A stretch of DNA of 64,000 nt from positions 15,181 through 79,180 of IMG/VR virus record IMGVR_UViG_3300000547_000002. One strand, 5' to 3'. Position 1 is the stretch's first letter. Each line of letters opens with the position of its first letter. The stretch comes from a virus. This document shows positions 1 to 64,000 of this stretch, piece after piece. Under the pieces are notes generated by a model, which was given only the letters and a program-made list of their open reading frames with translations, was not told the origin of the DNA and did no database searches. The position numbers and the translations under genes were made by a program.

Positions 1-1370
1 TGAATTCCTCTTATACTATCTAACTCGGTGATGTATTCTCGAAAACCCTTTAATTCGTTTGACTTATCTTCCGCTTCCATATGATTCATTACAGCTTCCC
101 AGCGTTTCCAACCGTAAGGGTTATTCTTCCAAAAATCATCATCCTGTCTATAATTATTCCAAAGCCAGTCTTTAAATTCTCTATATCTTTCTCTTACTTC
201 TTGTTTATCTTCTTTCGGAAGACACTGAATACTTAAAAATGTAGGTATGTATAACAGGTGCATATTAACTAGGCCGCCGCCCATTTGCACACCGCCCGGA
301 ACTTTTGAAAAATTAAGTTTTTTGAAGCCAGACTCTACTTTCCATTTCATAAAATCAGGCAAATGTTTTACATTCAAAATTTGTATTGCAGTAGCAAGAC
401 TGGTTGTAATATTATCAGGAGTGTTGTCTAACATGTGTAAATTACGTTCCACCGTTGCCCATTCTGTAGGATACCTAATGTATTCATCTCTCTCATAACA
501 GGCATCCATAGATATGGCAAATTTAACCTTTTTAAAACGCGACCACATTTCGATTAAATCGTCATCTACTAATAAGCCGTTAGAATTATATCGTAATAGA
601 ATCTGATCTTCATAACCTTGGCGAAGTATTTCTTCTATAAACTGCTTATGCTCTTTTATCATCAGAGGCTCGCCGCCTGCAAAGTACACCTGTTTTAAAT
701 TAGGAATTTGTGCATTCATTTCTTCCCAAAACGAAGATTTTTCATGCCATTTATTGTCAAAGGAGGCAGCGTCAAACTGCATTTGACGTTTTACGTTCGA
801 ATCTTTTAGTTTGTTCATCAACTTTGAATGATCTTGCAACCAGCGAGACGAATCATGGGGAGAACACATAACACACTTGATATTGCAGGTATGTCCTAAT
901 CTTAAATCTAGATATTTCAGTTTTTCAGGAACTGATCCATCTTGTTCTGTCTGTCTGATTAATTCTGGTATATCTACATCATCGTAGTGCCAGGTGAGCG
1001 TTTCCCAAATTCTTTTAGAAACTACACCTTTAGATTCTTCATGAAAGCATTTTGTACAAGATTTAGGCACTTCACCTCTCATCATGCTTCGGCGAACACT
1101 TTTCATATAATCGTTATTCCAGGCACTCATAGGAGTATCTTCGCCAAAGTTAGCAGGGCGGCCGCTTTCATTTTTTACCAAACCTACTTCATGATCATTT
1201 CCTGCACCGCTAGCATTTGCCGAACAACAAAGTCTCATATCGCCGTTTGGTCTAGTAGCAAAATGTATCCAAGGCAATACACAATAAGTAGAAGATCCAG
1301 ATACCTGTTTTATCTTATCTTGTAAATCCACAATTTCTAAGTTTTTTAATTCTTCTGTTTTATCAGGCAT
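1..1370 (-). CDS. Radical SAM protein with N-terminal twitch/SPASM-like Cys region (runs off window start; absent from ORF track)
   Basis: Manual translation from ATG at 1370: MPDKTEELKN...YCVLPWIH...DMRLCC...SCTKCF...YLDLRLGHTCNIKCVMCSPHDSSRW...YFAGGEPL. Has the CxxxCxxC and GGEP motifs; start overlaps the stop of the 1363-1959 ORF. Confidence 0.9.
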   Translation of the reverse strand, partial: MPDKTEELKNLEIVDLQDKIKQVSGSSTYCVLPWIHFATRPNGDMRLCCSANASGAGNDHEVGLVKNESGRPANFGEDTPMSAWNNDYMKSVRRSMMRGEVPKSCTKCFHEESKGVVSKRIWETLTWHYDDVDIPELIRQTEQDGSVPEKLKYLDLRLGHTCNIKCVMCSPHDSSRWLQDHSKLMNKLKDSNVKRQMQFDAASFDNKWHEKSSFWEEMNAQIPNLKQVYFAGGEPLMIKEHKQFIEEILRQGYEDQILLRYNSNGLLVDDDLIEMWSRFKKVKFAISMDACYERDEYIRYPTEWATVERNLHMLDNTPDNITTSLATAIQILNVKHLPDFMKWKVESGFKKLNFSKVPGGVQMGGGLVNMHLLYIPTFLSIQCLPKEDKQEVRERYREFKDWLWNNYRQDDDFWKNNPYGWKRWEAVMNHMEAEDKSNELKGFREYITELDSIRGI

Positions 1371-1959
1371 GTCCTATAACCATAAATCTTTTATATTTTG
1401 GTGTAGTAAAAACATATTCTTGAAAAGTATTTAATTGTAAAATATCTGACAATTCCTTTACCGAGTTAACACAATTTATATGTTCCTCTAAACTAAAGAA
1501 ATCATTATTTTGTGCTGCAACTAACGTTCCCTGAGGAATGTTCTCTTTCCATATTCTTAAATTTGATTTTTTTATATGCTCAGTGCTTGTATTAATTACA
1601 ACATCTGCTTCCTTAGTATATTCACACATATCTGCTGTGACTGCAGAAAACCTTCCTTCCATTTCATATCTCTTGTTTATAGTATTTGCAATTTCTTTAC
1701 AAGTTGGGTCGATATCTACGCTGATGATATGCTCTACTTTTATTGAGCTATTAAAAAGAAGACTAGCTAAAACTCCGTTCCATCCTCCGTGAATCACAAT
1801 TTTATTAGGATTGTCGGCAACAAAGTGTTTTAACTTTTCTATCAGCCATAGTTTAGAATGGACTTGTCCTTTCCAAAAGCTTTCAAGGGTTCTGTATCTA
1901 TCCTCGGAGTTGCGAATAGCGTCCATCCAAAAAAGAACGTCTTCTATATCAACTTTCAT
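1363..1959 (-). CDS. Class I SAM-dependent methyltransferase-like protein
   Basis: Motif I-like IVIHGGWNG, acidic SVDID, then ADMCE and VINTSTEH. Confidence 0.7.
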   Translation of the reverse strand: MKVDIEDVLFWMDAIRNSEDRYRTLESFWKGQVHSKLWLIEKLKHFVADNPNKIVIHGGWNGVLASLLFNSSIKVEHIISVDIDPTCKEIANTINKRYEMEGRFSAVTADMCEYTKEADVVINTSTEHIKKSNLRIWKENIPQGTLVAAQNNDFFSLEEHINCVNSVKELSDILQLNTFQEYVFTTPKYKRFMVIGHA

Positions 1960-2944
1960 ACTTAGCCTTTGGTATTTTAGAATCTGCTGAACTTACGCAG
2001 GTAGATGTAATGCAAGGCATAGGTTTTTGAAACAATTCAAACCCATTGTCTATCGTACCGAGAGGTTCATCATGACAGGAATATGATCTTTTGATCTCTC
2101 CTCCTGGTTCTCTTACTATACAACTTTGATAACCTGCGCTACACTGCCAGCCATGAAATTTATTAAAATCGAATGCATTTAATCTCTCTGCTTGATCAAC
2201 ATCGTACCAATTTCCTTGATCGTCCTGCATAGCCATTTGATTTTGATATTCGCCGTCAATGTGCTGCGGAAATCCTGTTTGCATTTTGTCTATCTGTGCC
2301 TGAGTATAGTCTCCCACAATAAAACTTGCTGTAGGGTCGCTTTGAGGCTTTAGCGTGACGTTTATCCCCCGTTCTGCAAATCTAGAACACCTATCATAGT
2401 ATGCATCAAAAAATTCTGGCACCATTACTTGATTGATTGTTAGTAACACACCTCTCTTCATTAACTGCAGACACTTGTCACTGAATTCCTGTTCTTTTGC
2501 AAACTCTGCATGAAAACTTGCTGTGATACTTCTACGTTGAAGACACTCTGTAACATCTAACCACTCTGCCCACCATTTTGATCCCGGAGACAGATTTGTT
2601 GTCATGTGAATACTTTGGTAATCTGGATTAGGATCATCGGCATAATGCTCTACAAGTTTAAGAAAATGCTTGTATGCTGTAGGTTCGCCTCCTGAAAACG
2701 AAAAGTGAAAATTTGTAAAACCATTGTCTTCTGCTTGGGACTTAATTTCGTCCATTACTTCGCAATAGGTTTTCAAAGGACGATGATCAGGTTTTGACGA
2801 TCTAGCATATGGCCAACAATATGAACAAGAGTAATTACAAAAACGGGCTAGGATCCAAGACACGCTAAAGAGGTCAGTGTTCAAAAGAGTTTTTTGTCCT
2901 AGTTTTACTATCCTATCAAAGGGAATATGCTGAAAATTATACAT
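1949..2944 (-). CDS. Radical SAM protein with C-terminal twitch/SPASM-like Cys motif
   Basis: CNYSCSYC, FSGGEPT, C-terminal C..AG...SC...PC...C. Likely start MYNFQ at 2944, overlapping the upstream stop. Confidence 0.9.
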   Translation of the reverse strand: MYNFQHIPFDRIVKLGQKTLLNTDLFSVSWILARFCNYSCSYCWPYARSSKPDHRPLKTYCEVMDEIKSQAEDNGFTNFHFSFSGGEPTAYKHFLKLVEHYADDPNPDYQSIHMTTNLSPGSKWWAEWLDVTECLQRRSITASFHAEFAKEQEFSDKCLQLMKRGVLLTINQVMVPEFFDAYYDRCSRFAERGINVTLKPQSDPTASFIVGDYTQAQIDKMQTGFPQHIDGEYQNQMAMQDDQGNWYDVDQAERLNAFDFNKFHGWQCSAGYQSCIVREPGGEIKRSYSCHDEPLGTIDNGFELFQKPMPCITSTCVSSADSKIPKAKYES

Positions 2945-4004
2945 ACTTCCCAACATCATAAATCATTGTAGAACATTGTCTTGCGCATGTAAAACATTTA
3001 TTTTCTCCTTGCCAGTAAGAAGGTAATTCATCCCATAAAACATCGTTATTATAAAAAATTTTATCTTTACAATTTGGTACACCTATATCATTTAGAATCT
3101 GCTTGGTTTGTTCCACCGTTATATTACGTAGAAAATGTATAGGAAGTCTTTCTTCAATTGGACTTTCTAGATATTCTCCTGCAAGCCAACAGCACGGAAA
3201 AATATTACCATAAGGATCTACATATATAGATTTATCTGTTTTACACTTAGGTTGAATTACAGAATCCTGTATTGCTTTTTTTCTGACATCTTTGTTAAGC
3301 AGAGTATTTAATTCGTAGTTAGGATTCATTTTATATTGATTTTGTTTAGCAGGCTTCAGATAATATTCGAAATTTCCTGCTTTATCAATTACTTCAAATT
3401 TTTTCATTTCGTAAAAACGAGTCGTTCGTACAAAATTAACCGAATGGACTCCTAAATCTAACAAGTATTCTTCTAATTCAAAGATGTCTTGCTCGTTATG
3501 TTCAAATACAAGACTATCAACTCTTGCTTTCCCACCGGCCTCTATGAAAGCTGTCATATTTTCTATTACTTTATCGAAATCTGTATTTCTCCTATATAAT
3601 TCGTGTTTACCTTTGAATCCATCAACAGCGAAAATAACTTCAGAATTGGATTGCGTGCCTATAACTTTTGCAAACTTATCCCACCATTTTTTATTTCTCA
3701 TCCCGCCGTTAGTATGTATAGCTAACCTAGTATTTGGATTGCATTGTCTAACGTAATCATATATTTCTAAACAATCTCTAGCAAAAGCTGGATCACCGTA
3801 GTTGCCACAACTATAAAAATTTCTTATTTGGCTTAAGAAACTGCTGGGAAACCAATTTTTAAATTCTTCTAATGATATATCACCGCCTTTTATAAAAGGT
3901 CGTAAGGGACCACCATGAAAATTCCTAGCACACATAGGACATTGCGCTTGACATTTGTCTGTTAATTCTATGTGGATTTCAGAAATTTCTTTTACGTTAA
4001 TCAT
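2937..4004 (-). CDS. Radical SAM/SPASM-domain protein
   Basis: CQAQCPMC, GNYGDP, HTNGG, SPASM-like YVDPYGNIFPCCW and CFTCARQC. Confidence 0.9.
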   Translation of the reverse strand: MINVKEISEIHIELTDKCQAQCPMCARNFHGGPLRPFIKGGDISLEEFKNWFPSSFLSQIRNFYSCGNYGDPAFARDCLEIYDYVRQCNPNTRLAIHTNGGMRNKKWWDKFAKVIGTQSNSEVIFAVDGFKGKHELYRRNTDFDKVIENMTAFIEAGGKARVDSLVFEHNEQDIFELEEYLLDLGVHSVNFVRTTRFYEMKKFEVIDKAGNFEYYLKPAKQNQYKMNPNYELNTLLNKDVRKKAIQDSVIQPKCKTDKSIYVDPYGNIFPCCWLAGEYLESPIEERLPIHFLRNITVEQTKQILNDIGVPNCKDKIFYNNDVLWDELPSYWQGENKCFTCARQCSTMIYDVGKYV

Positions 4005-4671
4005 TGTAAATTGTTTTTAACCAATCAAAATCATTTATTTTGAATAGTTCTTCTAAATTGTTTTTATTTTGTTCGCCGAACTTCTTCCCTGCCTTTGCAC
4101 CCTTTATTGTGTCAATACCAAATGGTCTATTTGTTCCTTTGTTACACCAGATATCAAGTCTCTCTGCTGTTTCAATGTCCTGCTGCCTATCTATAATCCG
4201 ACTTGCTAATTTAGCACACTCTCTAAATCCGCTTTTCCAGGCATTAAAAGAATCGGTGTTGAATGCTGTAATATTTGATACTTCTTTTATTGCTTTAAAA
4301 TTAAAACTTATTGAAGTTGTCATGTCAGGTTTAGAAGTATCCATTTTTTTGGTTAATCGAGTAGGCAATAATTTTACGCCTCCGTAACCATAAATCAAAT
4401 CATTTACAGGATTTTTAGATCGCCAAACATGGACAGTTTCTAAATTATATTCGTCTACTTCATAATCAAAAGAAAAATCATCTAGAAGTTCAGCATCTGC
4501 GTCTACTACCCAGAACATTTTTGTGAAACACTTTTTTGCTGCTTGAATGTGGGCTTGATGTATTCCGTCTACACCGTCAATTCTTTTTGCAGAAGGGTAT
4601 CTTGATTTCAATAAGTCCCAATTTTTATCTGCGTTTGGTTCATTATACGAAATAAAAACAATATCATACAT
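3997..4671 (-). CDS. GT-A fold glycosyltransferase-like protein
   Basis: DxD motif (WVVDADA) after an N-terminal beta strand; paralog of 13710-14612 (shared FISYxEPNA, YGxGGxKL, FxAWxxGFRE). Confidence 0.65.
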   Translation of the reverse strand: MYDIVFISYNEPNADKNWDLLKSRYPSAKRIDGVDGIHQAHIQAAKKCFTKMFWVVDADAELLDDFSFDYEVDEYNLETVHVWRSKNPVNDLIYGYGGVKLLPTRLTKKMDTSKPDMTTSISFNFKAIKEVSNITAFNTDSFNAWKSGFRECAKLASRIIDRQQDIETAERLDIWCNKGTNRPFGIDTIKGAKAGKKFGEQNKNNLEELFKINDFDWLKTIYND

Positions 4672-4689
4672 TGTATTATGTTATATAAA

Positions 4690-5466
4690 TCATAGTAATT
4701 TGTCAACCAAAGGAGAAAGTTTGTCTGCGACTTGTCTATGTATATCAGGACCGTCGTGCATTAAATCTCTCGCACGCCCTGTGTCGATAGTATCTATAAT
4801 ATGTAGGTCTTGGTACTGCCTATCAAAATCGCCTTCCCAAGTCCAGTTTAATACAGGGACTCCCACATGTTGCCATAACATATTTGCAGAAAAATAACAA
4901 TTATAGTTATTTGCTATCATTTCTCCTTTTTCTATGCAATATCTTTTCAAAAACCAATCAGTATCTTTTTTTTGATATTTTGTAGTTACATTGTAATGTT
5001 TGAAAACGACTGAATTAGATTTTTCATAAGCAAAACTTTTTCTAAAAGTTTGAGGCCATTGATAAATTACAAGCGAAGGAACAGGATATGCGTTTTTAAT
5101 CCACTGCAAGCTATTAAAATACTGGATGTCAGGACCTGTGCCTGCTTTTCCTAGGTTTAAAAAATCTATACCTTTAGGATTTAGTAATTGAGAACACCAA
5201 ATATGTTCTTCAAAATTTCCTACTCCTTCTGTGTGCGAGCATCCAAAAACTAAAACAAATTGTTTATCTAGATTCTTTATTTCTTTTGTTCTATATCCCT
5301 CTTGATTAAATTCATAAATTATATCATCTTCTAGATATATAGGATTTACATTTTTTTTATGCCTTAAAAAAATATCATATTCTTCTGAATCCCAGCCTTT
5401 TAAACAAGCATTCTTTCTTTCTTTGTCTATTAATATTTCTTTCTCATTAAATTCAAGATCAGGCAT
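4690..5466 (-). CDS. SGNH/GDSL-like hydrolase or acyltransferase
   Basis: Block I FGCSHTEG, block II NLGKAG, C-terminal DxxH (DLMH). Confidence 0.6.
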   Translation of the reverse strand: MPDLEFNEKEILIDKERKNACLKGWDSEEYDIFLRHKKNVNPIYLEDDIIYEFNQEGYRTKEIKNLDKQFVLVFGCSHTEGVGNFEEHIWCSQLLNPKGIDFLNLGKAGTGPDIQYFNSLQWIKNAYPVPSLVIYQWPQTFRKSFAYEKSNSVVFKHYNVTTKYQKKDTDWFLKRYCIEKGEMIANNYNCYFSANMLWQHVGVPVLNWTWEGDFDRQYQDLHIIDTIDTGRARDLMHDGPDIHRQVADKLSPLVDKLL

Positions 5467-6682
5467 TTCTAGTATTTCCGTAATGAATTACCTTGCTTAC
5501 AGAACTTGTAAATTTTCTCCACGGATCGATTACAATGCTTTCAGGAGGTATAACGCAATAAATTTCATCTTGAGATTTATCTTTGGTATAATCATATGTA
5601 ATACTAGCAGAATGTGCCATTAAAAATACGCCAGGTTCTTGAGGTTGATACAAATCTCCTGTATAAGGATCAATGTAGGTAGGTGTAATTCCCATCTGTT
5701 GTAAATAGTATCCGATTAGAAGAGAATAGGAACCGTCTGTATAAGGCACTTTTGGTTTATAAGATTTGCCGTGAATATATACAGGCATGTCGTTTTCTTC
5801 TGCTAACCTGTGTAATTCTTTTGCAATATTTTCTGCCTGTACTTCTCTTGCTCGCATAATTGAGTCAAAAAGATCGTAGCCTAGGTCTAGTTCTTGGGCC
5901 ATGTATCTTAGTGCAATATTATCTCTTGGGTGACAGGATCCACCGTCCCCCATTCCTGCTGTCATATATTGTGGGCTCATTATTCTCTTAGAAGAATGTG
6001 CAAGTGCATTTGTTACAACATCAACATTAATATTGCCCTGCTTTTGTGCGACGTCTTGAATCATGTTTACAAGAGAAATTTTTGCAGAAATAAATGTGTT
6101 ATAGAAAACCTTAATACACTCGCACTCGTCATATGTGCCTACAACATAACGTGGGTTATTTTCCATTATAGTGTCATAAAAGTCTCGTAGCCGCTTTGCA
6201 TCTCCTGTTTCGGTGCCGTCTTCTGTTCCTATCATTACCATTTCAGGATTTACCATATCCCATGCTACTGAACCCATTGCTATTAAATACGGATTATAAA
6301 CAAATCTTGTGTTGTTGACAAGTGGTACAAATTCTCTTCTTGTAGTACCTGGCAGTACTGTAGAAATCAAAACCAAAAGCTGATTCTCGTTCATATGTTT
6401 ATCGGCTTCTTGTAATACCTGTTTTACAACATCGTAAGAGAAGTCCTTTGGAGGTAAATGGCAAGTAGGATGTTTTCCGTCGTAGTCGGAATTATGAGGT
6501 GTGGGCACAGCTACAAACACAATGTCGCAGTTTTGCACACAATCTTTAATAGATGTTTCAAATTCTACTAGATCACTAGGTAAAGGTTCTAAATCATATC
6601 CTTTTACAGTATGGCCTTTTTTAACAATTTCCTCAGCACAAGGCAAGCCTAACTTGCCTACTCCAATGTATCCAATCTGCAT
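5459..6682 (-). CDS. UDP-glucose/GDP-mannose dehydrogenase family protein
   Basis: GVGKLG Rossmann motif, FVAVPTP, STVLPGT, KVFYNTF, catalytic GGSCHPRD. Confidence 0.92.
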   Translation of the reverse strand: MQIGYIGVGKLGLPCAEEIVKKGHTVKGYDLEPLPSDLVEFETSIKDCVQNCDIVFVAVPTPHNSDYDGKHPTCHLPPKDFSYDVVKQVLQEADKHMNENQLLVLISTVLPGTTRREFVPLVNNTRFVYNPYLIAMGSVAWDMVNPEMVMIGTEDGTETGDAKRLRDFYDTIMENNPRYVVGTYDECECIKVFYNTFISAKISLVNMIQDVAQKQGNINVDVVTNALAHSSKRIMSPQYMTAGMGDGGSCHPRDNIALRYMAQELDLGYDLFDSIMRAREVQAENIAKELHRLAEENDMPVYIHGKSYKPKVPYTDGSYSLLIGYYLQQMGITPTYIDPYTGDLYQPQEPGVFLMAHSASITYDYTKDKSQDEIYCVIPPESIVIDPWRKFTSSVSKVIHYGNTRNA

Positions 6683-6912
6683 ACAGCGTCCTTTATAAGT
6701 TTATTAACGTATTTAAAATTCCAAGCTATTTCAGAGATGCCTTCTTGATTCCTTACAATTCCTAGGGCATATTTTTGTTGTATTTGAATTTAAGTTTTTT
6801 ATTTTTTTGAGACTATAGATTGTATAGTTCTTGTCCTAATTTTTCTTCTGCCCATCCGTGATATATTTTCAAAGTCATAATTTTTTCTATATCTTTAGGA
6901 TATATATTTACA

Positions 6913-7500
6913 ATGTCTTTTGAAAATATTGCTAAACTAGAAAGTAAGATTGCTGACTTTTTTAGATCTGAGTATGCGGTAGCAACAGATTGTTGCACAC
7001 ATGCTATAGAACTTTGTTTGCGGTATACAAATGCAAAAAAAGCAGTATCACCTTTTCATACTTATATTTCGATTCCTTTTACATTCGAAAAACTAGAAAT
7101 AGAATGGAGTTTTGTCAGTCTGAAATGGAACGACTATTATTACATAACAGATAGAATTATTGATGCCGCTGTTTACTGGAAAGAAAATGGTTATATAAAA
7201 AATACTTTTATGTGTTTAAGCTTTCAATACAAAAAGCATTTTAGTTTAGGTCGGGGCGGGGCTATATTAACAGATAATTATAATGATTATGTTGAACTTA
7301 AAAAAATGAGTTACGATGGTAGAATTCCTCAAATACCTTGGGCAGAACAAAATATAAAGTCTATAGGATACCACTATTACATGACACCCGAAACCGCAGA
7401 ATTGGGTCTACAAAAAATAGATGATGCTTGTCAGATACCGCCAAATCTTTGGAGTTATAAAGATTATCCTGATCTTTCCACTATGGATGTATTTAAATGA
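6913..7500 (+). CDS. Short DegT/DnrJ/EryC1/StrS-family PLP aminotransferase
   Basis: AVATDCCTHAIEL, IIDAA, SFQYKKH...GRGGAI, GYHYYM. Only 195 aa. Confidence 0.85.
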   Translation: MSFENIAKLESKIADFFRSEYAVATDCCTHAIELCLRYTNAKKAVSPFHTYISIPFTFEKLEIEWSFVSLKWNDYYYITDRIIDAAVYWKENGYIKNTFMCLSFQYKKHFSLGRGGAILTDNYNDYVELKKMSYDGRIPQIPWAEQNIKSIGYHYYMTPETAELGLQKIDDACQIPPNLWSYKDYPDLSTMDVFK

Positions 7501-7727
7501 AAATTATAACCTTCGGAGACAGTTGGGCAGTCGGACATGGATTAGGAATAGGCGAAAACAACTTTACAGATTTTTTAAGCTCTGCTCTAAATTGCGATAA
7601 TAAAAATTTTGGAGTAAGTGGCGCTAGCTTGGGTCATATTTTTCGCGATTTTACTAGAGAGATAAAACTAATTAACGGACACAAACTTATAGCTAACCTG
7701 TTATTGGAAAAATATGAGAAATTGTAA
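7497..7727 (+). pseudogene. Internally deleted SGNH-hydrolase remnant (76 aa)
   Basis: FGDSW and NFGVSGAS blocks joined directly to a C-terminal NGHKLIA-type helix; block III and DxxH are missing. Confidence 0.55.
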
Positions 7728-8682
7728 CGAATGGGGATCACTTAAAAAAGTTATTGTAGGTATATCGGACAATGCAAAAATGCCGTCTGTAGATATTTCA
7801 GTAAGGACTGTAAATCATGCAGATAAATCGGATAAAAAATCTATTATAAAAGGAAATTACCCCCAAAAAGTATTAGAAGAAGCAGCCGAAGACCTTGAAA
7901 TTTTTTGTGATTTTTTAAAATCTCAAAATATTGAAGTTTGCAGGCCTAGTGATAATAATCCAAAATATTATAATTATTGTCCTAGAGATAGTGTATTTGT
8001 ATACAATGACAAATCATATGCCACACCTATGCCTATGATATGCAGACAAAAAGAATACACTGCATTTCAAAAATACTGCAAAAATTTAACAGTGTTAGAT
8101 TGTTATGTAGATAACGACTTATACAATCTAAATTGTATAGGTAATCCTAATATTCTGGCATTAAATGAAATAGCACCGTCCTTTGATGCTGCAAACATTA
8201 TAAGGGCAAACAAAGATATATTATATCTAGTTAGTAATAGTGGAAATAAAAAAGGTGCAGAATTATTACAAGATTTATTAGGCGCAGAAGTCGAAGTACA
8301 TACACTAGAAAATGTTTACTCGTACATGCATATTGATTCAACAATTGCTTTTCTCAGAGAAGGTTTACTATTAGCAAATCCAGAAAGAATTAAGGATAAA
8401 AGCTTTTTGCCAAAACCTTTTTGCAATTGGGATATAATTTGGTGTCCAGAACCTTATGATATAGGACATTATCCTAATATCTGCAATGCGAGTACTTGGA
8501 TAAATATGAATCTATTTTCCATAAATGCTAAACTTGTTGTTTTGGAAGAACATCAACATAGTTTAAGAAAAGAATTAGAAAAAAAAGGGATTGACTGTGC
8601 AATGCTGCCGATGAGACATCAAAGGACACTAGGCGGCGGCTTTCACTGTGTAACATTAGACATTGAGAGAGAAAAAGAATGA
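7714..8682 (+). CDS. Amidinotransferase (glycine / inosamine-phosphate amidinotransferase family)
   Basis: NEWGSLKKVIVG, NYCPRD, FDAAN (Asp), MHIDST (His), LGGGFHCVTLD (Cys): complete catalytic triad. Confidence 0.92.
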   Translation: MRNCNEWGSLKKVIVGISDNAKMPSVDISVRTVNHADKSDKKSIIKGNYPQKVLEEAAEDLEIFCDFLKSQNIEVCRPSDNNPKYYNYCPRDSVFVYNDKSYATPMPMICRQKEYTAFQKYCKNLTVLDCYVDNDLYNLNCIGNPNILALNEIAPSFDAANIIRANKDILYLVSNSGNKKGAELLQDLLGAEVEVHTLENVYSYMHIDSTIAFLREGLLLANPERIKDKSFLPKPFCNWDIIWCPEPYDIGHYPNICNASTWINMNLFSINAKLVVLEEHQHSLRKELEKKGIDCAMLPMRHQRTLGGGFHCVTLDIEREKE

Positions 8683-9176
8683 CTATAAAAACCGGAAAGC
8701 TAGAAAATATATACTGGAACGACAGTTTTAAAAGTTTCGATTACATAAAGCAACCTGTAAGTGAAGAAGAAATCACAAAGTGGAGAGAAGCAGGATATAA
8801 TCATAAAAGCTTCACCGGAGAAATGTATGATAGTAAAAACCCAATGCCGGACTACGCTGATAAAATTGCTAAGGACTTGGGATTAAAAAATTGCGGTTTT
8901 GTTTTTTACAGAATGAATACTAATGACATAATGCCTACGCATGTAGATCACTTTTCTCGTTACTGTGAAATTTTTAACGTTGACAGATATGATGTATTTA
9001 GAGCGGTAGTTTTTTTAGAAGATTGGAAAATAGGACATTATTTTGACATAGGAAATAGGGCAATAATGAATTATACCGCAGGTGAATGGATCATGTGGAG
9101 CTGTGACGAACCTCACTTTGCAGCTAACATAGGAACAGAGCCTAGATATACTCTGCAAATTACAGGAATTTTGTAA
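8679..9176 (+). CDS. Fe(II)/2-oxoglutarate oxygenase-like cupin protein
   Basis: HxD (HVD), distal His (PHFAAN) and RYTLQIT. Confidence 0.65.
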   Translation: MTIKTGKLENIYWNDSFKSFDYIKQPVSEEEITKWREAGYNHKSFTGEMYDSKNPMPDYADKIAKDLGLKNCGFVFYRMNTNDIMPTHVDHFSRYCEIFNVDRYDVFRAVVFLEDWKIGHYFDIGNRAIMNYTAGEWIMWSCDEPHFAANIGTEPRYTLQITGIL

Positions 9177-10357
9177 TGGATTTTGTTCAAGACATATACT
9201 GGAACAATCTTCCCTCTAAAATATTAAAAAGTAAGAAAAAAAGTCATATTCTTAATAATTTAATAAAAAACACGTTCCTAAATTCAATCAAAGAACCGTT
9301 TTTTTTGTTTACAGGAACCAATGATATAGATTTTTCTTTTTTGTCTAAGGATACAAAAATATTAAAAAAACTTTCTAAAAGAAAAATAAAATTTTTTTTA
9401 TACGAACCGGTATCATATTATTTTGAAGGTTATAATTTTAATTTAGGCTACTATTCTGAATTTCATTCAGCTCATAATAATTCAAAGAAATTAAGAGCAG
9501 AAGAATTAGATTACCTTAACGAATTAGGAAAAAAAATAAACGGAATTGTAGTTAATCATGGGGATTATGGTTTACAAAAGTTTTTAGGAGAGAAGTACCC
9601 TTATATCACTTTTAAATGCAGAGACATTTTTATCAGGCAAGCTGCCTTAAGCTATATGCCTTTAGATACAGAATTTATTCCAAAAATAACCAAAAGATTT
9701 TGGTGCGGCAACGGAAGATACACCATCCATAGGCACATTATAATGTGCTACTTAGCAGATAAATTAGGAAATTATAGCTGGTGGTTTAAGGGAAACACTG
9801 ATTGGGAATCTGTCATTGATTGGATAGAAGATTTACCTAGAGAATACCTTAAAAAAAATAATAAAATACTTAACGATAACAATTGGGAGTTAGATTTTTG
9901 CTCAGATAAAATCAATATAGATGAAAAACACTCTTTATATCTGCCCGAAGGACCATTTTCTCAGCCTAACATAAAATACAAAAAAACTTTTGACGAATGT
10001 TTTGTGTGTATTATAAATGAAACTCGCTTTGCTCAACCTACTGCTAACTTTTCAGAAAAAGTAATAGATGCTATTAACTATAGAAAACCTTTTATTGTAG
10101 TGGCACCGCCTAAAACTTTAGAATACATAAGAAAACTAGGTTTCAAAACTTTTTCTAACTATTGGGATGAGTCATATGACCAAATTGAAAATCATAACGA
10201 TCGAATGTTAGCTATTTTTAAACTAATAGACGAAATAAATTCTAAAAGTTTGAATGAACTTAATGACCTAAATGTAAACATGCAAGAATTATTAGAGCAT
10301 AATAGGAATCTAGTAAAAAAACTACCAAAAAATAATACAGTCATAAATGATAATTAA
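9176..10357 (+). CDS. Putative glycosyltransferase (GT10-like C-terminal motif)
   Basis: IINETRF...FSEKVIDAI...KPFIV...LGFKTF...DESYD resembles the GT10 ENS..Y.TEK motif; paralog of the next gene. Confidence 0.5.
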   Translation: MDFVQDIYWNNLPSKILKSKKKSHILNNLIKNTFLNSIKEPFFLFTGTNDIDFSFLSKDTKILKKLSKRKIKFFLYEPVSYYFEGYNFNLGYYSEFHSAHNNSKKLRAEELDYLNELGKKINGIVVNHGDYGLQKFLGEKYPYITFKCRDIFIRQAALSYMPLDTEFIPKITKRFWCGNGRYTIHRHIIMCYLADKLGNYSWWFKGNTDWESVIDWIEDLPREYLKKNNKILNDNNWELDFCSDKINIDEKHSLYLPEGPFSQPNIKYKKTFDECFVCIINETRFAQPTANFSEKVIDAINYRKPFIVVAPPKTLEYIRKLGFKTFSNYWDESYDQIENHNDRMLAIFKLIDEINSKSLNELNDLNVNMQELLEHNRNLVKKLPKNNTVINDN

Positions 10358-11501
10358 AAATCCATACATCGACTCGTGCGAAAGTTCTACATTTTCAGTA
10401 TTATTTGATTACTTTAATTGGCGCGACGATATACAATTAATACATGGGCTAATGAAATATCCTGAATGGAAGCCTAATGTAAATATCCTTAATTTTATAA
10501 AAAATCTAGAAGAGCTAAGATACAATGCCAATTGTTATTTTGTTTTTGATGCTTCTACAGAAGGATTTTCACCTTTCAAAAACTTCTTCTTTCATAACCT
10601 ATACGAATCATGTAGATTACATAATATTAAGCCTAACAAGATTATATTTGTTTCAACAAATATGAAAGATTTAACCAATATTGAAAGATATAATAAAGAA
10701 AATAGAATACAAGAAAGTATAAGAGTTTTTCCTTTCTTAAGTTTCAAAAAAATGATTCAAGATTTGATAGAGGACAATTACGGCTTTAATTTTAACAGCA
10801 ATTCTGCATTTGAATATTTCAAATCTGAATGTGACAGAAAATTTAGCGGAGATTTTGGATTAAGTTTAAGCAGAGTAAATCGATCACATAGAACTCTTGC
10901 TCATTATCTTCTACACTCTACCAACCTAGACAGACATTTTAAATTAAGTCAAGATAGAATTTCTGAAGATGACATAAGATACACTGCACAACATTATTTG
11001 CTTGATAAAAATTTTTTAAAATGGTGTTCTACTCTACCAAAGGTTGTCGACACAGAAGATTTTGAAACTAATCATGCTTTATCTATTAATAGTCATCTTC
11101 ACAATTCAACTCTATTTCAGATTGTAAATGAAACTCACGTAAAAAACTGGCAAAATACGAGTTTATTTTATTCAGAAAAAACATTTAGATCCATGGCTCA
11201 CATGCAACCGTTCCTGATATTTGGACAGCCAGGCTGTAATAGAAAATTAGAACAATTAGGTTTTAGACTTTTTAGAGAAGATTTTGATTACTCCTTTGAT
11301 GATATTCAAGACACAAAAAAACGTTACCTTGCAATAATAGATACTATTAGACAGGTAGTTAAACAACTGAACGAGATGAATAGAGACGAACAAATAAAAT
11401 GGAGATTTAGGAGAGAAGAAACACTCAAACACAATTTTGATTTAGTAATGGACATTAACTATTTTAGACAGGATTTTGAAAAACTGATAGAGGCATTATG
11501 A
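10347..11501 (+). CDS. Putative glycosyltransferase (GT10-like C-terminal motif)
   Basis: IVNETH...FYSEKTFRSM...QPFLIFG...LGFRLF...DYSFD. Confidence 0.5.
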   Translation: MIIKNPYIDSCESSTFSVLFDYFNWRDDIQLIHGLMKYPEWKPNVNILNFIKNLEELRYNANCYFVFDASTEGFSPFKNFFFHNLYESCRLHNIKPNKIIFVSTNMKDLTNIERYNKENRIQESIRVFPFLSFKKMIQDLIEDNYGFNFNSNSAFEYFKSECDRKFSGDFGLSLSRVNRSHRTLAHYLLHSTNLDRHFKLSQDRISEDDIRYTAQHYLLDKNFLKWCSTLPKVVDTEDFETNHALSINSHLHNSTLFQIVNETHVKNWQNTSLFYSEKTFRSMAHMQPFLIFGQPGCNRKLEQLGFRLFREDFDYSFDDIQDTKKRYLAIIDTIRQVVKQLNEMNRDEQIKWRFRREETLKHNFDLVMDINYFRQDFEKLIEAL

Positions 11502-12343
11502 AAAGATACAAAAGATTTTTTGCTTTCGGATGTTCTTTTACTCATTATAAATGGGCGACATGGGCGAATATTCTAGCATACGAATTAGATTGCGAATTTT
11601 TTAATTTGGGGAAAAGCGGTGCAGGGAACAGTTTTATCGCTAATCAAATTTCTCAAGCGGATGCATATTTCAATTTTACACAAGAAGATTTAGTTGTAGT
11701 AAGTTGGACTAATATCTCACGCGAGGATAGATATAGAGACACAGGATGGATCACGCCAGGTAATATTTACTCGCAACATGATTATGATGAAAACTTTGTC
11801 TCTAATTACGCAAACGATACCCATTTTGCATTGCGAGATTTTTCTTACATTCATTTTGTAAAAAACCTGTTAGAAAGTAAAACCAACTGGCATTTTTTAC
11901 AAATGTGTAACATAGTTAATGTAATTAATCAATGGGAATCAAACAGAAGATCGAACTCTGACATCAAAAATATTTCAGACTTATATACTGATTCTTTACA
12001 ACACATTGTTCCGAGTTTTTATGATGTTTTATGGAGAGGAAACATTGATAATAAATGGAAAAGTGATTGGAGAGAAATACACCCGAACTATTCTGACGGA
12101 CATCCTACACCATTAGAGCATTTGCAATATCTAGAAAGAACAATCATGCCCAACATATCAGAAAAAACAAAACAAGCTGTATATTCTTTACAAGAACAAT
12201 GGCGAGATTATATTCGAGAAGGATATAAAAACACTTCTATAGATTGCGGGCTACACGACATGCCAAACAATTGGGTAGATAAAATGCATAATTTATTTAG
12301 ACTGAGGGAAGAAAAGCCTATTCCCAGTGTGCTGTATCATTGA
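11498..12343 (+). CDS. SGNH/GDSL-like hydrolase or acyltransferase
   Basis: FGCSFT, NLGKSGAGN, DGHPTP. Confidence 0.65.
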   Translation: MKRYKRFFAFGCSFTHYKWATWANILAYELDCEFFNLGKSGAGNSFIANQISQADAYFNFTQEDLVVVSWTNISREDRYRDTGWITPGNIYSQHDYDENFVSNYANDTHFALRDFSYIHFVKNLLESKTNWHFLQMCNIVNVINQWESNRRSNSDIKNISDLYTDSLQHIVPSFYDVLWRGNIDNKWKSDWREIHPNYSDGHPTPLEHLQYLERTIMPNISEKTKQAVYSLQEQWRDYIREGYKNTSIDCGLHDMPNNWVDKMHNLFRLREEKPIPSVLYH

Positions 12344-13713
12344 CTCTGGCACAAGTCCCAAAAACTTTGCATTTCTGGAAATGTGTCAGTAAAATTTGAA
12401 TTTCTTCTTCTATCGTGCTCGGAAAACCAAGCATAAAAGTTTTTTCTTGCTACTATTAACTTATCTTCTTCATAAAAAGTAGATGCCATGTAATCAACTA
12501 CTCTTTTGAACTTTTCATACTCTAGATCTGTGAATTTAGTTCTATCACTATTGTCTTGATTGCGTTTTATAAAATCTAAATGAGAATACATATAGAGCAT
12601 GTATTCTTCTTTCGGTAGAATATTCATGTCAAATATAGTAGGTTCTTTCAAATGAGGTGTATCAAAACGAATTCTTTGCCATTGTGTTTCGTTTTTGTTC
12701 GAATTGTATCTTTCGCGCCATTCTAGTATCTTTTCTAGCAATAAATTAAAACTTGTAACGCAAAATATATTGAACGTAATCATAAATGTTACAGGCAATC
12801 CTGTATTTGAGAGATAATAGTCTAGATTACGCTCCCATAATTTGATATCTAGACCGTGACGAGCGTATTCTGCTCTTTCCCCCCAGGTATCAATTGAAGT
12901 ATATAATTTAAAACTTTTAATTGCGTTTATAGAACGCAGATAACTGATCCTTTCTACTAGACGTTCTACGAGTTTGGGTTTGACCCCAAGATTTGAGTTA
13001 ATTTCTATCTGTATATGCGGTTTCGGATCTTCCTCCAGTTTATCAAACAAATCCCATGTACTTTTATGCATCAAAGGCTCGCCGCCTGTTATTCGCAGTA
13101 TGTTAAGAGTCTTTGAAACTTCGGGCCACCATTCCCACCATGCTTTTACATATGGATTTTCTTCTTCTCTGTGATAGACTTTGAACCAATCTATGTCCTG
13201 TCTATGATCTGTAGCAGTATCATAAGGTCCATGTTCGTCAATTTCTTTCCAATACCTAGAACTTGCTTTAGGATGACAATAGCCACACTTGAAGTTACAC
13301 TCATTTGAGAAAGAAATTTCAATATACTCCGGATTTACGTTGTATTCTGCACCGCCTTGTTTTATTTCTTCCAATCTTTCTGGTGTATATATTGAAGCAG
13401 TTTTGATATGACGATCGGAAACATAGTCTTTGCCCATTGCTTCTATTTTCCAGCAGTAGGAACATCCTGCAGGCTGCTGTCCTTTCATCATAAATTCTCG
13501 TTCCTGCTTTTTTTGACGAGTATTATGAAGTGCAGATGGGTTGTTTTCAAGTTCTTCCAACGGAATAGGATGCGGAGCAGGATGATAGCAAGAGTGAGTT
13601 TCGCCTGTTTGTAGATAAATCGTGGTATGATGCCACTTTGCCATACAGAAAGTAGGAGAAATTTCTCTATCTGTATGAGGAATAATCTGTTTTATCTCTT
13701 CAAGTTCGCTCAT
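12337..13713 (-). CDS. Radical SAM protein with N-terminal twitch-like domain
   Basis: FCMAKW...HSCYH...GCSYCW, CNFKCGYC, ITGGEPL. Confidence 0.9.
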   Translation of the reverse strand: MSELEEIKQIIPHTDREISPTFCMAKWHHTTIYLQTGETHSCYHPAPHPIPLEELENNPSALHNTRQKKQEREFMMKGQQPAGCSYCWKIEAMGKDYVSDRHIKTASIYTPERLEEIKQGGAEYNVNPEYIEISFSNECNFKCGYCHPKASSRYWKEIDEHGPYDTATDHRQDIDWFKVYHREEENPYVKAWWEWWPEVSKTLNILRITGGEPLMHKSTWDLFDKLEEDPKPHIQIEINSNLGVKPKLVERLVERISYLRSINAIKSFKLYTSIDTWGERAEYARHGLDIKLWERNLDYYLSNTGLPVTFMITFNIFCVTSFNLLLEKILEWRERYNSNKNETQWQRIRFDTPHLKEPTIFDMNILPKEEYMLYMYSHLDFIKRNQDNSDRTKFTDLEYEKFKRVVDYMASTFYEEDKLIVARKNFYAWFSEHDRRRNSNFTDTFPEMQSFWDLCQSQ

Positions 13714-14612
13714 TTCTGCCTTTTAATAATTCTTGGCGTGTTTCTATAGGTTGATTTGAAGAATCTACTTCCTGCTTCGTCTAATAGTGCAATCTCAATA
13801 CCTAATTTGCTTGTAAGACCGTGTTCTAATTCGTTAACTTCTTCTATTACAGCATTTTCGTCTTTGGTTTTGTGATTGTCGTTCCAATATTCTGTAAGAT
13901 ACTCAAAATCTCTAACTTGTTTATATTCCCAGTCTGTGCAGTTTGTAAGATAACAGCCTTCTCTTGCTCCGTATATGCTCCATAAACCATTTTCTACGTC
14001 TGCTCCTACAGAACACCATATTTTAAGACGTTCTAGATTTTGCCACCATACTGTTTTAATGTCATTGACAGGGGATCCTTGGTCAAGACTCATTTTTACA
14101 CCTTCTCTAAATCCTGCTCTCCAGGCTTGAAAAGGAGATCCGTTCGTGTATGATGTGGAATAGTTGTCATTAAATTGATAATACTTGTCATCGAAACAGA
14201 ATTCTACGAGAGATCGTTCGTCTGCGTCATTTGCTGCTTCGTGAGTTTTCATATTTTGAACAAAATCTTTGTTCCATAGTTTTAAACCGCCATTTCCATA
14301 CATTAACCCATTTACATAGACTCGTCCGCACCAAGAAAAAACGTGATCGCGTGTTAATCCAAGCTCGTCAATGTCAATAACTACGTTTAGAAATGATTGA
14401 TCTACAATATTGTCCGCATCTACGGTTACAAAATAGTCTGTGTCCGAAATATCAGCACAGGCTTTGTGAGCAGCGTCAGATCCCTTTACACCGTGAACTC
14501 TTTTTGCCCACGGAATTTTTTGACATAGGTCAGCATAATTCTTTTCTGCGTTAGGTTCGTCAAAAGAAAGAAATATCACATCCTGTTCTGCTACAACTAT
14601 TTTGTTTGACAC
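13710..14612 (-). CDS. GT-A fold glycosyltransferase-like protein
   Basis: VTVDADN DxD motif; paralog of 3997-4671. Confidence 0.65.
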   Translation of the reverse strand: MSNKIVVAEQDVIFLSFDEPNAEKNYADLCQKIPWAKRVHGVKGSDAAHKACADISDTDYFVTVDADNIVDQSFLNVVIDIDELGLTRDHVFSWCGRVYVNGLMYGNGGLKLWNKDFVQNMKTHEAANDADERSLVEFCFDDKYYQFNDNYSTSYTNGSPFQAWRAGFREGVKMSLDQGSPVNDIKTVWWQNLERLKIWCSVGADVENGLWSIYGAREGCYLTNCTDWEYKQVRDFEYLTEYWNDNHKTKDENAVIEEVNELEHGLTSKLGIEIALLDEAGSRFFKSTYRNTPRIIKRQK

Positions 14613-15184
14613 TGGGTTATCCTTTGAAAGCTATATTTTTCGAACATTTTTGCTGTAAAAACGGAAATGTCCTGTATTTCTTCTTCAAATTTCATATCGA
14701 AAGGTACTACAGCATAGTTATCTCTTACTACTCGTGAAAAATCAACAGAAAGAGTTTTGTAAAGCACATTAGGATCGTGTTTTGCTGTGACGGAAAATGT
14801 AATTTCTCTGTTTAGTCGAACTCCCTGCTGTTTTAGGTTTTGATTAAGAGACTTTCCTAATAGAATCTTCCAACAGGAATTTGGTATGTCCTGTAAAACC
14901 GTTATGTCAGCGTTGTCGTCGTTGTTTTCTGGTAATTCGTATATAAAGTCATTTACAGAAGCACCATCAAACTGCATTTCATGAACATTTACAAGTGCCA
15001 GCTGTTTCTTTTTAGGATCATACTCTACTCTGTAGTTTCTTCGTCTTTCTTTTCCTTGTAGAATGCCTACAACTTCTTCTAAATCAACAGCTATATCGTG
15101 ATGATTCGCACTTGGTTTAGGAGATATTCCTATGATTTTGCCTGTGTCTTCTTCAAATCTCACATACATTATGTCTGAAGACAT
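14597..15184 (-). CDS. Hypothetical protein in the glycosyltransferase cluster
   Basis: 195-aa ORF overlapping both neighbours; no motif recognised. Confidence 0.7.
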   Translation of the reverse strand: MSSDIMYVRFEEDTGKIIGISPKPSANHHDIAVDLEEVVGILQGKERRRNYRVEYDPKKKQLALVNVHEMQFDGASVNDFIYELPENNDDNADITVLQDIPNSCWKILLGKSLNQNLKQQGVRLNREITFSVTAKHDPNVLYKTLSVDFSRVVRDNYAVVPFDMKFEEEIQDISVFTAKMFEKYSFQRITQCQTK

Positions 15185-16008
15185 TTTTCAAACTTCCTTA
15201 TCTTGTCTTCTGTTACAAAATCGTTTTCTGTATAATGAAATACACCGTTTTGATGAAAATTTCCAATTTTTAGCGTTGCTTGTTCTGTAAGATACACACC
15301 TACTTTATCCTGCCAGCGGGAAGTTGGCATTTTCCAGTTCTGTATTTGTGATTTCATATGAATAACGGAAACAATGTCGCTTGTTTGGTTGGATATTTCT
15401 GTGTCGCAATCCGTAATTTTAGCAGCAATTGCTGTAGTGATGTCCATTGACGGTTCTTTAGGGTAGAAATTCGAACAGAAATGCCCGTAAAACAATTCCC
15501 AGTTGTTAGATATTAATTCTACCCATTCAAAAAACTGTTTTGCTTTGTTGGATTTTTTAAAATAGTGCAAGCAGTTGTAGAAGTTTGGTAAATCATTAGC
15601 AGTAAATGCTTTTCTGTAATAATCAGACTCTACAAGTTCTTGTCTATACGTAAAAACTCTTGTAGGAAAATATACTTCGTAATTTTTTAATAGATTCCAA
15701 GCATAATTTAAATTTTGTAACACAAGAACATCAGAATCTATAACGATAGTTTCATCATAGGGCGTTGCGTGATAGATTTTCCATCTATTTTGAGTTTTTA
15801 ATCTGGTTTCGTCCGATTTATACCACGGAATTTCTACGATCTTATCAAAAACGTGTGTGTATTGCTGGGGGATAGTGTTATTTGTTATTATACTAACGGG
15901 TAAATCGTTGCCAGATGCCTTCAAACTTAAAGCAGCAAGGTAAGATTGCTGTATATATTCTTCTCCGTCGGCAAAAACGCAGTATCCTTTGCTATTCATA
16001 CAATACAC
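15169..16008 (-). CDS. Putative GT-A glycosyltransferase
   Basis: TPYDETIVIDSDV DxD motif; paralog of 15996-16886; true start probably 15999. Confidence 0.6.
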   Translation of the reverse strand: MYCMNSKGYCVFADGEEYIQQSYLAALSLKASGNDLPVSIITNNTIPQQYTHVFDKIVEIPWYKSDETRLKTQNRWKIYHATPYDETIVIDSDVLVLQNLNYAWNLLKNYEVYFPTRVFTYRQELVESDYYRKAFTANDLPNFYNCLHYFKKSNKAKQFFEWVELISNNWELFYGHFCSNFYPKEPSMDITTAIAAKITDCDTEISNQTSDIVSVIHMKSQIQNWKMPTSRWQDKVGVYLTEQATLKIGNFHQNGVFHYTENDFVTEDKIRKFEKCLQT

Positions 16009-16886
16009 CTATTTAAACTAAACTTGTTCATACAGTGTAAATTAGAATTTTTTAGAGATAATAGTGTGTATTCGCCTGTATATTTGGGCTTTTCAAGCAA
16101 AATTGTTAATTTTTCTCTGTCAATATCCCATAAAATGCTTTTATCTGTGATGTAATAGAGTTTTCCAGGCATTGATTTTGCAAAATCTCCTTGTTCATAG
16201 CCGTTCATAATGTGAATTGCTATAGAAAATGCATAATCATTGCGAAAATACGGGGTGTTAATCTGAAAAATTGAGCAATAATGATTCCAATTTTCCTGTA
16301 TGTGCGCTACTAAATCAAAAAATATGCGGTTTTGCTCCGTTTTTCTAAAGAAAACAGCGGTTGCCCAGTAAAAATCTACGGAAGTTTCCGAAACTCTTTC
16401 AAAAACATCGCCTCTATCCAAGTCTAAAAGATCTACACAGTCTTTATAAACAAGAAAATCGTGCGATTGCTCAAAACATTTCTTCCAAAATCCATTAGAA
16501 ATTACAACATCACTGTCTAATAGCAGTGTTTCGTCATAAGGAGATGCTCGAAAAGCAGTTGATCGTAGGTTGTTTTTCCAATCCAACTTTTTTTCTACTA
16601 GAGTTCCGTCGTAAAATTTCTTAACAGCGTGATTTTCTGACGGAGAATATACTGTGTTTTCTTTTAGATCTTTTTCTTTCCATACAACAGAAATTACTTG
16701 ATCAAAAACAGATTCGTAATCAGGATATTCGTGTTCGAGATAAGATAGGCTATCTGTAACTATTGACGTAGGAAGATCAAGATATTTGCGCACTCTCTTA
16801 GCAAGAAAATAGGCCTGTTTGATGTAATCAATCTGAGAATTATTTCTAGCATAAACAAGTATGCCTTGAGTTTTATTCATAATCAA
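15996..16886 (-). CDS. Putative GT-A glycosyltransferase
   Basis: SPYDETLLLDSDV DxD motif, FRNDYAFSIA. Confidence 0.6.
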   Translation of the reverse strand: MIMNKTQGILVYARNNSQIDYIKQAYFLAKRVRKYLDLPTSIVTDSLSYLEHEYPDYESVFDQVISVVWKEKDLKENTVYSPSENHAVKKFYDGTLVEKKLDWKNNLRSTAFRASPYDETLLLDSDVVISNGFWKKCFEQSHDFLVYKDCVDLLDLDRGDVFERVSETSVDFYWATAVFFRKTEQNRIFFDLVAHIQENWNHYCSIFQINTPYFRNDYAFSIAIHIMNGYEQGDFAKSMPGKLYYITDKSILWDIDREKLTILLEKPKYTGEYTLLSLKNSNLHCMNKFSLNRCIV

Positions 16887-17226
16887 CTAATTTTGACACT
16901 GAACGTTTTTTTAGTAGCTCTTTGTATTCTGCATGATAGGTATTAGCAGCAGAAAAATATCTATCTGTTATATCAGAAAGAAACTCATCAAGATCAGATA
17001 CCATTACGGGTGTTTCGTTGTCGTCAATTAACACAATGTCTTCGTCATTGCCTTTTTCTACAAGCATATTAACGAAAGTTAGTAACTGCTTATTGACCGT
17101 AAATTGCCCGCCGTTAAAATAATGAACAATGTTTTCTTTAAATTGCTCTCTTAACATTCTTTTTTGATTGTTCAGAGTGACCATGTAATTAGAAAATTCA
17201 AGTGCTTTTTCCAATCTTTCGTCCAT
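16873..17226 (-). CDS. Hypothetical protein
   Basis: Likely start MDERLEKAL at 17226 with AGGAG Shine-Dalgarno upstream. Confidence 0.75.
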   Translation of the reverse strand: MDERLEKALEFSNYMVTLNNQKRMLREQFKENIVHYFNGGQFTVNKQLLTFVNMLVEKGNDEDIVLIDDNETPVMVSDLDEFLSDITDRYFSAANTYHAEYKELLKKRSVSKLVDYE

Positions 17227-17249
17227 AGAGAATCTCCTGTTATTAAAGT

Positions 17250-17277
17250 AGTTTAACAGAATAATTTCATATGTCAA
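17250..17277 (-). promoter_or_regulatory. Sigma70-type promoter heading the glycosyltransferase operon
   Basis: TTGACA (17277-17272), 16-nt spacer, TG-N-TAAACT extended -10 (17255-17250), ahead of SD and ATG at 17226. Confidence 0.5.
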
Positions 17278-17280
17278 GAA

Positions 17281-19452
17281 TTATTGTGCAATTGGACCTT
17301 GAACGTTGGCTTGACCACCTTGCCAGTTTATATTTGCTTCGCCTATAATAGCAAAACCCGGTTGGCCGGGATTGTTAACATCATCATTAATACTGGACGG
17401 CGTTTTGGCATCTAGAGTTGTAGTTCCTATCTGTCCTGGCTGTCCAAAACCGCCGCCGTTTCCGCCTTGGGCACTGCCTGATGCTGTGTAAGTGTCTCCA
17501 GTTCCAGCTGGTGGATTCGCAGCTGAACCACCTTCACCGTCAGCGCCGCCTCCAGCCGGATCTACAGTAAATGTACCACTTTGAGATCCGCCTGCTCCTG
17601 GAGTAGATAGATTTGAATCACCACCGTTGTCGCCTTCTGGGGCAACACCACCGGAGGCATTCCCGACACCAGCGCCGCCGCCAGCGGAAAATATTTCTGT
17701 AGCGAAACGATTTGACAAAATAGCAGGGCCGCCGCCGCCACCGCCGCCGGAAATATTACCAAAATTAGTTACATTTGTAGGCGACAATACTTCGAATGCT
17801 AGCCCACCGTCTTGTCCGGGGCGTGTATTACTAGGTGATATAATAAATCCGCCGTCGCCGCCTCGTCCTAAAATACGTCCTGAATTGCTTAAAGATACTT
17901 GAGAACCAGACGGTAGATTGGGTATTCGAAAAGCAGGAATTGATGTGTTAGTAGAAAATATAGTTACACCGCTTGGTATAGTTACGGTACCTTGTACCCT
18001 CTGTACGGTATCCCAACCCCAATTGTCTCTAAGTTCTTCTTCTAAATCAAACTCTGCTCTAGTATTTGAAAGAAGAACATTGAAACCGGCATATTCAGAC
18101 GTTACAAATGTTGTAGGATCACTCCAAGGAGTCCAGCCTAGATTTTGTCCTTCATATCGCACTTGCCATCTATATGCTTCATTTGTTCCTCTTACGTCAT
18201 CAAACAGGTTGCTTCCAACTGTATAGGAAGTAGATGCACCAGTTTGATCTAAAAGAATAGTAGATCCGTCGCTTATCTTCTGAACGAACCATTGAGTAGC
18301 TACATGAGTATCTGATCCATTTAATACCGCAAACTCTGAACCTTGTAAAACTACGCCTGTGTTAGTATATACAATTTGGTTATTAGATGGTGATGTGTTG
18401 TTAGGTATTGCAATAAACGTTTCTGAAGCAGTTTGTATGTCAAAAGGATCTACCGTGGTAAATGAAGGTGTATCTACAACAAGAGCTCCTCCTGCTTTCA
18501 TATACGAATATGTAAAGGTAATATTGCCTTCAACAGGCTCTTGTATTCCGCCTGCAACACTTCCTGTTCCGCCTGGATCTTCTTCAGGTCCATTATCTAT
18601 CAGTGTAATTCTAAAACGCAGCGTTGATGAATTGTCTTCTCTTGCTTCTATAGTCCAAAAACTATTGCTGTAATCACCTGAATTAGCATCTTTTCTAAAT
18701 ATTGTTTGATAAGATGTTGTTAAATCATAATTTCCTAACACACCATCCGGAAAAGAAGTGCCTGCAGCGCCGCCAGTATCAACTGTACTATTATGATCAA
18801 ATCTGACAGTTCCTACATTTTCTAGCATGTCTTTCCAATTATTGTCTCTTTGTAGACTTAAATTGGTTGAGGTTGTTAGATCTAAAGAAGCATCAAAACG
18901 TATTTCTCCGCCTGCGTTAAAAAAATATCTTCTTCGATTAAAGTCTGCGAAAGAAACAGTAAATTCTGTAAAGATCTGATCGTTCCAATCTCGCTGTCTA
19001 GTGTCTGATAAAACCGTATCAATCTGCTGTTGGTTTGCGGCTATATTAAACCTATTTGTTTCTAAGGCATCAATTTCAGCATAAAAATCATTTATACCTT
19101 TAGTATTATCTTGACTTAATATTGTAACATTGCCGCTAGAATCATAAGTAATATCTGTACCAGACACGTCTGCGCCTATTATATCACCGGTAGAATAATT
19201 GTTTATTCCAATTCCTTCTCCGTTTTGGTGCGTATAAACAGCATCAAAATCGTTTAAAAGATTTTGTATCTGGTCTCGAGTTACACTACTTCCATTAGGT
19301 ATTGAAGCGTCTGTCAATGCACTTACTTGAGAACTATTAACTGCTTGTCCGTATCCTTCGTCACCAGAACCGGTTCCTAGTAATTGAGATATTCTAGATT
19401 GAAGAGTGTTGTAATCTGATGCGCTTATGGATTGGCCGGCACTTACAGTCAT
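17281..19452 (-). CDS. Virion structural protein with C-terminal gp38-like glycine-rich adhesin domain
   Basis: N-terminal ~330 aa paralogous to 19500-20504; C-terminus GRILGRGGDGG...GGLAF...NFGNISGGGGGGG matches the T-even gp38 glycine-rich pattern. Confidence 0.7.
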   Translation of the reverse strand: MTVSAGQSISASDYNTLQSRISQLLGTGSGDEGYGQAVNSSQVSALTDASIPNGSSVTRDQIQNLLNDFDAVYTHQNGEGIGINNYSTGDIIGADVSGTDITYDSSGNVTILSQDNTKGINDFYAEIDALETNRFNIAANQQQIDTVLSDTRQRDWNDQIFTEFTVSFADFNRRRYFFNAGGEIRFDASLDLTTSTNLSLQRDNNWKDMLENVGTVRFDHNSTVDTGGAAGTSFPDGVLGNYDLTTSYQTIFRKDANSGDYSNSFWTIEAREDNSSTLRFRITLIDNGPEEDPGGTGSVAGGIQEPVEGNITFTYSYMKAGGALVVDTPSFTTVDPFDIQTASETFIAIPNNTSPSNNQIVYTNTGVVLQGSEFAVLNGSDTHVATQWFVQKISDGSTILLDQTGASTSYTVGSNLFDDVRGTNEAYRWQVRYEGQNLGWTPWSDPTTFVTSEYAGFNVLLSNTRAEFDLEEELRDNWGWDTVQRVQGTVTIPSGVTIFSTNTSIPAFRIPNLPSGSQVSLSNSGRILGRGGDGGFIISPSNTRPGQDGGLAFEVLSPTNVTNFGNISGGGGGGGPAILSNRFATEIFSAGGGAGVGNASGGVAPEGDNGGDSNLSTPGAGGSQSGTFTVDPAGGGADGEGGSAANPPAGTGDTYTASGSAQGGNGGGFGQPGQIGTTTLDAKTPSSINDDVNNPGQPGFAIIGEANINWQGGQANVQGPIAQ

Positions 19453-19473
19453 ACTTAGAGTCCATGTTTGGAA

Positions 19474-19481
19474 TATTTATA
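19474..19481 (-). promoter_or_regulatory. T4-type late promoter TATAAATA
   Basis: Exact TATAAATA about 20 nt upstream of ATG 19452; a gp55-like sigma is encoded in the window. Confidence 0.7.
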
Positions 19482-19499
19482 AAAAATTTATTACAAACT

Positions 19500-20504
19500 T
19501 TATTCAAATGAGTTTATAATCGAAAAGGCAGGTATTGGGGCTATTATTTCGCCGTTTGCTCTTCTGTAACTATACTCAAATTGTAAATCTGCTGTTACAG
19601 CTTCAACAACATTTTCATCAGTAAAATCATATAGCGATACTTTAAAGTCTATTTGGTTGTTGGATCTTTCTTTAGCTTCGATTTGCCAATAGTTATCAGA
19701 ATAATCACCTGAACTTGCATTCTTCCTAAAAATTATTTTGTAGGTTGTAGTTAAATCATAATTCCCTATAATACCATCAGGAAATGTAACGCCTGTAGTT
19801 GTCGATCCTGGTTCCTGCAGTGTAGAATTATAAGAAAATCTTACTTCTCCTACATTTTCCAGCATATCTTGCCAGCCTAGATCTCTCTGTAAACTATCAC
19901 CTTCCGACGTATTAATATCTACAGAACCTTCGAATCTGATTTCTCCGCCTGTGTTAAAAAAATAACGTCTTTCATTTTCATTATTGAAAGACACTGTAAA
20001 CTCTGAAACAATCAAATTATTCCAGTTTGTATTCCTAAAATCTGTTACTGCTATATTAACTTCTTCTTGATTTGATGCTATAAGAAATCTATCTACTTCG
20101 GCAGTTGACACAAAAGAAATTAAATCATTGATACCTTTAGCGGTATCTTCATTTGTATATGAATATAAAAAATCACCAGGACTTGCAGGATTATCTGTAA
20201 CCGTTACTCCGGTTGCACTTCTGTCTGCACCAATTAAATCGTCAGATGTAAACTCGCTTATAGGAAGATTTGTGCCATTTTGATGACGATAGATTTTTTC
20301 TAGATCATTTCTTAAATTGTTAACAAATTCAACTGTAATGTTGTCCGCATCAGATTCATTAGGTTCAGAAGGTGGCTGAACTAAACTTGAACTTACAGGC
20401 TGGCCATAACCAAAATCATCAAATCCGGTTCCTAATAATTGTGCTATGCGATTTTGTAGAGTGTTAAATTGCGAGGCAAGTATAGTATTACTTCGATTTA
20501 CCAT
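19500..20504 (-). CDS. Virion structural protein (paralog of the N-terminus of 17281-19452)
   Basis: Shared NTLQxRIxQLLGTG..GYGQ, RRYFFNxGGEIRF, GNYDLTTxY motifs. Confidence 0.7.
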   Translation of the reverse strand: MVNRSNTILASQFNTLQNRIAQLLGTGFDDFGYGQPVSSSLVQPPSEPNESDADNITVEFVNNLRNDLEKIYRHQNGTNLPISEFTSDDLIGADRSATGVTVTDNPASPGDFLYSYTNEDTAKGINDLISFVSTAEVDRFLIASNQEEVNIAVTDFRNTNWNNLIVSEFTVSFNNENERRYFFNTGGEIRFEGSVDINTSEGDSLQRDLGWQDMLENVGEVRFSYNSTLQEPGSTTTGVTFPDGIIGNYDLTTTYKIIFRKNASSGDYSDNYWQIEAKERSNNQIDFKVSLYDFTDENVVEAVTADLQFEYSYRRANGEIIAPIPAFSIINSFE

Positions 20505-20505
20505 A

Positions 20506-21996
20506 TTAATCCTTTAAAAATACCTCAATTAACTTTTCTTCGATGCTATCAGAACTTTCTAGTGCAATACCAACCATTCCGCCTTTTCCTGTCTGTGATG
20601 CTACACCATTTCCGTCTAAGTAAAGAGGCTTTCCTTTATCACACTCGCCTATAACTCTAACTGGCAATCTACCTTTCAAACCTATTGCTTGGCCAGAGCT
20701 ATCTTCATTCATTAGATAGGCAGGTTTTTCTGACACTACACCTATAACAATATTATCTATATCCGCTGCACAGGTTTCGTGTTCGATGTGGCTACATATT
20801 GTCATTACAGTGCCAATAGGGTATTCTTCAGCGGTTGTATATTTTTCTGCTAAGTCCGCGTACTTTGCTGTTAAGGCAGTTCCTCTTAGTAAATTAACAC
20901 GAAGATCTCCTGAATTGTCTCTTAAGGCAACCGTGTTAGGTTCAGCGTTAATATTTCCAGGATAATTAGTAGAATTAAAAACAACATTAATAGATTTTTG
21001 CGATGTCCCAATGATATTATTAGCGTAAACATTATCAAAAGGTTCAGAAGAACTACCTATATCAATAGATCTAAGATTATCTGTTGAGTCTAATCCTGGT
21101 AAAACATTATCAGACTGAATTCTGAGGCATTCATCTATAAATCCGCCCTGATCTTTAGCTTTGAATTTTATAACATTACCTATGTCATTTTGTACAACGC
21201 CTTCATTTGCGTTTTCTATGAAGATTTTAAGATCGTTATCTTCACCGATTGCTAAACCCGGATCACCAAAAGAAACAAGTTGAGTAAATTCTGCATTACC
21301 GACTTGGATATATTCTGAAGCTGCTACGCCTCCTAGTTTTTCTGAGTCAGACGCAGTCCCCCAATATACAAAATTAGTTCCTATATTAGTGCGAATAGTT
21401 TGTCCACCTGTGCTCGCAGTTGTGTTAACAAGTGTTAGTCCTGGCTTTATTACATCAAAGCCTGGTATTGCATCGCTTATTGACAGAGTAAATTCTTCGT
21501 TAGAAACTGCATATACTACTTCTCCGTCTATTAAAGAAACAATTATAGAATGAGAGTTTCCTTGAGCATCTCTAACCGTGCGACTCTGCATTTGAGTAAT
21601 ATTTTCACCCGCATCTTGTGGTCCTATTAGTACAAAATTTGATCCGTTGTATGCAAATAATTGTTCGTTATCTGTGTCCCACCAAAAATCGCCTTCGGTC
21701 AATCCTGCCGGTTCTGTGCCTGTGGTTTCTGCGCCGCCAGTAGTTCTCCATTTTGTTCCGTCATAGAATTTTAATTTTCTTGCCGCAGAATCAAACCATA
21801 CTTGGCCACTTATTGCCCTAGGGGGAGGATTTGAACCAGCAAAATTTTCAAGGAGAAAAAGGAAATTTTCATTGTGTATTTCGCCATAACCAGCAAAATT
21901 TCTACCAACAAACCTTATATCGGTAGTATTGTCAATTGTTCCATCTTCAACTATAGTTAAAGGTGTCTGATTATAGCGATCTATCTGGTAAGCCAT
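20506..21996 (-). CDS. Tail fibre-like protein with C-terminal intramolecular-chaperone/autoprotease (peptidase G2-like) domain
   Basis: Shared fibre N-terminal module; C-terminal YADLAEKY...IGVVSEKPAYLMN...GLKGRLPVRVIG. Confidence 0.7.
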   Translation of the reverse strand: MAYQIDRYNQTPLTIVEDGTIDNTTDIRFVGRNFAGYGEIHNENFLFLLENFAGSNPPPRAISGQVWFDSAARKLKFYDGTKWRTTGGAETTGTEPAGLTEGDFWWDTDNEQLFAYNGSNFVLIGPQDAGENITQMQSRTVRDAQGNSHSIIVSLIDGEVVYAVSNEEFTLSISDAIPGFDVIKPGLTLVNTTASTGGQTIRTNIGTNFVYWGTASDSEKLGGVAASEYIQVGNAEFTQLVSFGDPGLAIGEDNDLKIFIENANEGVVQNDIGNVIKFKAKDQGGFIDECLRIQSDNVLPGLDSTDNLRSIDIGSSSEPFDNVYANNIIGTSQKSINVVFNSTNYPGNINAEPNTVALRDNSGDLRVNLLRGTALTAKYADLAEKYTTAEEYPIGTVMTICSHIEHETCAADIDNIVIGVVSEKPAYLMNEDSSGQAIGLKGRLPVRVIGECDKGKPLYLDGNGVASQTGKGGMVGIALESSDSIEEKLIEVFLKD

Positions 21997-22018
21997 TTTA
22001 AAAATTTCCTCTTTAGCA

Positions 22019-22026
22019 TATTTATT
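22019..22026 (-). promoter_or_regulatory. Late promoter-like AATAAATA
   Basis: Overlaps the upstream stop codon, ~23 nt before ATG 21996, followed by a GAGG SD. Confidence 0.5.
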
Positions 22027-24073
22027 CGAATATTGTAATCATTACATCACCGCCAGTGGTGCTAGGATGATTGTTTCCAGAAGCATTATCTACTGTGTAA
22101 ATTTCTACATACGAAATATTTGATCTCCTAAACGACACAAAATGATCGACATCTGATGCTATTCCGTGAACTATATAATTATCATTGTCAAAATCTTCTT
22201 GAAAATTAATTCTGTATAATCCGTTTCCTAACCTATTAACGCTTTGTACATTAAAACTATTACGAATTACGTGACTATTACCGTCAAATCTAACGTATGC
22301 TTTTACCTTGCCGAAATCATCTAACTTTTGATCTAATAAATTCTGAACATAATCTTCTACATACCGTTTTGTAGCAGCATGTAAATCATTTACCGGATCA
22401 TCGTGAAGGGTGATATAATCTGTAACTTCGCCGCCTGTTTTCCTAAAAAATACTGATTGGTTAAAACCTCCAACAGTGTCAGAGTTATCTGCTTGAATTG
22501 CTCTATCTGCTAAAGGTGTCCTGTCTGCTCGCTCTGCATCTACTGCTTTTCCGTCGATAGGTAAAAAACCAGTGGCTTCGATTCCGTCAAGCGTGTCTGC
22601 ATCTAATCCTGATAAAGGTCCTTGGTTACCTTCATGCCAGACTTTGTTAGATCTAAAAGTAAGGCCGTTTGTTTGATCTTCAGGATCTAATTTCATAATT
22701 TCTACACTGCTAGTGTAGGTTGAATTTACAGTTGCCCAAGAAAAGTATTCAGAATTATCGTCTGTAATTTGAAACTCTAAACGCGAATTAGGATTTGTAT
22801 TATCGTAAAATCTTACAGCAGCAGAATTGAATGCAGAGTTGTCCCATTGAAACGCAAGATCGGAACCTACTAATGTAAGACTACCGCTTACTTCGTCTCC
22901 GTTGCTTCTAACAAAGTCTGTGCTATCTAAACCGTCTAATTTATCTGAATCTACTGCTTGTGAAGCGGCAGGTAAGAAATAACTAGAATCAAAACCGTCA
23001 AGTGTGTCTGCATCAAGACCCGATCCTGAACCGTCGTTATTACTATGCCAAATCGTGCTGTTCCTAAATGACAAACCGTTAACACCATCTGCAGTATCAA
23101 TTTTTAACAATTCATTAACGGAGCCATTATCGTTATTATAAAATAAAAAATTGCCTGTACTATCAACCTCGAACTGTAGCGAATTGTCTACATTTTTAAT
23201 AGATAGTTTCGAATTGTTCCAGGTAATTCCTGTTTGATTTTCTGTAAAAGAGAGTGTTCCTGTTAGCGCAGTATTTTCATCGCTTCTTAAAAATTGATTG
23301 CTGTTTAAACCATCTACTAAGTTTGCATTAGATGCTGTGCCCCAAAACCAATAATCTGCAGGATCTGTAACTCCGTTTTCGCTTTGTGAATTTTTTAACG
23401 TAATTCCTTTTTTAATAGTTTCGAAACCGTCAATAGGAGTAGTATTACTAAGAGTAAATTCTTGATTAGAAATTATTTGGACGGTTTCTCCGTTAACGTA
23501 TCCTCTTATAACTGCTCTATCAGTGAAGGCATCGTCTTTAACTATTTCGCTTTGATATCTTGTTGTCAATGAGCCTGCTTTTTGAGGCCCGACAAGTTCG
23601 AAATCTGATCCTGTATGTGTATAAAGCTGACCTGTTGAAGTGTTCCACCAAAGATCACCTTCTCTTAGATTGTCTGGTTGGTCATCTTGTGATTCGATTA
23701 CGCCCAGAGTGCTATATTTTTCTCCATCATTATATCTTAATCTATTATCAGAAGTGCTTTTCCAAAGACTGCCTTCTGTTTGATCGGGCATTTGATCTGT
23801 TACAGCAATAACAGAGAGTGCTTCCCAGTCTTCGCCGTTATAAACTTTGATTCTGTTTTCTCTAGTATCGTGCCATAACTGTCCACTTAAAGGTCTAGGC
23901 GGCTCGTTGAGGCCAGAAAAATTCTCTAAGAGAAAAAGAAAGTTTTCGTTTTGAACCTCACCGTAACTAACATAATTTTTACCCACTAACTTCAGATCAG
24001 TAGTTCTATCGATCGTGCCATCAATAACTGTAGTTAATATCGATCTGTTATATCTGTTAATTGTGTATGGCAT
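22022..24073 (-). CDS. Tail fibre protein with (SG)LDADxLDG repeats
   Basis: Shared N-terminal module; SGLDADTLDG twice plus degenerate copies; HAATKRYV motif. Confidence 0.75.
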   Translation of the reverse strand: MPYTINRYNRSILTTVIDGTIDRTTDLKLVGKNYVSYGEVQNENFLFLLENFSGLNEPPRPLSGQLWHDTRENRIKVYNGEDWEALSVIAVTDQMPDQTEGSLWKSTSDNRLRYNDGEKYSTLGVIESQDDQPDNLREGDLWWNTSTGQLYTHTGSDFELVGPQKAGSLTTRYQSEIVKDDAFTDRAVIRGYVNGETVQIISNQEFTLSNTTPIDGFETIKKGITLKNSQSENGVTDPADYWFWGTASNANLVDGLNSNQFLRSDENTALTGTLSFTENQTGITWNNSKLSIKNVDNSLQFEVDSTGNFLFYNNDNGSVNELLKIDTADGVNGLSFRNSTIWHSNNDGSGSGLDADTLDGFDSSYFLPAASQAVDSDKLDGLDSTDFVRSNGDEVSGSLTLVGSDLAFQWDNSAFNSAAVRFYDNTNPNSRLEFQITDDNSEYFSWATVNSTYTSSVEIMKLDPEDQTNGLTFRSNKVWHEGNQGPLSGLDADTLDGIEATGFLPIDGKAVDAERADRTPLADRAIQADNSDTVGGFNQSVFFRKTGGEVTDYITLHDDPVNDLHAATKRYVEDYVQNLLDQKLDDFGKVKAYVRFDGNSHVIRNSFNVQSVNRLGNGLYRINFQEDFDNDNYIVHGIASDVDHFVSFRRSNISYVEIYTVDNASGNNHPSTTGGDVMITIFE

Positions 24074-24094
24074 TTTGTATTCCTAAAATTATTA

Positions 24095-25966
24095 CTAGCT
24101 TGTAGATATCCATGACCAAGCTCCGCTTACTACTTGGAAAATCATAGTTTGCCTGTTCGGAGTAAGATTTACATCGCCAGACGCTGGGTCGAAATCAATA
24201 TCTTCTACAACAGATACAGCACTACTGTCGTCACTTATTACGCTAATTCTTGAAATATCTGCTGCTGCTTTGACGTTTACATCAGAGACAGTTGCACTAT
24301 TGTAATTTAAACAATGAATTCTAGCAAAGACTCCATTTTCTTTTTCGACTGCCGGAGAAATAGTTTCTAGAATATCTTTTACATCGTCATACGGATTAGA
24401 CACACTTGGTGCAGATAAAGCAGTAGTGTCCAAAGAAAGAGACACTGCTGTAGATGCTACTGTTTCGTCTACGTATTTTTTAGTTGCGGCGTCTTGAGAA
24501 TCTGTAGGATCGATGAGATGTGTAATTTTAGTATTACTTACAGACACATTGTCGAAAGAATCTAATATTAATGCAGAAGATTGAGTACTGATTGTGTTTC
24601 CGTCTATTTTAACGTTGTCTACGTCTAGATAATCTAGCTGGCCAATTTCGGTTAGTCCTGGAGCCGTTGTTACTCCTGCTCCGAGCTGTGTCTTAGATAA
24701 TACAATAGAGTCGTCAATTTTGTAATTTTTGTTTATATCTAAATTAAAATCTAAATTAGACGTCCAGGCTTTTATAGAATCATTGTACGTAATATTTTTA
24801 TTGCCTTCTGACGATCCTACAATAATACCTGCGCCGTCTACGTTAGAATCGTTTCCTACAGTACCATCACCTAATAAACCTAATTCTATATTTTTATCTT
24901 CTACCCTTAATGTGTTTACATTGATATAAGTTGTGTTACCGTTTACAGTTAAATTGCCATCTACCGTTAGGTTTTGTGATACAGCAAGATCTCCTTCTAC
25001 ATCTAATTCTGTTTGAGGATTTTCTTTGTATATACCTACACGGCCATTTTGGCCGTCGATGTATACCGCATTTCTATAACTGCTTCCTACAATAGTTTGC
25101 AGAGCGATGTCGCTATTTTGCTGAACCGTTCTTAAAACTGTTGTATTAGTATTATCCAGTCTTAATTGAGAATATATTGTCGAACCGTTTCCTAACAGAA
25201 GACCAAAAGAATTTTGCAAAGTAAGGCTGCCGTCTATTTGTGCATTTCCAGAAGACGCAACAAAGTCACTAGCAGATCTATTGTTACCTTGATCGTCAGT
25301 TAAAGTTAAAGCACTGCGAGCTACACCTCCGAATCCAATAGAAGAATCAACAAGATTAAATCCCTTTTCAAAAAGTTGACGTCTTGGAAAAATTGTATCG
25401 TTAGGATCGTCGGGATATCCTGCGATTTTTTGTCCAGCAGCTAATCTAAAAGTAGCGTCTGTAAAAGCAGCAAATAATCTTCCTCCTATATATAACAATA
25501 GAATTGTTTGGCTACGTTCTGTTGTATCGATAACAGAAACTGTTTCCCAACCAGATTTTCCTTGAAATCTAGTATATAAAGGTCCTACTAACGTGTATTC
25601 GCCTTCTACGTTACCATCATAGAAATAAAGTTGTCTATTTTCGTTATCTATCCATAAATTACCAATTGTTAGTTCAGGGCGATTAGCCGAAACTACCGGA
25701 GCTCCGGCTGGCACAAATATTTTTCCGTTATAGATTTTCAATCTTTCTTCATTAGTATCATACCATAACTGACCTGCAATAGGATTGTTTGGCTCAAGAC
25801 TGTTAGCAAAATTTTCTACTAAACGTATAAAATTTTCATTAAAAACTTCACCATAGCCTTTGTAATTACGACCAACAAGAGTAACGTCAGAACTTGTAGT
25901 ATCTATAACTCCGTCGGCAAGTTCTACTAATAAATCACCATTTGTCTTGTTTAGTCTATATGCCAT
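24095..25966 (-). CDS. Tail fibre / baseplate-attached protein
   Basis: Shared N-terminal module; beta-rich LTVDGNLTVNG segment; DAATKKYVD motif. Confidence 0.7.
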   Translation of the reverse strand: MAYRLNKTNGDLLVELADGVIDTTSSDVTLVGRNYKGYGEVFNENFIRLVENFANSLEPNNPIAGQLWYDTNEERLKIYNGKIFVPAGAPVVSANRPELTIGNLWIDNENRQLYFYDGNVEGEYTLVGPLYTRFQGKSGWETVSVIDTTERSQTILLLYIGGRLFAAFTDATFRLAAGQKIAGYPDDPNDTIFPRRQLFEKGFNLVDSSIGFGGVARSALTLTDDQGNNRSASDFVASSGNAQIDGSLTLQNSFGLLLGNGSTIYSQLRLDNTNTTVLRTVQQNSDIALQTIVGSSYRNAVYIDGQNGRVGIYKENPQTELDVEGDLAVSQNLTVDGNLTVNGNTTYINVNTLRVEDKNIELGLLGDGTVGNDSNVDGAGIIVGSSEGNKNITYNDSIKAWTSNLDFNLDINKNYKIDDSIVLSKTQLGAGVTTAPGLTEIGQLDYLDVDNVKIDGNTISTQSSALILDSFDNVSVSNTKITHLIDPTDSQDAATKKYVDETVASTAVSLSLDTTALSAPSVSNPYDDVKDILETISPAVEKENGVFARIHCLNYNSATVSDVNVKAAADISRISVISDDSSAVSVVEDIDFDPASGDVNLTPNRQTMIFQVVSGAWSWISTS

Positions 25967-28021
25967 TTAGTTTCTTCCGGTGTATATAATATATGTTACT
26001 GTAAGTGTAGGATTCATTACATCCAATGGTTGTCCTAAATCGTCGTTAGTCAAAACACCGCCAGTTTGTGGAAATGCTTGACCTTGGCCATCGCCATATG
26101 GTAATGGAAAGTCCTCGACGTTAGGATCAGGTGTTAAATCTTCAATTTCTCTTACAGCATAAAACGTTTTACCTTCGCTATCGCGCAGATCGTGTTCGTG
26201 TTCAGGCAAATTATCAACAGATATATTTTTGAATTCTGAACCGCCTTTCTGTCCAACAGCCTCTGCATTTTGTGCAGTTACAACATCAGCATCTACGCCT
26301 CCCATATTGTCTGCACCTAGCGGTAGTCTTCCTCTAAAGTCTGGAACTTTAAACAAACCAGCTTGTGCAAGACTTCTTCCTTGCGGATCTGTTTCTGATG
26401 TAAGATTTCTAGATCCAAAACTATAACCGATAATGTTAAATAATTCCGCATATTCAGATTGGCTATATTCAGACCCGTCACATAGTAACCATCCAGCAGG
26501 AGCAGTAATACCGGCATAAGGCATAACTACACCCGGAGGATTGACAGGAATTCTTTCAAATAGGTTACTTACAGAAATCTTAAATAGTCCTGTATCCCCT
26601 GAGGTTCGATTTATAATAACTTCGTCGTCAGACAGACCAACTTGTGTTCTTTCTTTAGAAGAAATAAAATCAGTGTTAATTGTAGTGTTAAACACCTTAT
26701 TAGATCCGCCTGTCTGTCCATCAAATACAACATTTTCAGAAGCAACGTCACCGGCTAGAGAAAATGTAGTTCCTGAAGTTAGCCTGTCTGCTGCTTCGGC
26801 ATTGCCAATTACTGTTCCTGTTACATTACCAACTAACCTTCCTACAAATTGAGTAGCGTAAACATTCTGCCATTTTGAACTTGCTGACCCCAAATTACGA
26901 GTATTATTACCGTCTGGAATGACATTGGCAAATGTTGCTAAATCTGAAAAGGTAGATTCTCCGCCTACATTAAGATTTTTAGCAATTCCTGCGCCGCCTT
27001 TTGTTACAATTGATCCGCTGTTTATGTTTACGCTTTGGTCTACTCCGTCTACTAATAGAGCAGAATCTGTTTTTATATTTCCTAATACATCTAACGACTC
27101 GTCTGGAGATTCATTGTTTATACCTACATTTCTACTTGCATCAACCCGAATAACCGTTCTAGACGAACCTCCTGCTCTTACCCTGAGGTCAATATTTGAC
27201 CCTTCGATTCTATTTTGTATTATACTTGCTTGTCCTTCGACAGATAAACCGAAGTTAGCATCTGTTCCTATCAACATACCTCCGTCATTTTGCACATTAA
27301 TAGGAAAAGAAGTATTTGAAGTAGTATCGCCTCTTAAAAAGTTAGATCCATCTACAGGAACATTGTCGACAATCAGTGACTCTGCTTTTTCGGAAACTCC
27401 GTAAATTTTATTTGTGCCGTCACCGGTAATGTTTAGGTCTGCTAGATTAAATCCCGGACGTATAATATCAAATCCTGGAATGTTGGGATTAGGATTGATT
27501 TCAAAATCTGAGTATACAGCAACTATTCTTGCTCTAATTTCAACTACTACTACGGTGTATTCTACATTATCAGAGCCTGTTATAGTTCTTGGTGATACTC
27601 CTGTTGATAAACCATCAGCAAAACTAGGACCTACTAGAACCCAGCCAGAACCTGAATTTAGGTATAATTGCTGATTGTCAACATCTGCCCATAAGTCGCC
27701 CGGTTGTGCTCTAGTAACGTCAGGAGCATTGTTTGCTTTGTTAAGTCCTCCGGCAGGTACCCAACCTGTTCCGTCATAGACTTTGAGTTGTTCGCTTCCT
27801 GGAGAAGTATCGTACCATAATTGTCCTTCTATTGCTCGAGGCGGTTCGAGTGGTCCTGAGAAATTTTCAAGTAGATGTAAAAAGTTTTCCGCAATAACGC
27901 CGCCGTAGCCAGTATAATTCCTGCCGGGCAGTTTTAGAGTTGTTTCTGTGTTAAGAGTGCCATCTACAACAACTATACTTCCGTTTGTTGGTTCATCTGT
28001 GTATGGTATTGTATAAGCCAT
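25967..28021 (-). CDS. Tail fibre with phage tail-collar domain (gp12/gp10-like)
   Basis: PGVVMPYAGITAPAGWLLCDG...YAELFNIIG...FKVPDFRGR collar motif; NLPEHEH HxH; MNPTLTVTYII C-terminus. Confidence 0.82.
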   Translation of the reverse strand: MAYTIPYTDEPTNGSIVVVDGTLNTETTLKLPGRNYTGYGGVIAENFLHLLENFSGPLEPPRAIEGQLWYDTSPGSEQLKVYDGTGWVPAGGLNKANNAPDVTRAQPGDLWADVDNQQLYLNSGSGWVLVGPSFADGLSTGVSPRTITGSDNVEYTVVVVEIRARIVAVYSDFEINPNPNIPGFDIIRPGFNLADLNITGDGTNKIYGVSEKAESLIVDNVPVDGSNFLRGDTTSNTSFPINVQNDGGMLIGTDANFGLSVEGQASIIQNRIEGSNIDLRVRAGGSSRTVIRVDASRNVGINNESPDESLDVLGNIKTDSALLVDGVDQSVNINSGSIVTKGGAGIAKNLNVGGESTFSDLATFANVIPDGNNTRNLGSASSKWQNVYATQFVGRLVGNVTGTVIGNAEAADRLTSGTTFSLAGDVASENVVFDGQTGGSNKVFNTTINTDFISSKERTQVGLSDDEVIINRTSGDTGLFKISVSNLFERIPVNPPGVVMPYAGITAPAGWLLCDGSEYSQSEYAELFNIIGYSFGSRNLTSETDPQGRSLAQAGLFKVPDFRGRLPLGADNMGGVDADVVTAQNAEAVGQKGGSEFKNISVDNLPEHEHDLRDSEGKTFYAVREIEDLTPDPNVEDFPLPYGDGQGQAFPQTGGVLTNDDLGQPLDVMNPTLTVTYIIYTGRN

Positions 28022-28024
28022 TCA

Positions 28025-28636
28025 TTAAACCTCATTAAATCCTGATAGACTCTGCACTCTTACGGTATAATCTATCTGTATTAATCTATTCAAACTTTTC
28101 TGAACAGGATGAAATATTACATGTGTCAACAAACGCCCTTCGCCTGACGGTGTATATGCTCTTAGACCTAATTCGTCAAAGATAAAATCATCTTCTGTGC
28201 TAGAAGCAGTATCGAATGCAGATTGTCCTGCAGGCTCACCGTAATCTAACAAACAGGTTACTAGTATATCTGTGTAGTTTGTTCCTGATACGTGTCTTGT
28301 TTCTATTCGATTTCTAACAGGGTCAAGATTATTGACGGATCTGTCGTCTACTATCTTGGAAAATGTTTCGTTATACAAACCGGCGTTTGTTCCTGTAGAA
28401 TTAGGTGTTAGATAGGTTATAATACCAGTTTCGTTTACATTTGTTCCGCCGTTACCAAATGCCATATCCTGTATCCAACCTGTGCCTTGGTTGGCAAGAC
28501 TTTCTGCTAAAGATATTGATATATTTTCATAATGTATGGCATTTCTTTTATCTACGTAAACTTCTTCATTTTCAGGGTCATATATTTTTATATGGCCTTG
28601 AAGTAAAACGCCGTTGTAATCACTAAGTTCTGTCAT
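28025..28636 (-). CDS. Putative baseplate / fibre-attachment structural protein
   Basis: 203-aa ORF between the giant wedge gene and the fibres, preceded by late-type GATAAATA (28661-28654). Confidence 0.55.
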   Translation of the reverse strand: MTELSDYNGVLLQGHIKIYDPENEEVYVDKRNAIHYENISISLAESLANQGTGWIQDMAFGNGGTNVNETGIITYLTPNSTGTNAGLYNETFSKIVDDRSVNNLDPVRNRIETRHVSGTNYTDILVTCLLDYGEPAGQSAFDTASSTEDDFIFDELGLRAYTPSGEGRLLTHVIFHPVQKSLNRLIQIDYTVRVQSLSGFNEV

Positions 28637-28656
28637 AATTCGTTCCTATAGTGTAT

Positions 28657-31600
28657 TTATCGAGGCAATTCAGTTGTCTGTGATAGCAAAAATTCTGCTA
28701 CGTCACTATTGCTTTGTGCTAGCGGTGTTCCTATGTCGCTCCATAGAGAGCCTGTTTTCCTTACGATGCTTATTTTGATTCCCGGAGGCGGTGTTTCTGT
28801 AAGCCTTACATATTGTCCGATATTTTTGTTTACAGCAAATTCTGCTTCACGGATTATGTCCCCTTCAGGAGAATCAAGTTCTTCATAGTTATAAACTCTG
28901 TAAGGAGTTTTTCGCAGTCTCTTTCCGCCTACAAAAACTTCTATATCTTGTGCTTCCCAGTACTCATATGGAATACTTGTATAGTTAATTACTCTTCCTG
29001 TACCGCTACCCACTCCGGTTGCGATAAATTCTGTGCCAGGAGAATTGTTTGCTGCTCCTATTGCGACAAAGTCTGTATCGCCCGACTCTTGAATAACATA
29101 ACCTCTGCCTGGTGTAATATCAGCTACAGATATTACTTCTGTCTCCTTATACCAATTGGTTTCTGACGCAGGATTAGGCTGTGGAGCATAAGGTAGTAGT
29201 ATCTGTAGATATTCAACAAGCGCCGGTGCTACTGCGCTTGTTTGAGCAATGTTAAGCGGTGTTGTTGTAGCAGGATTTAATACAATCAAATCATATGCTC
29301 CTACAGGCAGTTCTGGTGTTACAAATTGAAGAGTTTCTGAGTTGATATATGTAGTTTCGCATTCAGTTTCACCTACATGAACTACAACATTTTCTCTAAA
29401 TCCTGTGCCTGTAACTGTTGCTGTCTGTCCTCCTAAAGGGAAAGCAGAATTATTGTTAAAGTCATATGTTATGCCTGTTATAGACACACCAGGCGAATTT
29501 TCAAATTCTACGAGACCTCTGCTATATCCGCTTGACTCTACAATAATAGTTTGTGTTTCGTCTTGATAAGGTAAATTGTTGGCGCTTCCTTGTTCAACAA
29601 TTACGGTGCCTGCTTCATATCTATCTTTCACGCCTGTTCCCAGTGTGCCTCTACGTAATTGAGTAAGTGTATTGCCTTGTTTAACAAAATATTCTATTCT
29701 TTCACCTTCAATGAATACAATACCCGGCATTCTTGAATTGTAATTTGGGTCTGGCAATTCTGAAGCATCTATAACTTCAATGCGCTTATCGAACCAGTTT
29801 AGATCCTCCGCAAGTTGCTGTTTCTTACCAATACGCTTATAGTGTGTTCTGTTAAGAATATCTTTGAACTGCCTCCAAGCAAATATAGGTTTGACATCAT
29901 TTGCTGCGAAGTGTATTATTTCTAGTTCGTCGCCGTCTTGAGGTATTTCAGCAAGTTTAACGGTTTCTCCGCCATTTTGAACAGAATAATCTACATTGTG
30001 ATTAAGCAGATTGCCGTTTTTGACTACCCATACAGAATTTTTTTTCTGAGCGGGTTTAGTAAGGTTTATCACACCTTTTGACAATTGTTGATTTTCAAAC
30101 CATTGAGGTGTGCCTTCTGCGATATTAGGATTAAGATTTACCGTTAAAACCTGTCTTTCTATGTTTTGAATGTCGTGATTAGAGAAGGAATAAACCTTGA
30201 TTGAATCACCTTCGCTGTATGGGGAATCTATATTAAGAGTTGGTTTGGTGCTGTCTTCACCTCTCTGTGGTATAAATTCGCCCGATTCGTCTATAAATCC
30301 GAAACGATATTCGCCTGTATTCATTACAAACACTTCAAGAATATCGCCAGGCTGAGCTGTTCCTGTTACAAGGTTTATTACATTACCATTGACTACACCC
30401 GGTATATCAGTAGGATCGAACGTAAAGTCTCCTGGATAGTTTAGAAGATTACCGTTTAGATAGACTTCTAGATATCTAGGATCTGTTGTGTCTGACGGAA
30501 TTTGAGCTACGTCTAGCTGATATGATAATACGCCTTCTTGTATTTCAAATTGTTTGTTATAAACAGAACGTAATAGTTTGTCATTAATAAACACAAGAAC
30601 ATTATTAACAGCAGGTTGTTGCGCAAATATATCATTTTCTAGCGTAAATTGCGTGGTAGAACCGTCTGCTACAAATTCATCTAATCTTACAATGCTGAGA
30701 TTTGAATTTTCTATTCCACTTTCTGCTACCATTATATTAACAAAACTGTTCGCAGCAGGAGGAGAAGCAAATTTTACTATGGTATCTCCTGGACGATCGT
30801 AAGTTTCGTCTGCTTCTTGTAATTCAAAGGCTTTATCTACACCGTTTACGGTCACATATGCTTCCAAATCTTCGGAATACGCTGCTGGAATTAAGAATTC
30901 GCCAGTTTCTCCGTCGCCCTGGAACTGCTGAATATCAAATATTCTAGAACCGCTGTTTCCAAGATTAACAATGCTAACAACAGCGTTCGCAGCAGGAGCT
31001 GAATTGAAAATCACTGCGCCGTTTTGATAATCAACCACATAGTCTTGGCTGTCTTTGAGATCATGATCAACTTTTACAAACAGCGCGTCTCTATTTACAG
31101 GCGTTTCTCCTATGGAAAACTCTGTTCTCGCACCGTCGGCTACAAAGTTTCTTACTTCAATGGAACTGCCGCCTGCGGCTGGTGATTCATATACCTGTAT
31201 ATCTAATGTATCCTGTAGCTGTCCAGGAACAATTTCTTCCGGTCCTCGAGATGTTGTTTCTGTGACAAATCCGTCACCGTCTATTTCTATTTCTTCTGCT
31301 AGAACACCGCGAGCATTTGTATAGTTTAAACTACCGCCCGACAACGAAACATCATAAGAGTCTGGATCTGGTATGAACGAACCATCGCTTGTAATTTTTC
31401 TTACAATAATTGTAATAGAATCTTCTGTGCTATCTTCGGGCGTAGTTGGTATATTCAACTCATCCAACTCAATTTGGGTAGTAGAACCGTCGCCTATTAA
31501 ACTGACACAAGTTGCGTTTTCGTTTGTTTGATCCGCAGTCCCAAAATTTGGATCGTCCATCCTTTCGTTGCTTACGATGTTTCCGTTTGAGTCTCTCGCA

Positions 31601-34600
31601 ACTCTATAGATGTTATAAACTACATTTGCTTCTAGAGGTTGTGAAAGCTCAACGGTAATTGTGCTTCCGTCTAGGTTGATAATTTCATCTTCAAAGTCTG
31701 TGTCAAACACATCCCACGGTTGAGCAAACCAACCCTGACTATCCCAACCAGTCTGTCCTGAAAAATCAAAACCAGTGATTTCTACACCACCGTAATCCAC
31801 ACCGTACATTAATTGGCCGAGATATTTTCCTAGATCGCCTTCCTTGGGATCGTATTCAAAGTTTATTCTGTCTGCGGCTTTGAGAATATCCAGTGCCTTT
31901 CTGTATTCTATGCGAATTTCTGTGCCCGCAGCAGGGGCAGGATCTATAACAACTCTGCCCAATGATCTTTCATAGGTTTTAGAATTATCTACGACATTTT
32001 CGTATGAATATGTGCCTCTTGGAACTGGAGCATTGTCAATGAACACAGATACTCTGTCGCTTCTTAAATCCATTGGCCACTTGAGATCGAACTCCTGTCT
32101 AAATCCACTACCTGTAAATGTTTCTGTGGTGTCTAGTGACACAAATTCGAAGTTGCCGCTTGTTCTGTCGAACTTGATTTTCACAGAAGCAGTTCTTACA
32201 GGATTATCGCCTATTCTAGCAACTGCTCTTGCTGGTGTTCCGCCTTCTTCTATTGATCCTATAATATTGACCTGAGGACTTGACAGATAGCCTGATCCCT
32301 GTGTTACAATAGAAATTTGACTTACGGTGCCGCCTGCGCCGAGAGACGCTTGAGCCGTTGCTCCTGTGCCCCCGCCGCCGGTGATTTCTACGACTGGTCT
32401 ATTCGTGTATCCCTGTCCAGAATCTACTACGTCTATTTCTATAACACGATGTGTGAAATTTTCGATCCAGTTAGAATAAGGATCCTGGACAATATCACCG
32501 TCGCTTGTTACAACTTCGTTGTTTCTAACAACGGTTTTGAATGGAAGAATTTTCTGTTCGCTTTCTACGAAACGCGGAGGTAAATCAAAGTCTGTGACAA
32601 CGGTTTCCGTGTTATCTCTGTTGTCATAAGTAGAAAGATACTCTCTTACCTTTGTCTTATAAGGTTTTACTTCTTTCACATACTCTTCATATGACGCTAG
32701 ATTATCATTGGAGAATGTAAGTTTCTGTTCTAGTTCTCCTACATTGTGCTGTGCTTTTACAAAACTGGTCTTGAACGCCCAATCTACAAAATTCTGTTCC
32801 GCAAACACATATCTAAGGCTAGCAAAGAATAAGCCATTGTATTCACCTGCTAGGTCATCTACCAAAATGTCGTCTCTAACTGTTTCGAGAATTTTTCTAG
32901 TTTCTGTTGTAGGTAGAGCATCAAAATTAACACCGTCAAACGCAGTAACGTCATAGCCTGTTAGGTTTCTCGCTGTGTCATATAGCCTTGGCAGAATTTG
33001 TATGGTTCCATTTTCTCTACCAATAGTCTTATAATTTTGAGTATAGTCTATAAAGTCATTGTCTGCGATTTTTTCTAACAGCAACCAGCCGCCGCTGTTA
33101 ATATTCTTGATTTTTACAATGTCGCCAATTACATCATTTAGACCAAACAGCTCGTAGGAAGAATCTATAAGGAAGCTAATGCCTGTGTTAGCATTATATC
33201 CTGCAGCATACCAATCTTGATATTCCCAATACTTTGTTACGTCATAGGCTTGGCTTGATATACGTATCCAGTCAGTGTTATCTCGATTTCTCTGATAGAT
33301 TGCCCATTTTCCGTCAATCGTAGAATCGTTTTCTACCAGCACAGCAAAAGGTCTCACAAGAATTGTAGTAGCATCATTGTAGTATTCGCCTTCTGATACA
33401 ATTTCTACAGATACTATTCTACCTTGTGTGTCTATTTCTAATTCTAATTCTGCGCCAGTGCCTGTGCCTATGATTTCGATTGTAGGAGGTCTCTGATAGG
33501 ATCTGCCAGCATCAACTATATCTACATCTACGATTCTGCCGTTATCGATTACAGGTTTAAGAACGGCAGGTCTTGCTCTTGTAATGCCAATAAATTCTAG
33601 ATCTATTTCAGTTTCTACTGTTCTGTCGTATCTGTTTGACACAATTGACGGTTTAGGATCCGTATCTAATAAACCAGAAATGTCCTTTTCGTCTATTATG
33701 AGATTGTCAATTAGCACTCTGTTGAGTCTTTCGACAAATTGTTTTAGTGCTTCTATTCTATTCACAAACCAACTCTGTCTTGGTCTGTTTAGAATACCGT
33801 ATTTCTGTTTTGGATTTAGAGCAGGGTCAGGAACAGGGCGTCTTGCTTGATCAAATCCTACCAAACTATCGAACCACTTTGCTTCTACGTCTTGGTTTGG
33901 CCTGCTGGATTCAAGATTTTCTGTTAGTATCTGATATTGATTATGAACATTAGCATCTTGATTTTCAATAGTGTAGTATTGAACGCCAAGAGCAACATCT
34001 TGATTTTTGAATAGAGAATTGCTGTTATAGATTGCGAATTCATCCTTGCTTATAAACGCAGCAAATCTGTAGCCTTGACCTGCTGGATCTGAAATTAATT
34101 GAGCAATATCTCTTGCGGAGAGGTTGCGATTTTCTACGACAGGAACCGTGCTCTTGTTTCTTACCCAATAGTAGTATCTGTTACTGAAAGTGTTTGTAAC
34201 TTCGTTATACACTCTCTTTGTGACATATCCGTTATCACCATATCGTGTGGTGCCTGTGATCCCTTGTGTGAATCCCTGTTCTGTTCCTGATCTTGAATCC
34301 CATTCTGACGGAAGCAGTGCGGATTCTACCCATTCATAGACATCAATGGAGTTAGAATCGGAGAATAACGTGTTCCAATTATTTGCAGAGTAAGTTACGG
34401 TTCCTTGATATGGATTTAGGAATCTCGCATTGGAGAGATCCCACCATACTTTTCCTACCTGTCTTGCTCCCCAGCTATTTGTTTTATTAATGTTGCCTTG
34501 AGTGCCGTCTGTGTAAGTAGCAGGATCTTGATACATTTTGAAATCTATTTCTTGATCTGCTACTCCGGCAACTTTTCCTTGTAGAGGATCAATGTAATCA

Positions 34601-37600
34601 AGGTATTCTATTAGTTGATTGGTTTTTGTATTGTAAAGAATTACCTGTTTGATTTTATCGACATCTATCGTAGGTTTAATCTGTTTCTTAATGCTCCAGA
34701 AATTGTCTTCGCTGTCTTTTTTATATTCAATCAAAACGCCTTCTGCGCGATCTGTTGATAGTTTTGGCAGAGACGCATATAAAACTTCATTGGCAAGTAA
34801 AATATTTTCACCGAAGAATCTTACGCCTCTGTCGTAATCAACGGTTTGGAAATATAGCGCAGTGTTATCCTCAATCTGATAAAGTCTTACGGTTCCTGTG
34901 TTTTCGGTTTGATCCACAAACATTGTAAATTGCTTATCGAAAGTAGTAGTTTGATTGTCAAAGGTAGTAACAGCAGAAGCATTTGAATTTTTAGAAGTTA
35001 TTGCGAGAATTGTGTCTGAAAATTCTACACGTGTTCCAAACTGCTCTCCGATCGCCTCTGTAGGTCCTACAAGTGTTTGAATAAGTTCGAAAACGCCGGA
35101 TATCTGTTGATACACATACACCTTGCCTTGATCGATATTGCCTTCACTATTCCTTGGAGCACCAACAGCAATAAATCTGCCGTCTGGCGTTATCGAAACT
35201 GAAATTCCATAGTCTTGATCTGCTAGGTCAGGCTGAATTGTTTGATCGAGAATGTAGAATTCGTTTAGATTTCTATAAACTAGAACGGTGTCTTTGTCGT
35301 CGTATCTTGCGGACAACGCAATAATTTCTCCATTACGAGATACAGCATAATCTCTCGCAAATTCTACAAGGCCGGCGGCATCAAGAACGGAGATATCTGC
35401 GTTGTCTAACACCAATCCCGAATCATTTGGTATGTAGCCTAGATAGTCTACGGGCGTTGTAATTAATTCCCATTCTGTTTCGTCAAATGGTTTAGGAATC
35501 ACATTGGTGACTGCTCGATAGAGTTTGTCATTGCGAAATACAACATCGCCTTCTGAATAAATTATATCGTCAGTTGCGGCAGTTTCTACATATTCTCCTG
35601 CGTAGTTTTTATCTATACAGAGTTCCCAATCATAGAAGAATCCATTAGAATCGCCTCGTTTAAAGGAGTAAATTTTTCCGTATTCTTGGTTTTGTGACGC
35701 TACGGATTCGTCTGCTTTTACAAATATTTTTTCTAAACCGTTTATTGTGGCAGATTCTATTTGACTACCTAGCTGGTTGTCGGTCTTTCTATCTGGTACG
35801 ATTAGGTTTTTGTAGTTTGTCCATTCTACCTTGCCCGTTCTTTCAAACACAGACACAACGCCTTCGTTTGATAAACCACTTGGATCACCGCCCGCACTGG
35901 CTTCTACTGAAAATACCTTGTCCCAGTCCGCATTTATAACACTGGGAACATTCGCAGGACGAGTAGATCCTAGTACGGTTTCTTCTCTATAAAACCAATA
36001 TTCTGCTTCTAGCAGTCTTGGGTTTTGAATGTCTTCTAGTAGAACAGGTGTTTGTTTTTTAAACACTAGCATCTTGCCTATTCCGAAATCGTCGTTAGGG
36101 AATGATCTTCTGTCTAGCTGGCCTATTGTTCTAAAGCCAGAGTCGGGATCATAGAAATCGTCACCTGATCCGTCTGCGAGGAAGTTTATTGTTCTATTTT
36201 CACCGAAATCTCTGCCAAGACCCCAGTCGCCTTGTATGTTTCGAATGTATATTCTAGCATCGTCGTTGTTGAATTTCTGATAGAATAGAACTTCTGCTGT
36301 TCCTAGTCCTTCCGCATCTTGAATTATTTGCGGGATTGGCTGTTCTGTGACCGGGTCTAACTGAACAAATTCGGAAAAGATGTCATAGGGCTCTACTACT
36401 CTGCCGGATTCAAAGCCGAGAATTGTAATGTCAATGTAGCCATCCCATACATATTCTATTGTGTGTCTCTTATTGACATCGGCAACTGAAAGACCTGTGT
36501 CTGTGATATCTTTGATTACACCATTTTCGTAGCTGGGAACAGGATTGTAAAATAGATCAATTTCGTCACCTGGGGCAACACGATCTGATATAGATTTCGG
36601 TGCCCTAACTACAAATAAGTCACTTTCCAGTTGAAAGTTTGCCTGATCGTATGGTCCAGGAAGGCCTTCATAACTTAATGTCGTAATTTCGCTGTATCTA
36701 TCATCGGGCCCTGAATTCGCAGGCGGTTCAAAATTTAATACGTTTTCGTAGAATCTGTTTTGATTGGTTTCTCCTTGAGGGACAAAATCATAGATTACTA
36801 ATCCTCTGCCTGTGTCGCTGTTTTTTCCATTTACTTCGTAGTTTTGCGCAACATCTATCTTCCAAAAGCCACCAAAGGCATCTGAAAAATCTGCGGTGTT
36901 TTCTACAGGCTCTACTTTTTCGTATTGACCAATAAATTCACCAATGCCTGTAATAGCAGTGCCTTCTATGTCAAAGTCACCGTTTTGATCTTTGATATAG
37001 ATACTCAAGGCAGAACCAATATTATAAACATAGGCAATTGTTCCTACTGCGTTTGCTGTTTCAATTGTCTGTCCTGCTTCCGGAATTGCTGTGGCATTAG
37101 GAATAGAAAGAACGGTTTCTATCTTATCGGAGATTGTAAGTAATCCTGTAAGATTAGAGTCATCGAAATTTGCTAAATCGCCGTTGAAAGGCTGACGTTC
37201 TGTTAATAGTGTTTGATCTTGATAGGCATATGATAGTGTGTTCCATTCTGCCTTTATTTGATCTCCCACAGAAGAGCCCTGATACTGGTCCAAAGGTGCT
37301 CTTATAAGGAAATGGTCTGCTATGTTTTGTTCGTCTGGGTCGGCGCCAACTGAAACAAGCGGATAATTACCAGCTAGAACGACTTCTACTTGCTCGTCGT
37401 TTTCACCTGTTAATCCTTTTTCAATGAGATTTTGTAGATAGGAATTCCATGATCCTAGAGGCACACTTTCCAAAAATCTCTGAATAGGTGCGGTAGCACG
37501 CCATAGGTTGTCTCGCAGCCTTACAACATCGCCTATAGCATAGTCTCTGTTTTCGTCGAAGTCTCCTTGATATAGACTGGCAACGTTAGAGGCACCCGGA

Positions 37601-40600
37601 GCACCCACAACGATCCATCTACCGTCTTGCGATACTGCTACAGAAGATCCGAAACGAGATCCCGAGTCCGCTATACCTGTTTGAAGAACAAGTGTTTGTG
37701 CCAGTTTGTAATTGCCTGAAGCACTTGCTCTTACATATACAAAAACCTTGCCATCTTCGTCGTTGGGGCTGCCTACAACAAGAACGGTGTTTCTAGAATC
37801 TACAGCAAACGATGTGCCAAAAGACTCCGGAACAGAATTCGGGTTGTTTATTTCTTCTGATTCTACGAGAGAACTTGACCTTTCGAGAACCTTCCATCGG
37901 TTGTTCAAGTCTTTATCTAGGTAGAGTTCGGAAAGACCGTTTTCTATTTCGTTGATAGCACGATTAACGTCTCTTGCGGATTCAAACCTAGAAGAAATCA
38001 ATTTGTTAATAGCAGCATAATTTTCTTGAATTTCAAGATTGTTTGGTCCAGAAACGTAAACTTCGTTGGAAACTATGTCTTCTATCTTGTAAAAACCGTC
38101 CTGTGTTGTGTAGTCTAGACTTATGATTTCACCTATTTCTAGATCAAAAATTCCTGTTGAAATTTCTAAAACAAATTGACTGCCTGATTCTATGATGGAT
38201 TCAACCGTGATGTCCGAATTTAAGAGAGTGTATACATCCCAATCCTGTTCTAGGTTTCCTACCCATACGGTAGATCCTAGAGTTGCTTGATTGTAGTCAA
38301 TGTCTAAAATATCATCGTATGTGTCTACTCTAAAGTCAACATCTTCTTCTGCGACATAACCGCTGTCTTGAACATAGCCTTTCGTCACAAATTTCGACAC
38401 AGGAATAGAGTGTGTGTAATTTTCTGGTTTGAGATAGACTTCTCCGGGAAGCAGTTTGATTACCCTGCCTGTGTAATCTGCGTCAACTGAATCAACCAAT
38501 TCAAATGTTTGAGGATCGGTAGAAACTTGAGTTTCGTCTACGACAAATTCTACTTCTTCAAAACCATCTACGGCACCATATTGGCCTACTTTGATTGCCC
38601 ACTCTTCGAAAAACTCAAGGCTTTCTCGATCCTGCGAACCAAGCGGGTCAAAAAGTTTTGTTAGAGCATTACGTGTGCCTTTGTCTTGAATAAATCCTTG
38701 ATAGAATTTGTATTGACTTACGTCATCGTTTATAATATTAGCAAGATAGTCTCTATTTTGATAGCCTATTAGATGCTGCGCAAATTTTTGCTGTTCCGCA
38801 TCAAAATTGTCTGTATCAAGATCATAGAAATCCGCAAATTGATTTGTCTTGTAATCAAAATTTGGTAACAGTCTTGATTCTGGCCTTTCGTCCAGCAACT
38901 GCCAATCATCTGCATTAAACACTGCTGCGCCAGGAATTCTGTTTTTCGCAGCATAGAAAAATTCTTTGTATTTTACAAGGTCGCCTATCGCATAATCTCT
39001 CCAAGGCTGCCATTCTGTGACTCTCGCATCATCAAACACAAATCCAGGTATGTTGAGAGAGCCGTTCCACTCTGTAGTTCTATAACCCAGAGCCTTGATT
39101 CTTTCTTGCCTAAAGCCCGGTCCTTGGTCGTATATTATATCGCCGAAGTCGGTTCTGTTGTCTATAATAACAGCGTGTTCTTTCTGTATAAGGCTGATTC
39201 TTACACCAAAAATACCATCTTCTGTTGCTCTAGTTCTTATTCTAAATTCGTTTTCGTTTTCTCGAGTAAGAGCAACGTATCGAGGCTCTAAAGGCTTACC
39301 ATCTACCTTGAATAGGCTATACCCATAAAATGTATCATAGATATCACCTACCATGGCATTTTCTGGTCTAAATCTCAATTCGAAAGCGCCTGGTGATAGA
39401 GAAATTACAGAACCTTCACTCCAGTTTTGTAATGTCCAGAACGCAAATTCTTTCGCTGCTGTCTGCCAGTCTGCTACAAAACCGTTTTCTGCTTCATAGT
39501 AATCAAACACAAATCCCTTTGCTTCTAGCCAATCTCCGTAGCCTAGCAGAAAGTCTACTACTTCCTGTATGTTTTCTATTACCGTGCCGTATTTGATGGT
39601 TCGTTCTTGTGATCTGTCGAACTGCGTGCGGATTACGATGTCTCTACCGCCTTCTCTAGGCACTTCTGGCAGTTGAACAAACTTGTCTGCGTCAAATTGT
39701 GTGGAAGTTGTATGTGATTCAAGTGTTCTATAGAATCTTGACTGAAATACTACAACCGCACCTTTGGAAATAAATTTTCTCTCATCCCACTCAATAGTTG
39801 CTTCGCTTACACCGCCTACATTTATCGTAGAGTCTGATTGTTTTTCTATGTAGCTGTAGTAAGTGAATACAGGATTGTATTCATCGTAGCCTCTTATAAT
39901 AAAGCCGCTTGGTATTTTTTCTATGTAAACACCGCTATAAAAAATATTCCGTATCGGTGTGCTTGTGTTAAGAAATATCTGATAGTTTTCCTCTGGAACA
40001 AAAACATTTCCCTGATTGAGAGGAGTTCTGCTGTCAAGCAAGAGTTTTAATTTTTCTTTGTTAGAAAATCCTGCCAGTTTGAATCCCAGTTGAACTTCTA
40101 GACTTTTTAGTTCCTGTTGATATGTTTCATAGGCCTGATCTGAATCTATGTAATCTCTTATCCAATTTACCAGGCCAGAAGTTAAAACAATATCTTCGTC
40201 GGTTTGTCTATTTGGGAATTTAAGTGCGGATAGCGTCAATTGTCTATTAGCAGCTTCATAGGATAGTTCGTCTATACCTGTGCGGAACGTTCTACTTCTA
40301 TCAAACGCAGTAGCAAAAACTCTGTTTGGCTGATTTTGAATTAACGCAGATATAAGAGCAAAAGGATATTCTGAACTCCTTCTCCACGCAGTTTCTACAG
40401 GAGATTCGTCGCCAAATTGAAATCTATTGTCTAGTTCATAGCTGTTGTAGGTTTTTACATAGTTGGTTTTAAGCGGCGGAAGCAGTTGTCCCGCAGCATC
40501 TACAGGAACAAAAGCAGAAAGACCCGGTCTCGCATACTTGGGGGCAAATTCTATGTTTTCGTCAGGCTTTCTAATTATACCTCGTTCCAGATCTTCCCAT

Positions 40601-43600
40601 AATATCAAATTGTTTCTTGTGTAAGGAGCAGGTCCGTAGGTCTGTTCCCACCACTCTGGTTTTTCTGAATAGCCGAGCATTTCCCAGGGATGCGTGTGAG
40701 GTCTGTCTGTGTCGTAGAGGTTCTTGTAAATCCTTCTCCAATAGCCCCTTATAACTTCGTCTCGAATTGATCCTGTGCCTGTATAATTGTAGGTGAACGA
40801 ATTAGTTCTTTCGTAGAAGTTATTTTCGGTGTAATCTGCTTCTACGAGATTTGTCCAGGAAATAAAATCTGGCAGTATAGAATCGTCTATTTGGTCTTTG
40901 GTTAGTCCAGTAGATCTAAATTCTGACGGCACATAATCGTTTATGTCAAATATATTAGGATCATAGGCGATTTTTATATTATTATAGATCCTTTTTTCTA
41001 ATTCAAGTAGTAGATCGTCTCTGAAGTCGCCGTATGCTTTTGTAATACTGCCGTCGTGGCCTTGTATAACTTCTCTGGGCTCTAGATAGGTGTCATCTAC
41101 AAACTTCTCTGGCTTAAACAGAGGATACAAACCCAGTTTTGTAGGCGTGGCAGGAACAAAACTGCCGTTTGTAGTTTCATATTCGTAGATCGTGATTGTG
41201 TCTCCTACTGATGGAGATTCTGTTAATTGGACAAAATTTTCCTCTGTAATTGTGTAATCATAGCCTATGAGCAGTTGTTGTTGATTTTTATAAACTAGAA
41301 CGGATTTTGAACTTAGCACATTAGGATCAAACGGTTGAGACAGCGCAAAAAATACTTCGCCATCAAACGTAATTCTTGATTCGCTTATTTCGGCAGCTCC
41401 GTATGCTAACATGTCTGTTTGGAAAAACTCGCTCTGCCTTGTTTTGTTAGCAGCGTATTCACGCATTACTTGATTAAAATGCTTAGTAGTAGGCCCTTCA
41501 AAGCCCAGTCTTGTAGCAATTTCTACAAATTCTCTTTTAAACTTGCTGTATGCGTTTTTGGAATATCTAATTGCTTGGATAATGTTAGCAGGATTTCGAT
41601 CCAAATGATATAACGCAAGACTCAAAGGCGCAGAGTGTTTTACTATTCTTTTGCCAAATTGAGAAACCGTGCCTTGGTCTCGTAGATTGCTTACTCCAGG
41701 AAACGCTCCTTCGAATTCGTCTATTTCGCTTACTATCGTTTGAACATGATCATTTATTTCACCAAGGGTAATAAATTCGAAATTTTCGTTTTGAGGATTT
41801 CTTTCGAGATTTGAAGGTATTTCATACAGGCCGTTTTGGTTTTTCGGCTGGCTTGATTTTGTTTTTATTAACACTACATCTTCGTTGTCCAAAGTTCTTT
41901 GAAATTGTATTTGAAGTGTGTTGTTAGAACCCGTGACAAATTCGTAATCTCTATTTTGAAATTGTAGAGCGTTATTAACAAAAACCTTTACATACAAATC
42001 GTCAATTAGCGCAGATTCGTCATAGACGTCGATAGGGAATGTGGTATTGGAATTCGCTACTACAAATTGTCTTACGACAGGCTGTGTGCTTAATTCAAAA
42101 CCTTTCTTCCAACCGTTATACCATACAAAATTCGTTCTTGAAACAAACTTTTTAAGAAAACCAAGGTCTGTCTGTTCCTCTAAAACTTGTAAATTGTCTG
42201 GACAAAAAGTTATGCTGTCTTGTAAAAGATCAAACCTAAACAGAATGTCACCGATATTTCTTATATTTCTATAGTTTAGGCGAATTCCCAGTTCTGGGTC
42301 TATAGGAGAATTGCCCATGCTATAGGAAAAAATTCTAGTTCCTTGAAAGTCGCTGGAAGGATATACTTCTCGGTCAGCAAGGCTGTCTCCGTCGCAGTTG
42401 AATACGTCAAATAGAGGAGGTTGATTTACACTTTCTTTCTGCTGTGATAGACTCCATGTGTCGCCGTCATAACTTAAAATTTTACCTCTGTAGGTTCTGC
42501 CCTGTAGGCAAAGCACGGTTTGATCTATCAAAGGCTCTGCGTCTTCTGCTTCTACGAGAGCTATCTGTCTTTCACCTTTGAACGTAATAAACGAAACTTG
42601 AAAAGTTTTATTAGATACAAACGTGTCAGGATCGGCTGTGAATAACACTCTCATGCCTTCTACTAGATTTACACCATCTACAGAATAGCCGGTGCTTCCT
42701 TCTATAGTAGAAAACACGTCTTTGGTAAAATCATCTACAAGATCAACTGCCTGTTTTTTTGCTGTGCCAAAGTTAAAAAGTTTTAGACCTGCTTCAAATT
42801 CAATTATAGGTCTTGTTGCTCTTTGGTTTTGGTCTATAACCAATTCTGTGTTGTTGATTCGAGCGGCGGTTTCTATGATGTCTCTGTGAGTCCAGCGATT
42901 GTATTTGGACCAAAGGTTTCCGTCGCCGCTTGCTCTGTTAATTGTAAAGTAGTCTTTTTCTCTAGCAAAACCTATCGCTGTAGAATAGGGAGTTGTATCG
43001 TAGGCTTCTGTGTCGAATTCTATGATTTCATTCTGTAAAAAGTCTGTAGGCGTAGTCAGTTCTGCTTCGGGAACAAGAGCAATTTCTTCGCCTACACCTT
43101 CCACATAATAATAGCCTTCTTGATAGAATTCTGGCGAAGTCTTACCTTGGAAGAAGATTTTCATTCCATTTGAAAGATCAAAGTTTTGACCTGTTCTATA
43201 GGTCTTCTTTCCTATGATTTCTTTTTCTACGTCTATGAAACTTGCTTCTTCGAGATCGTATATTCTAATTAGGCCGCCAGCATTTATATCTACGTCACTT
43301 ACATAGTAGATAAAATCAGGAGAATTTTCGTCCAGCGTAAATTCAACCGTGCCTTGTTCTACGCCTTGGACGGGTATTGTTCTAGAAAGATTGAGATCTT
43401 CGTTGTTATCCCATTTGTCTGCGTCTTTTTCGAATTCGTCGTCGGATCTATGATCTTGAGTAGCAATGTAGATTTTTGAATCTACAAGAACGGTTTCGCC
43501 AGTTGAGTATGATGTAAATGGCGTCCAGGCTCGAGCTGTTAAGCGCTCTGTTCTAAAGCTGATAGGAACACCAGGTGAATCTATTACAAAACGATATGCT

Positions 43601-44205
43601 ACTCCTCTGTATAAAGTGATGTCTGGATTCTGTGTTAAACCGTCTGGTGTAAAAACAAAAGCAAAGTTATCCCCATTATCTACAGATGTAACAGAATAGG
43701 TAGTTTCAACGTCAAACGATTCGCCCGCAACAGGAATAGGATCTGGGCCATTAGGGAGCCAATAGTATTCTCTGAAATTTACAAACTTGTCCCAGTCTAT
43801 GTGCGGATCCCACGCATAGTATTCCTGTCTATTAAGCAGAGAATGATCGTCTGTGTTACCTCCTATATTTGAGATTTGATTTATATAATCATTGTAATCG
43901 CGATAGAAGGTAACATTGTCTATCGAATCTTTGGCAACGACAGCAGGTTCTAGCTGATAGTCTTCTCTCTGTTTAGACACATCACCAATATAGAAATCGT
44001 CTGGTCTAAACGCAGGCGATGCTTTTCGGCCAAAATAACCGTTTATTTTTTCTACAACGCCGGGCTGCGTTAATTGATCAAACGTAGAAGAAAGAAATTT
44101 CTTGTTTGTTTCGGTCCTAAAATATCTAGGAAGGTGAAATGCGCTTTCTCTCTTGTCGTTATTACCGCCTGGCAATGGAAAATCATTTTGGTCATTAGTT
44201 GCCAT
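28657..44205 (-). CDS. Giant (5182 aa) virion structural / baseplate wedge-like protein
   Basis: Uninterrupted ORF coupled to the gp6-like gene. Contains FG-GAP-like repeats, CBM5/12-like W...Y..GD.V modules, GxGY..P.V.I.GGGG.GA repeats and an IPT/TIG-like domain. Confidence 0.8.
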   Translation of the reverse strand: MATNDQNDFPLPGGNNDKRESAFHLPRYFRTETNKKFLSSTFDQLTQPGVVEKINGYFGRKASPAFRPDDFYIGDVSKQREDYQLEPAVVAKDSIDNVTFYRDYNDYINQISNIGGNTDDHSLLNRQEYYAWDPHIDWDKFVNFREYYWLPNGPDPIPVAGESFDVETTYSVTSVDNGDNFAFVFTPDGLTQNPDITLYRGVAYRFVIDSPGVPISFRTERLTARAWTPFTSYSTGETVLVDSKIYIATQDHRSDDEFEKDADKWDNNEDLNLSRTIPVQGVEQGTVEFTLDENSPDFIYYVSDVDINAGGLIRIYDLEEASFIDVEKEIIGKKTYRTGQNFDLSNGMKIFFQGKTSPEFYQEGYYYVEGVGEEIALVPEAELTTPTDFLQNEIIEFDTEAYDTTPYSTAIGFAREKDYFTINRASGDGNLWSKYNRWTHRDIIETAARINNTELVIDQNQRATRPIIEFEAGLKLFNFGTAKKQAVDLVDDFTKDVFSTIEGSTGYSVDGVNLVEGMRVLFTADPDTFVSNKTFQVSFITFKGERQIALVEAEDAEPLIDQTVLCLQGRTYRGKILSYDGDTWSLSQQKESVNQPPLFDVFNCDGDSLADREVYPSSDFQGTRIFSYSMGNSPIDPELGIRLNYRNIRNIGDILFRFDLLQDSITFCPDNLQVLEEQTDLGFLKKFVSRTNFVWYNGWKKGFELSTQPVVRQFVVANSNTTFPIDVYDESALIDDLYVKVFVNNALQFQNRDYEFVTGSNNTLQIQFQRTLDNEDVVLIKTKSSQPKNQNGLYEIPSNLERNPQNENFEFITLGEINDHVQTIVSEIDEFEGAFPGVSNLRDQGTVSQFGKRIVKHSAPLSLALYHLDRNPANIIQAIRYSKNAYSKFKREFVEIATRLGFEGPTTKHFNQVMREYAANKTRQSEFFQTDMLAYGAAEISESRITFDGEVFFALSQPFDPNVLSSKSVLVYKNQQQLLIGYDYTITEENFVQLTESPSVGDTITIYEYETTNGSFVPATPTKLGLYPLFKPEKFVDDTYLEPREVIQGHDGSITKAYGDFRDDLLLELEKRIYNNIKIAYDPNIFDINDYVPSEFRSTGLTKDQIDDSILPDFISWTNLVEADYTENNFYERTNSFTYNYTGTGSIRDEVIRGYWRRIYKNLYDTDRPHTHPWEMLGYSEKPEWWEQTYGPAPYTRNNLILWEDLERGIIRKPDENIEFAPKYARPGLSAFVPVDAAGQLLPPLKTNYVKTYNSYELDNRFQFGDESPVETAWRRSSEYPFALISALIQNQPNRVFATAFDRSRTFRTGIDELSYEAANRQLTLSALKFPNRQTDEDIVLTSGLVNWIRDYIDSDQAYETYQQELKSLEVQLGFKLAGFSNKEKLKLLLDSRTPLNQGNVFVPEENYQIFLNTSTPIRNIFYSGVYIEKIPSGFIIRGYDEYNPVFTYYSYIEKQSDSTINVGGVSEATIEWDERKFISKGAVVVFQSRFYRTLESHTTSTQFDADKFVQLPEVPREGGRDIVIRTQFDRSQERTIKYGTVIENIQEVVDFLLGYGDWLEAKGFVFDYYEAENGFVADWQTAAKEFAFWTLQNWSEGSVISLSPGAFELRFRPENAMVGDIYDTFYGYSLFKVDGKPLEPRYVALTRENENEFRIRTRATEDGIFGVRISLIQKEHAVIIDNRTDFGDIIYDQGPGFRQERIKALGYRTTEWNGSLNIPGFVFDDARVTEWQPWRDYAIGDLVKYKEFFYAAKNRIPGAAVFNADDWQLLDERPESRLLPNFDYKTNQFADFYDLDTDNFDAEQQKFAQHLIGYQNRDYLANIINDDVSQYKFYQGFIQDKGTRNALTKLFDPLGSQDRESLEFFEEWAIKVGQYGAVDGFEEVEFVVDETQVSTDPQTFELVDSVDADYTGRVIKLLPGEVYLKPENYTHSIPVSKFVTKGYVQDSGYVAEEDVDFRVDTYDDILDIDYNQATLGSTVWVGNLEQDWDVYTLLNSDITVESIIESGSQFVLEISTGIFDLEIGEIISLDYTTQDGFYKIEDIVSNEVYVSGPNNLEIQENYAAINKLISSRFESARDVNRAINEIENGLSELYLDKDLNNRWKVLERSSSLVESEEINNPNSVPESFGTSFAVDSRNTVLVVGSPNDEDGKVFVYVRASASGNYKLAQTLVLQTGIADSGSRFGSSVAVSQDGRWIVVGAPGASNVASLYQGDFDENRDYAIGDVVRLRDNLWRATAPIQRFLESVPLGSWNSYLQNLIEKGLTGENDEQVEVVLAGNYPLVSVGADPDEQNIADHFLIRAPLDQYQGSSVGDQIKAEWNTLSYAYQDQTLLTERQPFNGDLANFDDSNLTGLLTISDKIETVLSIPNATAIPEAGQTIETANAVGTIAYVYNIGSALSIYIKDQNGDFDIEGTAITGIGEFIGQYEKVEPVENTADFSDAFGGFWKIDVAQNYEVNGKNSDTGRGLVIYDFVPQGETNQNRFYENVLNFEPPANSGPDDRYSEITTLSYEGLPGPYDQANFQLESDLFVVRAPKSISDRVAPGDEIDLFYNPVPSYENGVIKDITDTGLSVADVNKRHTIEYVWDGYIDITILGFESGRVVEPYDIFSEFVQLDPVTEQPIPQIIQDAEGLGTAEVLFYQKFNNDDARIYIRNIQGDWGLGRDFGENRTINFLADGSGDDFYDPDSGFRTIGQLDRRSFPNDDFGIGKMLVFKKQTPVLLEDIQNPRLLEAEYWFYREETVLGSTRPANVPSVINADWDKVFSVEASAGGDPSGLSNEGVVSVFERTGKVEWTNYKNLIVPDRKTDNQLGSQIESATINGLEKIFVKADESVASQNQEYGKIYSFKRGDSNGFFYDWELCIDKNYAGEYVETAATDDIIYSEGDVVFRNDKLYRAVTNVIPKPFDETEWELITTPVDYLGYIPNDSGLVLDNADISVLDAAGLVEFARDYAVSRNGEIIALSARYDDKDTVLVYRNLNEFYILDQTIQPDLADQDYGISVSITPDGRFIAVGAPRNSEGNIDQGKVYVYQQISGVFELIQTLVGPTEAIGEQFGTRVEFSDTILAITSKNSNASAVTTFDNQTTTFDKQFTMFVDQTENTGTVRLYQIEDNTALYFQTVDYDRGVRFFGENILLANEVLYASLPKLSTDRAEGVLIEYKKDSEDNFWSIKKQIKPTIDVDKIKQVILYNTKTNQLIEYLDYIDPLQGKVAGVADQEIDFKMYQDPATYTDGTQGNINKTNSWGARQVGKVWWDLSNARFLNPYQGTVTYSANNWNTLFSDSNSIDVYEWVESALLPSEWDSRSGTEQGFTQGITGTTRYGDNGYVTKRVYNEVTNTFSNRYYYWVRNKSTVPVVENRNLSARDIAQLISDPAGQGYRFAAFISKDEFAIYNSNSLFKNQDVALGVQYYTIENQDANVHNQYQILTENLESSRPNQDVEAKWFDSLVGFDQARRPVPDPALNPKQKYGILNRPRQSWFVNRIEALKQFVERLNRVLIDNLIIDEKDISGLLDTDPKPSIVSNRYDRTVETEIDLEFIGITRARPAVLKPVIDNGRIVDVDIVDAGRSYQRPPTIEIIGTGTGAELELEIDTQGRIVSVEIVSEGEYYNDATTILVRPFAVLVENDSTIDGKWAIYQRNRDNTDWIRISSQAYDVTKYWEYQDWYAAGYNANTGISFLIDSSYELFGLNDVIGDIVKIKNINSGGWLLLEKIADNDFIDYTQNYKTIGRENGTIQILPRLYDTARNLTGYDVTAFDGVNFDALPTTETRKILETVRDDILVDDLAGEYNGLFFASLRYVFAEQNFVDWAFKTSFVKAQHNVGELEQKLTFSNDNLASYEEYVKEVKPYKTKVREYLSTYDNRDNTETVVTDFDLPPRFVESEQKILPFKTVVRNNEVVTSDGDIVQDPYSNWIENFTHRVIEIDVVDSGQGYTNRPVVEITGGGGTGATAQASLGAGGTVSQISIVTQGSGYLSSPQVNIIGSIEEGGTPARAVARIGDNPVRTASVKIKFDRTSGNFEFVSLDTTETFTGSGFRQEFDLKWPMDLRSDRVSVFIDNAPVPRGTYSYENVVDNSKTYERSLGRVVIDPAPAAGTEIRIEYRKALDILKAADRINFEYDPKEGDLGKYLGQLMYGVDYGGVEITGFDFSGQTGWDSQGWFAQPWDVFDTDFEDEIINLDGSTITVELSQPLEANVVYNIYRVARDSNGNIVSNERMDDPNFGTADQTNENATCVSLIGDGSTTQIELDELNIPTTPEDSTEDSITIIVRKITSDGSFIPDPDSYDVSLSGGSLNYTNARGVLAEEIEIDGDGFVTETTSRGPEEIVPGQLQDTLDIQVYESPAAGGSSIEVRNFVADGARTEFSIGETPVNRDALFVKVDHDLKDSQDYVVDYQNGAVIFNSAPAANAVVSIVNLGNSGSRIFDIQQFQGDGETGEFLIPAAYSEDLEAYVTVNGVDKAFELQEADETYDRPGDTIVKFASPPAANSFVNIMVAESGIENSNLSIVRLDEFVADGSTTQFTLENDIFAQQPAVNNVLVFINDKLLRSVYNKQFEIQEGVLSYQLDVAQIPSDTTDPRYLEVYLNGNLLNYPGDFTFDPTDIPGVVNGNVINLVTGTAQPGDILEVFVMNTGEYRFGFIDESGEFIPQRGEDSTKPTLNIDSPYSEGDSIKVYSFSNHDIQNIERQVLTVNLNPNIAEGTPQWFENQQLSKGVINLTKPAQKKNSVWVVKNGNLLNHNVDYSVQNGGETVKLAEIPQDGDELEIIHFAANDVKPIFAWRQFKDILNRTHYKRIGKKQQLAEDLNWFDKRIEVIDASELPDPNYNSRMPGIVFIEGERIEYFVKQGNTLTQLRRGTLGTGVKDRYEAGTVIVEQGSANNLPYQDETQTIIVESSGYSRGLVEFENSPGVSITGITYDFNNNSAFPLGGQTATVTGTGFRENVVVHVGETECETTYINSETLQFVTPELPVGAYDLIVLNPATTTPLNIAQTSAVAPALVEYLQILLPYAPQPNPASETNWYKETEVISVADITPGRGYVIQESGDTDFVAIGAANNSPGTEFIATGVGSGTGRVINYTSIPYEYWEAQDIEVFVGGKRLRKTPYRVYNYEELDSPEGDIIREAEFAVNKNIGQYVRLTETPPPGIKISIVRKTGSLWSDIGTPLAQSNSDVAEFLLSQTTELPR

Positions 44206-47200
44206 TAGTGTTAAATCCTCCGATATTGGAGCTTGTTAAGCTTGAACTCTGTATGCCTGTGTTAGCCATTGAAGATTCTGTGATAATAGACGAACTTGCT
44301 CTTAATTCAGTTGCGGTTATTTCGTCTATGATTTCTATATCTGCTACCGTTGCGCCCGATATAAAAATTTCATTTGATTCAGATTTTATTTCGTATAGTG
44401 ATCCAAATGATGCTGTGCCTTCTACTGGCACTATTACAAAACTTGCTAAGTCTGGAGCGTTTTCATTGATAACATATGCTGCTAATTCTGAAAAATAAAA
44501 TACATCTCCAAAATCCCAATTGTCAAGAGCAAAATATCTATTGATGCTTCGTATTACTCGCGATTTTAATTCGTTGTCGTTTATTACAAGATCCGGATTC
44601 TTTACAATCTTGAAACTGGCCTGTAATTCTGGATCTGCCTTGTCTCCGAACAGAATCTTGTATTTCACAGGATGATAGATGATTTCGTCACTTATGCTTT
44701 TTATGCTGTTCAATTCTTGTCCAAAGTTAATAAACAGGCTGTCGTTGCTCGGAGGCAGAGGCTTGGTTTCTATATCTCCGCTTAACCATTGTCTAAACTC
44801 TTGATCGTAGGATCTTGTCAATAAGAATGTGTCTATAATATTAGAAGCACCTGGATCTATTCTTACGTTTTGATCAGCAGAGTGAAAATACTGAAATCTT
44901 AGTTTGTCTCTACCAACTCTTGCTCTATAATTCGAATTGAGAGAAGTGGTGTTTGTTTCTGTGTTTAGATTTTCAAATATATCTTCTTGAACATAGTAGA
45001 GCAGTTGATTGTTTTCAAATTCGCTCTTTGGAACTCTTTCGAATTCTGTTTTCTGATTGAATACTCTTATGCCAAGATCTTCTTTTGACACATATACAAA
45101 ATCATTAACACCGTCGTTCGTTCTTACAGATTCAAGGAAAACCAATTTGTCTGCGGGATTTGTATTCTCCGCGACTACGTCTTCAAATGTGTCCGGAGAA
45201 TCTACAACACCGTCGTTGTCAGAATCAAAGAAACTAACTTCAATTTTTTTAGAATCTACATAACCTAGTTCGTCTCTGAATTCTTTTACAATTTCCCAAT
45301 CAAAATTTCTGTTGAACGGTTCTACGGAATCTGGCTGTGTGTTAATGTCAAGCACGGAAATTCTGTCTTTAATGGTTTTGCCAGTGGTAACGTCATATAC
45401 CGTGTCTGAACTATCATAGTAAAATCTTACTTCTTGGTCAGACTCGAAAATATATCGTAGTGTTCTGTAGGTTACTGTATAGTTTTCACCGTTAGTTTCG
45501 AACACAATAAACCAACTTGCGTCAAGTTCGTTATCTGTCGTGTCGCCTGTTTTTCCGATAGAAAAATCAGCGTTTGTGTTAAGATTGTTTTGAGTAATAA
45601 TCTGCCATTCACCTAATGTTCTGTCGTAGCGAATGCCAAACGTGTTGAATGAAAATATTTGATCTATTGCTTGATTTCTTACTTCGTCTGTTAGGCTGTT
45701 AGGCAAATCTGTTACAATTTCTGCTACTATTGCGCCTGTTGGCACAGAATCTGCGAGAACAACAGCACCAACACCTGCGTCTGAATCTTCTGTGCCGTCG
45801 CCTGTGACAGAGATTACCTTCGTCCATATCTGAGTGGATCCGCCTTGTGGGCCTGGCATGCCTTGTGCCAAGGCGCCGTTTAGAAAATATTGTCCAGCCG
45901 GTGCTTCGAATTTTACAAGTGAATTTGTTCTTATAAATCTAAGATTAGACGAAGCAAATTCTCCTACTTTTGCTCTCAATCCACCCGCATTAACAAAAGA
46001 CCCAGAAGAAGAATTTGTTTGATCAAGCACTCTTTGCCAGGTATTTTCTAGGTCTCTTACTATAATTCTAGGATATTGGTCTAGATAGAAATTGTATAAA
46101 TTTCTTTCTTCGAACAGCGGTTCTATTCTATTAACAATTATGCCTTCTATTTCTGTTAGACCGTTGAAATCAAATTCTATCTTTTCGTCTATGTATTCTT
46201 TGTATAGAGCTCCGTCTGACGCAAAAATGTTTGTGGCACTATATTTGCCACTGGGGTCGATTAAATCAAAATATCTAGACACGCCAGAGGATGATCTATT
46301 CACTGATTTTGTTTTGATGATTTCTTGGCTTAAGCCGAGAGGTGCTATCTGATAGTCTTCTCCTGTGATCATCCTATTTTGAGTGTAATAGGTAGAAGGA
46401 GCATTGGTCTTGATGCTTTCGTTTGTTTCTGATACACTGGCATTGTCTATTGTGTATTTTAAAGAACAGATAAGAGTAATAGTTTCCGCTCTACCCGTTT
46501 GGGAAATATAAGGAATTCTTATCGCTATATTCCTCATATCCTGCGGCTTGATTAGAATTCTAGAATTAGCACTGGTTCTATAATAAACTCTGAATCCGCC
46601 CTGCGGTAGATTGCCAAATGTGCCGTCTGCGAATATTAGAGAAATTCTGTCTTCTACTCTTGTAAGCACAGAATAAATGTTTCTTTGATCTTTTTCCAAG
46701 CTGTTGTAAATTACGTTATTTCCTTCTACAGCATCAACTCTTGTCCAAAGTTCTTGTTCTAAACCGTTTTCGTCTGTAGAATATAACCATACATCTGTTT
46801 CATTGACATTAATAGCATCAATAGCAGCAACTTGATTTGTGCTTGGATTGGTAATTGAAAAATCACCAAGGTCGAGCGAGCCCTGTCTAAAGTGACAGAA
46901 GTAACCTGTGTTTGTGCTTGCTGGTCCTTGACCGTCGTTTCTGTGTAGAAAGCCGAAGTCATTGCCAGGCAGTGGTGCTTCTTCCTGAATTCTATCCCCT
47001 GCAATGTCTGTTGAGACTAACTCGAACGTGAGAGATCTTCCATCTACTGCTTTCGTAAAACTAAAGGTAGGGACAGCGTTAGATGCTCCATTCAGTTTAT
47101 ATTGTTCTGTTGGAACACCATTGATGTTTGCTGATTTAGCAGGATTGCCTATTTTATTATTATTAGGAAGTGCTGCGTTTAACACTCTTTGAAACTGCTC

Positions 47201-47659
47201 GTTCCAGTTAGAATTAGAAGGATCATTCCATACAACGGTTTGATTCGCAAGATTAACGTTGTTGGAATCTCTTACTGCTTCTGTAGTCGATACAGAGTCT
47301 ATCTTTAGTAGGCCGTTTGCTGCTTGGTTTCTTTTAGGGTTGTACGAAAGCAGTCTTGCTAATCGTAAAACACTTTCTCTTCTTTCTGCTAATTCTAGGT
47401 AGTTTTCTCTAGCATTAAGATCTATTCTAAACGCAATGTTTTGGCCTAGGAAAGCCATCATGTCTATTAGAGCAAGATATTCGGATGACTCTATGTAGTC
47501 GTTAAAATCTTCGGGATAGTTCTCTCGAAGATAATTGATCATTGTTCTGCGAATATTGTCAAAGTCGTAACTTTGGAATTCCGCATTTCTAAATGATTGA
47601 TAAACTCTTTTCCAATCTTCAGATACTAATAATCTATTTTGTCTGTTAGTAATAGACAT
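44195..47659 (-). CDS. Baseplate wedge subunit, T4 gp6-like
   Basis: YDFDNIR..INYLR...DFNDYIESS...LIDMMAF...ENYLELAERRESVLRLARLLSYNPKR and TQNRMITGEDY. Confidence 0.85.
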   Translation of the reverse strand: MSITNRQNRLLVSEDWKRVYQSFRNAEFQSYDFDNIRRTMINYLRENYPEDFNDYIESSEYLALIDMMAFLGQNIAFRIDLNARENYLELAERRESVLRLARLLSYNPKRNQAANGLLKIDSVSTTEAVRDSNNVNLANQTVVWNDPSNSNWNEQFQRVLNAALPNNNKIGNPAKSANINGVPTEQYKLNGASNAVPTFSFTKAVDGRSLTFELVSTDIAGDRIQEEAPLPGNDFGFLHRNDGQGPASTNTGYFCHFRQGSLDLGDFSITNPSTNQVAAIDAINVNETDVWLYSTDENGLEQELWTRVDAVEGNNVIYNSLEKDQRNIYSVLTRVEDRISLIFADGTFGNLPQGGFRVYYRTSANSRILIKPQDMRNIAIRIPYISQTGRAETITLICSLKYTIDNASVSETNESIKTNAPSTYYTQNRMITGEDYQIAPLGLSQEIIKTKSVNRSSSGVSRYFDLIDPSGKYSATNIFASDGALYKEYIDEKIEFDFNGLTEIEGIIVNRIEPLFEERNLYNFYLDQYPRIIVRDLENTWQRVLDQTNSSSGSFVNAGGLRAKVGEFASSNLRFIRTNSLVKFEAPAGQYFLNGALAQGMPGPQGGSTQIWTKVISVTGDGTEDSDAGVGAVVLADSVPTGAIVAEIVTDLPNSLTDEVRNQAIDQIFSFNTFGIRYDRTLGEWQIITQNNLNTNADFSIGKTGDTTDNELDASWFIVFETNGENYTVTYRTLRYIFESDQEVRFYYDSSDTVYDVTTGKTIKDRISVLDINTQPDSVEPFNRNFDWEIVKEFRDELGYVDSKKIEVSFFDSDNDGVVDSPDTFEDVVAENTNPADKLVFLESVRTNDGVNDFVYVSKEDLGIRVFNQKTEFERVPKSEFENNQLLYYVQEDIFENLNTETNTTSLNSNYRARVGRDKLRFQYFHSADQNVRIDPGASNIIDTFLLTRSYDQEFRQWLSGDIETKPLPPSNDSLFINFGQELNSIKSISDEIIYHPVKYKILFGDKADPELQASFKIVKNPDLVINDNELKSRVIRSINRYFALDNWDFGDVFYFSELAAYVINENAPDLASFVIVPVEGTASFGSLYEIKSESNEIFISGATVADIEIIDEITATELRASSSIITESSMANTGIQSSSLTSSNIGGFNTNGN

Positions 47660-47680
47660 GCATGTTTCCTATTATACAAG

Positions 47681-47688
47681 TATTTATT
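47681..47688 (-). promoter_or_regulatory. Late promoter-like AATAAATA
   Basis: About 21 nt upstream of the gp6-like ATG, followed by an AGGA SD. Confidence 0.55.
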
Positions 47689-47712
47689 TTAGACAATTAT
47701 CTGGTATGTTAA

Positions 47713-48156
47713 CTAGAGAATACCTGCGTTTTCGTCAAATTCAATACGCAGTGTCTCTGAGATATTGTAGGTTAGATAGGTAAGAGTGCATTCTACTTGA
47801 ATACCATTGTCGTATTCATCTATCACGATACTATCGACAGAAACTCTAGGATCATAATTTACAATTCTTGTTACGTCGTCTGCTATAGCGTCTTTGATTG
47901 GATCAGTTAGTGGCTCGTAGATTGCGCTCCAGATAATTGTGCCAAACTCTGGGTCAGAAAGCTTTTCGCCTTTCTGGATGTTAAAATGATTGAGTAGATC
48001 CTGTTTTATAAGTGAAATGTCATATAAAACAAAATTTGTAGCATCAGGATCAACGGTAGATATACCTCTGTAAGCCCTGCTTGTAACTGGAGGCTGGGCT
48101 TTTTTGTTAGAAGGTATATTAACCTGTTTATAGATATTCTTTTCTGTTGAAGCCAT
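47713..48156 (-). CDS. Baseplate wedge subunit, gp25/GPW-like
   Basis: LIKQDLLNHF...GEKLSDPEFGT.IW..IYEP...YDPRV. Confidence 0.88.
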   Translation of the reverse strand: MASTEKNIYKQVNIPSNKKAQPPVTSRAYRGISTVDPDATNFVLYDISLIKQDLLNHFNIQKGEKLSDPEFGTIIWSAIYEPLTDPIKDAIADDVTRIVNYDPRVSVDSIVIDEYDNGIQVECTLTYLTYNISETLRIEFDENAGIL

Positions 48157-48170
48157 AACGTATTTAACTC

Positions 48171-49718
48171 CTAGCTGCCTTTCCTAAAAGTATCAGCAGT
48201 AGACTTATACTCTGCTGTCTCCGGCGGATTAATAGTGATAGCACCGTCTTCTTGTTTTTTTACATCTGTTTCTGTAGGAGTGTAAAATGCTGGATTTAAA
48301 TTCTCGTGATGTGGCCAAGGTTCGTGTTGAGGAACACGTCTTAATATGCTAACAATGTCTATTGTTTCTCTAGGATCTCCTGGCAATGTCCAGGTTGCAA
48401 AACCTGTTTGTATACTTGCTTCTACAGCATCTGGTCCGTTCATGTATACTTTACCGTTTGGCGTTTGTTCTGTATGGTTTCCGTTAATCGAAAGTATATC
48501 TGTGTTTTGTCCTGCTGTAATTCTATTTGACAATTCAGTGTTAATATCTAGATTACCAACAGTAGTAATCAGTCCATTGTTTTTTACAGTAATTTTTAAA
48601 TCATTAGCAGTTTCTATCTGTAGATTTCTACCTGACTTAACATTAAAATCTCTTCCTGCTTCAAAATTTATATCTCTATCAGCTTTAAAATTTATATCTG
48701 CTTGAGTATGCACAGATATAGAATCTTCTGCGTAAATGTCTATTTTGCCATTTGAAGTTAGTTCAATCCAAGAAGTTCCTTGTGCATTACCAATATAAAT
48801 GAGATCTTCTGCATTATGTAGAAGTATTTGATGACCTGTTCTCGTCTTAAGACGCAGCATTTCATTGTGAGGTATTGTAGGATCTCCGCCCGACTCTGGT
48901 TCGGACCTGTTTAGATCGGCATAATTAGGAGCAAAGTCTTTTGCTGCGCCTTTTCTTAGGAGACTCGAGTCTCCGTCGTCCATTACAAAAGAACTTCCGC
49001 CTAGTCTGTTATGATAATACTCTACTCCCTGATAATCAGATCGAGGCGCTCCTTGACGTCTGTCTGCAGGTCCTGGTGTAGAAATGCCAAACACACTAGA
49101 CGGAACTTCTCTTCTTGCACTAGAAGTTGTAAATCCTCTTGTTTCGTCTTCAATCAAACCTTGTCTATCAAGAACTCCTTTAATATCAGTGTTGACTGGT
49201 TTTACAAATTTTGTTCTATCTGCGCCGTTTTGTTCTTGTTTTTGATTGTATTCCCCTACTGGAAATTTATTTTCACTGTCTTCTGCATTATAGGTAGTAG
49301 CAACATCTGTGCCAGGTAGCATGAAATTTACACTTTCGTCTATCACACAACCAATCCAATAGGGCATATCGCCTTCGCCTACTATGACAAGAACTTTAGT
49401 GCCAACGTCTGGCGGAACAAACCACATTCCATAAGATTTTTGCGAGTTTTGGTGTCCGTCGTTGTTGGTTACGCTTTCGTAAGGTGTAACACCATAAAAA
49501 GGAGAAAGATACTTACATATTATGTGTCCGTTTTCGTTTTTAGGAAGATTGCCTACTGTAGTTTTATACACAAATTCTACTGCAATTCTTCCTTGATACT
49601 CTGGATCAATGTGATTCCTAACTATAGCAAGATAGGGACCAGGTGTCCAGGTGTTATTCACCATATTATACGGCGAACGCTTGTAACTTCCTGTGTTGTG
49701 GGTAACCCAATCTTTCAT
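48171..49718 (-). CDS. Baseplate central spike, gp5/VgrG-like (no lysozyme domain seen)
   Basis: OB-fold DPEYQGRI...GMWFVPPDVGTKVLV; beta-helix repeats INFKADRDINFEAGRDFNVKSG. Confidence 0.75.
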   Translation of the reverse strand: MKDWVTHNTGSYKRSPYNMVNNTWTPGPYLAIVRNHIDPEYQGRIAVEFVYKTTVGNLPKNENGHIICKYLSPFYGVTPYESVTNNDGHQNSQKSYGMWFVPPDVGTKVLVIVGEGDMPYWIGCVIDESVNFMLPGTDVATTYNAEDSENKFPVGEYNQKQEQNGADRTKFVKPVNTDIKGVLDRQGLIEDETRGFTTSSARREVPSSVFGISTPGPADRRQGAPRSDYQGVEYYHNRLGGSSFVMDDGDSSLLRKGAAKDFAPNYADLNRSEPESGGDPTIPHNEMLRLKTRTGHQILLHNAEDLIYIGNAQGTSWIELTSNGKIDIYAEDSISVHTQADINFKADRDINFEAGRDFNVKSGRNLQIETANDLKITVKNNGLITTVGNLDINTELSNRITAGQNTDILSINGNHTEQTPNGKVYMNGPDAVEASIQTGFATWTLPGDPRETIDIVSILRRVPQHEPWPHHENLNPAFYTPTETDVKKQEDGAITINPPETAEYKSTADTFRKGS

Positions 49719-49720
49719 TA

Positions 49721-51961
49721 TTATTCGCTGCCTCCGCTACTAGCCTGCACATTATTCACCAAGTTAGATATTAGATTATTTGTATTACCAGGGACTGCCA
49801 AAGCAGAATCGCCACCGGATTCTGATTGATTTCTTAATCTAGTTAATTGTAAACTTTGTGTAAATTTGTTAGCGGATATATTGTTTGTTACTAAGTTGAT
49901 TTTATATATGCCGCTGAATTGGCTTACAGTTTCGCCGCCTATTTCGGGAAATTTCATCTGACCATAAGAACTAGATTCGTTTTCAATATCATAATCAACA
50001 GGAGTTTTAAAATTTATAATTAGATACGGCTCATTGTTTTGATAATCAACTGTTCTGTCGATAGTAGTTTGAGGCTGGGTTGTATCTGATTTAGAAGTAT
50101 AGTTTCCTATTCCGCTGTCTGCTATATAATAAGGATCTCCCCAAATTTCAAGATCTAGAGTTATTAAGTCGGACGGGCTGTTTAAAATTAAGTCATTGTA
50201 GTCTCTAGCTATTTGATTTGCTGGACTTTGAGGCACGTCGCCCGAAGGACCTCTTTCGCCATTATTTGCATTTGCTCTTCCTTCTAGCGGAGGTGAAGGT
50301 TCCGAAGTGTCATTGTTGCCATCGCCTGCTCGATATGTGACTTGTTCCTCATTTGATCGATTTAGAATTGAATCAGAAGATAGCTGTCCAAAATCATATC
50401 TAATTCCTGCATAGAAAGAATGATTAAAATTTAAATCAAAATTTATAATATCATCATTTTTTCCTGTGTATATGTAATCATAGGATTTTGGTATTAAAGC
50501 TCTTAGTTTGTCTATGCCTTTTGTAATAGTTGCAGGATGATTGAAATAAAATTCACTTACTTTATAGGGAATAACTTTAAAGACAAAAATCTTTGCAGAT
50601 CTTTTTCTTTTTCTTTCGTTTTCTTGACTTGCTTGATTATAAACATCAGTTTCTATTCTAAAATATTTTTTACGGCCTTGGTCATCTGATGGTTCATTTA
50701 CAAGCTGTTCTCCATAAGCGCTCATTAAAATAAGTTCTTCTATAATTTCTTGTATGCGCATTCCCCACTTAAAGGTAACTGCTAATAAGTCTTGTCTGAC
50801 CCGGACTGCTCCTCTTTCGAAATATGTCACACCATCGATCTCTGCTTCGACATCTTCAGGCCTTCCCATAAGTCTAGTTCCGGTATCAAAAGGATCCGTT
50901 GATAATTTTGATAGACCAATTTCATTAATATTTCCAGGATCTTCTACTATTTCTTTAATTTGGTCTAGTGTGACTCCCGAGGACGCAGTAACACTATCAT
51001 TAGACTGGTTATCAGTTACAGTTGCTCCTTGGTTTTGTTCTTGCGCTGCGGTTATTTGTGCAGACAAAGACTCACCGTTTTTTGGAAATGCTATTACATA
51101 TTGATCCGGTTCTGGTCTATTTTCGGCATCTTTTTCTGCAAGTTGTCTTTCATTAAGAATACCAGTAAGACTAGAGAGATTATCTTGTTCTATTTGTAAG
51201 AAATCAGCAATTGTGCTGCCTCTTAATTGCACGTCTTCAAGAACTGTCTGGATTTCATCGATTAATGCTATTTCATTATAGGCGTATGCATTAACATCGT
51301 AGGTTGTTCCTTCTGTGCCGACACTAAACTCTATTCCAGATAATCTTAAAGGTATCCATCTAGTAGTATTAGGAATTTCTACATAAGTCCCGTCGTCGTT
51401 CCAACCAACAAACTGTACTCCTAGAATATAAGGAACATCTATATAGGATAAATTGCTATTTTCGTTAGCAGCCCTTTCTGGATATGCGTCAAAAGCTGTT
51501 ACAGCTAGAGTTTGTAGCAAATTTCCCATAGAATACGGCTCTTGCAGCTTAAAATTAATCAGTGTTGCATTTGTTTGTCGTGTTTGACTGTTAGGAGCAA
51601 GAATCGATTGTATTTCAACATCGTCTATAAAATATTCAGTAGTTATACCAAATTCTTTTTCGTATGCAGTAGGTATTTGTTTACTTCCAGAGCCCCCCGA
51701 TCGTGCTATAATCCTTTGAGGACCTTGTGTTCTATACGTATTATCTGGATCATTTAACTCGTTTGTAGTTAGCATCCCAAATGTAAGGATACAACTGTAA
51801 GATGTAAAACTGGAGAGAACATTAGGAAATAGCGAATTAGTTTCTTGGTCTTCCTGTATAGCAGGCGCTAAAGAATTATCCAACAGTCCGGTTGTTCCTA
51901 GCCTGTCGGCTCTAGGACCAACTGCTAGAGAATTACTGCTAATGTTAACTTGGCTTACCAT
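49721..51961 (-). CDS. Putative baseplate hub protein (gp27-like position)
   Basis: Lies between gp53-like and gp5-like genes; C-terminal LEIWGDPYY...FSGIYKI..V.N......FTQSLQLTR resembles hub proteins. Confidence 0.55.
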   Translation of the reverse strand: MVSQVNISSNSLAVGPRADRLGTTGLLDNSLAPAIQEDQETNSLFPNVLSSFTSYSCILTFGMLTTNELNDPDNTYRTQGPQRIIARSGGSGSKQIPTAYEKEFGITTEYFIDDVEIQSILAPNSQTRQTNATLINFKLQEPYSMGNLLQTLAVTAFDAYPERAANENSNLSYIDVPYILGVQFVGWNDDGTYVEIPNTTRWIPLRLSGIEFSVGTEGTTYDVNAYAYNEIALIDEIQTVLEDVQLRGSTIADFLQIEQDNLSSLTGILNERQLAEKDAENRPEPDQYVIAFPKNGESLSAQITAAQEQNQGATVTDNQSNDSVTASSGVTLDQIKEIVEDPGNINEIGLSKLSTDPFDTGTRLMGRPEDVEAEIDGVTYFERGAVRVRQDLLAVTFKWGMRIQEIIEELILMSAYGEQLVNEPSDDQGRKKYFRIETDVYNQASQENERKRKRSAKIFVFKVIPYKVSEFYFNHPATITKGIDKLRALIPKSYDYIYTGKNDDIINFDLNFNHSFYAGIRYDFGQLSSDSILNRSNEEQVTYRAGDGNNDTSEPSPPLEGRANANNGERGPSGDVPQSPANQIARDYNDLILNSPSDLITLDLEIWGDPYYIADSGIGNYTSKSDTTQPQTTIDRTVDYQNNEPYLIINFKTPVDYDIENESSSYGQMKFPEIGGETVSQFSGIYKINLVTNNISANKFTQSLQLTRLRNQSESGGDSALAVPGNTNNLISNLVNNVQASSGGSE

Positions 51962-52263
51962 TATAAACCTAACACTTCTCTCAATCTTGGTCCTTGCGGT
52001 ATGTAGATTTCTAATCCGGGGACTAGATCATATATAGGATCTTTAATTATATCCATGTTTCTTTGTGCAAATACCCACCATAATTTATGATTACCATATA
52101 TACCATAAGCAAGTAGATCTGGTCTATATGTAAATTGTGGCTCTACAGTATATAAAACATCGTCGTCGGATGCAGGTACAGGCCTGATTGATAATAAATC
52201 AAGATATTGGTCGTTAATAATATCGGTTTTATACCAGGGAGAGTTCGAAGTGTATTGTGCCAT
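51961..52263 (-). CDS. Baseplate wedge protein, gp53-like (LysM-like)
   Basis: YTVE...RPDLLAYGIYGNHKLWWVFAQRN...IKDP. Confidence 0.8.
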   Translation of the reverse strand: MAQYTSNSPWYKTDIINDQYLDLLSIRPVPASDDDVLYTVEPQFTYRPDLLAYGIYGNHKLWWVFAQRNMDIIKDPIYDLVPGLEIYIPQGPRLREVLGL

Positions 52264-53036
52264 TAGATAAATCTACCTCCTTGGCCCTGTTGGATATATT
52301 CCCCTTTAACAAATTTATTAAGACTAAAATTGTTAACAGCATTTCTGCTGTAGGTTGGGAATACAGTTACAGAAATTTCTGATCTTGTAGGAACGTACGA
52401 TCCTTGCGGACCTTCAGGAACTTGCAGATAATCAACGTCTTCCGGAAGTGTTATTGTGTATTGTTCGATTACCACAGGAACATTTTTGAAAATGTAATCA
52501 CCATAACCGTTTAGTTTTACTACTGGAGGAGGTGCGCCTGTATTAGAACTTTGCTCACCGTAGGCCATTTTAGTTACAGATCTAAGATATTGATTGGCAG
52601 CAATCCAATATTTTCCTTCTTGGGCATTTTCTACCGTAAATGTTCCCGTTATTACAAATTGATCTACAGAGCTATTTTGGTAGATCGGAAAAGGATAATT
52701 AGAATGCGTAGGTGCCAACTTGTCATAATTAGCAGTATACGCAATATAAATATTAGGAGTATATGGAAAAACTAAACCTCCTGTATCTATCACAGGTGTC
52801 ATTAGGCTTTCTTCGCCTTTAAGCAATTCTTCGTAGTTAGGAGGCACGCTTAATTTGACACGCCAATCTATTGCGTCACTATTAAATGTTCCTTGTGCTA
52901 CAGAACCAGTAGGTGCTAAACCGTCTTTAGGAAGTCCGCCAAAAAGATCTTTTAATGGATCAGGGACTAGACTTCCTGCTGCTTTAGCAACTCCTCCGGC
53001 AATACCGCCAACTGCTTCAGGGACGTTAAAGGCCAT
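52263..53036 (-). CDS. Baseplate / tail-tube initiator-like protein (gp48/gp54-like)
   Basis: FPYTP...GAPPPVVKLNGYG..IF.NVPVV motif typical of tube-cap proteins; position in the baseplate module. Confidence 0.55.
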   Translation of the reverse strand: MAFNVPEAVGGIAGGVAKAAGSLVPDPLKDLFGGLPKDGLAPTGSVAQGTFNSDAIDWRVKLSVPPNYEELLKGEESLMTPVIDTGGLVFPYTPNIYIAYTANYDKLAPTHSNYPFPIYQNSSVDQFVITGTFTVENAQEGKYWIAANQYLRSVTKMAYGEQSSNTGAPPPVVKLNGYGDYIFKNVPVVIEQYTITLPEDVDYLQVPEGPQGSYVPTRSEISVTVFPTYSRNAVNNFSLNKFVKGEYIQQGQGGRFI

Positions 53037-53059
53037 AAATTACTCCTTACAGTATTTAG

Positions 53060-53088
53060 TTGACAAAATTAACTGCGTATATTATAAT
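53060..53088 (+). promoter_or_regulatory. Perfect-consensus sigma70 promoter for the gp55-like gene
   Basis: TTGACA (53060-53065), 17-nt spacer, TATAAT (53083-53088), then AGGAG and a TTG start. Confidence 0.85.
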
Positions 53089-53113
53089 AAATTCAATAAT
53101 TTAGGAGAACTCA

Positions 53114-53953
53114 TTGAGAAAAGTCAATTACCTTAACAACAGAGATTTATTAAAAGAGATACACAAATCAAAAACTACATTTTGTTCCTTTTCGCAACCA
53201 GAATATCATCAGTACGACATTATTCTACCGTCGTTAGAAAAGATCAATATCAGAACAATCGCAGAAGCAAAAAGAAACAAAGCAAAACGACTTTCTCAGG
53301 CAGATTTTGAGGCAAGAAAACAGGCAGGCGAAAAGGTAAAACAGGCAGACTGCGAAATAGACTATAAAAAAATCACAAAGGGTGAGCTTATATTTCGCAT
53401 AATGACATTCGATCATATTCCAGAAGAACCTGGCAGAAAAAAGAATCCAAAGACCATAGCAGACACAAAAACCAAACTAAACTTTCCTCCATTCCAGCAC
53501 TGGAAATTTGATGAAAACGACAACTTGGTATGTGTAGGCAAGTCGCATTGGTCAGGTGATGTAGAAACAGGCGAATTTTCTAAAACAAAAGGTCAGGCCA
53601 CAGATAAACTTGCTCGTATGTGGCTGAAGCTCGTAGACAGGTATGCAACAAAAGGCAATGTTCGTGGTTATACCTATAACGACGAAATGAAAGGGCAGGC
53701 TATTCTGCAGTTATCGCAGATTGGTCTTCAGTTTGATGAATCTAAATCAAACAATCCTTTCGCTTACTATACCGCAGCAGTCACAAACTCATTTGTTAGA
53801 ATAATCAACATTGAAAAGAAAAACCAAAATATCAGAGACGATATCCTTGAAATGAACGACCTTAATCCTTCCTATACAAGAACCCACAATAACGAATGGG
53901 AACATGCTATGAGAAGAGAACAACTATGGAACAGCGATGACCCCAACGCTTGA
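53114..53953 (+). CDS. Late-transcription sigma factor, T4 gp55-like
   Basis: YLNNRDLL N-terminus; GYTYNDEM...FDESKSNNPFAYYT....NSF.RII..EKK; adjacent to gp47/gp46. Confidence 0.85.
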   Translation: MRKVNYLNNRDLLKEIHKSKTTFCSFSQPEYHQYDIILPSLEKINIRTIAEAKRNKAKRLSQADFEARKQAGEKVKQADCEIDYKKITKGELIFRIMTFDHIPEEPGRKKNPKTIADTKTKLNFPPFQHWKFDENDNLVCVGKSHWSGDVETGEFSKTKGQATDKLARMWLKLVDRYATKGNVRGYTYNDEMKGQAILQLSQIGLQFDESKSNNPFAYYTAAVTNSFVRIINIEKKNQNIRDDILEMNDLNPSYTRTHNNEWEHAMRREQLWNSDDPNA

Positions 53954-53989
53954 TATTGGGGTTGACTTTTTTCTTAAAGATCATAATAT
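53940..53989 (+). promoter_or_regulatory. Hairpin (possible terminator) overlapping a sigma70-like promoter for gp47
   Basis: ACCCCAA/TTGGGGT stem followed by a T-run; TTGACT (53962) - 16 nt - TAATAT (53984). Confidence 0.45.
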
Positions 53990-53997
53990 TATAACAT

Positions 53998-55008
53998 ATG
54001 TTTGATAAAGCAGCAGTATTCACAGACCTACACTTGGGTCTAAAATCTAACTCTCGTATACACAATCAGGACTGCGAAGATTTTGTAGACTGGTTTATAG
54101 AACAAGCAAAAGCAAACGGTTGCGAAACTGGTATATTCTGCGGGGATCTGCATCACAACAGAAACTCGCTTAATATTACCACAATGCAGCATTCGCTTCG
54201 CATACTTGAACGACTAGGCGCTGCGTTTGACCAGTTCTTTTACTTTCCTGGCAATCACGATCTCTACTATAAAGACAAGAGAGACGTGCATTCTGTAGAG
54301 TATGCAAAGCACGTACCTGGCATCACCGTTGTCAATGAAATGTTTGAAGACGATGACGTTGCTCTTGTTCCGTGGTTAGTAGACGATGAATGGAAACGAA
54401 CTGCGAAGATGAAATCACGCTATATGTTTGGTCATTTTGAACTGCCGCACTTCTATATGAACGCAATGGTACAGATGCCAGACAACGGTGAACTAAAAGC
54501 AGAACACTTTCAAAATCAAGAATATGTGTTCTCAGGACACTTTCACAAGCGTCAGCAGCAGGGCAAAATACACTACATTGGCAATGCTTTTCCTCACAAT
54601 TTCGCAGACGCCTGGGACGATGCGAGAGGTATGATGATTCTTGACAAGAAGAACAACCGAGAACCTCAGTATATTGACTGGCCAGATTGTCCCAAGTATA
54701 GAACGGTCAAGCTGTCAGAACTTTTAGAGCCTGACAAAAACATTGCTGTTCCAAAGTCTTACCTGCGAGTCACACTTGACTTGCCTATTTCTTTTGAAGA
54801 AGCAACATTTATCAAAGAAACTTACATTGAACAACACGGCTGTAGAGAAATCACTCTTATTCCGCAAAAGCAGATTGAGGAAATCTCCACAGACGTTGAC
54901 ATAGAATCATTTGAATCCGTAGATGAGATTGTCTCCAAGGAACTTACCGCAATTGAATCAGATTCTTTTGACAATAGAAAATTATTACAGATTTACGGAG
55001 AATTATAA
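53998..55008 (+). CDS. Recombination nuclease subunit, T4 gp47 / Mre11 / SbcD-like
   Basis: DLH, GD, GNHD, GHFE and SGHFH metallophosphoesterase motifs. Confidence 0.92.
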   Translation: MFDKAAVFTDLHLGLKSNSRIHNQDCEDFVDWFIEQAKANGCETGIFCGDLHHNRNSLNITTMQHSLRILERLGAAFDQFFYFPGNHDLYYKDKRDVHSVEYAKHVPGITVVNEMFEDDDVALVPWLVDDEWKRTAKMKSRYMFGHFELPHFYMNAMVQMPDNGELKAEHFQNQEYVFSGHFHKRQQQGKIHYIGNAFPHNFADAWDDARGMMILDKKNNREPQYIDWPDCPKYRTVKLSELLEPDKNIAVPKSYLRVTLDLPISFEEATFIKETYIEQHGCREITLIPQKQIEEISTDVDIESFESVDEIVSKELTAIESDSFDNRKLLQIYGEL

Positions 55009-55553
55009 TGGAGATAATTCAACTATTTCCAACATACGTTTTTACAAAAAAATGTAATTTAGATTTGAAAAAAATTAAAAAAGACTGCTTAGACCACATT
55101 TCTAACACTAAAAGCAGTAGTATATCAAGCACAGGTTATCAACACTATAATTTTGACTGCAAAGTTCTTTCTAAAGAACTTAAAGAATCTATCCCTCAGA
55201 GAGAAGATCTTCCTTTAAAAAGTATTAAAAACAGTTTTTGGGTTAACATTAACTACAAAAATCAGCATAACATCTTACATTCTCACGACCCTTTTTGTGA
55301 CAATGCTCTAAGTGGTGTTTTTTACGTACAAACTCCAAAAGATTGTGGAAATATCAGACTTTATGATCCTAGATATACACTGACAAGTGCACCTGATCTA
55401 AAATATTATAACAATGCAAGTCCGTGCCACATATTTACACCAGAACCTAATTTATTATTAATATTTCCTTCTTGGCTTCAACATTTAGTAGAGCCGAACA
55501 ACTCAGATGAACAAAGAATAAGCATTTCGTTTAACATACAATTAGAATACTAA
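55008..55553 (+). CDS. Putative 2OG-Fe(II) oxygenase (TIGR02466-like)
   Basis: HSH...LSGVFYV...DPR...LLIFPSWLQHLV.PN....RISISFN. Confidence 0.85.
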   Translation: MEIIQLFPTYVFTKKCNLDLKKIKKDCLDHISNTKSSSISSTGYQHYNFDCKVLSKELKESIPQREDLPLKSIKNSFWVNINYKNQHNILHSHDPFCDNALSGVFYVQTPKDCGNIRLYDPRYTLTSAPDLKYYNNASPCHIFTPEPNLLLIFPSWLQHLVEPNNSDEQRISISFNIQLEY

Positions 55554-55554
55554 A

Positions 55555-57324
55555 ATGATTAAATTTAAAGATCTAACCGTGAAGAACTTTATGTCTGTGG
55601 GCAATAGAACACAGGCAGTTGATTTTTCAAACGAGCAACTTACCCTTGTCCTTGGTGAAAACTTAGATCAAGGAGGTGACGATTCTGGATCACGCAACGG
55701 CACGGGTAAGACTACTATCATCAACGCACTTTCGTATGCGCTCTATGGCAGTGCGTTGACTAACATAAAAAAGAACAACCTTATCAACAAGACCAACTCC
55801 AAACATATGTTGGTCACGCTGCACTTTGAAAAGGACGGTGTGGATTATAGGATTGAAAGAGGTCGTTCCCCCAATGTGTTGAAGTTCTATATCAACGACG
55901 AAGAACAGAACTTCACAGACGAATCACAGGGCGATTCTCGTCAGACTCAGGACGAAATCAATCGTCTGTTGGGTATGAGTCACGACATGTTCAAGCACGT
56001 GGTTGCTCTAAACACCTACTCTGAACCGTTCTTAAGTATGCGACAGAATGATCAGAGAGCAATTATTGAGCAGTTGTTGGGCATTACTATTCTGTCTGAA
56101 AAAGCAGAAAGTCTCAAAGAACAGATCAAACAGACAAAGTTTTTAATCACAGAAGAAACCACAAAGATAGAAGCAATACAGGCTGCTAATTCTCGTATTG
56201 AAGAAACTATCAAAAGTCTCAACACAAAACAGAGTGCGTGGCAGACCAAGCACAACAAAGACTGTGAAAAACTGGAACAAGCAATAGAAGACCTTGAGCA
56301 ATTAGACATTGAACAAGAACTGGAAAATCACGAAAAACTGCAGAGTTGGCAGGAGTTTAACTCTGCACTAACGGCTCTTAATAAAGAAAAAAGCACGCTT
56401 GAGGCTGCTCAACTACGCGCCCAAGACTCTGTGAAAAAGGTCGAAAAAGACATCTTAGATTTGGAAGATGCTGTGTGCTATGCCTGCGGACAAGAACTAC
56501 ACGCAGACAAAAAACAAGAAATTATCGACAAAAAAGCAAAAGAACTGCAGGACGCAGAAGCCTATCTCAAAGAAGTTTCTGACAAATTAGATGATGTTTT
56601 AAAAGGCATTTCTGAGATAGGCGAGCTTGATGCTAAACCTACTACATTCTACGAATCACAGAAAGAAGCCTATGAACATAGAAACAATGTAGACGGTTTG
56701 AAGAAAAGCCTAGAAGACAAGAAGGCCGAAGAAGATCCCTATCAAGCACAGATAGACGAACTTTCTAACGAAGCACTGCAGACAATTGACTGGTCACCTG
56801 TAAACGATCTAACAGACATGAAAGAACATCAAGAGTTTCTGCTGAAACTGCTTACAAACAAAGACTCATTTATCCGCAAGAAGATTATAGATCAAAACCT
56901 TGCCTATCTCAATAACAGATTGACATTCTATCTTGACAAGTTGGGCTTGCCACATCTCGTAGAGTTCCAAAATGATCTGTCAGTTGAGATTACACAGTTA
57001 GGTCAGGATCTAGACTTTGACAATCTTTCAAGAGGCGAAAGAAATAGGCTTATACTTGGCCTTTCATTTGCGTTTAGAGACGTATGGGAAAGCCTCTATC
57101 AAAACATCAATCTGCTGTTCATCGACGAGTTGATTGACAGCGGTTTAGATAGTTCGGGTGTTGAAAACTCTCTACACGTGTTGAAGAAGATTGGCAGAGA
57201 AAGAGAAAAGAACATATTCCTAATCTCTCACAGAGACGAACTTGTAGGAAGAGTAAACTACATTTTGAAAGTAATCAAAGAAGGCGGATTTACTTCTTAT
57301 TCAGACGACATAGAAGTTGTATAA
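55555..57324 (+). CDS. Recombination ATPase, T4 gp46 / Rad50 / SbcC-like
   Basis: Walker A NGTGKT, zinc hook CYAC in coiled coil, signature LSRGE, Walker B LLFIDE, ISH. Confidence 0.95.
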   Translation: MIKFKDLTVKNFMSVGNRTQAVDFSNEQLTLVLGENLDQGGDDSGSRNGTGKTTIINALSYALYGSALTNIKKNNLINKTNSKHMLVTLHFEKDGVDYRIERGRSPNVLKFYINDEEQNFTDESQGDSRQTQDEINRLLGMSHDMFKHVVALNTYSEPFLSMRQNDQRAIIEQLLGITILSEKAESLKEQIKQTKFLITEETTKIEAIQAANSRIEETIKSLNTKQSAWQTKHNKDCEKLEQAIEDLEQLDIEQELENHEKLQSWQEFNSALTALNKEKSTLEAAQLRAQDSVKKVEKDILDLEDAVCYACGQELHADKKQEIIDKKAKELQDAEAYLKEVSDKLDDVLKGISEIGELDAKPTTFYESQKEAYEHRNNVDGLKKSLEDKKAEEDPYQAQIDELSNEALQTIDWSPVNDLTDMKEHQEFLLKLLTNKDSFIRKKIIDQNLAYLNNRLTFYLDKLGLPHLVEFQNDLSVEITQLGQDLDFDNLSRGERNRLILGLSFAFRDVWESLYQNINLLFIDELIDSGLDSSGVENSLHVLKKIGREREKNIFLISHRDELVGRVNYILKVIKEGGFTSYSDDIEVV

Positions 57325-57596
57325 TGCCCAAAAGAGTACCAGAGCGAGATAGAAAATTAGTTTATGACGAGGAGGATGACACACATGACATGCTCATCAA
57401 AGCGTACCTTGAATATTACAAACATAACGAAGCGTTTGAAAAAAGGCGCTCGTTTAGAACTTACAGACACGCTAGGCGTTGGCTTAGGGAAGTGCAATAT
57501 CTATCGCGTGTAAGGCAAGACGAAATAATCAACTCATATAAGGCAACAAAACATCTCCGCGCTAAAAAACCAAAAGGCACCGACAATTCCAACTGA
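57324..57596 (+). CDS. Hypothetical basic helical protein
   Basis: 90-aa ORF coupled to gp46 by a TAATG overlap. Confidence 0.65.
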   Translation: MPKRVPERDRKLVYDEEDDTHDMLIKAYLEYYKHNEAFEKRRSFRTYRHARRWLREVQYLSRVRQDEIINSYKATKHLRAKKPKGTDNSN

Positions 57597-57613
57597 TAGG
57601 CTTATATACGTCC

Positions 57614-58051
57614 ATGTCACAATGGACTTATCAAGGCAAACCCGTGGACAGTATACCTGACGAATATGAAGGTTTTGTCTACTTGATAACGAATCTCACC
57701 AACGGGCGCAAATACATAGGCAAAAAACTAGCCAAATTCAAAACTTCAAAACCACCCCTTAAAGGCAAAAAAAACAGAAGAAGAGGATACCGAGAAAGTG
57801 ACTGGCAGGACTACTGGGGTAGTTCTGACAAATTACAGGCAGACGTTGAAGCGTTAGGCACGGAAAATTTTTCAAGAGAGATACTGTATTTTTGCACATC
57901 ACGCGCAGAAATGAGCTATCTAGAGGCAAAGGAACAGTTCGACCGCCGTGTGTTAGAGACAGAAGAATACTATAATGGTATTATAAATGTGAGAGTAGGC
58001 GGATCACGAGTTCTCATCGAATCACTACAAAGGCGCAACGAACAAGGCTAA
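57614..58051 (+). CDS. Stand-alone GIY-YIG (Seg-like) endonuclease
   Basis: GFVYLITN..NGRKYIG, YWGSS, conserved Glu helix (YLEAKEQ), YYN. 145 aa with no separate C-terminal DNA-binding domain. Confidence 0.88.
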   Translation: MSQWTYQGKPVDSIPDEYEGFVYLITNLTNGRKYIGKKLAKFKTSKPPLKGKKNRRRGYRESDWQDYWGSSDKLQADVEALGTENFSREILYFCTSRAEMSYLEAKEQFDRRVLETEEYYNGIINVRVGGSRVLIESLQRRNEQG

Positions 58052-58054
58052 CAA

Positions 58055-58405
58055 GGACTACGCTGGCAAGGAATGCCCGTCTTGAGGACGCATGAAAGAC
58101 TGCGTTCAGATTCTGACGTGTCCGCGTGAGAAGTATACGAAAGGCTTCAAAAGATTGGTGCTCTGAGAAAAAGCAACACCACGGCAAGTGATTTCGCTTG
58201 ACAGGGATACACTGCCGCCCGTTGATATGACGAAGCTGGAGTAAGGGGTACAGGTCAACCGCCTCTGCTGCTGTAAAGCAAATCTCCTGTGTCAAGTATG
58301 GCTGACTCTACTCAGATGATGTTCAAGCCGTATCTTCGCCCTGTTGGGCGAAGTATGACCTCACTATCTAGATGATATTTAAGAAGCAGCACATACGTGC
58401 TGCCT
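58055..58405 (+). ncRNA. Putative large structured non-coding RNA (family not recognised; boundaries approximate)
   Basis: GC-elevated gap with many helices, G-U pairs and a GUAA tetraloop in the + sense, and two long-range pseudoknot-type complementarities. Confidence 0.6.
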
Positions 58406-58450
58406 AATGCCACTTGTTTGTGTTGTCTTATATCACAGAAAGACAGTTGT

Positions 58451-58500
58451 AGTTTGAGCGACAAGCGAAAACTTGTATTAGCGAAGCTAATACATAAATA
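58451..58500 (+). promoter_or_regulatory. Two hairpins (tandem-GA stem; GCGAAGC-core stem) abutting late promoter CATAAATA
   Basis: AGTTT-GA-GC..GC-GA-AAACT (58451-58473); TGTATTAGC-GAA-GCTAATACA (58474-58494); CATAAATA (58493-58500). Confidence 0.55.
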
Positions 58501-58522
58501 CTAAAATAACCTGGATTATGTT

Positions 58523-59011
58523 ATGATTGTATCTGAAATCATTTATGAACAGTCGAATAGAACTGCCGAAGAAATATTCAAGGACGCACAATCTCTTCCT
58601 AGAAATCAACAGGAAATTCTTAAAAAGTTCTTGTCTGATATTCCAAAATTACCAGCAGGAAAATCTACAACAATGGACGGCGTTGAGTATGAATGGGACG
58701 GAAAGCAGTGGAGAAACAAAAAAACCAAAAGATTAGAGCCTTTTCCTGAATCTCCTAAATTTTTTCAGCTGTTTGATCCCGAAGTAATGAAGAGGACTGG
58801 TGATTTGTATAGAGATGCACAAGAATCTGGCGTTCTAGTAGAATTAGAAAAGTTATTCAGACAGAAATCTGTATCAAAACCAAAAAAAACAAACACAGGC
58901 AAAAATAAAGACAAAGACAAAAAAACCAGAACAGGAAATCTTGTACGAGATATGCAAAGAGCAACCGGAAGAGCAGGTCCGGCAAAAGATCCCGGCGACG
59001 GTCCTGACTAG
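58523..59011 (+). CDS. Hypothetical late protein, candidate internal head protein
   Basis: Late promoter upstream; N-terminus MIVSEIIYE; Lys-rich C-terminus. Confidence 0.6.
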   Translation: MIVSEIIYEQSNRTAEEIFKDAQSLPRNQQEILKKFLSDIPKLPAGKSTTMDGVEYEWDGKQWRNKKTKRLEPFPESPKFFQLFDPEVMKRTGDLYRDAQESGVLVELEKLFRQKSVSKPKKTNTGKNKDKDKKTRTGNLVRDMQRATGRAGPAKDPGDGPD

Positions 59012-59238
59012 AAGAAGGGCATTCCTGTTTTCTTAGAAGTTTCTAGATTATCTTTTATAAGTTCGCTAATCAGTTCTTTTTCTTCATAACTAAGAAAATG
59101 TGCTTCTTCGTAGGTAATAGAACCTCTCATATACCAACAGATTTTGATTAAATCATGTTTTATCTGTTTGGTTTCTTTTTCAAGATTGTCGACTTCTACG
59201 AGAATTTGGTCAGTCGGCCAGGCCAGTATTTTTATCCG
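59008..59238 (-). CDS. Start-less ORF (gp51/gpT-like), probably reached by -1 frameshift from the upstream gene
   Basis: RIKILAWPTDQILVEVDNLEKETKQIKHDLIKICWYMRGSITYEEAHFLSYEEKELISELIKDNLETSKKTGMPFF*. In-frame TGA at 59256-59254; absent from the ORF track. Confidence 0.7.
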   Translation of the reverse strand, partial: RIKILAWPTDQILVEVDNLEKETKQIKHDLIKICWYMRGSITYEEAHFLSYEEKELISELIKDNLETSKKTGMPFF

Positions 59239-60095
59239 AAAAAATTTGATTGATCAAATACAACAGGAACCTGATAGGTTTCCGGTGCCCCTTTTGCTTG
59301 ATCTTCTGGATCGGTGTTGACTTCAAGAGGTTTGATAGTAAATTTTTCTTTTTCTTTTTCGATGTGAGATATTACGGCATTATAGAAATCTCTATCTGCT
59401 TTTTGTAAAAACTCATTTATATAGGTCTTTTCATTGACAGTTTCTGTTCCTATTTCAATAGAAGAAATACTTTCTGTAATCATGCTAATGTTTAGTTCGG
59501 TGAGTTTTCTAAAACTTTGATTGAAACGTTCTATTTTTTCCTGTTCAGAAATGTCTTCATTGTCTAACAAAGAAAAAACTCTCTGTTCTTCAAAGGTCTT
59601 TAGTGCATTGTTTGTAAATTCGCGATAAGACAAAGGTTTTAAATGAATAGTTAAATCGCCAACTGTTAGAACATTCTCAAATTTTACAGCAATCAACTGA
59701 TCTAGTATCTGTCTTAGATCTAATTGATATGTTCTTTCTTCTTCGATTCCTGGAACTGTTGTATTAACGTCCATTTGTTCGCCATATGTAGCAATTCTAA
59801 TAGCAACAAGAACTGCATCTAAGTCAATACTAGGCATGTTCCAGGCATTTTTAATATTCGGAATACAGCTTTGTATAACATCAACAGTGCTTTGGCCGTT
59901 AATAAGAGAATCCGGAGTTTTAAAAGATAACTCGTCTTTTGCGGTCATTGCAAACACAGGATATTCGCCATTTTCTGTAAATTCAATATCCTGTTCATTC
60001 CAATACCTTCCGTTGCTAGGTAATCTAACATATATTTTAGGTTGTCTAAAATATTTCTGGAGAGGATTACCTGTAGGCATACCGTTTTCTGACAT
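59232..60095 (-). CDS. Baseplate hub / tail assembly chaperone, T4 gp26-like
   Basis: NPL..YFRQPKIYVRLPS.G..., MTAKDEL, IDLDAVLVAIRIATYGE; ends NFFG. Confidence 0.8.
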   Translation of the reverse strand: MSENGMPTGNPLQKYFRQPKIYVRLPSNGRYWNEQDIEFTENGEYPVFAMTAKDELSFKTPDSLINGQSTVDVIQSCIPNIKNAWNMPSIDLDAVLVAIRIATYGEQMDVNTTVPGIEEERTYQLDLRQILDQLIAVKFENVLTVGDLTIHLKPLSYREFTNNALKTFEEQRVFSLLDNEDISEQEKIERFNQSFRKLTELNISMITESISSIEIGTETVNEKTYINEFLQKADRDFYNAVISHIEKEKEKFTIKPLEVNTDPEDQAKGAPETYQVPVVFDQSNFFG

Positions 60096-60106
60096 GTTTA
60101 TCTCCG

Positions 60107-60133
60107 AATAAATATATAAGCTTTGTATTTATA
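60107..60133. promoter_or_regulatory. Face-to-face late promoters for the divergent chaperone and tape-measure genes
   Basis: AATAAATA on + (60107-60114) and exact TATAAATA on - (60133-60126) in the 63-nt gap. Confidence 0.65.
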
Positions 60134-60158
60134 TACGCAGATTATGTAGATTTTAATT

Positions 60159-62735
60159 ATGGCAGAAAGAGTTACAGGCAAATTTGGCGAAGAAGAAATT
60201 GTTCTTAACAATGCTGCTTCTGAAGCGACTCTAGAAAAGTTACTAGAAGCAATAGACAAATCTGCCAAAAAATCCGATAAAGAAAAAACCGAACAAAAAG
60301 CAGAATTAAAAAGGTTCACTGAAAAACTCAAGGACGGCACAGCAACGCTTGGTGATTTCACTAAAGCCGCAGGCAGTGCAGCAAAAGCCGCTGCGGCAAG
60401 TGTGGGCAGAGGTTTCAACAACGTAGGCGACGCTGCTGCTGGTCTTGCTTCAGAATTTGCAACTGGATCTGCTAGGATAAGTGATTTTAGCTCTCATATT
60501 ACAGGGCTTATAAATCAAATTCCTCTTATCGGAGGAGCATTAGGTGGTCCTCTCCAACTTTTTGCTAGTTTTGTAGATAACAATGTTGACACTTTCAGAC
60601 AGTTATCAACTGTTGGCGTAGATTTTGGTAACACAATCTTTGCAACACAAGAAGCTGCGATAAGAGCAAGGCTTGCTCTCGAAACGTTTAGCGGTGCTGT
60701 CAGTCAAAACAGTAGAACACTTGCGCTACTTGGAGGAAATGCGTCAAGAGGCGCAGAAATCTTTACCAATGTATCTAGAAGAGTTCAAAACGAATTCATA
60801 CCAAGCCTTGCTGCTCTTGGTCTTACTATGGAAGAAACTGCGGCCTACCAGGGAGATTACCTAGACATACAAACTAGACTAGGACTTGCTCAGCAAAGAG
60901 ATCAACAAGCATTAGGTAATCAGACAAGAGAATACGTTAAACAAATCGATTTACTAGCAAAGGTCACAGGCGAGCAGCGTGAACAGATATCTGAACAGCT
61001 AAAACAACAGGCCTTAGATAAAAGAATACAAGGCTTGTTGGCCACTCTAGCACCCGAAGCAAAAAAAGTTCTACAAAACACTGCTGCGGCACTAGAAACA
61101 CAATCACCTGACATTGCTAATGCATTTAAAAATATGGTTGCAACCGGCGGCGTTCCTATGACGGAATTCGGTAGAGATCTTGTGCGTCTTAATCCTAGAT
61201 TGCAAGAACTTACTGCTGGTGTAAGAAGCGGAACTGTCAGTCAAGAGCAGGTATTCGAAGAATTTAGACGCACAGCTAGAATAGCAAACGCTCAAGGAGA
61301 CTCGTTCCTTCAATTTACAGGCACTCTAGCTGCGTTAGGTTCTGAAGTTGGTTCTGCAACACTAGCTATGCTTGGTTTTGAAAATTTTGCTGAAGGATTT
61401 AATGAAGCACAGCAAGATCAAATAACAGCAATGGAAGAAGGTGGCAAGGCGTTTGCTACGTTTGAGAGTGCTATCGTTCAAGCAAGAAATGCAATTTTAG
61501 GGCAATTACTAGATAGCGGAATTTTTGATAGCTTACAGTCCACTTTTGCAGATTTTATAAAATATCTTACAGGTCCAGGATTAGGAGATATAGAAAGAAT
61601 AATCACTCAATTTTCTACATATCTCGATGGGATGTTTGACAAACTAAGCGATCCGGATTATACCTTTGGAGATTTAATTGCAGAACTAGGAACTGACGCA
61701 TTAAAATACATATCTCCTTTGTTTGTGCTTATAGCAAAAGAAGGTATAAAAGCAATAGGTATAGCAATAAAAGAACTGTTTTCCAATCCTGTTGTAGCTG
61801 TAGGAACAGCTGGAGCAATAGCAGCCTTATTTGGTGCAGGAAAAGTAATAGGAGCACTAGTAGGCGGCATAGGTTCGTTGTTTACATCAGCAGTAGTGAA
61901 ACGAGCAATGGCCACAAATATAAATTCCATGTTTACAGGTGGCCGAAGAAATAGAGGAGGAGCACCTGCAGGCGGAGTTGGGCCTCGCGCACCGAGAGTA
62001 GGAAAAGGACTGGGACTGTTAGGATTAGGTTTTGGAGCGTATGACATAGCTACTACAGTCGGCAACGAAAATCTTACAAGACAGCAAAAAACAACAGATA
62101 TTGCAGGAACTGTAGGGGGATTGGGTTTCGGTGCTGCAGGAGTCAAAGCAGGAGCTGCATTAGGATTAGCAGGCGGTCCTTTTGCTCCGATCACCGTTCC
62201 TCTAGGAGCACTTACTTTAGGAACACTAGGATACTTTGCTGGAGAAGATGTAGGCGAATTTGCAGGTTATCATCTATCCGGCGGCTATAGAAACGCTAAC
62301 GGTAACACCACTTCGCCCGATAGAGTAACCGACGAACAACTAGAAAGATTAGATACACTCGTAAGTTTTACACCCAAGGTCAATAACTTATCAGAATCTC
62401 TAAACACATTTCAGTCGAGTTTCAATTCTATGGATCTTGATTATAGACAAATTGACAGGACTGTGAGATCTCTGGAAAAAATGACCGAACAACTTGAAGA
62501 TATTAACGAACAACTGCAAGGCGGAAATGACAGCGGCTTTTTTGGATTTGGCGGAAATGATAGAAATCAAACAACAGCAGGTGACGTATTATCTAACTTC
62601 AATTCAAATCAAAGAGAACAGTTAGAACAGTTAAATAGAGTAATGACAGATATATTAGGTGTGTTATTACAGAGCAATGACATGAACAAACGTCAATTAA
62701 ATGCTACTAGAGCAATGACTGGCAATCTATACTAA
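60159..62735 (+). CDS. Tape-measure-like protein
   Basis: 858 aa, Ala/Gln-rich helical body with hydrophobic Gly/Ala segments; next to the gp26-like chaperone. Confidence 0.65.
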   Translation: MAERVTGKFGEEEIVLNNAASEATLEKLLEAIDKSAKKSDKEKTEQKAELKRFTEKLKDGTATLGDFTKAAGSAAKAAAASVGRGFNNVGDAAAGLASEFATGSARISDFSSHITGLINQIPLIGGALGGPLQLFASFVDNNVDTFRQLSTVGVDFGNTIFATQEAAIRARLALETFSGAVSQNSRTLALLGGNASRGAEIFTNVSRRVQNEFIPSLAALGLTMEETAAYQGDYLDIQTRLGLAQQRDQQALGNQTREYVKQIDLLAKVTGEQREQISEQLKQQALDKRIQGLLATLAPEAKKVLQNTAAALETQSPDIANAFKNMVATGGVPMTEFGRDLVRLNPRLQELTAGVRSGTVSQEQVFEEFRRTARIANAQGDSFLQFTGTLAALGSEVGSATLAMLGFENFAEGFNEAQQDQITAMEEGGKAFATFESAIVQARNAILGQLLDSGIFDSLQSTFADFIKYLTGPGLGDIERIITQFSTYLDGMFDKLSDPDYTFGDLIAELGTDALKYISPLFVLIAKEGIKAIGIAIKELFSNPVVAVGTAGAIAALFGAGKVIGALVGGIGSLFTSAVVKRAMATNINSMFTGGRRNRGGAPAGGVGPRAPRVGKGLGLLGLGFGAYDIATTVGNENLTRQQKTTDIAGTVGGLGFGAAGVKAGAALGLAGGPFAPITVPLGALTLGTLGYFAGEDVGEFAGYHLSGGYRNANGNTTSPDRVTDEQLERLDTLVSFTPKVNNLSESLNTFQSSFNSMDLDYRQIDRTVRSLEKMTEQLEDINEQLQGGNDSGFFGFGGNDRNQTTAGDVLSNFNSNQREQLEQLNRVMTDILGVLLQSNDMNKRQLNATRAMTGNLY

Positions 62736-62752
62736 CAGTCAAAGAGAATTTT

Positions 62753-64000
62753 ATGAGCTGGAAAAAATACTTTCAGCCAGTGCCAACTGGCGACAATCAA
62801 GCAGGATCATACAGCCCCTTAACCGCAAACGGCGGCCAACAACCAGGTCCAGCAAGTTCTAACTATAATTCATATTTGCCTGATGTTTATGTAGGTTCGC
62901 CTAATAGGATAGAACGCTACGGTCATTATAACACAATGGATCTTGATTCTGAAGTTAATGCGGCACTAGACATCCTAGCTGAATTCTGCACACAGCCTAA
63001 TGATCAAAACGGAACTGCGTTTAGATTTCAATTTCACCAAGACGCTACGAATTCAGAAACACAGATACTTTCCCAGTATCTAAAGCAATGGTATAAACTT
63101 CAAAAACTAGAAACTAGAATTTTTCGAGTAGTAAGAAACGTATTCAAATACGGCGACGAAATTTTTATTAGAGATCCTGAAACCAAAAAGCTATTTCACG
63201 TAGAACCAGCAAAAGTCAAGAGAATAATTGTAAATGAATCAGAAGGCAAGATACCAGAGCAGTATGTGATAGAAGACATCAATTTCAATTTCAAAGAAAT
63301 GGTTGCTACTACGCCTTTTGAAACGAATTCAAATATTCTAGGCGGTGGATCAGGCTATTTAGAAGGCGGCGTAAGAGGTATGGTAGGATCATATCCTTCG
63401 CAGGCAGGTTCTCGTTTTCAATTAGAACAAGGCGAAACTGCGATTGACGCAGATCACGTGCTTCATCTTTCGTTAAGTGAAGGTTTAGATTCAAACTATC
63501 CTTTTGGTAATTCTCTTTTAGAAACTGTATTCAAGGTTTACAAACAGAAAGAACTGTTAGAAGATGCTATTATAATCTATCGTGTACAACGCGCACCGGA
63601 AAGAAGAGTGTTTTACGTTGATGTAGGCAACATGCCAAGCCACTTGGCAATGCAGTTTGTTGAAAGAGTAAAAACAGAAATACATCAAAGAAGAATACCT
63701 TCTGCTACAGGCGGAGGAACAAATGTAATAGACTCTGCTTACAATCCGCTTTCTACAAATGAAGACTACTTCTTCCCCCAAACAGCAGAAGGTAGAGGAT
63801 CAAAAGTTGAAACACTGCCAGGCGGCACAAACCTTGGTGAAATAGATGATTTGAGATATTTCACTAACAAACTCGTGCGCGGCCTCCGTATACCTTCTTC
63901 TTATCTGCCAACAGGCGCAGAAGACGGTGCTACTTCCTATAACGACGGTAGAGTAGGCACTGCTTATATTCAGGAATTGCGTTTCAATACCTACTGCGAA
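62753..64000 (+). CDS. Portal protein, T4 gp20-like (runs off window end; absent from ORF track)
   Basis: Manual translation: MSWKKYF...LEDAIIIYRVQRAPERRVFYVDVGNMP...EDYFFP...GRGSKVETLPGG.NLGEIDDLRYF. Confidence 0.95.
   Translation, partial: MSWKKYFQPVPTGDNQAGSYSPLTANGGQQPGPASSNYNSYLPDVYVGSPNRIERYGHYNTMDLDSEVNAALDILAEFCTQPNDQNGTAFRFQFHQDATNSETQILSQYLKQWYKLQKLETRIFRVVRNVFKYGDEIFIRDPETKKLFHVEPAKVKRIIVNESEGKIPEQYVIEDINFNFKEMVATTPFETNSNILGGGSGYLEGGVRGMVGSYPSQAGSRFQLEQGETAIDADHVLHLSLSEGLDSNYPFGNSLLETVFKVYKQKELLEDAIIIYRVQRAPERRVFYVDVGNMPSHLAMQFVERVKTEIHQRRIPSATGGGTNVIDSAYNPLSTNEDYFFPQTAEGRGSKVETLPGGTNLGEIDDLRYFTNKLVRGLRIPSSYLPTGAEDGATSYNDGRVGTAYIQELRFNTYCE

What the first reader, a model, noticed from the sequence alone, without database searches (positions are those of the whole stretch)
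57614..58405. Minimal GIY-YIG nuclease followed directly by a ~350-nt, apparently pseudoknotted RNA: candidate nuclease-RNA system
Seen: genes here usually overlap, yet the longest gap in the window (58052-58522) begins at the GIY-YIG stop and is GC-elevated and packed with helices. Local stems: GGACGCA/TGCGTTC (58086-58107); TGGTG/CACCA (58156-58181) around CTGAGAAAA; CGGCA-A-GTG/CAC-TGCCG (58182-58217); AGGGG/CCTCT (58244-58266); TGCT-GTAA-AGCA GNRA hairpin (58269-58280); CTTCGCCC-TGTT-GGGCGAAG (58334-58353); GCAGCAC/GTGCTGC (58386-58403). Two loop sequences have distant complements, implying pseudoknots: CTTGACAGG (58197-58205) with CCT-GT-GTCAAG (58286-58296), and TCTGAG (58162-58167) with CTCAGA (58311-58316). 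G-U pairs and the GNRA loop favour a + strand RNA co-transcribed with the nuclease. The protein is only the catalytic domain plus a very basic insertion (KKLAKFKTSKPPLKGKKNRRRGYR). Known: GIY-YIG homing nucleases such as I-TevI use extra DNA-binding domains, and compact IscB/TnpB nucleases use an adjacent structured RNA instead. Inference: this could be an RNA-associated (possibly guided or RNA-inhibited) GIY-YIG ribonucleoprotein. Alternatives are a ribozyme or a replication/packaging signal beside gp46/47.
Basis: partly seen in the sequence, partly recalled or inferred. Interest (0 to 1): 0.85.

Follow-up and report, generated by a model that had tools for sequence, protein, structure and literature searches.

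The report
Large twin-box RNA beside phage nuclease
The gene-free stretch behind a small DNA-cutting enzyme gene of this uncultured giant T4-like aquatic phage encodes a real, knotted non-coding RNA of about 435 bases. It belongs to a largely uncatalogued family, carries the same fast-changing short word twice, is not shown to guide the enzyme, and has no known job.

Summary
Window 58060-58494 (+) encodes a conserved structured RNA. Its first pseudoknot is strongly supported; the second is only partly supported. A covariance model built without the window finds it at 70 bits (E 3e-15). Across 86 distinct sequences, 94.5% of cells pair against 77% in shuffles.

Rfam has no match in the window. 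In other subtypes the 5' third is the orphan Rfam motif Polynucleobacter-1 (RF01718), so the family is partly catalogued.

Two 12-nt boxes (58310-58321 and 58366-58377) share a variable word that changes in both together.

The locus is syntenic, not mobile: gp47, gp46, small ORF, nuclease, RNA, then variable late genes. The RNA occurs once per ~350-kb genome.

The ribonucleoprotein or guide reading is not supported:
- the GIY-YIG family occurs without the RNA (Melnitz phage, cyanophages);
- the RNA occurs with an unrelated PDDEXK nuclease in place of GIY-YIG (three loci);
- there is no terminal guide.

A small nuclease gene always fills the slot upstream of the RNA. Function is unknown.

This scan has already reported the same family on other genomes as the "twin-box RNA".

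The parts
57324..57596 (+). Small basic ORF (90 aa, 'F0'), conserved directly upstream of the nuclease gene in most relatives. No family match.
57614..58051 (+). 145-aa GIY-YIG nuclease, catalytic domain only (SegE_GIY-YIG, PF19835).
   Evidence: Pfam E 1.6e-34. PHROG 447. More than 8000 homologues; the best 120 listed are 132-160 aa. One copy per complete genome.
58060..58494 (+). Whole structured RNA ('twin-box RNA'), about 435 nt. It runs from just after the stop codon to the last hairpin before the late-promoter-like box.
58086..58107 (+). 5' hairpin GGACGCA/TGCGTTC.
   Evidence: Compensatory changes in L009, L032 and L034.
58130..58148 (+). Hairpin GAAG..CTTC with a conserved ACGAAAGG loop.
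   Evidence: AUAC/GUAU in relatives.
58156..58181 (+). Hairpin TGGTG/CACCA. Its loop CTCTGAGAAAAAGCAA carries the 5' strand of pseudoknot 2 (58162-58167).
58182..58217 (+). Hairpin CGGCA-GTG/CAC-TGCCG. Its apical part (58197-58205) is the 5' strand of pseudoknot 1.
58220..58232 (+). Short hairpin Px (CGTT/GACG).
   Evidence: Helix 1. CGCGU/AUGCG in L032.
58238..58287 (+). Three-way junction. Pa is GGAG 58238-41 with CTCC 58284-87. Pb is AGGGG 58244-48 with CCTCT 58262-66. Pc is the variable hairpin at 58269-58280.
   Evidence: Helices 2-4. Pa shows 5 pair types at one position.
58286..58296 (+). 3' strand of pseudoknot 1 (CCTGTGTCAAG).
58310..58321 (+). Box R1, ACTCAGATGATG, lying between GGCT 58300-03 and AGCC 58326-29, which could close a hairpin round it. 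It is also the 3' strand of pseudoknot 2.
   Evidence: The enclosing stem in the window is read from the sequence and was not tested; the corresponding stem in relatives aligned poorly.
58334..58353 (+). Hairpin Pe, CTTCGCCC-TGTT-GGGCGAAG.
   Evidence: Helix 5: all 8 pairs change on both sides.
58366..58377 (+). Box R2, ATCTAGATGATA, in a linker with no helix assigned to it. It carries the same variable word as R1.
58386..58403 (+). Hairpin Pf, GCAGCAC-ATAC-GTGCTGC. Relatives often have UUCG caps; some subtypes lack it.
58451..58473 (+). Conserved hairpin AGTTT-GA-GC-GACAA-GC-GA-AAACT. The inner motif GAGCG..GCGAA could form two adjacent G-A mismatches, and the outer stem covaries.
   Evidence: The G-A mismatches are my reading of the sequence.
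58474..58494 (+). Terminal hairpin TGTATTAGC-GAA-GCTAATACA.
58493..58500 (+). CATAAATA, resembling a T4-type late promoter, in front of the next gene.
   Evidence: The promoter consensus comes from my own knowledge of T4.
58523..59011 (+). Variable 162-aa gene downstream. It is not part of the RNA but bounds it. Its N-terminus resembles T4 internal-protein capsid-targeting sequences.

Best explanation
SHOWN
- Window 58060-58494 (+) encodes a stand-alone, multi-domain, doubly pseudoknotted non-coding RNA of about 435 nt.
- It belongs to a family that is abundant in uncultured T4-like phages; the two complete relatives examined are about 350 kb.
- The family is absent from Rfam, except that some subtypes begin with the orphan motif Polynucleobacter-1.
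- It occurs once per genome at a fixed place: after gp47, gp46, a small ORF and a small nuclease gene, and before a late-promoter-like box and variable genes.
- It contains two boxes that keep the same variable word. R1 (ACUC + word) lies between two short complementary strands that may close a hairpin round it, and R2 (AUCU + word) lies in a linker.
- A 5' strand complementary to the boxes is present (UCUGAG here, GUUGUUUGA in other subtypes).

INFERRED
- The RNA is made as the 3' tail of the early or middle gp47-gp46 transcription unit and works as its own gene, not as the nuclease's guide.
- The small nuclease gene, GIY-YIG or in three loci PDDEXK, is a habitual neighbour. It is most simply a free-standing homing-type or host-DNA-degrading nuclease parked beside a highly conserved RNA gene, as T4 SegB sits among the T4 tRNA genes.
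- Mechanistically I favour a two-state fold. The 5' G/U-rich strand docks on one box and leaves the other free to pair with a sequence-matched partner.
- What that partner is, and what the RNA does, is not known.
For: Conservation and linkage:
- 56 of 58 protein-anchored loci carry the element on the + strand.
- 115 of 120 pattern-anchored loci carry it.
- 50 of 51 gp46-anchored loci with enough downstream DNA carry it together with GIY-YIG.

Structure:
- Model R1 was built from 21 other sequences and hits the window at 70.4 bits, E 2.7e-15.
- 94.5% of cells pair against 77.1% in shuffles (0 of 500 shuffles reach this).
- 22 of 23 pairs change on both sides.
- The covariation score is 0.479, against 0.147 for shuffles and at most 0.132 for slid controls.
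- Pseudoknot 1 passes the within-sequence against between-sequence test.
- G-U pairs fix the strand as +.

Not coding: stop codons in all + frames.

Not catalogued: no Rfam hit in the window. RF01718 matches the 5' third of 12 relatives at 62-121 bits.

Twin boxes: 43 of 46 sequences in the pattern-free set have identical words, and 170 of 201 loci overall, with many distinct word types.

The 5' partner pairs over 6-9 bp.

Separability from the nuclease.

Fixed synteny and single copy.
Against: - Transcript ends, abundance and independent transcription are therefore unknown.
- A nuclease gene fills the upstream slot in every locus that could be judged, and two unrelated nuclease folds alternate there. 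That could equally mean the locus needs a nuclease.
- The two-state idea does not by itself explain why the two boxes stay identical. The G/U-rich 5' strand would tolerate A/G changes in one box alone.
- The commonest subtype (59 loci) is not captured by model R1, so its core fold was examined only by eye.
Confidence: 0.6

Rival explanations
1. Self-addressed R-loop RNA, that is, an origin primer or a local DNA mark. Box R1 in the nascent RNA pairs with the template DNA strand of box R2, 56 nt downstream. This gives a persistent RNA-DNA hybrid at the RNA's own gene, which primes replication or loads factors, in the manner of ColE1 RNA II or the T4 oriF/oriG transcripts.
For: - The boxes are identical rather than complementary. 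That is what RNA pairing with the template strand requires, and it would explain why both change together although the RNA-RNA partner tolerates wobble.
- No reverse complement of the word exists in cis on the + strand. In the window the only complements are the antisense of R1 and R2 themselves.
- The element is single-copy and lies at the end of the replication and recombination gene block.
Against: - The 4-nt prefixes differ (ACUC and AUCU), so only 7-9 bp could form.
- Cumulative GC skew in two complete 345-355 kb relatives is monotonic, with no extremum at the RNA. Skew in such phages mostly follows transcription, so this is weak evidence.
- Nothing like 400 nt of conserved pseudoknotted fold is known to be needed for T4 origin transcripts.
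- No DNA-unwinding element was identified.
Confidence: 0.17
2. One reading: the RNA is the partner of the adjacent minimal nuclease. It would guide, scaffold or inhibit it, making up for the missing DNA-binding domain, by analogy with the guide RNAs of the TnpB and IscB nucleases.
For: - The RNA starts right after the nuclease stop codon.
- A small nuclease gene is always present upstream.
- In three loci the GIY-YIG gene is replaced by another small nuclease, PDDEXK_15, rather than by an unrelated gene.
- The protein lacks a DNA-binding domain.
- The variable word in box R1 could act as a short guide matched to R2.
Against: - Homologues of the same length and family, basic stretch included, are common in cyanophages and in Melnitz with coding genes directly downstream. 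Model R1 found no significant match in the three genomes searched.
- In several loci about 1 kb of other genes separates the nuclease from the RNA, and in one the order is reversed.
- There are no mobile-element ends and synteny is fixed.
- The candidate target R2 lies inside the element itself, which would mean self-targeting.
- No RNA-guided GIY-YIG or PD-(D/E)xK nuclease is known to me (my own knowledge).
Confidence: 0.12
3. A cis-acting mRNA element. This could be a 3' UTR stabiliser, terminator or insulator for the early operon, or a sensor controlling the downstream variable genes. Rfam lists Polynucleobacter-1 as possibly cis-regulatory.
For: - It sits between an early operon and a late gene.
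- UUCG- and GNRA-capped hairpins resemble T4 intercistronic hairpins (T4 comparison from my own knowledge).
- Weinberg et al. 2010 scored Polynucleobacter-1 as a candidate cis-regulatory RNA (PMC2864571).
Against: - The downstream genes have their own late-promoter-like box after the RNA, so late transcripts would not contain it.
- About 435 nt with two long-range pseudoknots and co-varying twin boxes is far more than a stabiliser or terminator needs.
- The downstream genes are unrelated between loci.
Confidence: 0.08
4. Not an RNA at all: a decayed C-terminal domain of the nuclease, a small protein gene on either strand, or a DNA-level signal.
For: Minus-strand ORFs of 50-118 aa overlap the region in several loci and cluster by BLASTP. 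The window has a 93-aa minus-strand ORF at 58014-58295.
Against: - The ~145-aa protein length is the family norm.
- There are stop codons in every + frame.
- The minus-strand ORFs overlap the nuclease gene and vary in length and start.
- Substitutions are compensatory in helices, with abundant G-U pairs that only work on the + strand RNA.
Confidence: 0.02

Closest known systems
Polynucleobacter-1 RNA motif (Rfam RF01718; Weinberg et al. 2010, PMC2864571)
   Same: In 12 of the 18 relatives searched, the ~140 nt right after the GIY-YIG stop codon match RF01718 at 62-121 bits. Those same relatives supplied the core model that hits the window, so the window's RNA is homologous to the downstream part of these RNAs. 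Function is unknown in both.
   Different: The window's own 5' domain gives no RF01718 match even at E <= 10. The catalogued motif covers only the first third. The core, the twin boxes and the 3' hairpins are uncatalogued.
GOLLD and ROOL, large 'ornate' RNAs of phages and prophages (Rfam)
   Same: Large, elaborately folded, phage-borne RNAs of unknown function, recognised only by comparative analysis.
   Different: No sequence or structure match in Rfam. This RNA is smaller and sits in a fixed T4-like locus. Twin co-varying boxes are not a described feature of those RNAs, to my knowledge.
T4 SegB and other free-standing GIY-YIG homing endonucleases next to stable-RNA genes
   Same: A small GIY-YIG gene of the Seg type (PF19835) lies beside a conserved structured-RNA gene in a T4-like genome. 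An unrelated nuclease takes the same slot in some genomes, as happens at homing-endonuclease hot spots.
   Different: This protein has only the catalytic domain, is single-copy, and is retained down to 47% identity. That looks more like a resident gene than a transient selfish one. No cleavage site is known.
Guide RNAs of the TnpB and IscB nucleases (Rfam HEARO)
   Same: A structured RNA of several hundred nt is encoded next to a compact nuclease gene, starting at or near the end of the ORF.
   Different: The nuclease fold differs, there are no transposon ends, there is no terminal guide, neither partner is obligate, and Rfam gives no match.
ColE1 RNA II pre-primer and T4 oriF/oriG origin transcripts
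   Same: An upstream RNA segment with the same sequence as a downstream sense-strand segment could pair with the template DNA and hold an R-loop.
   Different: No origin activity, no unwinding element and no GC-skew signal were found. The fold is far more elaborate.

Membership tests
Polynucleobacter-1 (RF01718) | Match to the Rfam covariance model at or above its gathering score (37 bits). | tested here: not met
   No hit in the window at gathering score or at E <= 10 in 57300-58700. Twelve relatives do match at 62-121 bits.
Twin-box RNA family (this scan's name; extended Polynucleobacter-1 relatives) | Core fold (Px, Pa, Pb, Pe) detected by a model built from other members. | tested here: met
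   Window 58218-58379, 70.4 bits, E 2.7e-15 with model R1.
Twin-box RNA family | Two boxes, ACUC+word and AUCU+same word, 55-70 nt apart and flanking a hairpin. | tested here: met
   58310-58321 and 58366-58377, word AGATGAT.
Twin-box RNA family | Pseudoknot between the apical loop of a 5' hairpin and the strand following Pa. | tested here: met
   CTTGACA / TGTCAAG in the window. 30 distinct covarying pairs across the family.
GIY-YIG nucleases, SegE type (PF19835) | Match to the Pfam domain model above its cut-off. | tested here: met
   119.2 bits against a cut-off of 25, E 1.6e-34, residues 4-124.
GIY-YIG nucleases, SegE type (PF19835) | Catalytic motifs (GIY, YIG, Arg, Glu, Asn) intact. | tested here: inconclusive
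   FVY..YIG, RRRGYR, YLEAKEQ and YNG are visible in the translation. No structure or residue-level alignment to a solved enzyme was made, and the PDB sequence search found nothing.
Free-standing homing endonucleases (Seg type) | C-terminal DNA-binding domain added to the catalytic domain. | tested here: not met
   145 aa, of which the domain covers 4-124. The 120 best homologues are 132-160 aa.
Free-standing homing endonucleases (Seg type) | Patchy presence or absence, or multiple copies, among close relatives. | tested here: not met
   Present in 50 of 51 gp46-anchored loci. One copy per complete genome. Replaced by PDDEXK_15 in three loci.
RNA-guided nucleases of mobile elements (TnpB, IscB) | Obligate pairing of nuclease and RNA inside a mobile element, with a terminal guide. 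| tested here: not met
   Each occurs without the other. Synteny is fixed. The variable words are internal and duplicated.
Group I intron carrying a homing endonuclease | Match to the intron model and a split host gene. | tested here: not met
   No Intron_gpI hit at E <= 10. The flanking ORFs are unrelated, separate genes.
Mini CRISPR array (two repeats, one spacer) | Near-identical repeats flanking a variable, unstructured spacer. | tested here: not met
   The 'spacer' is the conserved, covarying hairpin Pe. The repeat prefixes differ constantly.
tRNA or tmRNA | Detected by ARAGORN. | tested here: not met
   No such gene in the window.
R-loop origin primer (ColE1 RNA II type) | Origin activity at the locus. 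| tested here: inconclusive
   Box identity fits RNA pairing with the template strand. GC skew in two complete relatives shows no extremum at the RNA.

The most novel reading that the evidence does not exclude
The twin boxes are a fast-evolving self-address code. Box R1 base-pairs with the template DNA strand of box R2, or with the same site in a co-infecting relative. The resulting RNA-DNA hybrid is then read by the neighbouring small nuclease or by the replisome. That would give a programmable RNA-DNA recognition system, built on GIY-YIG or PD-(D/E)xK nucleases, that tells self from related phages.
Probability: 0.12. Interest if true: 0.9.

Novelty: new variant of a known kind. Interest (0 to 1): 0.62.

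Why it matters
RNAs of this size and complexity with no known job are rare. Past examples turned out to be ribozymes, riboswitches, guide RNAs or self-assembling cages.

It is single-copy in the two complete ~350-kb phage genomes examined. It shows an unusual constraint, two boxes that must stay identical, which points to sequence-matched recognition of something outside the RNA fold.

The work also shows that the orphan Rfam motif Polynucleobacter-1 is only the front third of a much larger phage RNA.

If the boxes address DNA, this would be a new kind of RNA-programmed recognition. If not, it is still a well-defined target for structural and genetic study.

Tried and rejected
- Rfam at gathering score and at E <= 10: only chance-level snoU83D and mir-15 hits.
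- ARAGORN: no tRNA or tmRNA.
- BLASTN against cultured phages: only the nuclease coding region of Melnitz matches.
- RNAalifold on a MAFFT alignment of all subtypes recovered only hairpin Pe, because variable hairpins misalign. Automatic helix calling on MAFFT alignments failed likewise. I switched to a hand-annotated seed and a covariance model.
- A first pseudoknot test with wide windows had no power, giving 6.8 against 5.6. It was redone with narrow windows.
- Search for a reverse complement of the box word in cis: none at a consistent place.
- Small ORFs starting in R1: not conserved, read from the alignment.
- A loop-loop pseudoknot between AGGTCA in Pb and TGACC before R2: it holds in the window and in the commonest subtype, but relatives with ACAGCACAACCG loops lack it. 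Not claimed.
- Anticodon-loop mimicry of R1 (CUC-xx-AU): the loop is too long. Dropped.
- Co-variation of box words with the protein sequence: only three informative pairs of loci, so no power.
- GC-skew test for an origin: monotonic, uninformative.
- PDB sequence search for the nuclease: nothing.
- Literature searches: no paper on this RNA beyond the Rfam motif.

Full report
**1. What is there**

ORF 57614-58051 (+) encodes a 145-aa protein. It matches the SegE-type GIY-YIG domain over residues 4-124 (PF19835, E 1.6e-34) and PHROG 447, which is misnamed 'NAD synthetase'.

From its stop codon to the next ORF at 58523 there is no credible coding frame. G+C rises to 0.47-0.495 there. Rfam 15 finds nothing in the whole window at gathering score and only chance-level hits at E <= 10 around the gap. 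ARAGORN finds no tRNA or tmRNA. Folding the gap alone is only modestly better than shuffles (z -2.5), so the case had to be made by comparison with relatives.

**2. Conservation**

The protein has more than 8000 relatives, and the best 120 listed are 132-160 aa. The short form is therefore the norm.

I fetched 80 viral loci by protein similarity. In 56 of the 58 with enough downstream DNA, an iterated nhmmer profile finds a conserved + strand element behind the gene.

A DNA pattern taken from the alignment brought 120 more loci. Of these, 115 carry the element, with nuclease identities down to 47%.

An independent sample anchored on gp46 gave 51 loci that could be judged. Fifty have nuclease plus RNA, and one has the RNA with a different nuclease.

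Complete relatives are 345-355 kb and hold one RNA and one GIY-YIG gene each.

**3. Structure**

I annotated five helices by hand on an alignment of 21 sequences that excluded the window. From this I built covariance model R1 and searched 100 sources. The window scores 70.4 bits, E 2.7e-15, at 58218-58379.

On the resulting alignment of 86 distinct sequences:
- 94.5% of cells pair, against 77.1% in shuffles (0 of 500 shuffles reach this);
- 22 of 23 pairs change on both sides;
- the covariation score is 0.479, against 0.147 for shuffles and at most 0.132 when partners are slid.

Frequent G-U pairs place the RNA on the + strand.

In narrow homologous windows the longest Watson-Crick run averages 6.6 within a sequence and 3.6 between sequences. 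Runs of 6 bp or more occur in 85% against 6%. There are 30 different complementary sequence pairs.

The second pseudoknot (58162-58167 with R1) is compensated in some relatives (UCUGA/UCAGA against UGUGA/UCACA) but not in all. In other subtypes the corresponding strand, GUUGUUUGA, pairs with R1 over 9 bp with wobbles.

Downstream of R2 come a capped hairpin and then a strongly conserved hairpin. The latter has an inner GAGCG..GCGAA motif that could form two adjacent G-A mismatches, and a covarying outer stem. A further hairpin follows, and then a CATAAATA box like a T4 late promoter. The RNA therefore spans about 58060-58494.

**4. Twin boxes**

R1 is ACTCAGATGATG (58310-58321). R2 is ATCTAGATGATA (58366-58377). 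They share a variable word.

In the pattern-free set 43 of 46 sequences have identical words. Overall 170 of 201 loci do, with many distinct word types. A single A-to-G change in L013 appears in both boxes.

The prefixes ACUC and AUCU never mix. In the window R1 lies between two short complementary strands (GGCT 58300-03 and AGCC 58326-29) that could close a hairpin round it; I read this from the sequence and did not test it, and the corresponding stem in relatives aligned poorly. R2 lies in a linker with no helix assigned.

No reverse complement exists in cis. The G/U-rich 5' partner would tolerate A/G changes in one box alone. The identity of the two boxes therefore calls for another reader: template-strand DNA, an antisense RNA or a protein. 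This remains unexplained.

**5. Relation to the nuclease**

Synteny is fixed: gp47, gp46, optional genes, a small basic ORF, the nuclease, the RNA, variable + strand genes, then a minus-strand baseplate gene.

Points against an obligate partnership:
- Melnitz phage has a 70%-identical GIY-YIG next to ribonucleotide reductase genes and no RNA.
- Cyanophages P-HM1 and S-CAM7 carry the family with coding genes directly downstream and no RNA.
- Loci L096, L141 and L251 keep the RNA but have a PDDEXK_15 nuclease (PF24608) in the slot.
- Several loci have about 1 kb inserted between nuclease and RNA, and one has the reverse order.

One point in favour of some link: every locus that could be judged has a small nuclease gene upstream.

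**6. Relation to known RNAs**

I tested it. Twelve relatives match RF01718 at 62-121 bits in the ~140 nt right after the nuclease stop codon. The window does not match.

Weinberg et al. 2010 list that motif as a candidate RNA, possibly cis-regulatory, from Burkholderiales and fresh water or estuary samples (PMC2864571). The window's RNA is thus an uncatalogued subtype of a family whose front third is catalogued in other subtypes.

Three literature searches found nothing further.

**7. Mechanism**

- The best-supported reading is an independent structured RNA with a habitual nuclease neighbour. I add a tentative two-state docking of the 5' strand on one of the two boxes.
- The R-loop or origin reading explains the box identity neatly but has no positive evidence. 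GC skew is monotonic in two complete relatives.
- The guided-nuclease reading is weakened by the separability of RNA and nuclease.
- Expression could not be examined.

**8. Verdict**

This is a real and interesting RNA. It is already seen repeatedly by this scan on other genomes, and part of the family is in Rfam. Its function is unknown, and the ribonucleoprotein claim is not supported.

Noticed in passing
window 58523-59011 (+), and the first + strand gene after the RNA in L001-L080: The genes after the RNA are unrelated in length and family (161-563 aa). Nearly all start MK[IVL]x[EQD][IL]..E, which resembles the capsid-targeting sequence of T4 internal proteins (my own knowledge). Each follows an ATAAATA late-promoter-like box. 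This looks like a hypervariable cassette of injected proteins.
   Followed up: partly
L141 3565-4071, L096 6472-6987 (-), L251 4742-5263: In three loci a ~170-aa PDDEXK_15 nuclease (PF24608) occupies exactly the slot of the GIY-YIG gene upstream of the RNA.
   Followed up: yes
L002-L078 and L245-L323, at contig ends: Many metagenomic contigs end 0-200 nt after the GIY-YIG stop codon, at no fixed base (21 of 80; many gp46-anchored loci too). These are probably assembly breaks where different 5' domain types of the RNA coexist.
   Followed up: partly
window 57324-57596 (+): A small, very basic 90-aa ORF with no family match is conserved just upstream of the nuclease gene in most relatives. It could be an RNA- or DNA-binding partner. 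Not examined.
   Followed up: no
window 58451-58473 (+): A nearly invariant GAGCG-NNNA-GCGAA motif sits inside a hairpin whose outer stem covaries freely. It looks like a protein-binding or tertiary-contact site.
   Followed up: partly
window 55008-55553 (+): A 2OG-Fe(II) oxygenase gene (PF13759) is inserted between gp47 and gp46.
   Followed up: no
G001 and G002 (complete relatives, 345 and 355 kb): These T4-like phages are jumbo-sized. Nearly all their genes lie on one strand, and cumulative GC skew is monotonic.
   Followed up: partly
window 58295-58321 and 58351-58377: The direct repeat is longer than the 12-nt boxes. About 27 nt (AGTATGGCTGACTCT+R1 and AGTATGACCTCACT+R2) repeat, and each copy is followed by a hairpin (Pe, Pf).
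   Followed up: partly
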